20,000 nt of DNA, from IMG/VR virus record IMGVR_UViG_3300031132_000335, one strand, 5' to 3'. The position numbers and the translations under genes are program-made. The DNA is from an uncultured virus (IMG/VR IMGVR_UViG_3300031132_000335) (lineage: Duplodnaviria; Heunggongvirae; Uroviricota; Caudoviricetes). Under the pieces are notes generated by a model. That model saw only the letters and a program-made list of their open reading frames with translations. It searched no databases and was not told where the DNA came from. How positions within the stretch are numbered: position 1 is the first letter of the stretch; every line of letters begins with the position of its first letter. This document shows, one piece after another, positions 1 through 20,000 of this stretch.

Positions 1-309
1 AACATCAGTCACTTCCCAGCCCTCATGGTAGATGTGGTCGCCAACCTTCACCTGCTCAGCACGGATAAGGTTCGGCTCTTCCACGAAAGTAACGTCTTCC
101 GCCTTGTAGCCTGCACGGGCGCGAATGGTGAACTTGTTGTGAGCGTCGCAGTCGTAGAGGGAGTAACCGTTGTCTACGGCCAGACCAAGGTACACCCGAC
201 CTTCATGGAGAATGACCTTCGTGATGGTGTTACGAAGATGCAGGCCCAGCTTGTCTCCAACGCGGAGCTGGTCTGCGCGGACTTCCTGGACGGCGGTCAT
301 TGTGGTCAT
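1..309 (-). CDS. Hypothetical protein, truncated by the window edge, with two 'RAxQ(L/V)xVGD' repeats (small beta-barrel/SH3-like, tentative)
   Basis: Not in the ORF track. Manual translation from ATG at 309: MTTMTAVQEVRADQLRVGDKLGLHLRNTITKVILHEG...NLIRAEQVKVGDHIYHEGWEVTDV, open to position 1. RBS AAGGAG upstream and a minus-strand promoter TTGCGC-N17-TATGCT. Confidence 0.8.
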   Translation of the reverse strand, partial: MTTMTAVQEVRADQLRVGDKLGLHLRNTITKVILHEGRVYLGLAVDNGYSLYDCDAHNKFTIRARAGYKAEDVTFVEEPNLIRAEQVKVGDHIYHEGWEVTDV

Positions 310-403
310 GATGTCTTCTCCTTGTTTAAAAGTTGACTGTCTACATCAGCATACACGGTATGAACAAGATGCGCAACTCTTTCTCATTTTTCTTTTTGTC
401 TTC

Positions 404-432
404 TTGACAAGAACTGCGGCTTGGCATAGCTT
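404..432 (+). promoter_or_regulatory. Sigma-A-type promoter for 476..733, divergent from the promoter of the 1..309 gene
   Basis: TTGACA (404-409), 17-nt spacer, TAGCTT (427-432). Confidence 0.55.
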
Positions 433-475
433 AGGGGATAAGACATCAATCCGCTGATAAAACGAAAGGTTCATC

Positions 476-733
476 ATGAGTAAGTTCCAGAAAATTCTGT
501 ACGGCATCATGGGTATTGTCGCTGTTGCAATGATTAGTTTCACCGTCTACGCGTATGCAGTGCAGGGGTATGACGCTGGTCATCGCATGGTGCACTTAAC
601 AGGAGCTGCCCTTATTCTAACCCTCGGTATTGACCTCATCGTGATGATGGTTGAGTTCAGACAGAAGGAAGCTCAGAATGCCACTCCTCTCCTGTTTGAA
701 TGGGATGAGGATACGAATACGGTTAGTCTGTAA
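476..733 (+). CDS. Small membrane protein (two predicted TM helices)
   Basis: GAAAGG RBS; hydrophobic segments ILYGIMGIVAVAMISFTVYAYAV and LTGAALILTLGIDLIVMMV; followed by a hairpin. Confidence 0.75.
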   Translation: MSKFQKILYGIMGIVAVAMISFTVYAYAVQGYDAGHRMVHLTGAALILTLGIDLIVMMVEFRQKEAQNATPLLFEWDEDTNTVSL

Positions 734-738
734 TGCCT

Positions 739-789
739 ATTCGTCAGGAAGTCAAAGGGACAAACCATATGACTTCCTGACGAATTTTA
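739..789 (+). terminator. Intrinsic terminator hairpin
   Basis: 16-bp perfect inverted repeat ATTCGTCAGGAAGTCA (739-754) / TGACTTCCTGACGAAT (770-785), then T's. Confidence 0.75.
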
Positions 790-864
790 AATTATTTTCC
801 AAACATACCCCCAAAAGAGGGTCATGCTACCGATACTTTCTTCAACACAATGAAGGAGGGCATC

Positions 865-1059
865 ATGTCATTTGAACCAGCAGTTGAGAAGCTTCCAACG
901 GGAGCCATCGTTATCATTTCAGGTGAGTATCAACCAGTTGATGAGCGTGGGAATGAGACAGAAGCCCACACCACATTTTTCGGGTTCGGGGAGACTACTC
1001 CTCAGCTTGGACACACAGCAGAGTGGAAGCTTGCGGAGGCTTTTGACTTTGCCGCCTAA
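865..1059 (+). CDS. Small protein, possibly YjzC-like
   Basis: GAAGGAGG RBS before ATG 865. Pattern TG..V..SGEY..VD.RG......GE..P......W resembles the YjzC family (recognition by eye only). Confidence 0.6.
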   Translation: MSFEPAVEKLPTGAIVIISGEYQPVDERGNETEAHTTFFGFGETTPQLGHTAEWKLAEAFDFAA

Positions 1060-1088
1060 TCCTTAGGGCGTATGGAGTAGCGAGAACG

Positions 1089-1135
1089 AAAATGAGGGGC
1101 GAACCAGAATCAAATGGTTCGCCCCTCATTTTTTT
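1089..1135. terminator. Bidirectional terminator between convergent genes
   Basis: AAAATGAGGGGCGAACCA / TGGTTCGCCCCTCATTTT inverted repeat with A-run before and T-run after. Confidence 0.8.
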
Positions 1136-1139
1136 GTAT

Positions 1140-1691
1140 TCAGGAGTGGTACAAGAATGCTACCTTGTAGCGGTCGTGAATTGCATTCGGCTTCGGACGG
1201 GAAGTGCGCACTTTGAAAGAATTCGTAGTATCCACGCTCGTCGGAACATAGAAAATCAACTCGGAGTCATCGCACCCAAGACGAAGCAGCTCCTGGGTAA
1301 GGGCGCGCTCCACATTCGGCAGAGCATTATTCGCCCATTCCAGACCAAAGTAACGCGTCGCGTTGTTACGAGTTGAGGAAATTGCTGCGATGTCTTCCTC
1401 TGACAGTTCTACCGAAACCTCATGAACGGTGACAATGGTGTCTTCATCTCGGCATACTCGGAGAACAATGCTCTGACCATCAGCCAGCAGAGTACTTTCA
1501 TGGCGACCAACGTAATGCTGAGCCTGCTCAGCAGTCATCAGATTCTCAGGTCCGTTCACGGCTCCTGAGCGCTCATCTTCGTACACAGTGGAAGACTTTT
1601 CCCACTGCTTTACCGCATCTTCCAGAGCATAGCTGCGCATGTAGTGATGCGGTTGATGCTGAATTGTCATTTCGACAGGGTACAAGCTCAT
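1140..1691 (-). CDS. Hypothetical protein (183 aa)
   Basis: AAGGAG RBS, extended -10 TGcTACTGT just upstream on the minus strand, ends at the shared terminator. Confidence 0.75.
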   Translation of the reverse strand: MSLYPVEMTIQHQPHHYMRSYALEDAVKQWEKSSTVYEDERSGAVNGPENLMTAEQAQHYVGRHESTLLADGQSIVLRVCRDEDTIVTVHEVSVELSEEDIAAISSTRNNATRYFGLEWANNALPNVERALTQELLRLGCDDSELIFYVPTSVDTTNSFKVRTSRPKPNAIHDRYKVAFLYHS

Positions 1692-1750
1692 GAAGCTCTC
1701 CTTTTCTCTCAGCTGCTACAGTAGCAAGAGCCTCTGACATTCCCTAACTT

Positions 1751-1795
1751 GTCTCAATTCTGAGACGGAATGCGAAAGTGTCTCAGAATTGAGAC
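1751..1795. repeat. 16-bp perfect inverted repeat whose arms are themselves palindromic (terminator and/or operator pair)
   Basis: GTCTCAATTCTGAGAC (1751-1766) and GTCTCAGAATTGAGAC (1780-1795); each arm is GTCTCA-N4-TGAGAC. Confidence 0.75.
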
Positions 1796-1803
1796 GAAAC
1801 CTA

Positions 1804-2208
1804 TCAATAGAGGGTTTCGTAGCTATACGTTTCAATGTCATCAGCAGGCGTTCCATACAGTTTCTGAACCTTCTTGCAAGCTTCATCACCGTTCTCAGCT
1901 GCAATGTAGCGCCAAATTGAGTCTTCCCCTAGCACTAAGAACATTGTCATGTGTTCCAAAGGTGCAGGGACTTCTGACTCCACGATGGAAGCTTTGAGAA
2001 CTTCCTCAATGGCTCGCTCTGTGGTCATACCATAATCCAGGTATGCATCCATGAATCTGTCTACGTCAACAAGGGCGTAGCGCTTTGGCTTCTCATTCAG
2101 ATTGAGACGCTCTTCCAACTGCTGAGCAAGGTCGTTCTGTCCCATGTCTCGCAGGCGTTCTGCCATCGCCTGAGCTTCCTGCTTATCCGTTGCGTCCCGA
2201 GCCATCAT
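1804..2208 (-). CDS. Hypothetical protein (134 aa)
   Basis: Start overlaps the stop of the upstream gene (ATGA coupling); AGGAG RBS. Confidence 0.75.
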   Translation of the reverse strand: MMARDATDKQEAQAMAERLRDMGQNDLAQQLEERLNLNEKPKRYALVDVDRFMDAYLDYGMTTERAIEEVLKASIVESEVPAPLEHMTMFLVLGEDSIWRYIAAENGDEACKKVQKLYGTPADDIETYSYETLY

Positions 2209-2663
2209 GCACGCTCCTGAATGAAACGCTCAGCGCACACCATGACCGTTTGAGCCTTCAACCCGAACTGAGTCAGAGTGTAGCTATCACTCTCCGCATA
2301 ATGTGCCAGCTCTTGGATGGAGGAGAAGACGTTTAGCGCGTCCAGAGCTTTATCGCCCAGGTCAGCGATTTCCAGAAGATGGAACTCAAACTCAGGGTTG
2401 TGGTTGACCATCTCTAATGCGACCTGAGCCACCTCAGGATGCTTAGCCAGAACCTGATTCGTAGTGCCAAGGTACTGCTGGAAGGCAGCGGGAAGAGTCA
2501 CGAAGTCAGGACGAGCCTTAACAAGATTTTTTGCGTCAGCATGCAGATTTGAGACGAGCCAGTGGAACTCTTTGTCCTCCTGGATTGCGGAGAAAAGCTC
2601 AGCAAGGCTAGCTGTTGATTGATCGGAAGCAGACATAAAAATCCTTACATTTGATGATTGCAA
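2205..2663 (-). CDS. Hypothetical protein (152 aa, TTG start)
   Basis: GAGGAG RBS 5 nt before TTG; coupled to the downstream gene. Confidence 0.7.
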   Translation of the reverse strand: MQSSNVRIFMSASDQSTASLAELFSAIQEDKEFHWLVSNLHADAKNLVKARPDFVTLPAAFQQYLGTTNQVLAKHPEVAQVALEMVNHNPEFEFHLLEIADLGDKALDALNVFSSIQELAHYAESDSYTLTQFGLKAQTVMVCAERFIQERA

Positions 2664-2730
2664 TATCGCTCCTCATCATAACACATCTGCTGGGAAAAGA
2701 CAACCTTGCTTGCCACGTTAGGAATCCCTC

Positions 2731-3723
2731 ATGACCAACATGCACATTGCACTCCGCGGCCCACGTAAAGATGAGTGGGTATCTTGTGACGCAAAGAAGC
2801 GTTGCCGAAACAGCCGGCTACATGTTACTCCTGAACAACTCCACGCTATTCAAGCATGGAAAGGCAGCAACACAGCAATCACTGAAAGCGATGTTCTCCA
2901 TTACACGAAAGAACTCAACTCTGGCGACCCTATTACCTTGATCGAAGCTGGACGAGCTCATCAGGAACGTGAGCGCCGGTTGCAGGAAATCCAGAAGCAG
3001 TTCCTCCCAGTTCAAAAAGTTCGTGAGAGTACCGCCCGTCAAGTTACAGCGGAGCAAGCTTCTGCTTGGGTGAACTCGCTCACTGAGGAGGAGAAGGAGG
3101 CTCTGACGGATTTCAGCCGGTGGGACTCAAACGAGACGAACCTCTACTTCTACAAAGACGATTTCCGTGAAGCGTTCGACAGTTATAACCTGCTTGCATA
3201 CCCCGGTGCATACACCTCAAAGTCTGAACCGGAGCAAATGAAGTTGATGAGAGCGTACCGTCAAAAACTTCTAGACCGTGTAGCTCATATGGATGCAGCT
3301 CTAGGTAAAGAGACCCCATTCTCCGATGGTGTCCTGTTGTACCGAGGAGATGATGTCCCGTACACAGAAAATGAGAGTAAAGACATGCTGGAAGTCATTC
3401 GTGCAGCGTATCCGATTGGTTCCACCTACTCCCGTAGTTCATTCATGTCCACTTCATCCAATCCAGTAGTTGCTGGAGAGTTCGCTCGGTCGTTTGTGTT
3501 TGAGATTCTCACTGACCGAGGCGGACCTATCCAGGATTTAGCTCATGTGCAACGAGAAGAGGAAGTCATCCTCCCTCGTAATGAAGAGTACGAAGTTGTA
3601 GCTGTGCACCCAAACGTAAAGTACCGCGACACTCAGTACAATTGGCGTGTGGAGACGATGGTGGAAAAAGACATCAAAGAGTACACAGTCGTGCAGTTGG
3701 TGTCCAAGCGACTCCTGCCTTGA
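2731..3723 (+). CDS. ADP-ribosyltransferase, R-S-E clade (VIP2/C2/Alt-like), with an N-terminal Cys/His module
   Basis: Motifs LLYRG, FMSTSSNP and REEEVILPRN (ExE), preceded by the typical 'LTEEEKEAL..F....S..TN.Y' helix. N-terminus H...G....W..C.A...C....H. Confidence 0.85.
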   Translation: MTNMHIALRGPRKDEWVSCDAKKRCRNSRLHVTPEQLHAIQAWKGSNTAITESDVLHYTKELNSGDPITLIEAGRAHQERERRLQEIQKQFLPVQKVRESTARQVTAEQASAWVNSLTEEEKEALTDFSRWDSNETNLYFYKDDFREAFDSYNLLAYPGAYTSKSEPEQMKLMRAYRQKLLDRVAHMDAALGKETPFSDGVLLYRGDDVPYTENESKDMLEVIRAAYPIGSTYSRSSFMSTSSNPVVAGEFARSFVFEILTDRGGPIQDLAHVQREEEVILPRNEEYEVVAVHPNVKYRDTQYNWRVETMVEKDIKEYTVVQLVSKRLLP

Positions 3724-3762
3724 ATCATGATAAGATGATGTCTGCATTTTGAACAGACGGAG

Positions 3763-3996
3763 ATGATGATGGCACTATGTGATGCTTGGTATGCAGTTAC
3801 TGCTCATGCAGGTGGAAGTGACCTTGTTCAGTGTGTGAAACCGATGAGCCATGAAGAACTGGTGGAAGGTAAGCACTACTCTCGTACTGAGATTGCACGA
3901 AAGAAGTCCCACCTTTGGGTTTCACGAGATGGCACAGATAGAGAAAGCTGGTCTGAGTCTGAGACGCATTCTCATCGTGAGCCGTTGCCTTCTTGA
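3763..3996 (+). CDS. Small hypothetical protein, possible Cys/His metal binding
   Basis: Extended -10 TGaTAAGAT (3728-3736), GGAG RBS; C...C....H......H...H.W pattern. Confidence 0.6.
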   Translation: MMMALCDAWYAVTAHAGGSDLVQCVKPMSHEELVEGKHYSRTEIARKKSHLWVSRDGTDRESWSESETHSHREPLPS

Positions 3997-4021
3997 CGGA
4001 GGTAACCAAATATGCTATGAT
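3993..4021 (+). promoter_or_regulatory. Near-consensus sigma-A promoter
   Basis: TTGACG (3993-3998), 17 nt, TATGAT (4016-4021) with TG extension. Confidence 0.7.
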
Positions 4022-4050
4022 ATTGACATCACATCTATGAGGAGAAAATC

Positions 4051-4254
4051 ATGGTTATCGTCTACATCATTCTAGCGCTTTCCGTTCCTGCCATCGCTTA
4101 TTACGTCCACTTGGCTTCTATTGCAGCTTCTGAGAGCAAAGTGAAGGTTGCTGAATTGCAGACTCAGGCAGCTCGGGAGCAGGCAGCTGCTGACCTGGCG
4201 CGAGCAGAGGCTGATAAAATGAAGGTGGAAGAGATGCGCTTGCAGCGTCTCTGA
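4051..4254 (+). CDS. Small single-pass membrane protein with coiled-coil tail
   Basis: GAGGAG RBS; hydrophobic N-terminus, Ala/Glu/Lys-rich tail. Confidence 0.75.
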   Translation: MVIVYIILALSVPAIAYYVHLASIAASESKVKVAELQTQAAREQAAADLARAEADKMKVEEMRLQRL

Positions 4255-4268
4255 GATGAAGAGCGTAG

Positions 4269-4308
4269 GGCAGGTAAACTTTTGAACATGAAAGTTTGCC
4301 TGCCTTTT
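4269..4308 (+). terminator. Intrinsic terminator insulating cassette 1
   Basis: GGCAGGTAAACTTT / AAAGTTTGCCTGCC stem (one G-U) followed by TTTT. Confidence 0.75.
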
Positions 4309-4317
4309 CATTTGAGC

Positions 4318-4326
4318 TGATATACT
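4318..4326 (+). promoter_or_regulatory. Extended -10 promoter of cassette 1
   Basis: TGaTATACT, 6 nt before the conserved TGGC start of the leader; identical spacing in all three cassettes. Confidence 0.7.
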
Positions 4327-4332
4327 TTGTAA

Positions 4333-4470
4333 TGGCGGGTCAACATTCGCCTGTCTTAGATGCTGCTTCTCCTACGCAGGAATCGCATCGCTAAGAGCAA
4401 GGTCTTCCACTCAGATCGTGTTGATAAGTTCAACCTTCATGACAGAGTACACATGGTTGGGCGTAGGGCA
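4333..4470 (+). ncRNA. Candidate structured leader RNA, copy 1 (double pseudoknot)
   Basis: Shares blocks GTCTT-AGATGC, CTCCTACGC, AGAGCAAGGTC, AGATCGTGT, GTTCAAC, CATGA and GCGTAGG with copies 2 and 3. TCAACAT (4340-4346) pairs GTGTTGA (4418-4424); CCTACGC (4371-4377) pairs GCGTAGG (4461-4467). Confidence 0.75.
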
Positions 4471-4487
4471 ATCATGGCAGGAAAATC

Positions 4488-6557
4488 ATGACGAAAAATA
4501 CGAACAAGAAAAAGCGTGTCCGCAAGCAGATGGAACGCTCACAGACGAATTACCTTTCAGCAGCTCGGGTCTTACAGCAGAAAAGCCCTACGAAGCGGGT
4601 TCCCACTCCTTGGAGTCTCCTCAACAAGAGTCTACTTGGTGGTGGGCTAACAGTTGGTGTGCATGCTATCTCTATGCCAGAGGAACTGCATGGGAAGATG
4701 ACCCGTGAAGCTTTTGACCAAAGAGCAATAAATGTACTTTTCTTGGAAACGGGCTACGAATACCGGGACAAGGAAAGCTATCAGAACTTTACAGGGTCTT
4801 CACGCTATGTGCAGGCTCTCAAAGATAACCCTTCTGGTAAAGCCAAAAACATCACTACGCATTACGGCTTTGAGACAATTGATATTCCTCTGGATGAATG
4901 GAGCAAGAACATAGAGGCCGAACTTGTGAACATGGCTCCTCGTCTGCTCGTCATTAGCAGCCGAAGCTATGAAGGCATTAACCAGGACCATGGAGCTGTC
5001 ACCCAAGTTTACATTGAGCAGTTGAAGCGTATCTCTCACCGATTTCAAATTCCAGTTGTCGTTGTCTACGGCACTAATGCTGAAAAATATACGGTGGAAG
5101 ATATCTCTCAGGAATCACTAAATTCTTCTATCATCGGTATTCCTGATGAGAATGAGACGCAAGTTGTCGCAGCGTTTGAAGTCGTCTCGAATAACGAACC
5201 AGTAGTTGCTACCCCTTGGGATAGTTTGAATACACTATTGAAAGGCGGTTATCGCGCTGGGTTCCATACCTTGACTTTGACAGAAGAGCAGCGACTCGGA
5301 GCCGTACGGGCACTTCAAGACAACAAAGAAGTTCGCGTTCTACTTGTCTCAGACTGGAAAGACAACCAGTATTTATCCATGTCCCTGGCAACCAGAGGAG
5401 AACAAGAGCAGCTGTGGATTCATAAGCCCCAAAACCACAAGTACCCTGTACTAGACGAGTGGGTTGACAACCTTGTTGCTGACTTCAAAGTCTATGAACC
5501 AGACATACTGGTTGTGGACATGTTCAAAAACCTGTACGAACATTATGGGCGCAGCAACGGCACAATGATACAGGCGTACGCGGACAAGCTTGATTACATT
5601 GCAAAAAAGTTCAGTCTTCCTATCGTTGCCCTAAGAGTTGATGAATCTGAGCACCTCCATACTGACACTATAAGGTACCGCAGACTCACCTCAGCTGTAA
5701 CCGCTGAGGTTGACGAAGTGGACTCATCGCGTCTTTCAGAGTTTAGGTTTGATGTTCCCCGTCAACAGGACGCTTCCTCCCGAGTGACTTTGCCTTGGGA
5801 AAGCGTCAACCAGTTGTATCAAAAAGACGGAACAGCTGGGCTACAGCCTGGCTTGCATATTTGGGCCAGCTCTTACCACTTCAACCTCGAGGATATCGCG
5901 GCTATTGCAGCGTACGATGGGAATCAAGGTAGTCTCATGTTCACAGCACTGGGAGAATTCAACAACAAGACCTACAAAAACGAAATCTTCATGAAACGCG
6001 ACATTCCAGTTTTTCAGCTTGAAGACCATACCATTCGGGGAGCGTATAATCCTACTTTATTGCAACATCTTGACAAAGAGCAGCTTTTAGGATTTATCAG
6101 CAAAGAAAAGACACGAAAGTATCCAACGCAGTTATTAGTACTGAACCAAAGTCTGACTAACACTCCTGTCGCTGAAATTATTGAAAAAGGGGAGAATTTG
6201 GATATTGCATGGTCTGACGATAGCAAAGCTGGACGAGAAGCTACTCGGGTAGCCCGCAGAGTTTGGACGGAAGACTTATTCCATCAACTTCACAAGCTTG
6301 CGGTTGAACAGTCGTTCCCTATCCTTCTCCTTGAAGAAATTGCGGGAGTAGGTGAGACCTCCGTAGAATCAATCGTGGATGAGTCACTCGCAGCACTCCA
6401 GAAGCAGTTACACATTACAGATAGTGCGTTGGAGCAGGTGGCAACCTTTACCTATGTGTCCCCTCATAATACTCCTGACAAAGCTATTCGTTTCACTCAG
6501 GCCACTGGGAAGCAAGCAGGCGAGTCAGCTCTTGTTCCTTGGAACGAACTCTATTAG
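4488..6557 (+). CDS. Basic N-terminal peptide plus three tandem degenerate DnaB/RecA-like ATPase-fold domains (no Walker A)
   Basis: Three domain starts (TPWSLLNKSLLGGGLTVGVH, TPWDSLNTLLKGGYRAGFH, LPWESVNQLY..GLQPGLH) and three 'L..I/L....xP(V/I)hhh' motifs (LKRISHRFQIPVVVV, LDYIAKKFSLPIVAL, LHKLAVEQSFPILLL). No GKS/T. Confidence 0.75.
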   Translation: MTKNTNKKKRVRKQMERSQTNYLSAARVLQQKSPTKRVPTPWSLLNKSLLGGGLTVGVHAISMPEELHGKMTREAFDQRAINVLFLETGYEYRDKESYQNFTGSSRYVQALKDNPSGKAKNITTHYGFETIDIPLDEWSKNIEAELVNMAPRLLVISSRSYEGINQDHGAVTQVYIEQLKRISHRFQIPVVVVYGTNAEKYTVEDISQESLNSSIIGIPDENETQVVAAFEVVSNNEPVVATPWDSLNTLLKGGYRAGFHTLTLTEEQRLGAVRALQDNKEVRVLLVSDWKDNQYLSMSLATRGEQEQLWIHKPQNHKYPVLDEWVDNLVADFKVYEPDILVVDMFKNLYEHYGRSNGTMIQAYADKLDYIAKKFSLPIVALRVDESEHLHTDTIRYRRLTSAVTAEVDEVDSSRLSEFRFDVPRQQDASSRVTLPWESVNQLYQKDGTAGLQPGLHIWASSYHFNLEDIAAIAAYDGNQGSLMFTALGEFNNKTYKNEIFMKRDIPVFQLEDHTIRGAYNPTLLQHLDKEQLLGFISKEKTRKYPTQLLVLNQSLTNTPVAEIIEKGENLDIAWSDDSKAGREATRVARRVWTEDLFHQLHKLAVEQSFPILLLEEIAGVGETSVESIVDESLAALQKQLHITDSALEQVATFTYVSPHNTPDKAIRFTQATGKQAGESALVPWNELY

Positions 6558-6579
6558 TAGCAGATGTCGGTAAAGGACG

Positions 6580-6614
6580 GGGAGTTCCAGAGCGGTTAGC
6601 TGGAACTCCCTTTT
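6580..6614 (+). terminator. Intrinsic terminator between cassettes 1 and 2
   Basis: GGGAGTTCCAG / CTGGAACTCCC 11-bp stem followed by TTTT. Confidence 0.8.
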
Positions 6615-6635
6615 ATGCGTTCAAAATCAATAGTC

Positions 6636-6644
6636 TGCTATCCT
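6636..6644 (+). promoter_or_regulatory. Extended -10 promoter of cassette 2
   Basis: TGcTATCCT, 6 nt before TGGC (6651). Confidence 0.65.
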
Positions 6645-6650
6645 GTTTTC

Positions 6651-6777
6651 TGGCAGCCAACACCTGCCCGTCTTAGATGCACTCCTCCTACGCAGGGAGC
6701 ATTGGTTAGAGCAAGGTCCCGTATAGATCGTGTTGGTTGTTCAACTTCCATGACCTATGACAGTTGAGCGTAGGTCA
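6651..6777 (+). ncRNA. Candidate structured leader RNA, copy 2 (double pseudoknot)
   Basis: GGCAG/CTGCC hairpin with loop CCAACAC (6657-6663) pairing GTGTTGG (6730-6736); loop CCTACGC (6687-6693) pairing GCGTAGG (6768-6774); TCAACT/AGTTGA stem. Confidence 0.8.
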
Positions 6778-6796
6778 ATTGTCGTTTGGATGAATC

Positions 6797-7672
6797 ATGA
6801 CGAAGAACACCCGCACCAAAGAAACCGTCCGCGCCCGTATGGCTATCACTGGGGAGAACTACCTCACTGCCTATCGCGCTCTGTTTGAGACAAATCATTA
6901 CCTTACTCCGTGGGATGACATCAACCAATTCCTTGATGGTGGGTTGCGACCTGGGCTGCATGTAGTCGCATCTGCTAGTCTGGAACCAGCAGCAGGAGCG
7001 ATCATGGGCTTAGTGACTCAGAACCACTGGAAAACATTCATGCATAGTGCAGCTTCTGTATGGGGAGAGCTGGGTCCTCGCTGGGAGGGAATGGCTCAAG
7101 TCTATGGCGGAGAAAATCGCTTAGATGACATCCGCAATGAAACAGGGAGTACCTCAACGCGACCAAAATACCTCACATTCAGAGGAATTGGTGGAAGACA
7201 CAAAGGCAGTAGCAGTAATTACTTTGATTGGCAGAACTCTATTCAGGACTTCCTCATTGGTATGCGTGAAAACTGTCTCGAGTTTCAATCAGAAGTTTTA
7301 GTGCTAGACTATTACCAAATCCTTACCAAAGGTCATACAAAAGACGATTACCAAGAACTTGCTGAGGGATTACAAAAACTTTCCCGTGAACTCAATATTC
7401 CTGTCATCCTGCAAACCCAATTGAGCACAAACGCCAATAGTCAGCCTTCTGATTGGTCTTCCTTGCGCGGTGATTATGGGATGCTCAATGAATATGCAGA
7501 CACCATCATGACATTCGCATCCTTCTACACCCAAGCATACAATAGCCGTGGACCAAAAGACGGAGTATTTGGCGAAGAAGACCTTGTGCGATGGGTAAAA
7601 ATTAGCGTCGACAAAACCGCCCATGGAATGACTGGGGAGACACTCCTACAAAAAGAGAAATTCCTCGCGTAA
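6797..7672 (+). CDS. Basic N-terminal peptide plus DnaB C-terminal-like domain, probably catalytically inactive
   Basis: TPWDDINQFLDGGLRPGLHVV, LVLDYYQIL, LQKLSRELNIPVILQTQLS, ADTIM. Walker A position reads ASASLEPAAGA and the KNRxG arginine finger reads KTAHG. Confidence 0.8.
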   Translation: MTKNTRTKETVRARMAITGENYLTAYRALFETNHYLTPWDDINQFLDGGLRPGLHVVASASLEPAAGAIMGLVTQNHWKTFMHSAASVWGELGPRWEGMAQVYGGENRLDDIRNETGSTSTRPKYLTFRGIGGRHKGSSSNYFDWQNSIQDFLIGMRENCLEFQSEVLVLDYYQILTKGHTKDDYQELAEGLQKLSRELNIPVILQTQLSTNANSQPSDWSSLRGDYGMLNEYADTIMTFASFYTQAYNSRGPKDGVFGEEDLVRWVKISVDKTAHGMTGETLLQKEKFLA

Positions 7673-7702
7673 CAGCATTTTCTGCGCCGTTTAGGAGGAC
7701 CG

Positions 7703-7711
7703 TGCTATCAT
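7703..7711 (+). promoter_or_regulatory. Extended -10 promoter of cassette 3
   Basis: TGcTATCAT, 6 nt before TGGC (7718). Confidence 0.7.
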
Positions 7712-7717
7712 AAAGGC

Positions 7718-7849
7718 TGGCAGCAGACATCTGCCCGTCTTTAGATGCAGGTCCTCCTACGCGGGAAGCATTGACAAGAGCAAGGTCTCAAATAGATCGT
7801 GTCAGTTGTTCAACTCACCATGAAACCCATGACGGTTGAGCGTAGGTCA
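7718..7849 (+). ncRNA. Candidate structured leader RNA, copy 3 (double pseudoknot)
   Basis: GGCAG/CTGCC hairpin with loop CAGACAT (7724-7730) pairing GTGTCAG (7799-7805, one A-A mismatch); loop CCTACGC (7756-7762) pairing GCGTAGG (7840-7846). Confidence 0.8.
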
Positions 7850-7868
7850 ATTGTCGTTTGGATGAATC

Positions 7869-8696
7869 ATGACGAAGAATACTCACACAAAAATCGCAGT
7901 CCGCGCCCGTATGGCTGTTACTGGCGAGAATTATCTCACCGCCTACCGCGCTCTGTTTGAGCAGACGCTATACACGTCTCCTTGGCCTGAGATGAACCGA
8001 ATCCTTGGCGGCGGCTATCGTACTGGGCTGCATGTTATTGGTGCGCCAAAAAAGACAGGGAAGAGTCTCATCATCCGAGCTTTGGCTGCAAATTCTACAA
8101 AACCTGTATTGGTTGCTGGAACAGAGGTTTCAGAGAAAGAGTTCTGGGACACTACTGCTATTGACCTTTACCGATTTGGTGGAGAAGACCTCATGAAAGC
8201 CTCAGGCGGCCAGTATGTTGACGAGCTGAGAAAGAAGATTTCCTTTCGTAGCGGTTTCGTCCACCATGTGATAGGGAAAAATATATTTGGCCTTCTTGAC
8301 GAAATTGAAAACCAGTATGAAGTCACGCCTTTCGGTGCTGTATTCTTTGATTCTCTTCAAGCGGTGACTGGCAGTAGGGATGAACTTACCCAATTCACAC
8401 GGGCGCTCAAACTGTTTGCAAATAAATATGACATCCCTGTTTTTCTCACCTCGGAAATGCTAACCTCACAGGTAAATGGCATGATGAAAGTTTCCGGCCT
8501 TGCATCTAGTGGGACTGTTGAGCAAGATGCTGACACTATCACGCTTCTCTCCCGACAGTACACCTTGAAGAGCGAACATACAGAACCAACCTTCACGCAA
8601 GCTGACATGGTTGAGTGGCTGCGAATGGATGTTGTGAAGAACCGCTACGGGCAGACTGACTCTATCCAGGTGAAGAAGACTGAGATTTTCTCCTGA
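7869..8696 (+). CDS. Basic N-terminal peptide plus DnaB-like (SF4) helicase C-terminal ATPase domain with intact motifs
   Basis: Walker A APKKTGKS, catalytic Glu region GTEVS, Walker B VFFDSLQ, IPVFLTSEM, SSGTVEQDADTITLL, arginine finger VVKNRYG. No DnaB N-terminal or primase domain. Confidence 0.85.
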   Translation: MTKNTHTKIAVRARMAVTGENYLTAYRALFEQTLYTSPWPEMNRILGGGYRTGLHVIGAPKKTGKSLIIRALAANSTKPVLVAGTEVSEKEFWDTTAIDLYRFGGEDLMKASGGQYVDELRKKISFRSGFVHHVIGKNIFGLLDEIENQYEVTPFGAVFFDSLQAVTGSRDELTQFTRALKLFANKYDIPVFLTSEMLTSQVNGMMKVSGLASSGTVEQDADTITLLSRQYTLKSEHTEPTFTQADMVEWLRMDVVKNRYGQTDSIQVKKTEIFS

Positions 8697-8774
8697 ACCT
8701 GCTTGCGAAGCTGGTGAGGATGGTGTACGTTCACTGTTGTACCCGTAAAAACTCAGTGAAAGGTCTGACCACTC

Positions 8775-10301
8775 ATGGTCATCTTCTACATCATCCTCAC
8801 CGTTGTCGTCGCTGCTGCCGCAGTGGCACTGGTGAAGGTGTTCAACGCCATGCACATCACGGCATTCGCAGCTACTGCGCTGGTTGCCATGCTGCTGCCG
8901 CTTCCGACGTATGCCATCACCACGGCTGTCGCTCGTGAGGACCAGCAGACCTACCACGAGTACTGGAATGGGTTTGAGTCCAGTGCGGACCAGTCAGTCA
9001 TCAACTGCACCCGTGATGGTTCCTGCCAGCACACGTTCTCGTGCGACCCGTACCAGGTGACGGAAATGGAGACGTACACTGTGTACGAGACCCAGACCTA
9101 CACTGACAGTGAAGGTCACATGAAGACGCGCAGCGTGCCGAAGCAGAAGCAGCGTCCTGTCACGAAGACGAAGTACCACTCCTGCCCGTACTCCAAGCAG
9201 GAAACCACCTACACTGTCAACACGACTCTCGGCGGATACACGGTTGAGTCGCACCTCATGACGGGAGAGCCGTGGCGTTGGGGCCACAGCATTCCTGGTG
9301 GTCAGGTCACAAAGGCTCCTGCTGTGTGGACCGCTGTGCAAAAGCGCATCGCTGACGGTAACCCTGGCGGTGTCACGAAGGTCAGCAACTACAAGAACTA
9401 CATCCTTGCTTCCGACAACCTCTTCAAGCGTTACAGCGACAAGGTTGACCAGTTGCAGAAGAAGGGCCTGCTGCCTGCGCCGACTGTTGGCGTGTCGGGT
9501 ATGTACGATGCGCAGAAGGTCTCGTTCCTCGGAAACATGCACGGCGCTCCCGTGAAGGCTCTGGCAAAGGACATGCCTCGCCTGAACGGGGCAGTTGGTA
9601 CTCAGCTTCGCGGCGATGTTCGTGTGGTGTTCGTTGATGCGGAGAAGATGACGGACAACCCTGAGGACTACGCGAACGCTGTCATGGCGTACTGGCAGTC
9701 CAAGCAGCTTGGTCGGGATGCTCTTGCGAAGAACACGGTGGCGGTCCTGGTCGGAGTGAAGGGGTACGAGAAGCCTGCTCAGTCAGAGGTCTCCCCGACT
9801 TCGGTTTCCACTCCGACTACCACTGCCACCGCTGCTGCAACTCCTGCTGAGGTTGCACCTGTCATCAAGCCTGGAACTCCTGTGGTAGCATGGGCGAAGG
9901 CGTTCACGGGGATGCCTGTCGGGAATGAAGCCCTGTTGCAGCAGTTCAACTCGGAGCTTCCTGGTACGGTCATTGACAAGAACTTCCTTGGCTCCCCGAA
10001 GTTCAACCCGTCCAACAGCACCATCACGCACACGAACGGTGTGATTGAAGGTATGCTGTACGGTGAGAACAAGTTCCAGCGGGTCAGTATGACCGCAAAG
10101 GACGCAGGTGACGTAGGTTCTGGATTCGCATACCTTGGCCAGAACTGGCAGCCTGACACTGGAACGCTTGTCACGTTCTACATCATCGCAAGCATCCTCT
10201 TTACAGGAGCGCTTATCGGTGGTAGTGTCCTGACTATGAACCTCGCTGCCTCCCGCAGCATTGACCCCATCAAGATGTTCCTCGGAAAGGGAAAGAATTG
10301 A
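8775..10301 (+). CDS. Membrane protein with a large extracytoplasmic domain (two N-terminal TM, one C-terminal TM)
   Basis: GAAAGG RBS; Cys-containing segment C.RDGSC.H...CDPY...YHSCPY; Thr/Ala/Pro linker; strongly C/G-ending codons. Confidence 0.85.
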   Translation: MVIFYIILTVVVAAAAVALVKVFNAMHITAFAATALVAMLLPLPTYAITTAVAREDQQTYHEYWNGFESSADQSVINCTRDGSCQHTFSCDPYQVTEMETYTVYETQTYTDSEGHMKTRSVPKQKQRPVTKTKYHSCPYSKQETTYTVNTTLGGYTVESHLMTGEPWRWGHSIPGGQVTKAPAVWTAVQKRIADGNPGGVTKVSNYKNYILASDNLFKRYSDKVDQLQKKGLLPAPTVGVSGMYDAQKVSFLGNMHGAPVKALAKDMPRLNGAVGTQLRGDVRVVFVDAEKMTDNPEDYANAVMAYWQSKQLGRDALAKNTVAVLVGVKGYEKPAQSEVSPTSVSTPTTTATAAATPAEVAPVIKPGTPVVAWAKAFTGMPVGNEALLQQFNSELPGTVIDKNFLGSPKFNPSNSTITHTNGVIEGMLYGENKFQRVSMTAKDAGDVGSGFAYLGQNWQPDTGTLVTFYIIASILFTGALIGGSVLTMNLAASRSIDPIKMFLGKGKN

Positions 10302-10954
10302 ACTTCATCACCAGCATGTCCAAGCGGACGAAGACCATCGTCATCGTCGCTGTCCTCCTGATTGCGGCTCTCATCGTGGGCCTGTCGTTTTACGGCAAGT
10401 ACAACTCTCTGAACACTGAGGGTGTCCGTCAGGAGCAGGCGCTGAACGCGCAGTACCTGGATAACAAGAACGAGCTGTCCGCATACACGAACACGGTCCT
10501 GGAATCCCTCGGGGTTGCGGACCGTCAGAGTGACAAGGTGAAGGAAATTCTTACTGAGGCTGTCCAGGGTCGCTATGGGAAGAGCCTGGGTGAGGGTAGC
10601 CAGCTCTTCACTGTCATCAGCGAGGCTTACCCTGACCTGACCGCGACTTCCCAGTCCTACGCGAAGGTGCAGGATGCGGTTGCTTCGGGCCGTGCTGCGT
10701 TCAAGAACAAGCAGACTGTTCTCCTGAGCAAGGTGGAAGAGTACAACAAGTGGCGTAAGACTGGCCTGGTCCAGCGGAACATGATTTCCTCTCTCGGGTT
10801 CCCCTCCGATGACCTTGTGGTCAAGCAGGACGGTCGCACCTTCCGCGGTGAGGATGCCCTGGACAAGATGAGTGACATCATTACTTCGTCTCAGGCTGAG
10901 CAGTCTTATGACACGGGAACCAGTGACCCGCTCATCGGCGGAAGCGGTAAGTAA
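10298..10954 (+). CDS. N-terminally anchored helical protein, LemA-like family seen in large phages
   Basis: Overlaps the upstream stop; one TM followed by 'EQALNAQY..N...LS.Y...AV.GRY...EAYP...Y.KVQ.A...GR..F...Q' (recognition from memory). Confidence 0.7.
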   Translation: MNFITSMSKRTKTIVIVAVLLIAALIVGLSFYGKYNSLNTEGVRQEQALNAQYLDNKNELSAYTNTVLESLGVADRQSDKVKEILTEAVQGRYGKSLGEGSQLFTVISEAYPDLTATSQSYAKVQDAVASGRAAFKNKQTVLLSKVEEYNKWRKTGLVQRNMISSLGFPSDDLVVKQDGRTFRGEDALDKMSDIITSSQAEQSYDTGTSDPLIGGSGK

Positions 10955-10961
10955 GTCTACT

Positions 10962-11007
10962 CAATGAAGGAAGGCCAGGAATTTTTATTCCTGGCCTTCC
11001 TTCATTG
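10962..11007. terminator. 21-bp perfect hairpin, probable terminator
   Basis: CAATGAAGGAAGGCCAGGAAT-TTTT-ATTCCTGGCCTTCCTTCATTG. Confidence 0.75.
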
Positions 11008-11049
11008 CATCCGATACAATACGATGAGTTGAACGAAATTAGGGGATAA

Positions 11050-11406
11050 ATGTTCGCCGCCACGATCATTTTCATCAGTGTTGCCGTTATTGGCGTAGCT
11101 GCCATCATAGCGCTGATTGCCGTATTCTCTGCGCAGCGTGACATCATCATGAAACATGGTGTGAACACACTTGCAGTCCCATTGCGTGTAGCGAAAGTCA
11201 TACAAACAGACGACATGCTACCGTTCAGGTATCAAGCAGTGTTCAAATACCAGGTGAATGGACAGTGGCTTGAAGTGCGATCCAATCCTTTCAACTCCGC
11301 AGAACAGGCGCAGAAGCTTCTCAGTAGCGCAGGCATCTCTGTACGGTACCTTCCACAGAAACCGCAATATGCTCTGGTACTCAACGCGAACGGACAAGCA
11401 TCCTGA
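11050..11406 (+). CDS. Membrane-anchored protein, DUF3592-like
   Basis: N-terminal TM, then 'F.Y.VNG' and 'I.VRY.P..P..A' pattern. Confidence 0.6.
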   Translation: MFAATIIFISVAVIGVAAIIALIAVFSAQRDIIMKHGVNTLAVPLRVAKVIQTDDMLPFRYQAVFKYQVNGQWLEVRSNPFNSAEQAQKLLSSAGISVRYLPQKPQYALVLNANGQAS

Positions 11407-11407
11407 A

Positions 11408-11674
11408 TTAGAACGGGGAAGCGAACGGAAGTTCTTTCTCTCGTTGCTCTGTGAGGTATGTCAGATGATTGTTCCTTCTGGACTCACGGACCAAAGAACT
11501 CTGCTCATGTGTGTACCAACGATGGTCAAAAAGAATACCAATTCCTGCTTCTAACGCATGAGTGATGATGTCCTGCTCGGTTGCTTCAACACCAGCGTCT
11601 TTCAAATGCTGGATGAGGTCTTCTGAACTCGGACTGTATTTTTGAACTAAATCATGTAAAAGTTGAACATCCAT
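11408..11674 (-). CDS. Hypothetical protein (88 aa)
   Basis: GGAGG RBS before ATG 11674 (MDVQLLHDL...). The longer ORF-track start overlaps the divergent gene. Confidence 0.65.
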   Translation of the reverse strand: MDVQLLHDLVQKYSPSSEDLIQHLKDAGVEATEQDIITHALEAGIGILFDHRWYTHEQSSLVRESRRNNHLTYLTEQREKELPFASPF

Positions 11675-11774
11675 AATGTTTCCTCCATTTCCTTCGTCTA
11701 TTCTACCCCTCGGTAATAAAACAGGGTAGAATGAGCCAGTACCTATACCTTGATCGTAGAAAGACAGTAAACTG

Positions 11775-12176
11775 ATGGCAAGCATCATTGAAGAACCGTT
11801 GAACCTGACTGAGCAGGATGTTGAAGAGCCTATGATGGACAGGAAGACGCTGGCCATCCTTGCAGGTGGTCTGACTGGCGCTGTGCTGCTCTTAGCGGGG
11901 ATTGCAGCTGCTGTGTTAGCTCCTCAGGCGATTGCCCATCAGGAGGCTCTAACAGCCGCAGGCAAGCTTTCCTCTGCTTGTGGATTCTCGGATTCTGATG
12001 GCTCTACCTTCATCAACAGCGATGGCAGCGTGAAACTGAATGAGTCTTTCGCTGTGACATTCAAAGGAAACAAGCAGAGCAGCGTAACAGCACGAACTGA
12101 GCCTGGGAACAAAATTGGTTTCTATGAACTCGGTGCGACCAACCCGACCTGTATTGCTGTAAACCCTACGAAGTAG
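11775..12176 (+). CDS. Single-pass membrane/exported protein
   Basis: TM LAILAGGLTGAVLLLAGIAAAVLA; two Cys in the C-terminal domain. Confidence 0.7.
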   Translation: MASIIEEPLNLTEQDVEEPMMDRKTLAILAGGLTGAVLLLAGIAAAVLAPQAIAHQEALTAAGKLSSACGFSDSDGSTFINSDGSVKLNESFAVTFKGNKQSSVTARTEPGNKIGFYELGATNPTCIAVNPTK

Positions 12177-12269
12177 TAGCTATGAGAGAGGGGAAGGGTC
12201 AACACGATCAAGTCATATGGCAGATCATGGTAAACTAGGCATACCTAATTGAGAAAAGGAACCCGAATT

Positions 12270-12557
12270 ATGACCCTTAAATACACTGATGCCATTTTGG
12301 CGAACTACCCTGTCCCTGAGTATGCAGAGCCTAAGACAAAGTTAGAAGAGACGCTCTTCCCTCTGCTCCGTCAGGTCTACCGTGAAGGATTGCAGAAGGG
12401 GTATGGCTTACAGGTTGAGGGAGTAACTCAGGAAGCTCTTGCGGAAGCATTCAACCGTGGAGCTGCAGCCATGGCTGACCAGGCAAGTGAAGACTATCTC
12501 GGAGGTCGTGATATTCGCCCTGCGTTCGAAAACCCGTATAGTTCCAAGCAGCTTTGA
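12270..12557 (+). CDS. Hypothetical protein (95 aa)
   Basis: Extended -10 TGgTAAACT and AAAGGA RBS before ATG 12270; 'AF..GA.A...ENPY' ending common in small phage proteins. Confidence 0.7.
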   Translation: MTLKYTDAILANYPVPEYAEPKTKLEETLFPLLRQVYREGLQKGYGLQVEGVTQEALAEAFNRGAAAMADQASEDYLGGRDIRPAFENPYSSKQL

Positions 12558-12581
12558 CTCTGTGGCTCTTACAAAGACATA

Positions 12582-13343
12582 CTATTTTGTGAGAGCCACA
12601 GCTCTATCCCATACTGCTTGACGAACATGGCTCTCAATTTCTTGAAAACCCGGACTTTGCATTGTTTGCTCAGCGTGTTTCCGGTACATGTATGTTATTT
12701 CATCTACGATAACTCCTGGGTAAGTACCAGTTAATCCGATTATCATACCGAAGTCTTCAGCTGTAGGAAGACCTTGCCATCCGCCAACAGCTTGTATCGC
12801 TTGTTTGCGCATCAGTAAGCCTGCGGTGTTCATAGGAAACTCACTGTTTGGCGCAGCCCAGCAGTCAAAAATTCCTCCTGCTGGGTATACCTGTGCAGGG
12901 GCAGGCGGATACCATACCCCAGCACCATTTCGTTGCTCATCCATGTCTTGAAGCCATCCTCCGGCCCAATGTAAATCTGGATGAGCTTCTAACAGTTCCA
13001 GCCGCTTGGTAAAAGCATTAGCAGGAAGAACATCATCATCATCAACGCTCGAAACATATTTACCTGTTACTTGGGATAAAGCATAGTTACGAGTCGCACT
13101 AGGGCCAGAAAAACGCCCAGAGGCATGCAAAACTTTAACAATTAGATATGGAGTCGCAGCATATAGAGACTCATGAATCTCTTGTTCTACCTGTTTTTGA
13201 GTTCCGCCATCAACGCATACCACCCACTCTATGCGAGTGCCTTCCTGGTGAAGGAGCGATTCTCTAACCTCAGCAAGATATTGAGAACGATTGAGTCCTA
13301 ATCGGTGAGGGGTGATGATGGAGATAGTTGTATTGTCATTCAT
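12582..13343 (-). CDS. Glycosyltransferase family 2 (GT-A fold)
   Basis: ISIITP, VCVDGG, GPSATRNYAL...G.YVSSVDDDD (DxD), VGGW...AED, YMYRKH..Q. ATG 13343 is coupled to the upstream stop. Confidence 0.9.
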   Translation of the reverse strand: MNDNTTISIITPHRLGLNRSQYLAEVRESLLHQEGTRIEWVVCVDGGTQKQVEQEIHESLYAATPYLIVKVLHASGRFSGPSATRNYALSQVTGKYVSSVDDDDVLPANAFTKRLELLEAHPDLHWAGGWLQDMDEQRNGAGVWYPPAPAQVYPAGGIFDCWAAPNSEFPMNTAGLLMRKQAIQAVGGWQGLPTAEDFGMIIGLTGTYPGVIVDEITYMYRKHAEQTMQSPGFQEIESHVRQAVWDRAVALTK

Positions 13344-13705
13344 TTCAGGAGGGCCGTTTCTACTTCTATATATAACTTCCAATTCGCAATTGCAGCGCGG
13401 ATGTTCGCTTTCAGATCAGGGATCAGCTGGCCTGTCCGATCACCGGTGAGGGAGCTCAACGTAAGCTTCTGCCGGTAAAGCGTATCAACGTTTCCATCTT
13501 CAAATTTTTTGACAACTGTCAGCATCATCGCTGAGTACATGTCCGTTGGTCCAACTAACCCACCATTGGCACTATCTGGATGCAGCTCAACTGTCAGTCC
13601 GTTTGGGTATACCTCTTCATGGAAGAACTCTTGCAGGATGTGCAGATGCTCTCGGTAGTTCTCACGTGGAACGAAGGATGGAATAAGGTCGTGGATGTCA
13701 GGCAT
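13340..13705 (-). CDS. Hypothetical protein (121 aa), co-transcribed with the glycosyltransferase
   Basis: GGGAG upstream; ATGA overlap with the GT2 start. Confidence 0.7.
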   Translation of the reverse strand: MPDIHDLIPSFVPRENYREHLHILQEFFHEEVYPNGLTVELHPDSANGGLVGPTDMYSAMMLTVVKKFEDGNVDTLYRQKLTLSSLTGDRTGQLIPDLKANIRAAIANWKLYIEVETALLK

Positions 13706-13828
13706 ACTCCCAGCTATCGGACAGGAAGATTCTTCAAAATAGGCTTGCGTTTTGGATCAGAGCGTGTAGGGTGAGTTGAAGTAGCAGGTGAAGAGAACCT
13801 GCATTGAGCTATCTTTGAGGAGAAGACC

Positions 13829-14233
13829 ATGCACATGTACGGAGCTGTTCAGAAGGCACTGCGTGAAGGCACGCAGCGTTTTGACTTCCGCGATACGTTC
13901 TTTGTTGGGCTGGGTCGTGTCCGCTCCGTTGAGCGTGAGCTGTTCAAGGTGAACATGGAGTACACTTCCCGACGAGTTCTCCTGGGTCGTGAGTTCTGGA
14001 TTAACGTCCGCACGCGGAAGCAGGCGATGCTGTACCTCTACTTTGTAGAGTATGCGGTTGAGCTTCATGCACGAGAGAAGGCTACCGAAATTGCCGCGCA
14101 GCGTGACCGCATCGTCCGAGACAACTCCTGGCGTTTCAAGAAGAACCGCCAGGAAGTTCCGTGGGAAGACTGGGATGAGGAAGACATCGCCAGGGAGCTG
14201 TTCAAGGATGAGCTGCGAAGCTATTACGTCTAA
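13829..14233 (+). CDS. Hypothetical protein (134 aa)
   Basis: GAGGAG RBS; biased codon usage. Confidence 0.8.
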   Translation: MHMYGAVQKALREGTQRFDFRDTFFVGLGRVRSVERELFKVNMEYTSRRVLLGREFWINVRTRKQAMLYLYFVEYAVELHAREKATEIAAQRDRIVRDNSWRFKKNRQEVPWEDWDEEDIARELFKDELRSYYV

Positions 14234-14319
14234 CCCCTTGCATGGACACTACCGAGTGTGGTAGTGTCCAGATCAGAAGGAAGCACTTCCTTCCATTCCC
14301 TTTATCAAATGAGGTCACC

Positions 14320-14796
14320 ATGTCAGCGAACACGAACACTGCTCTTGTCCAGGATGACGTTCAGGAAGAGCGCATCTACACGAAGTACCGTCACTTCCTT
14401 CGGTCTGCGGCAGGTCACCAGCCTCACTACGACCAGAACCGACCGAACTCCCGCGCTGCGGCACGTCGCCAGCAGGCTCGTAAGCTGACGGTTGAGCAGT
14501 TCAGCATCCCGTTCGCTGAGGTGAAGCGAATCGTCGCTAAGCACGATGCTCTGAACGGCATCACCCACGACCACACTCCGCAGTACATCCGTTCGCTTGA
14601 ACTGATGCGTGAGCAGGAGAAGTTTGACGCGAACCCTACTCCTTGCCCGTCATGCGGCAACCCTGAGAACGTCCGTGTCCGCTGGGAGCCGTTTGAGTAT
14701 GACGTGAACGACTCGTATGTCCCGATGGTGAGCTGCTTCGTTTGCTACTTCATGGTGGAGAAGGAAGCTGAGGACGTTACTGGCAAGAGGCGCTAA
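14320..14796 (+). CDS. Hypothetical protein with C-terminal CxxC...CxxC zinc ribbon
   Basis: GAGG RBS before ATG 14320; CPSC and CFVC; Arg-rich N-terminal half. Confidence 0.75.
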   Translation: MSANTNTALVQDDVQEERIYTKYRHFLRSAAGHQPHYDQNRPNSRAAARRQQARKLTVEQFSIPFAEVKRIVAKHDALNGITHDHTPQYIRSLELMREQEKFDANPTPCPSCGNPENVRVRWEPFEYDVNDSYVPMVSCFVCYFMVEKEAEDVTGKRR

Positions 14797-14814
14797 GGTT
14801 TTCTCCATTGTCTC

Positions 14815-14859
14815 AGTTTGGGTCCCTGTCAGGTAGACGACAGGGACCCAAACTTTTTT
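14815..14859 (+). terminator. Intrinsic terminator
   Basis: AGTTTGGGTCCCTGTC / GACAGGGACCCAAACT 16-bp stem followed by a T-run. Confidence 0.85.
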
Positions 14860-14915
14860 CGCGTGTTTTCCTGAGAGGGGTTGCATCAGCTCCCTGACTG
14901 TGCCATGATCTAACC

Positions 14916-15506
14916 ATGACCTACTTCAACCGCAACCGTGGCTACCACTGGCGTTACGCAAAGAACGCACGTCTGCGCGACCTTGCTGAATGGGAAGCAT
15001 ACAAGACTGACTACAACATGCAGGACGCTGAGCGTGAGCATGATGGAACCATTGACGTGGTGTTCGGCTCTCAGGGTGCCACCATCACGCTGGGCATCAT
15101 TGATGGAGAAGCTTCGTCTCTGTTCTCTTACGGTCACTGCGCCATCCTCGCGTGGGAGATTCACATGAAGACAGGTCTTCCTCTTGCTGTTTTCACTTCT
15201 GAGAATGGACGCTCTGGTTGGAGTGGACATGTTGCTATCCAGCTGGATGAGAACAAGTTCCTTGACATTCAGGGTGTTGCAGATGCGGAGGAGATTCAGC
15301 GCCGTTACAGCTCCCTCCGTGATGGACATGAGCTTGTCACTGATGACGAGTTCAAGAAGCTCATCGTTGACGAGGAGAACTGGGCTGACCCGAAGCAGTA
15401 CCTCTGCGAGCTGGAACAGCTGGTCCTGGCTGAGTTTGTTGACCTTGTGATTGCGGAGAACCAGGACGCTATTGCAGCAGCTCAGGAAGCGGTTCTTACT
15501 GCGTAA
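14916..15506 (+). CDS. Papain/transglutaminase-like fold protein with a Cys-His-Asp triad
   Basis: YGHCAILAWEIH...SGHVAI...FLDIQG spacing. No clear RBS; the start may be leaderless or differ. Confidence 0.6.
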   Translation: MTYFNRNRGYHWRYAKNARLRDLAEWEAYKTDYNMQDAEREHDGTIDVVFGSQGATITLGIIDGEASSLFSYGHCAILAWEIHMKTGLPLAVFTSENGRSGWSGHVAIQLDENKFLDIQGVADAEEIQRRYSSLRDGHELVTDDEFKKLIVDEENWADPKQYLCELEQLVLAEFVDLVIAENQDAIAAAQEAVLTA

Positions 15507-15510
15507 CAGC

Positions 15511-15560
15511 TAATGGGTAAGGACACCAGACTGTGGTAGCTCTGGTGTCCTTACCCATTA
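15511..15560. terminator. 20-bp perfect hairpin between convergent genes
   Basis: TAATGGGTAAGGACACCAGA / TCTGGTGTCCTTACCCATTA. Confidence 0.8.
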
Positions 15561-15612
15561 ATGAAGGAAGTGCTTGAACTGGTACGAATGCAGTTCAAGC
15601 ACTTCCTTTGAA

Positions 15613-15864
15613 TTACTTCTTCTGGACGTTACCCCAATCGCAAGACATGGAACCAGACTGGTATCCTTTGTCATACACAAGGCAATGAATGACAGAACCG
15701 TCTTTGAGCTTCACGTATTCTTCATTGTAGCCGCCTACCTCATCCTTAGGGCTAAGAGTAGCAGGAGCATCAGGGTTTTCCGCGTAGGAAACGGAACTGC
15801 ATCCTGTAAGACTGACAACAGCAGCTCCGACAAGAACGGCGGAGGCTAAAAGCTTCTTCATCAT
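15613..15864 (-). CDS. Small lipoprotein
   Basis: MMKKLLASAVLVGAAVVSLTGC signal peptide with LTGC lipobox; AGGAG RBS. Confidence 0.8.
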   Translation of the reverse strand: MMKKLLASAVLVGAAVVSLTGCSSVSYAENPDAPATLSPKDEVGGYNEEYVKLKDGSVIHCLVYDKGYQSGSMSCDWGNVQKK

Positions 15865-15934
15865 GAGTGTTTCTCTCCTAAGTAGATGACGTTTTCATAT
15901 CAGTCTATCAGAGAAATCCCCTTCAAACAAGTAG

Positions 15935-16141
15935 CTACGGATAATACATGCTACTGGACTTGCTTGGGTTAGATGGATGATCTATGTAGTGCAGGGACAT
16001 GCCTTTCCCACAAAGAGGGCAAAGATGTTCTTTGTGTGTATCAATAGGGTCTTCTGAGTGACCTGCTCCTAATTGAGCTGGTCCAGCTGCACGAATAAGA
16101 GCGGTATTCCAGTTATTGTACCATTGCGTTAATTTAGCCAT
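15935..16141 (-). CDS. Small CxxC protein
   Basis: GAAGGAG RBS before ATG 16141; AGPAQLG and CPLCG..M..H motifs, resembling small proteins of Microbacteriaceae (from memory). Confidence 0.7.
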   Translation of the reverse strand: MAKLTQWYNNWNTALIRAAGPAQLGAGHSEDPIDTHKEHLCPLCGKGMSLHYIDHPSNPSKSSSMYYP

Positions 16142-16957
16142 TGGTGGTTCTCCTTCTCTTAACATCAAGCTCTTTACGATGTGACAGAAGTTATCCGTAT
16201 TCTCTTGTGAATTCAGTTTGCAAAATGTAAAGAATTGCAGATAACGTTAGAGATATTGTCTGGAAAAGACGAAAAATGAAAACAAAAAAAATTATTCGGC
16301 TGCTTAAGTTAACAATGATAACAAAGCTTTTAGAGAGTACGTAACCTTTACGAGAAGTAAGGTTGGGAGAATACCCCTACAAATTTTTCAATTGATGTTA
16401 TCTAATGGTTAACAGGAGTGTTCGCTACCTGGTTGCGTTTCTGACAACGTAGGACAGGCTTCTCGACGTAACCAAAACCCCCTGCTGTCAAAAATATAGA
16501 TTTGAGCAGCAAGGGAAGACTTCGGTTTGAAAACGAGTTATGTAATAAATCAGTAAGGAGTCTTGTCAGAATAAGATGACCAGGACGGCAATTACAGGAT
16601 GATATAGGGTTTTTCTGCCCTTGATTGATTGAATGTTTTCGCTATGCCACGGTCTGCCTTTATCACAGCTTCATCCTGCTCATGGACCCCTCTTAGCGTA
16701 TGCTTCTCACTACAACCGGTGGGCGAGCCGGTGGACTTCCGCCGCTGTATCTCTCCAACCAGAGTGTCAATTCTGGAAGTCGTAGCACTGAATGTGCTTG
16801 CGGTGGCAACTATATGATCGCTCCTGAGATAATCACTCTCAGACTTCGTTATGCTCTAAGTATACTAACAGGCATTTTTCATTCACCTGCTGTTTTGGAG
16901 GGTATCGGCTAAGATTTTCTCGCATCCATTCCATTCAAGGCATATGCATTAAGACAT

Positions 16958-16997
16958 TGAAACCAAATGAAAGTAACTGAAAACAAATGAAAGCAAA
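16958..16997 (+). repeat. Four tandem 10-bp imperfect direct repeats
   Basis: TGAAACCAAA TGAAAGTAAC TGAAAACAAA TGAAAGCAAA; another TGAAAACAAA at 16277-16286. Confidence 0.7.
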
Positions 16998-17066
16998 TCA
17001 CTTTCGTTTATCTTCAAAGCTAATGTTCTTGCCGTTTGATACGACTACTTCATGAAAGGATTCATC

Positions 17067-17261
17067 ATGGACGAATTAGACCAGCGTATTATCAATCAGC
17101 TTCGTCAGTTGGACGTACTAACTTATGGAGCTCTCAGTCATTGGAATGATCTTCCGAAAGTTCCACCTCCTCAGGAAGATAAAGTCCTTGCTCTCTTCAT
17201 ACAGCAAGGGTTGATAGAACCTCCATCCTGTGCTATTGTGGAAATAATACCGTCTACATAA
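17067..17261 (+). CDS. Small hypothetical protein (64 aa)
   Basis: GAAAGGA RBS before ATG 17067; stop abuts the RBS of the next gene. Confidence 0.6.
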   Translation: MDELDQRIINQLRQLDVLTYGALSHWNDLPKVPPPQEDKVLALFIQQGLIEPPSCAIVEIIPST

Positions 17262-17272
17262 GGAGAAGACCT

Positions 17273-17881
17273 ATGACGACCATTGATACTCCGAGGACGC
17301 GGACGAACATTCGCGCAGCTGCCGTGCAGTATTTCATTGAGCAGGAACATGAGGTGGATGATACAAACCTTGATGCGCTCACCGACTCATATCTGAACTT
17401 CAAGGATTTTGAGCATCTCCATGAGTTCGGCTTTACTCTTGACCTGGATGAGGTTGTGGCTGGAACTGAGGAGTATCCATTCACTTTCAAGGACCACCTT
17501 CGTTACTTGCATCAGACATTGTTCGTCCGCTGGGATAGGTACGTTCCTGAGAAGCATGAAATTGATTTCGCCAACACAGAGACCATCATTGTCAAGGTTG
17601 GTGGTCGCTCGTTTGAGACTTACATTGACCGCAATGGTGTACAGCGATTCCGCGTCAACACGGTTCTCAACCATCTCTGTGACCTCATGACGAAGAACCT
17701 GACCGTAGATGGCAAGCCCTATGGTCTCAATGACATGTGCCTGGAGTTTTTCAACGGGAAGTTCAGCAATGATGACTGGCTTACCTGGTACACCTCCTTC
17801 GGTTATAGTGTGAGCGGCTTCATGGACCTCAGCTTCTTTGACCACTTGGAGATTGAGAATCCGCTCTGGGATAAAGAGTAG
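17273..17881 (+). CDS. Hypothetical protein (202 aa)
   Basis: AAGGAG RBS; long ORF with aromatic-rich C-terminus (GYSVSGF.DLSFF). Confidence 0.8.
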   Translation: MTTIDTPRTRTNIRAAAVQYFIEQEHEVDDTNLDALTDSYLNFKDFEHLHEFGFTLDLDEVVAGTEEYPFTFKDHLRYLHQTLFVRWDRYVPEKHEIDFANTETIIVKVGGRSFETYIDRNGVQRFRVNTVLNHLCDLMTKNLTVDGKPYGLNDMCLEFFNGKFSNDDWLTWYTSFGYSVSGFMDLSFFDHLEIENPLWDKE

Positions 17882-17973
17882 CTTCTCCTGAAAGAAGGCA
17901 ATGACTACATGTTCAGTCATTGCCTTCTTTCATTAACCGATGGTATACTCATTTTATGGGAAGGAGAGAAGAC

Positions 17974-18423
17974 ATGAAAGTTAGAGTAGAACCTGTCAAC
18001 GCTATTGACTTTACTCAAAATATCTTCAATTCACTCCGTACCGACTATCCAGGCTTTGATTCCTGGGCCGAACATGTTCATACTGACCCTTATGGGAGAA
18101 TAGCTTTCATTGCTACTGATGAGACGGGCCAGTACGTTGGGATAGCGTTGAGCAAACAGGAGACCAGCAATGGATACTCGGAGCTTCCTAATCGAATGCT
18201 GAAAATATCTACGTTCAAGGTTGCCTCTGCTTATGCAGGACAGGGGTTAGGGAAAGCCTTGCTGACCAAAGTGTTGTCTTCTTCACCAATTACTCCTTCC
18301 TATGTGGAAGTGTTCCCGCAACACTCGCAGGTCATTGAATTCTTCATGCGTAATGGTTTCATGCAACTGTCTGAGCGCAGCAGTAAAGGCGAAGTTGTGT
18401 TGGCTCGTCTAACTGCTTCTTAA
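17974..18423 (+). CDS. GNAT family N-acetyltransferase
   Basis: Acetyl-CoA motif V...YAGQGLGKALL and FFMRNGF; N-terminal F.SLR.DYPGF..W and LKISTFKV; extended -10 TGgTATACT (17941-17949) and AAGGAG RBS. Confidence 0.85.
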   Translation: MKVRVEPVNAIDFTQNIFNSLRTDYPGFDSWAEHVHTDPYGRIAFIATDETGQYVGIALSKQETSNGYSELPNRMLKISTFKVASAYAGQGLGKALLTKVLSSSPITPSYVEVFPQHSQVIEFFMRNGFMQLSERSSKGEVVLARLTAS

Positions 18424-18508
18424 ATTTCACTCAGAGAGGTTGCAGTACGGATCATGTACGTGTAGCATGAATCGTAGGAACACACCGAACCTCTTGAAGG
18501 AGAACCTC

Positions 18509-18790
18509 ATGACCATCCTCGTCAACTCCCGTGGCGCGCAGATTCACTCGCTGTCTGTGCTGACGTTCCAGCTGTCCCAGGGCCTTCCTGTTGAGGTTCA
18601 GCGGGATGGTGAAGTCATCGCTGTTGTGCAGTTCCCTCGTCAGGACCACGCTTGGGCTGCGAAGTCTGTCTGGATTGGGGATGTGGCGGCGGCTGACCTG
18701 AGCCATGTTCTTGGCTACGTGGACGGCTCCCCTGCGCAGCAGGCACAGGTGAAGTGGTTTGACGGGAACAACTACCACGTCTGGTTCTAA
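18509..18790 (+). CDS. Hypothetical protein (93 aa)
   Basis: GAAGGAG RBS before ATG 18509; TTGCAG...TAGCAT promoter upstream; hairpin downstream. Confidence 0.75.
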   Translation: MTILVNSRGAQIHSLSVLTFQLSQGLPVEVQRDGEVIAVVQFPRQDHAWAAKSVWIGDVAAADLSHVLGYVDGSPAQQAQVKWFDGNNYHVWF

Positions 18791-18798
18791 GACTTCCA

Positions 18799-18840
18799 GA
18801 AGAAGCCTCCGAAGGGTCTACTCCTTTCGGAGGCTTCTTC
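18799..18840. terminator. Hairpin, probable terminator
   Basis: GAAGAAGCCTCCGAAGGG / CCTTTCGGAGGCTTCTTC. Confidence 0.7.
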
Positions 18841-18900
18841 CATTAACCGTACCTGTCTGGTAGACTTGTAGAAGTACACAGAACACACAAGGAGAGAACA

Positions 18901-19269
18901 ATGAGTAAGCTGCAATACGGTATCCAAGGCGCTGACGGCAGAATGCGAGTCGCCTCGTATGATGAGGCGAACGCGGCGGGTCCTGCTGGTCGTCGTCGCA
19001 TGAAGATGCATGGTCGTGAGTACATGTGGCTTCCGCTGCATCCGACCCTGACTCGCAGTAACGTGACTCACTTTGATGCTATGGAGCAGCGGATTGAGGT
19101 TGGTTCCTACGCACTCATTCAGTGGGGTGATTTCTCTGACCTGATGCTCTGCCAGGTGGTGAAGCTGACCCCTCAGAAGGTCCGTGTTCTGGTTCTCGCT
19201 ATTGGTCGTGAGACGCTTCGTGAGCCTCGAAACTTGGTGATGACTGACACTCAGCTGGTAGAAGGCTGA
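18901..19269 (+). CDS. Hypothetical protein with possible SH3/KOW-like C-terminal domain
   Basis: AAGGAG RBS, TGgTAGACT upstream; 'D.....IEVGS......G....V...TP.KVRV' pattern. Confidence 0.75.
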   Translation: MSKLQYGIQGADGRMRVASYDEANAAGPAGRRRMKMHGREYMWLPLHPTLTRSNVTHFDAMEQRIEVGSYALIQWGDFSDLMLCQVVKLTPQKVRVLVLAIGRETLREPRNLVMTDTQLVEG

Positions 19270-19319
19270 GAAGAAAAATAGTTTAAAACGGGTTTGATAA
19301 ACCCGCTAAAAATTCAGAC

Positions 19320-19365
19320 GCTACCCCTCTACTTCCTTGATTTTATAGGGAAGTAGAGGGGTAGC
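19320..19365. terminator. Long hairpin, probable terminator
   Basis: GCTACCCCTCTACTTCCTT / AGGGAAGTAGAGGGGTAGC. Confidence 0.7.
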
Positions 19366-19493
19366 TGTTTGTCAAAAGACGGATAAAATACTTCCTGATT
19401 TTCTTGTGAATCTGTTGCCCCTACGCCCCAATCGTGCTACACTAGACCTACACAACAAAGCAGTACCACACACAACACTTAGGAGTAAACATC

Positions 19494-19643
19494 ATGCAGG
19501 TTTTCATGACGGCACTGACCATCATCACCCTGACCACGGGCCTTTCAGTCCACTCGGCGGACGTTGACACTTCACGATCCACCGCAGTGCAGGTTCCCGT
19601 TTCCATCTCGGGCGGCGCATCTTCCGCAGGTGTCATCGGCTAA
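19494..19643 (+). CDS. 49-aa small peptide, possibly exported
   Basis: Not in the ORF track. TTGCCC-N17-TACACT promoter (19415-19443), AGGAG RBS, MQVFMTALTIITLTTGLSVHSADVDTSRSTAVQVPVSISGGASSAGVIG*, then an 18-bp hairpin. Confidence 0.65.
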   Translation: MQVFMTALTIITLTTGLSVHSADVDTSRSTAVQVPVSISGGASSAGVIG

Positions 19644-19663
19644 ACCCCGACCACGCCTCCAAC

Positions 19664-19709
19664 CCAGAAGAGAGTAGACAGACTCACAACACTGTCTACT
19701 CTCTTCTGG
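19664..19709. terminator. 18-bp perfect hairpin
   Basis: CCAGAAGAGAGTAGACAG / CTGTCTACTCTCTTCTGG. Confidence 0.7.
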
Positions 19710-19802
19710 CATTAACGGGGTACAAGCATGTGAACTGCGCTCCCAGCTTCGTTTGGTACAATGGTTCCAGAAAGCAACAAACCTCAGAAAAAAGAAGGAC
19801 CA

Positions 19803-20000
19803 ATGACAAACACTGAAATTACAACAGCTCTGGAAGACTCCATCCGTCAGGGACGGCAGGAAATGATGGAAGATGTGCAGGATGCTCTCAACATCCATCT
19901 CACCATCATCCAGAACAACCCGACACTTGCCCAGGAGCACAAGAACATCCTCACAAAAAATGTAGAGGTCTTGCAGTTCAACATGTCCCAGCTCGTGTAA
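19803..20000 (+). CDS. Small helical hypothetical protein (65 aa)
   Basis: GAAGGA RBS before ATG 19803; TAA at 19998-20000. Confidence 0.65.
   Translation: MTNTEITTALEDSIRQGRQEMMEDVQDALNIHLTIIQNNPTLAQEHKNILTKNVEVLQFNMSQLV

Follow-up and report, generated by a model that had tools for sequence, protein, structure and literature searches.

A structured leader RNA and the first ~30 codons of the gene behind it form one conserved, portable module that is widespread, heads many unrelated bacterial genes and is apparently undescribed. Three copies lie in tandem in the window, the whole stretch of 20,000 nt analysed here, from an uncultured virus of the Caudoviricetes. Each of the three cassettes consists of an extended -10 box, a leader, a peptide tag and a DnaB_C/RecA-fold body, all on the plus strand. 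We found no description of such an RNA-plus-tag unit in Rfam 15, Pfam, NCBIfam, the PDB or the literature searched. At the gathering score, neither the window nor any of 27 related loci matches an Rfam family, and the window stretch 4200-8000 and one strong member give no match even at E ≤ 10; no family explains the element, in agreement with the original prediction, which recognised no named system.

The extended -10 boxes are placed at 4318-4326 (TGATATACT), 6636-6644 (TGCTATCCT) and 7703-7711 (TGCTATCAT). In all three cassettes TGGC follows exactly 6 nt later, at 4333, 6651 and 7718, with the first transcript presumed to start at ~4333. AATCATGACGAA spans the start codons of all three ORFs, and AGAGCAAGGTC-N5-10-AGATCGTG has three occurrences in the window, where 200 shuffles predict 0.00. 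The triplicate architecture, the 6-nt spacing and the shared peptide had all been predicted correctly. A terminator-like hairpin with an 18-pair stem, followed by the T-tract TTCATTTGAG (4267-4306), closes the upstream unit and adjoins cassette 1. After the first ORF, a hairpin read by eye (GGGAGTTCCAG/CTGGAACTCCC, then TTTT; 6580-6614) is a likely terminator, unlisted in the terminator scan because its loop is 9 nt long. Each cassette is best explained as its own transcription unit: a -10 box, a ~150-nt leader from the 5' end of the transcript, and an ORF.

Taken from TGGC up to the ATG, the leaders occupy 4333-4487 (155 nt), 6651-6796 (146 nt) and 7718-7868 (151 nt). The noncoding element is thus somewhat longer than the ~130-140 nt first proposed; its conservation and its threefold presence stand. 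Identity among the three cassettes is 70.5-85.4% for the leaders, 60.8-81.4% for the first 32 codons, 50.0-54.7% for the rest of the ORFs at the DNA level and 47.4-51.7% for the DNA 5' of the -10 boxes. The noncoding element is therefore better conserved than the protein body, as had been claimed.

The best explanation of the leader sequences is a fold with a 5' domain (hairpin H1, helix P2 enclosing hairpin P3, and hairpin H3) and a 3' hairpin H5, which stops a few nucleotides before the Shine-Dalgarno sequence. Two pseudoknots are supported within the predicted fold: PK1 would join the H1 loop to the strand just 3' of H3, and PK2 the 7-nt P3 loop to the H5 loop. In leader RNA 1, the predicted H1 pairs 4334-4337 with 4348-4351, helix P2 pairs 4359-4363 with 4385-4389, and hairpin P3 exposes the loop CCUACGC at 4371-4377. 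GAGCAAGG follows at 4395-4402, overlapping H3 (4401-4404/4414-4417). The 3' strand of PK1, 4418-4425, faces the H1 loop at 4339-4346. H5 (4452-4459/4469-4476) presents the loop GCGUAGG (4461-4467), which would pair with the P3 loop, and the Shine-Dalgarno AGGA lies at 4479-4482. Leader RNA 2 has the same candidate elements: H1 at 6652-6656/6664-6668 with loop CCAACAC (6657-6663), helix P2 at 6676-6680/6699-6703, P3 loop CCUACGC at 6687-6693, H3 at 6715-6718/6726-6729, PK1 3' strand GUGUUGG at 6730-6736, and H5 at 6757-6767/6775-6785 with loop GCGUAGG (6768-6774). In leader RNA 3 they are found at 7719-7723/7731-7735 (H1), 7744-7748/7768-7772 (helix P2), 7756-7762 (P3 loop CCUACGC), 7784-7787/7795-7798 (H3), 7799-7805 (PK1 3' strand, the weakest PK1 of the three) and 7829-7839/7847-7857 (H5, loop GCGUAGG at 7840-7846). 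PK2 is perfect in all three, at offsets of 32-37 nt typical of the family, and PK1 reaches 8-9 bp in leaders 1 and 2.

Covariation across the family indicates that this structure is selected. In the consensus 91.8% of cells pair, compared with 77.5% in shuffles, none of 500 of which reaches that value. Double changes occur in 14 of 22 pairs; slid controls pair at 37-55%. A perfect 7-nt complement of the P3 loop lies 29-51 nt downstream in 42 of 43 leaders, through 11 loop variants (cross-control, 89 of 1146), and PK1 attains at least 6 bp in 31 of 40 leaders versus 197 of 736 controls. Four helices and two pseudoknots are supported by these alignments, and the double pseudoknot of the original prediction gains the backing of covariation. 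In 26 of 38 leaders the RNA is immediately preceded by a TANNNT box, versus 27 of 3110 control windows (0.9%).

The three ORFs encode P1 (4488-6557, 689 aa), P2 (6797-7672, 291 aa) and P3 (7869-8696, 275 aa), which share the ~30-residue N-terminus MTKNT..VR..M....NYL.A.R.L, rich in Lys and Arg. They are three diverged SF4/DnaB_C-like paralogues, with one P-loop kept and four degenerate domains, and they may work together. P3 matches DnaB_C in Pfam (E 1.5e-16) and, read from the alignment, is the only one to keep Walker A (GAPKKTGKS). Its predicted structure (pLDDT 81.2) matches DnaB, Twinkle and T7 gp4 (best E 8.5e-14, TM 0.64-0.70), and its tag is predicted as a helix (5-18), a TGE turn and a second helix (22-30). 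P2 also matches DnaB_C (E 1.3e-9) and has ASASLEPAAGAIMG at the Walker A position. In P1, behind the most divergent tag of the three (first 32 codons MTKNTNKKKRVRKQMERSQTNYLSAARVLQQK, 4488-4583), three degenerate domain starts follow in tandem (at ~41, 243 and 436; copies at residues 1-96, 237-286 and 436-462), with no Pfam match and no Walker A. The proposed SF4/DnaB assignment has a Pfam match for P2 and P3 and none for P1. PADLOC gives nothing beyond one weak P1 row (RmrA, E 0.001, 16.3 bits).

The tag extends far beyond the window. A peptide profile, A7, matches in 30 of 301 genomes sampled from one Actinomycetes class, two of the 30 unpublished, and always from query position 1. In a representative library of 1.84 billion proteins it finds 2,791 proteins at E ≤ 0.001, and the tag begins at residues 1-8 in 131 of the best 150. 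Further carriers are Acidobacteriota and plasmids of Rhizobium and Streptomyces. The bodies behind it are KH_2, HEAT_2, Clp_N, DUF4287+AHSA1, BtrH_N+DUF4872, DUF2087, CN_hydrolase or none, besides DnaB_C in the window. Up to five tagged genes are present in one genome (G002) and four in another (G082); most module-bearing genomes have a single copy. Codon entropy across the tag is 1.20 at third positions versus 0.83 and 0.76 at first and second ones, invariant residues are encoded by several synonymous codons, and P2 and P3 differ over their first 32 codons by 8 synonymous and 5 non-synonymous codons. These patterns indicate selection of the tag at the protein level.

RNA and peptide are strictly linked. 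The covariance model R1 was trained on 24 actinobacterial leaders, themselves located via the peptide. It recovers loci outside the training set (L050 57.8, L048 51.9, L049 46.6, L015 37.7, L047 30.3, L052 24.2, L019 22.0 and L046 19.5 bits) and matches in Nonomuraea (67.3 bits), a Streptomyces plasmid (51.1) and pRlX4 of Rhizobium ruizarguesonis (51.1). Searched RNA-first, 14 of 151 genomes yield 17 matches, two from unpublished genomes, and each of the 17 is followed by a peptide match at a distance of 70-170 nt; a second search, in the phylum of G002, yields 8 matches in 5 of 151 genomes, all 8 followed by the peptide. The peptide is thus directly downstream in 25 of 25 matches, a test whose peptide-derived model could miss divergent peptide-less relatives. 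Conversely, 26 of 28 published peptide-first loci have the leader. The pairing holds across at least nine domain architectures, so that co-occurrence regardless of the fused domain, which the original prediction proposed as a check, is found, and its cognate pair of RNA and basic peptide is borne out as far as co-occurrence goes. We see no conserved neighbour gene around the loci, and the module therefore looks self-contained. RNA and peptide could also be kept together by shared ancestry alone, if both serve a third factor.

A role of the RNA specific to DnaB-like ATPases, as scaffold, guide or inhibitor, had also been suggested. It is not supported: the same RNA heads KH, HEAT, Clp_N, SRPBCC, hydrolase and other bodies.

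The window is best explained as a divergent, low-GC version of the module. R1 aligns in full length at 4330, 6648 and 7715, at only 5.5-6.0 bits (E 6.8-8.2 over the window, 1.2-1.5 over 3.6 kb), below an unrelated window site at 10641 (7.6 bits). As these scores are insignificant, membership rests on architecture, position and peptide. With a broader model, R2, the window leaders are absent from the matches at E ≤ 10, and nhmmer from them finds zero matches in L009-L013. Together with a GC content of 48%, versus 56-82% in actinobacterial leaders, this would suit a lineage-specific 5' UTR that resembles the family by chance and shares only the peptide, which we judge hardly probable. Against it, the lengths agree (146-155 versus ~150-165 nt), both kinds of leader start at the -10 box, and the order H1, P2, P3, GCAAGG, H3, H5 is identical. 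The model-aligned P3 loop finds a perfect 7-nt partner at the family offset, and PK1, though different in sequence, occupies the same position in the topology. Under the foreign actinobacterial consensus, 87.9% of cells pair in the window leaders, three sequences that are not mutually independent, compared with 39-56% when slid. Intermediates with a TGENY-type tag occur in L009, L011, L013 and L014.

For the function, we tentatively put first, at a little short of an even chance, self-regulation through binding of the basic two-helix tag to the leader of the mRNA that encodes it, next to the ribosome-binding site. Either as nascent chain or as N-terminal domain of the finished product, the peptide would bind this fold on its own mRNA and obstruct or capture the ribosome at the start site nearby. 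The outcome would be an autogenous, dose-limiting control for any protein that bears the tag. As the predicted folds do not clearly mask the Shine-Dalgarno sequence, the mechanism of repression is a guess. Two observations speak against self-binding: the peptide occurs without a detectable leader at L010 (a 43-aa ORF), L012 and L051, and in L008, a natural variant, ~50 nt of leader 1 are lost, including helix P2 and hairpin P3, upstream of an intact P1-like gene.

The same observations would fit a regulon of two layers, unlikely but the first to be weighed against self-binding. Here the RNA would sense a small molecule, an ion, temperature, an sRNA or a trans-acting protein, and the peptide would be an independent tag, for example a degron, a localisation signal or a partner-binding helix; the two would travel together through one cellular pathway with no mutual contact. 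The RNA does look like a riboswitch aptamer, being compact, covarying and pseudoknotted at the mRNA 5' end beside the ribosome-binding site. However, known riboswitch classes follow one pathway and not a peptide motif, the bodies here are unrelated, every RNA match has its peptide, and with no conserved neighbour gene a candidate for the common factor is absent.

It is improbable that the leader, whole or as a processed fragment, is a lasting cofactor bound to the tag that scaffolds, localises or assembles tagged proteins. The strict linkage, the several tagged genes of some genomes and the three adjacent paralogues of the window, which the RNA could unite and of which one has a P-loop, are compatible with such a particle. 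Yet the RNA is always in cis, directly 5' of the start codon at a fixed distance, as is typical of translational control and not of a free RNA; the window sequence shows neither a separate terminator nor a processing signal between fold and ORF, and most genomes with the module have it once.

Least likely is that the 5' segment has no RNA function of its own and persists mainly as homology for duplication, deletion and body swapping or through gene conversion: a related strain does join 6663 to 7731, inside leaders 2 and 3, with the whole P2 cassette gone, cassette orders and numbers vary on related contigs (L006, L008 and the P1-like protein P0078, of 482 aa with two domains) and the tag is grafted on many bodies, but compensatory changes across phyla in four helices and two pseudoknots point to selection on RNA pairing and disfavour this reading, synonymous divergence within the tag speaks against recent gene conversion, and single copies have nothing to recombine with.

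Self-binding has its closest precedent in the leaders through which ribosomal proteins control their own synthesis, for example the S15/rpsO pseudoknot and, upstream of rpmI-rplT, the L20 pseudoknot. These too place a pseudoknotted 5' leader at the ribosome-binding site of a gene whose product is the proposed binder, with dose-limiting feedback. In contrast, the putative partner here is a 30-residue N-terminal tag on at least nine unrelated architectures instead of one dedicated RNA-binding protein, and the leader mimics no known rRNA site, as far as testable. Riboswitches and orphan cis-regulatory motifs of Rfam 15 share the conserved, covarying, pseudoknotted leader from transcript 5' end to ribosome-binding site; the present RNA matches none, and its downstream genes have only the tag in common and no pathway. 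SecM, ErmCL and TnaC likewise couple a conserved short peptide to an mRNA structure that controls translation. Those peptides come from separate ORFs upstream, where they stall the ribosome and reshape the RNA that follows, whereas the tag begins the main product itself and its conserved RNA precedes the start codon.

Type III toxin-antitoxin systems (ToxIN-like), to which the original prediction drew an analogy, also combine a protein with a pseudoknot-forming RNA encoded just upstream. Their antitoxins are tandem short-repeat arrays cut by the toxin endoribonuclease. Here there is one ~150-nt leader per gene, with no short tandem units and no ToxN-like protein among the window proteins, and the analogy has no structural basis in the window.

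P2 and P3 resemble the stand-alone DnaB_C proteins of actinobacteriophages, annotated as 'DnaB-like dsDNA helicase' or 'DnaB-like replicative helicase': they share the DnaB_C match and PHROG 19/243, and P3 the fold of DnaB, Twinkle and gp4. The best phage relatives are genes of Arthrobacter, Gordonia, Microbacterium and Curtobacterium phages, at 26-29% identity. Unlike them, P1-P3 have no DnaB N-terminal domain, Walker A is confined to P3, P1 is a triple degenerate tandem, and the tag has zero tblastn matches in 50,697 phage records. The sole hint of expression is a 257-nt contig from an RNA library, identical to 4350-4606 with 0 differences.

The predicted triplication is real: three cassettes stand head to tail on the + strand, each with an extended -10 box exactly 6 nt before a TGGC, a non-coding leader and an ORF. 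The boxes are TGATATACT at 4318-4326, TGCTATCCT at 6636-6644 and TGCTATCAT at 7703-7711. Measured from TGGC to ATG, the leaders occupy 4333-4487 (155 nt), 6651-6796 (146 nt) and 7718-7868 (151 nt). They run into the ORFs of proteins P1 (4488-6557), P2 (6797-7672) and P3 (7869-8696), all of which begin with the N-terminus MTKNT..K..VR..M.....NYL.A.R.L, here called the tag. Leader 1 carries a Shine-Dalgarno AGGA at 4479-4482 of the same strand. A hairpin scan places a terminator-like hairpin upstream of cassette 1, and a second one, read by eye, lies 3' of P1 at 6580-6614.

The leaders are better conserved than what surrounds them, with a pairwise DNA identity of 70.5-85.4% vs 50.0-54.7% for the ORF bodies and 47.4-51.7% for the DNA 5' of the -10 boxes; a gapped motif of 19 leader bases has three copies in the window against 0.00 expected. 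Recent gene conversion does not explain the shared 5' end: over the first 32 codons, P2 and P3 show 8 synonymous and 5 non-synonymous codon differences. Several known arrangements were considered and rejected. ORFs inside the leaders (4360-4491 and 6615-6767) are out of common frame between copies, which argues against regulatory upstream ORFs. Diversity-generating retroelements, integron attC sites and iterons do not fit repeats that sit at gene 5' ends without a short unit, with no reverse transcriptase or integrase nearby. HDV-like ribozymes are nested double pseudoknots; the helix order is different here, and there is no Rfam match. As a defence system, PADLOC offers only RmrA for P1 (E 0.001, 16.3 bits, 0 stretches).

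The bodies of the three proteins are diverged and DnaB_C-like. Pfam DnaB_C (PF03796) matches P3 at E 1.5e-16 and P2 at E 1.3e-9, and both match PHROGs annotated as DnaB-like replicative helicase; their mutual identity is 30%. P1, which has no Pfam match, consists of three tandem degenerate copies of the start of a DnaB_C-like domain, and its C-terminal LVPWNELY is the start of a further repeat. The locus encodes five RecA-like domains, one of them with a P-loop: in an alignment read by eye, the Walker A motif (GxxxxGK[ST]) is present in P3 only, as GAPKKTGKS, and not in P2 or the three P1 domains. A mixed ring or a RAD51-paralogue-like assembly of these domains is conceivable. The AlphaFold model of P3 (pLDDT 81.2) has N-terminal helices at residues 5-18 and 22-30, followed by a RecA-like core that Foldseek relates to DnaB, Twinkle and T7 gp4 (best match DnaB 4esv, E 8.5e-14). 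Among annotated genes, the closest relatives (26-29% identity) come from phages of Arthrobacter, Gordonia, Microbacterium and Curtobacterium, where DnaB_C stands alone. Pfam detects no N-terminal domain of replicative DnaB in P1-P3, and the NCBIfam DnaB models match in their C-terminal part only, far under cut-off (44 vs 385 bits).

Sixteen of 964 candidate metagenome-derived proteins are homologues of P3 at E<=0.001, and their first ~32 residues are nearly invariant even with a body at 37-39% identity. In a set of high-GC loci (L009-L015) the match is limited to the first 30 residues; the tag there heads other proteins, and the 150-165 nt upstream are like a window leader in length and element order. 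A sample of 301 genomes was drawn from the class of an 'uncultured Actinomycetes bacterium' (G001); a tag profile, A7, which includes the window's own sequences, finds the tag N-terminally in 30 of them. Of these genomes, G016 and G025 are unpublished and enter the tallies only. Within residues 1-35, the pattern K..VR.RM..TGE.Y..A.R..L is fitted fully by P2 and P3 and partially by P1 (MERSQTNY).

Against a library of 1.84 billion proteins, A7 returned 2,791 representatives at E<=0.001, a count that is inflated because repeat proteins with 'DILWRN..TGENYLY' units mimic the profile. Among the best 150 of these matches, 131 are strictly N-terminal, 6 lie further in and 13 are multi-stretch; the three of these 13 that were read (P0020, P0024 and P0135) are such repeat proteins and were set aside as unrelated look-alikes. 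The bodies fused to the tag are KH_2, HEAT_2, Clp_N, DUF4287+AHSA1, BtrH_N+DUF4872, DUF2087, CN_hydrolase or none recognisable, and DnaB_C in the window. A structure search of the ESM Atlas adds tag-shaped N-termini on DUF1835, TPR and WD40 proteins, which are leads only. For the tag itself there is no model or entry in Pfam (E<=1), NCBIfam or the PDB sequences. Its invariant residues use several synonymous codons, and entropy is higher at the third codon position (1.20) than at the first and second (0.83 and 0.76), which shows selection on the peptide.

Many short tag-only proteins of 41-100 aa are among the A7 matches; part of them may act in trans or be fragments from the ends of contigs. 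One complete ORF of 43 aa (L010:8001-8129) is nearly the tag alone, with no leader detected. tRNA genes lie 0.3-3 kb from several tag genes (L011:335-407, L014:2788-2861, L018:561-644 and 1838-1921) and may mark integration hot spots.

Twenty-four actinobacterial leaders align well across their 5' 90 nt. Their consensus consists of a hairpin H1, a helix P2 (typically ACCUCC/GGAGGC) around a hairpin P3 whose loop has 7 nt, then GCAAAG, which is unpaired, and a hairpin H3. Pairing occurs in 91.8% of the consensus cells vs 77.5% in column shuffles, none of 500 reaching the observed value, and 37-55% in slid controls; double changes are found at 14 of the 22 consensus pairs. Two pseudoknots close the fold. 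The first, PK1, joins the H1 loop to the strand directly 3' of H3, with 6 bp or more in 31 of 40 leaders vs 197 of 736 controls (for example UGUUUCG/CGAAACA and GCAUCCG/CGGAUGC). The second, PK2, joins the loop of hairpin P3 to that of a later hairpin, H5: a full complement of the P3 loop (Watson-Crick, at most one G-U) occurs 29-51 nt on, in a later hairpin loop, in 42 of 43 leaders, vs 89 of 1146 when loops are crossed with the downstream parts of other leaders. The loop has 11 variants, among them the pairs CUCACGC/GCGUGAG, CCCACGC/GCGUGGG, CCCCAGC/GCUGGGG, CCCCGGC/GCCGGGG, CCCGCGC/GCGCGGG and CCUACGC/GCGUAGG. A further one, CCUGCGC/GCGCAGG, accompanies a CUCUC/GAGAG helix P2 in matches found by RNA alone in the Acidobacteriota phylum. 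In 26 of 38 leaders a TANNNT box is found immediately 5' of the RNA, vs 27 of 3110 control windows; as it abuts the RNA, fold and transcript start together, and the window shows the same arrangement.

R1, the covariance model of these 24 leaders, also finds the leader at loci outside its training set (L050, L048, L049, L015/L017, L047, L052, L019 and L046), with scores from 57.8 down to 19.5 bits. It further matches before tag genes of Nonomuraea gerenzanensis (67.3 bits), a Streptomyces sp. plasmid (51.1 bits) and the Rhizobium ruizarguesonis plasmid pRlX4 (51.1 bits). The tag genes of both plasmids are annotated as carbon-nitrogen hydrolase. On pRlX4, a conjugative alphaproteobacterial plasmid, the module heads this hydrolase at locus L070 (382396-383388 of the record). 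That the tagged hydrolase is common to pRlX4 and Streptomyces plasmids suggests transfer between phyla. At the pRlX4 locus, a gene annotated as belonging to the rRNA adenine N-6-methyltransferase family adjoins on the other strand.

R1 matches 26 of 28 published tag loci at E<0.5, of which 20 had served as training rows; L016 has a weak match (its twin L014 scores 18.2 bits) and L051 none. L010, L012 and L051 have a tag without a detectable leader. Searched from the RNA side, R1 gives 17 matches in 14 of 151 genomes, each 70-170 nt 5' of a tag match (15 of 15 among published genomes). In the phylum of G002, whose record is titled 'Terriglobales bacterium', an order of Acidobacteriota, it gives 8 matches in 5 of 151 genomes, and the tag follows directly in all eight. 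The original prediction had proposed testing whether RNA and peptide co-occur whatever the fused domain, and they do: 25 of 25 matches found from the RNA precede a tag, on unrelated bodies. We find a double-pseudoknotted leader strictly linked to a basic two-helix N-terminal tag under protein-level selection, in a self-contained leader-tag unit that is independent of the body.

It is possible, if somewhat short of probable, that this unit is a portable RNA-peptide module. The two-helix tag of 30 residues would recognise, on its own mRNA, the double-pseudoknot leader, perhaps co-translationally in cis, so that carrier proteins are dose-limited; promoter, leader and tag would together have been grafted onto at least 10 unrelated families in at least 3 phyla. 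In this scheme the tag would bind the fold beside the Shine-Dalgarno sequence of its own mRNA, and binding would limit translation. Indirect support for autogenous control comes from the strict linkage, from the basic, two-helix character of the tag and from the position of the fold right next to the ribosome-binding site. The proposal resembles ribosomal-protein leaders, in that the product would bind its own leader and limit translation. Riboswitches differ, as their downstream genes belong to one ligand-tied pathway, whereas the bodies here are unrelated (KH_2, HEAT, Clp_N, AHSA1, BtrH_N, DUF2087, CN_hydrolase and DnaB_C).

The same linkage could instead reflect a third factor shared by leader and tag; across 18 loci, no conserved neighbouring gene was seen. 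RNA and tag might also stay together as a lasting ribonucleoprotein. The original prediction had offered versions of this idea in which the RNA scaffolds, guides or inhibits the ATPase; these fall, because the same leader-tag unit sits mostly on bodies without an ATPase. Its comparison with type III toxin-antitoxin systems does not carry over either. Those systems have tandem short antitoxin RNA repeats before an endoribonuclease gene, whereas the window has one leader of 146-155 nt per gene, no apparent short tandem units and DnaB_C-like products.

Metagenome loci L005-L008 have these cassettes too, though their order and number vary, and nhmmer with the three window leaders retrieves these near-identical strains only. 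In sequencing run X13, the 13-kb contig of a related strain joins position 6663 to 7731, with 11 letters fitting both sides; because the joint sits in leaders 2 and 3, this strain is without the whole P2 cassette. Cassette number varies through recombination between leaders. A recombination handle is a rival, if improbable, reading of leader conservation. At L008:205-322 (window 4353-4402), leader 1 has a deletion of ~50 nt between two GTCTT repeats, which takes out helix P2, hairpin P3 and the GAGCAAGG motif; the P1-like gene behind it is intact, in a 482-aa two-domain form (P0078).

The stretch is present in metagenome runs from phyllosphere, leaf litter and plants, and the window has a GC content of 48%. 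One RNA-library contig spans 4350-4606 with zero differences, a weak hint of transcription, since DNA can occur in such libraries; in RNA run X19, uncovered parts of the stretch carry no weight. Phage records gave no match to 4290-8700 by megablast or to leader 1 by blastn, and the tag was not found in them. Among viral contigs, protein scans returned no relative and the leader pattern hit four loci, all chance matches within coding DNA. Genome contigs had 0 matches to a 26-base leader pattern and, in the protein scan, two loci only, both tag-only.

The window leaders share the layout of the family: 6 nt separate the -10 box from TGGC, and the tag ORF follows 146-155 nt further on. R1 scores them at 5.5-6.0 bits, which is not significant (E 6.8-8.2 in the window, 1.2-1.5 in 3.6 kb), and a chance site in the window reaches 7.6 bits; R2, a broader model of 39 sequences, brought no score gain and reports none of the three at E<=10. 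R1 nevertheless aligns full-length at 4330, 6648 and 7715, 3 nt before each TGGC, with H1, P2, P3 and H3 in order. On the actinobacterial consensus, 58 of 66 cells (87.9%) pair vs 39-56% when slid, a value that leans to the structure as the alignment is model-fitted. PK2, which R1 does not encode, provides an independent test: CCUACGC/GCGUAGG is perfect in leaders 1-3, at offsets of 37, 32 and 35. PK1 occupies the same place as in the family with an unrelated sequence, CCAACAC/GUGUUGG; leader 1 reaches 8 bp and leader 2 reaches 9 bp, and leader 3 has only 5 bp, at a shifted place. Being paralogues, the three leaders count as one witness. Loci L009, L011, L013 and L014, with a TGENY-type tag, bridge the window and actinobacterial groups. 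By architecture and shared tag, not by score, the window leaders very probably belong to the family; a chance resemblance, with which the low scores would agree, is unlikely beside the perfect PK2.

As had been anticipated, no named RNA family explains the leader. Rfam 15 has no gathering-score match in the window and gives tRNAs only in 27 related loci; at E<=10, window 4200-8000 yields chance-level rows only, and a strong member of the leader family yields mir-150 alone (E 6.7). Full-text literature searches, whose scope ends short of subscription journals and post-library releases, returned no description of RNA or tag. On these two grounds we treat the leader as an undescribed RNA family and the tag as undescribed.

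The leader would add a widespread structured RNA family that Rfam 15 does not contain: within the searched samples, it concerns about one tenth of Actinomycetes-class genomes, 5 of 151 genomes from the phylum of an Acidobacteriota MAG, and Rhizobium and Streptomyces plasmids. More unusual is that the RNA is tied to a short protein tag and not to a pathway, which is relevant to the movement of regulatory 5' ends from gene to gene. The tag peptide and the 150-nt RNA make a candidate new RNA-protein recognition pair that is cheaply tested. If the tag binds the leader, the pair would be a modular autoregulatory device indifferent to the fused body, and a compact part for expression control; it would then be a natural autoregulation cassette of the 'plug-and-play' kind, with an RNA-binding mini-domain of a new class. 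The N-termini of thousands of actinobacterial proteins now called 'hypothetical' would be re-annotated.

Other features of the window lie on either side of the cassettes. Just upstream, 2731-3723 holds a 330-aa ORF that matches ADP-ribosyltransferase exoenzyme domains (PF03496, E 6.2e-15; PF01129, E 5.5e-8). Downstream, 8775-10954 encodes a 508-aa membrane protein (PHROG 2087) and then a LemA-like protein of 218 aa (PHROG 1383, annotated 'virion structural protein'); GC is 55-58% over 9001-11000 vs ~48% around. The segment 15850-17050 is low in GC (41% over 16001-17000) and contains short ORFs only.

Follow-up and report, generated by a model that had tools for sequence, protein, structure and literature searches.

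Three paralogous genes in a 20,000-nt stretch of DNA from an uncultured virus (IMG/VR record IMGVR_UViG_3300031132_000335; hereafter, the window) are each preceded by a similar leader, which raises the question of whether this leader is a functional RNA and, if so, what it does. A preliminary description had proposed that it folds into a two-pseudoknot structure in all three copies. In this work, we find that the leader represents a previously undescribed structured-RNA family of Actinomycetota, of which the window copies are an AT-richer variant. We consider it fairly probable that it is a translation-control leader, present as one 5' UTR per mRNA, with the N-terminal domain shared by the encoded proteins as the favoured trigger candidate. 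The layout is as follows, where the leaders are identified by sequence, pairing counts, a match to the covariance model R3 (see below) and folding.

4333..4495, + strand: leader copy 1
4334-4338/4347-4351: P1 of copy 1; PK1, 4340-4346/4418-4424; L2, 4371-4377
4452-4459/4469-4476: P5 of copy 1; GCGTAGG within its loop, 4461-4467; start codon, 4488
4488..6557, + strand: gene 1, 689 aa, with the N-terminal tag
6651..6805, + strand: leader copy 2, whole element
6652-6656 (GGCAG)/6664-6668 (CTGCC): P1 of copy 2
6657-6663 (CCAACAC)/6730-6736 (GTGTTGG): PK1 of copy 2
6672-6674/6709-6711: P2a of copy 2
6676-6680 (GATGC)/6699-6703 (GCATT): P2b of copy 2
6683-6686 (TCCT)/6694-6697 (AGGG): P2c of copy 2
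6687-6693 (CCTACGC): L2 of copy 2, the 5' strand of PK2
6712-6714: CAA linker of copy 2
6715-6718 (GGTC)/6726-6729 (GATC): P3 of copy 2
6741-6746 (TCAACT)/6762-6767 (AGTTGA), + strand: P4 hairpin of copy 2
6745-6753: anti-start segment of copy 2
6759-6767/6775-6783: P5 of copy 2
6768-6774 (GCGTAGG): L5 of copy 2, the P5 loop and 3' strand of PK2
6788-6790: Shine-Dalgarno GGA of copy 2; start codon, 6797; 3' strand of P6, 6795-6805
6797..7672, + strand: gene 2, 291 aa, with the N-terminal tag and a DnaB_C-like domain
7718..7877, + strand: leader copy 3
7719-7723/7731-7735: P1 of copy 3; PK1, 7724-7730/7799-7805 (one A.A mismatch); L2, 7756-7762
7831-7839/7847-7855: P5 of copy 3; loop GCGTAGG, 7840-7846; start codon, 7869
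7869..8696, + strand: gene 3, 275 aa, with the N-terminal tag and a DnaB_C-like RecA-fold ATPase domain

The proposed fold is borne out by reading the sequences and by pairing counts. All three window leaders have P1, P2, P3 and the two long-range pairings, and in the window-type alignment (the window copies plus near-identical metagenome copies, 9 distinct rows) 98.7% of cells are paired over 40 pairs, compared with 35-42% in slid controls. The compensatory switches that had been claimed, one in P1 and two in PK1, are genuine, P3 is found as GGTC/GATC, and the conservation of stems around variable loops is supported. Several details require correction. PK1 pairs in all three copies, with the A.A mismatch in copy 3 previously unmentioned. 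In the P2 arm, P2b, P2c and the CCTACGC loop stand, and homology makes CUU/GAG a more likely P2a than the proposed TCT/AGA; in this register, the invariant linker between P2 and P3 is more likely CAA(G) than GCAA. The element also runs past 6777 and includes at least the start codon (6797) and about two to three codons after it. Natural variants are found as well: in the window's own lineage, a C in L2 opposite G is replaced by U with pairing kept; in a related strain, G4418A converts the PK1 U.G of copy 1 to U-A; and in copy 3 of the metagenome loci L142/L144, TCAACT becomes TCAATC with P4 pairing kept. The evidence from three copies alone is thin, since these copies are also the source of the structure and show no variation in PK2, and the folding z-scores of single window copies are not significant (0.23, -1.78 and 0.08). 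The decisive support for the predicted structure is the comparison with distant homologs at the sequence level.

Only actinobacterial sequences, 10 in all, went into R3, and the window was searched with filters off. Its matches there are exactly the three leaders (copy 3, 46.2 bits, E 2e-10; copy 2, 43.5 bits, 9e-10; copy 1, 25.5 bits, 2e-5), the next best having E>2, and each copy combines this match with P1, PK1, P2, the L2-L5 kiss, P3 and a downstream tagged ORF. A pattern scan of genomes gave at least 120 loci, and the covariance model confirmed 75 of the 80 loci tested. The leader is kept across orders and in many actinobacterial families, in homologs of about 70% GC (the window has 0.44-0.54), and the motif occurs in 32 of the 101 sampled genomes of the family of Streptosporangiaceae bacterium NEAU-GS5. 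Cultured carriers include Trebonia kvetii, Actinoallomurus oryzae, Pseudonocardia humida and Amycolatopsis roodepoortensis. Rfam release 15 at the gathering score has no match on the window or on 10 actinobacterial loci; at permissive E-values it gives only chance-level matches in the window, away from the leaders, and at E up to 1 none on 8 further loci. Full-text literature searches found nothing relevant. Other routes to homologs were less productive. With the loose pattern CCTACGC..GCAAGG..GCGTAGG, chance matches dominate, and only L105 is real among the 120 genome and 18 viral loci listed; tighter window-type patterns gave no viral locus and four genome loci, none matched by R1. An R1 match in L015 sits in an apparent 23S rRNA gene, and the R2 matches at L158-L160, L169-L175 and L178 were taken as noise because they have no downstream N-terminal tag. 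A blastn search of 4200-9000 against phages and plasmids gave no match.

Covariation in a deeper homolog alignment, as the preliminary description had called for, is clearly positive. In the alignment A8 (43 distinct sequences), 89.8% of cells are paired, compared with 74.3% in shuffles (0/500), both sides change in 23 of 32 pairs, and the covariation score is 0.460 versus 0.183, with slid controls at 0.02-0.08. The larger alignment A9 (95 distinct sequences, 75 of them chosen beforehand with a search pattern in which P2a, the k-turn GA, most of L2 and CAAGG are fixed) gives 88.7% versus 78.1% paired, 23 of 32 pairs and a score of 0.319 versus 0.131. Note that both alignments were fitted to a nested structure and that PK1 and PK2 lie outside the structure of the model. 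Among the 95 sequences, PK1 occurs as 48 duplex types, cognate strands forming 4.89 bp compared with 3.96 bp for non-cognate ones (p=3e-13). PK2 occurs as 12 duplex types with at least 6 bp in 92/95 (p=3e-15), including CCUACGC/GCGUAGG, CCCACGC/GCGUGGG, CCCGCG/CGCGGG, CCCGGCGC/GCGCCGGG, CCCAUGC/GCAUGGG and CCCACGU/ACGUGGG. A G.U pair is conserved in P3 in 86/95, which fits sense-strand RNA rather than DNA. The CAAG linker, partly fixed by the search pattern, is invariant in 95/95, and it is found in all the A8 rows listed except one partial match. These results support the claim of a functional RNA having a tertiary fold with two long-range pairings. They also bear on the possibility that the leader has no RNA function and that its similarity is left from gene duplication or gene conversion of the 5' ends. 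The three genes are indeed paralogous, and the first 32 codons of genes 2 and 3 are also nearly identical (27 of the first 32 residues agree, compared with 30% in the rest of the proteins). However, homologs of about 70% GC keep every helix through compensatory changes, and the lineage variants in L2 and at 4418 keep pairing, so that this explanation is extremely improbable.

The P2 arm of the actinobacterial members contains a 5'-GA-3' opposite 5'-NNNGA-3' between P2a (UCC/GGA) and P2b, as in a canonical k-turn, where tandem sheared G.A/A.G pairs follow a 3-nt bulge and lie between a canonical and a non-canonical stem. The GA is present in 87/95, with GACGA, GGTGA, AACGA, GAAGA and similar sequences on the 3' side; it is partly fixed by the search pattern, yet it also occurs in the unbiased A8 rows, and the assignment is one of sequence only. 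The window copies have no canonical k-turn: 1-2 nt (A or UA) lie opposite GCUAA, GGUUA or GACAA, and no tandem G.A can be drawn. A k-turn also bends one arm of the SAM-I (S-box) riboswitch, the terminal loop of which forms a long-range pseudoknot, and the actinobacterial leaders resemble it in the k-turn arm, the long-range loop pairing and the multi-helix fold in a 5' UTR, which would control the gene behind it. They differ from it in that the loop kisses another hairpin loop, a second pseudoknot is formed from the 5'-terminal hairpin, there is no Rfam match by sequence or model and no link to sulfur-metabolism genes, besides the lack of a canonical k-turn in the window copies.

The second partner of PK2 lies in a hairpin. 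A stem around the 3' strand of PK2 (P5) is found in 38/39 sequences and has at least 5 bp in 92/94. Since GCGTAGG is thus within the loop of a conserved 3' hairpin, the pairing CCTACGC/GCGTAGG holds, and it is a kissing interaction between L2 and L5 rather than the loop-to-single-strand pseudoknot described previously. The P5 flanks, with 61 distinct 5' flanks, form 6.70 bp when cognate and 5.58 bp when non-cognate (p=7e-9); a shuffled-flank control, in which 84% of shuffles reach at least 5 bp (mean 6.7 versus 9.6 pairs), is weak because GC-rich flanks pair easily. The hairpin P4, which had been proposed as a regular stem, can form in all three window copies but competes with P5: the two have one 3' strand in common and are mutually exclusive, and P5 is the more stable (-10.1/-7.0/-9.3 kcal/mol, compared with -5.7/-4.7/-6.4 kcal/mol for P4). 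In the actinobacterial homologs P4 is not clearly conserved (cognate 5.77 versus non-cognate 5.42 bp, p=0.03), and it may be an alternative conformer in the window. ATG ORFs in the P4 region were considered as an uORF or leader peptide and rejected, as neither their length nor their frame agrees from copy to copy: the copy 2 ORF has 5 codons, and those of copies 1 and 3 are not in the reading frame of the gene. A further pairing of P1-3'/J1-2 (CUGCCCGCU) with GGCGGGCAG, drawn by eye in some actinobacterial members, was also rejected because the P5 variants GGCGAG and GGCGAU are not followed.

A further helix (P6) appears in MFE folds, joining the anti-start segment, which lies upstream, to the start codon. 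Its duplex energy is -12.7 kcal/mol for cognate strands, compared with -9.1 for shuffled and -10.2 for non-cognate ones (Wilcoxon p=2.3e-6). The start codon covaries with it, AUG occurring with ..CAU (29 versus 4) and GUG with ..CAC (13 versus 2; Fisher p=1e-6), which may reflect few independent events since most of the GUG group belongs to a single protein subfamily. In the window P6 is short (5-6 bp), and no copy beats its shuffles, of which 72, 83 and 35 of 200 do as well. The position suited to translation control had been recognized from the distance of about 20 nt between PK2 and the start codon; the link is closer than that, as the base of P5 reaches the Shine-Dalgarno purines and P6 lies on the start codon itself. 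For nearly all members, folding predicts the closed form as the ground state.

Each leader has promoter-like sequences immediately upstream, and two have terminator-like ones.

4267..4306, + strand: hairpin resembling an intrinsic terminator, with a T run behind it, shortly before the copy 1 promoter (from a scan)
4318-4326: TGATATACT, copy 1 counterpart of the -10-like site
6580..6614, + strand: terminator-like hairpin GGGAGTTCCAG/CTGGAACTCCC with TTTT on its 3' side, located after gene 1 and before the copy 2 promoter (read from sequence)
6636..6644, + strand: extended -10 promoter-like TGnTATCCT of copy 2 (read from sequence)
7703-7711: TGCTATCAT, copy 3 counterpart of the -10-like site

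The A, T and T of the -10-like hexamer are invariant across the three-copy alignment, and the predicted transcription start of copy 2 is about 6651-6652. A consensus promoter scan, which requires a -35 hexamer, does not call these sites, and the terminator scan, with its loop limit of 8 nt, misses the hairpin at 6580..6614, which has a 9-nt loop. The actinobacterial homologs have TANNNT 6-8 nt 5' of P1. Contigs from RNA runs start at 4339 and 4350, and a DNA-like contig continues upstream; these contig ends are a weak hint of a transcript start.

This arrangement bears on two further explanations. The first is that the leader is a self-cleaving ribozyme that processes the transcripts. HDV-like ribozymes form a nested double pseudoknot with a catalytic C between the last hairpin and the 3' strand, and the strand order here, PK1(5')-PK2(5')-P3-PK1(3')-hairpin-PK2(3'), resembles theirs in having two long-range helices and two intervening hairpins in the same order; moreover, three tandem copies lie within 3.5 kb. 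However, both 5' strands of the leader are inside hairpin loops, there is no J4/2-like segment, and no conserved segment joins the last hairpin to the 3' strand of PK2 (0-1 nt in the window). No ribozyme family of Rfam 15 is matched. Processing of the transcripts is not needed, given a promoter-like site for every copy and an upstream terminator for two of them; nothing supports the ribozyme, which is very improbable. The second is a constitutive fold without any switch that protects the mRNA from 5'-end-dependent decay, fixes a low constant level of translation, or both. It agrees with P1 starting where the transcript is predicted to begin, with the closed ground state and with the failure to find an alternative structure conserved among actinobacteria. 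For protection alone, a simple 5' hairpin would suffice, however, and the conservation across orders of a k-turn, an invariant junction and two long-range pairings that covary exceeds this need, besides leaving the strict coupling to the tag unexplained. We therefore regard a purely constitutive role as quite unlikely.

In the translation-control model that we favour, the 5' domain, predicted to begin at the first bases of the transcript, consists of the hairpin P1 and the long bent arm P2, the P1 loop pairing with the strand just 3' of P3 (PK1) and the P2 loop presenting the 7-nt L2. The 3' domain is the translation start region, where P5 ends at the Shine-Dalgarno purines and a GUCAU-like anti-start segment pairs with the first two codons (P6); the L2-L5 kiss joins the two domains. 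Beyond this structure, we infer that folding denies the ribosome access to the start site, probably by hiding the ribosome-binding site and start codon, and that a trigger sensed by the 5' domain would shift the balance between a closed and an open form. In the window, P5 would be disrupted when the alternative hairpin P4 forms. The favoured trigger would be the N-terminal helical hairpin of the encoded proteins, in which case each tagged protein would hold down its own synthesis and that of the others.

This candidate comes from the downstream genes. The three window ORFs all begin MTKNT..(V)R..M....NYL.A.R.L, and a tag of about 30 residues, MT.DKA.K.A.R.RMA.TGEPY..A.R, starts the downstream gene in about 80-85% of matches; an ORF with the motif lies directly behind the leader in 37/43 (A8) and 83/95 (A9, with about 5 regex false positives). 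Conversely, three loci fetched through the protein motif only (L141, L150 and L152) have an R3 match immediately upstream; L151, fetched through the protein N-terminus, has none at E up to 1e-3. The tag is predicted to be a basic helical hairpin (helix 2-18, turn, helix 22-33; mean pLDDT 79). Searches of Pfam, NCBIfam and PDB detected no relative, the best PDB profile match, 5f9p_A, being not significant (E 0.75), and a protein-based locus search found nothing in viral contigs and, in genomes, weak relatives and L141. The C-terminal domains behind the tag are mutually unrelated (Clp_N, KH_2, LRR, coiled coil and DnaB_C). In the window, gene 3 has the Walker A sequence GAPKKTGKS, and gene 2 has no GKS/T Walker A at the aligned position. 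Gene 1, without a Pfam match, contains after the tag at least two degenerate repeats of a PW..LN..LGGG.R.G.H segment, which opens the DnaB_C-like domain of gene 3. At 12 actinobacterial loci the neighbourhoods, based on crude ORF calls, are heterogeneous with no common partner gene.

The co-occurrence of leader and tag is strict, and an autogenous leader, to which the encoded protein would bind and so repress translation, is the candidate reading. A more specific proposal, which we put forward tentatively, is that leader and tag form a portable RNA-peptide cassette, in which the basic tag, possibly while still nascent, would bind the 5' domain of the mRNA that encodes it or of a sister mRNA and lock the L2-L5 kiss, so closing the start site. 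Domains fused behind the cassette would come under a shared, dosage-sensing translational feedback, and the unit would have been combined by shuffling with Clp_N, KH, LRR, coiled-coil and DnaB-like domains and would also have reached a plasmid and the ~0.88-Mb element of the window. There are partial precedents. The rpsO (S15) leader of E. coli is an autogenous ribosomal-protein leader with a pseudoknot; it is alike in being a pseudoknotted 5' leader beside the Shine-Dalgarno sequence and start codon and, under the favoured reading only, would be alike in product-bound feedback on translation. In contrast, the proteins here are not ribosomal and have only the 30-residue N-terminal hairpin in common, and the fold is larger (about 150 nt, with two long-range pairings) and matches no Rfam leader. 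The phage lambda N protein, which acts in antitermination, binds the boxB hairpin through an arginine-rich N-terminal peptide, and the likeness lies in a short basic helical N-terminal segment encoded beside a structured RNA on the same transcript. Unlike the small boxB hairpin, the leader is a large tertiary fold over the translation start; the tag is fused to many different domains, and the likeness proposed is one of arrangement.

Alternatively, the 5' domain may be the aptamer of a riboswitch for a small molecule or ion, in which the ligand would set the L2-L5 kiss and hence access to the start site. Its complex architecture, with a multi-helix junction and the invariant CAAG linker, an aptamer-like domain whose conservation is backed by covariation, a k-turn arm that feeds its loop into a long-range pairing, the two tertiary pairings, P5/P6 placed like an expression platform over the Shine-Dalgarno sequence and start codon, and the alternative P4/P5 pairing in the window are all in keeping with this. 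However, the P4/P5 alternative is not clearly conserved in actinobacterial members (p=0.03), no riboswitch family of Rfam is matched even at E up to 1, and the downstream genes show no metabolic or transport theme and do not belong to one pathway, only the tag being common to them. This gene association argues against a metabolite riboswitch, and we consider a riboswitch rather unlikely.

The leader adds a large, well-supported class of structured RNA, with at least 120 genomic instances and found neither in Rfam 15 nor in the literature searched, to Actinomycetota, a phylum rich in antibiotic producers. Its anatomy (a 5' hairpin pseudoknot, a k-turn arm, a kiss onto a hairpin adjoining the Shine-Dalgarno sequence and an anti-start helix) amounts to a testable model of translation control. 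The strict coupling to one tag across unrelated proteins is unusual and suggests either an orphan riboswitch whose regulon is unusual or a new RNA-binding peptide and its cognate RNA switch. Because the annotated genes behind the leader are all 'hypothetical', the leader also flags a new protein family. If a trigger is found, Streptomyces engineering could gain a compact regulatory part in this cassette.

Some minor observations concern the tag and the window. In a protein atlas, the tag falls near unnamed clusters at 0.75-0.83, which are leads only. No tRNAs were found in the window, and 18 of the 22 further window ORFs tested have no PHROG match. Comparison with sequencing runs gave only small word shares (0.05-0.11), and stretches that lack contig cover carry no weight as evidence. 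Finally, in one metagenome variant of copy 1 (L145:205-295) P2 is missing entirely, so that copy 1, at least, can lose the putative sensor arm.

Three stretches of the + strand, which belong to copies 1, 2 and 3 of the leader, align with a column identity of 82-83%, and each lies directly 5' of one of three paralogous genes:

4333-4472, + strand: aligned stretch of copy 1
4488-6557, + strand: gene 1, 689 aa, in which the opening segment of the DnaB_C-like domain recurs at least twice in degenerate form
6651-6779, + strand: aligned stretch of copy 2
6797-7672, + strand: gene 2, 291 aa, with a DnaB_C-like RecA-fold domain
7718-7851, + strand: aligned stretch of copy 3
7869-8696, + strand: gene 3, 275 aa, with a DnaB_C-like RecA-fold domain

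Genes 2 and 3 are 30% identical overall, yet 27 of their first 32 residues are identical; conservation is thus far higher in the leader and the first ~30 codons than in the rest of the gene. Because a Walker A motif (GAPKKTGKS) is seen in gene 3 alone, with ASASLEPAAGA at the aligned place in gene 2 and only degenerate repeats in gene 1, two of the three paralogs may be inactive ATPase-like subunits.

The preliminary description assigned four hairpins (P1 to P4) to each leader, together with two long-range pairings: PK1, between the P1 loop and a strand ~70 nt downstream, and PK2, between the P2 loop (L2) and GCGTAGG. All of these helices can be drawn where it placed them, and the compensatory changes that it claimed are found: one P1 pair and two PK1 pairs are altered on both sides. 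When near-identical metagenome copies are added to the window copies, standard pairs occupy 98.7% of 297 pair cells, and PK1 of copy 3 has one A.A mismatch; sliding the partners by 1-3 columns leaves 35-42%. Single-sequence folding of the three leaders is no better than that of shuffles (z 0.23, -1.78 and 0.08). The pairing evidence from these copies alone, from which the structure itself was derived, is suggestive rather than proof.

Amid many chance matches of a loose pattern, one match is real: locus L105, in Streptosporangiaceae bacterium NEAU-GS5, scores 25.9 bits with R1, a covariance model made from the window copies, and the ORF directly behind its leader opens with MVKDSARKNAIRERMAQTGKSYADAAREL, the N-terminal motif of the window genes. 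A mixed-model search of the family of NEAU-GS5 gives further matches with the same motif downstream. A second covariance model, R3, was trained on 10 actinobacterial leaders only. When applied to both strands of the 20-kb window with all filters off, R3 finds exactly three leaders, at 46.2, 43.5 and 25.5 bits (E-values of 2e-10, 9e-10 and 2e-5), the next best match having E>2. This result establishes that the window leaders are members of the actinobacterial family. The distant homologs also exclude the leaders as a left-over of gene duplication.

R3 matches are present in 32 of 101 genomes of the family of NEAU-GS5 (43 hits, at most three per genome; E <= 1e-3), in 9 of 121 genomes of its order (E <= 1e-5) and, in an even sample of the phylum, in 1 of 151, the query genome only (E <= 1e-5); because these searches used stricter filters and only sampled the groups, they indicate presence and are silent on absence. 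A consensus DNA pattern, with one genome per species, gives at least 120 loci, and R3 at E <= 1e-4 confirms 75 of the 80 that were fetched with flanks and tested. According to the record titles, the confirmed loci come from Streptosporangiaceae, Trebonia (including T. kvetii), Actinocrinis, Streptomyces (including plasmid NZ_CP108117.1), Embleya hyalina (5' part only), Catellatospora, Dactylosporangium, Amycolatopsis roodepoortensis, Pseudonocardia humida, a Kribbellaceae MAG, Pseudofrankia, Actinoallomurus oryzae, an Acidimicrobiales MAG and many Actinomycetes MAGs. The five failures are two Actinomadura, a Spirillospora, a Saccharothrix and a Novosphingobium. In a whole-genome R3 search of five named genomes, Streptomyces klenkii alone matches, partially; Actinomadura syzygii, a Pseudarthrobacter, Mycobacterium mantenii and Nocardia abscessus give no match. 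One chance match of the first pattern (L015:2380-2700, a Candidatus Saccharibacteria MAG) lies in an apparent 23S rRNA gene, where an inserted segment bears CCTACGC...GCGTAGG.

The deeper alignments bear out the covariation expected in the preliminary description. In A8 and A9, homolog alignments of 43 and 95 distinct sequences whose rows are mutually related and were fitted to the nested helices, 23 of 32 pairs change on both sides in either case. Paired cells amount to 89.8% in A8 (74.3% when shuffled, 0 of 500) and 88.7% in A9 (78.1% when shuffled), with covariation scores of 0.460 and 0.319, compared with 0.183 and 0.131 for shuffled and 0.02-0.08 and 0.02-0.04 for slid controls; note that 75 A9 rows had been chosen beforehand through a pattern in which P2a (the outer P2 helix), most of L2, the GA of the k-turn and CAAGG are fixed. 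PK1 and PK2 offer the cleanest test because they lie outside the model structure. With columns held fixed, each of the five core PK1 pairs shows changes in both partners. Since the model misregisters some 3' strands, the longest helix with the own partner was also compared with that formed with partners from other sequences. For PK1, the means are 4.89 and 3.96 bp (p=3e-13; 48 duplex types; at least 5 bp in 65 of 95), and for PK2, 6.54 and 5.25 bp (p=3e-15; 12 duplex types; at least 6 bp in 92 of 95), so that both long-range pairings are supported. Among the PK2 variants are U-A to C-G, A-U to G-C and, at two further positions, C-G to U-A; another has one inserted pair. A G.U in P3, conserved in 86 of 95 sequences, is as expected of an RNA on this strand and not of a DNA element.

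The homologs also revise the anatomy. The P2 arm stands; however, by homology the P2a register is CUU/GAG, and the proposed GCAA linker is reduced to CAA, with a G next to it; all 95 sequences have CAAG. Actinobacterial P2 contains a canonical k-turn between P2a (UCC/GGA) and P2b, with GA on the 5' strand opposite NNNGA on the 3' strand, and the pair adjoining it covaries among A-U, G-C and G.U (A9 columns 36/91). The P2 internal loop of the window copies is shorter and different, without the tandem G.A.

The 3' strand of PK2 had been placed as a tail after P4, the TCAACT/AGTTGA hairpin. Although its complementarity to L2 holds, it lies within the loop (L5) of a different hairpin, P5, in 38 of 39 sequences. 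P5 has at least five enclosing pairs in 92 of 94 sequences, and a flank pairs better with its own counterpart than with that of another sequence (6.70 vs 5.58 bp, p=7e-9; 61 distinct 5' flanks), a simple shuffle control being weak with GC-rich flanks. P4 and P5 share the GUUGA strand, and P5 is the more stable in all three window copies, among which it differs by compensatory changes:

P5 of copy 1: CAUGGUUG/CAAUCAUG, -7.0 kcal/mol (P4, -4.7)
P5 of copy 2: GACAGUUGA/UCAAUUGUC, -10.1 kcal/mol (P4, -5.7)
P5 of copy 3: GACGGUUGA/UCAAUUGUC, -9.3 kcal/mol (P4, -6.4)

In actinobacteria, the P4-like alternative is only marginal (5.77 vs 5.42 bp, p=0.03); P4, while drawable in the window, may be an alternative conformer of that lineage. 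Because P5 holds the 3' strand in its loop, PK2 is best described as a kissing interaction of L2 and L5.

P5 ends at the Shine-Dalgarno purines, and its base takes in the first Gs of GGGAAG or GGAGG in many members. A further helix, P6, is formed between a segment lying between PK1 and P5 (GGUCAUG-like; CAUGA in the window) and the start codon plus the next codon(s), and is part of the minimum-energy fold of most members. Its duplex energy is -12.7 kcal/mol with own partners, -9.1 with shuffled partners and -10.2 with foreign start regions (Wilcoxon p=2.3e-6); individually, 11 of 36 sequences are at or below 5 of 200 shuffles. In the window, P6 has only 5-6 bp and is not significant against shuffles for any single copy. 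The upstream segment varies with the start codon: AUG occurs with ..CAU (29 vs 4) and GUG with ..CAC (13 vs 2; Fisher p=1e-6), although few of these events are independent because the GUG group is largely one subfamily. In members having two in-frame starts (ATGATCATGAC), the segment is doubled (GGTCAGGTCAT). The leader is a real, conserved, tertiary-folded RNA at the mRNA 5' end with both long-range pairings, and a hairpin and a helix cover its Shine-Dalgarno purines and start codon.

The leader is strictly linked to an N-terminal protein tag of ~30 residues. An ORF with (M)T.[DN]KA.K.A.R.RMA.TGEPYSVA.R begins within a few bases of the model end in 37 of 43 distinct hits and, by regular expression, in 83 of 95, about 5 of those being wrong-frame matches. 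Three loci fetched through the protein motif alone (L141, L150 and L152) have an R3 match immediately upstream; L151, fetched likewise, has none. The domains that follow are unrelated: Clp_N (3 cases), KH_2 (2), LRR (1), Ala/acid-rich coiled coils, DnaB_C in the window, and mostly nothing known. This gene association speaks against a classical metabolite riboswitch, although a small-molecule riboswitch is an alternative; a ribozyme, also considered in the preliminary description, is unlikely.

The closed fold would limit translation initiation, and the 5' domain would sense something that alters how tightly L2 holds L5. Alternatively, the leader could be a constitutive stabiliser or attenuator of translation. 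For a sensing leader, the tag is the most economical trigger because it is the only constant on the protein side; the feedback would be autogenous, possibly cis-acting, and common to all tag proteins of a cell.

The tag is basic, as read from the alignment, and is predicted from a 24-sequence alignment to form helix 2-18, a turn (TGE) and helix 22-33 (mean pLDDT 79). Members found at NCBI are named 'hypothetical protein', and the tag has no match in Pfam or NCBIfam and none significant in PDB. A segment of the 'anthrone oxidase-like protein' 5f9p (chain A, residues 197-228, QDEARKAAVGRVRAVVAGEPYSNTY) resembles it at a non-significant profile E of 0.75, and might serve as a structural lead.

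Several members depart from this arrangement. In Streptomyces loci L271, L248 and L251, the R3 match is limited to model positions 2-140 and the regular expression finds no tag ORF; these may constitute a sub-type that differs in its 3' domain or in the gene behind it. L271 is plasmid-borne (Streptomyces sp. NBC_00212 plasmid unnamed2, NZ_CP108117.1: 32570-33415). Contig C30 of genome G077 carries near-identical, inverted leader-plus-gene copies ~12 kb apart (77808-77966, +; 89706-89864, -; L177 and L168/L182), one with an in-frame stop within the tag (..RGR*AVTGEPY..) and the other diverging right after 13 residues. At L196:1501-1659, the leader is followed by VTDDSAFKKQVRARMAFPVKS.., the tag being broken after RARMA; this is probably a frameshifted or decaying member.

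Neither the window nor any of 18 actinobacterial loci matches an Rfam 15 family, even when E is relaxed to 1. Full-text literature searches outside subscription journals and supplements found nothing on such a motif or the tag peptide words, and an earlier description may exist elsewhere. We rate the leader as a new class among structured translational-control leaders; its coupling to the tag is the unusual feature and, if functional, would make it more than that.

As for the transcript start, TGnTAnnnT precedes each window copy and stops 7 nt short of the first G of P1, with A, T and T invariant; in actinobacterial members, a TANNNT hexamer lies equally far from P1. Terminator-like hairpins lie upstream of copies 1 and 2. 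In a metatranscriptome and two presumed RNA runs, contigs start at 4350 and 4339 and take in leader 1 together with the first part of gene 1, whereas a DNA-like contig runs on upstream; this is a weak hint of a transcript beginning with P1.

Close relatives are confined to a few metagenome contigs, namely L142 and L144 (about 0.88 Mb each; gene 3 identity of 99% and 78%) and fragments L143 and L145. Metagenome variants include C to U at L2 base 1, opposite G, which keeps the pairing, and TCAACT to TCAATC in P4, still paired. In a related strain represented in a sequencing run, G4418A turns a PK1 U.G into U-A, and G6736A loses the outermost PK1 pair only. A copy-1-type leader at L145:205-295 has a 49-nt deletion, with ends in a direct repeat GTCTT, that takes out P2 entirely, along with the CAA linker and the 5' half of P3; this reflects either natural loss of the sensor arm or faulty assembly.

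No relative of the window, part of a ~0.88-Mb metagenomic contig (GC about 49%, no tRNA within the window), was found in phage, plasmid or species-genome collections. It consists mostly of ORFans, the few phage-like matches being a DnaB-like helicase and the following:

2731-3723, + strand: ADP-ribosyltransferase-like ORF, 330 aa, exoenzyme domain PF03496 (E 6e-15)
8775-10301, + strand: ORF directly after gene 3, 508 aa, phrog_2087, function unknown
10298-10954, + strand: ORF of the 'virion structural protein' family phrog_1383, 218 aa (E 3e-31)

The first lies just upstream of the three tag genes; among PHROGs, it weakly matches an 'ADP-ribosyltransferase exoenzyme toxin' family as well as the C-terminal region of a family of head-maturation proteases. 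The last shares 28-30% identity with proteins from Vi01-like and jumbo phages.
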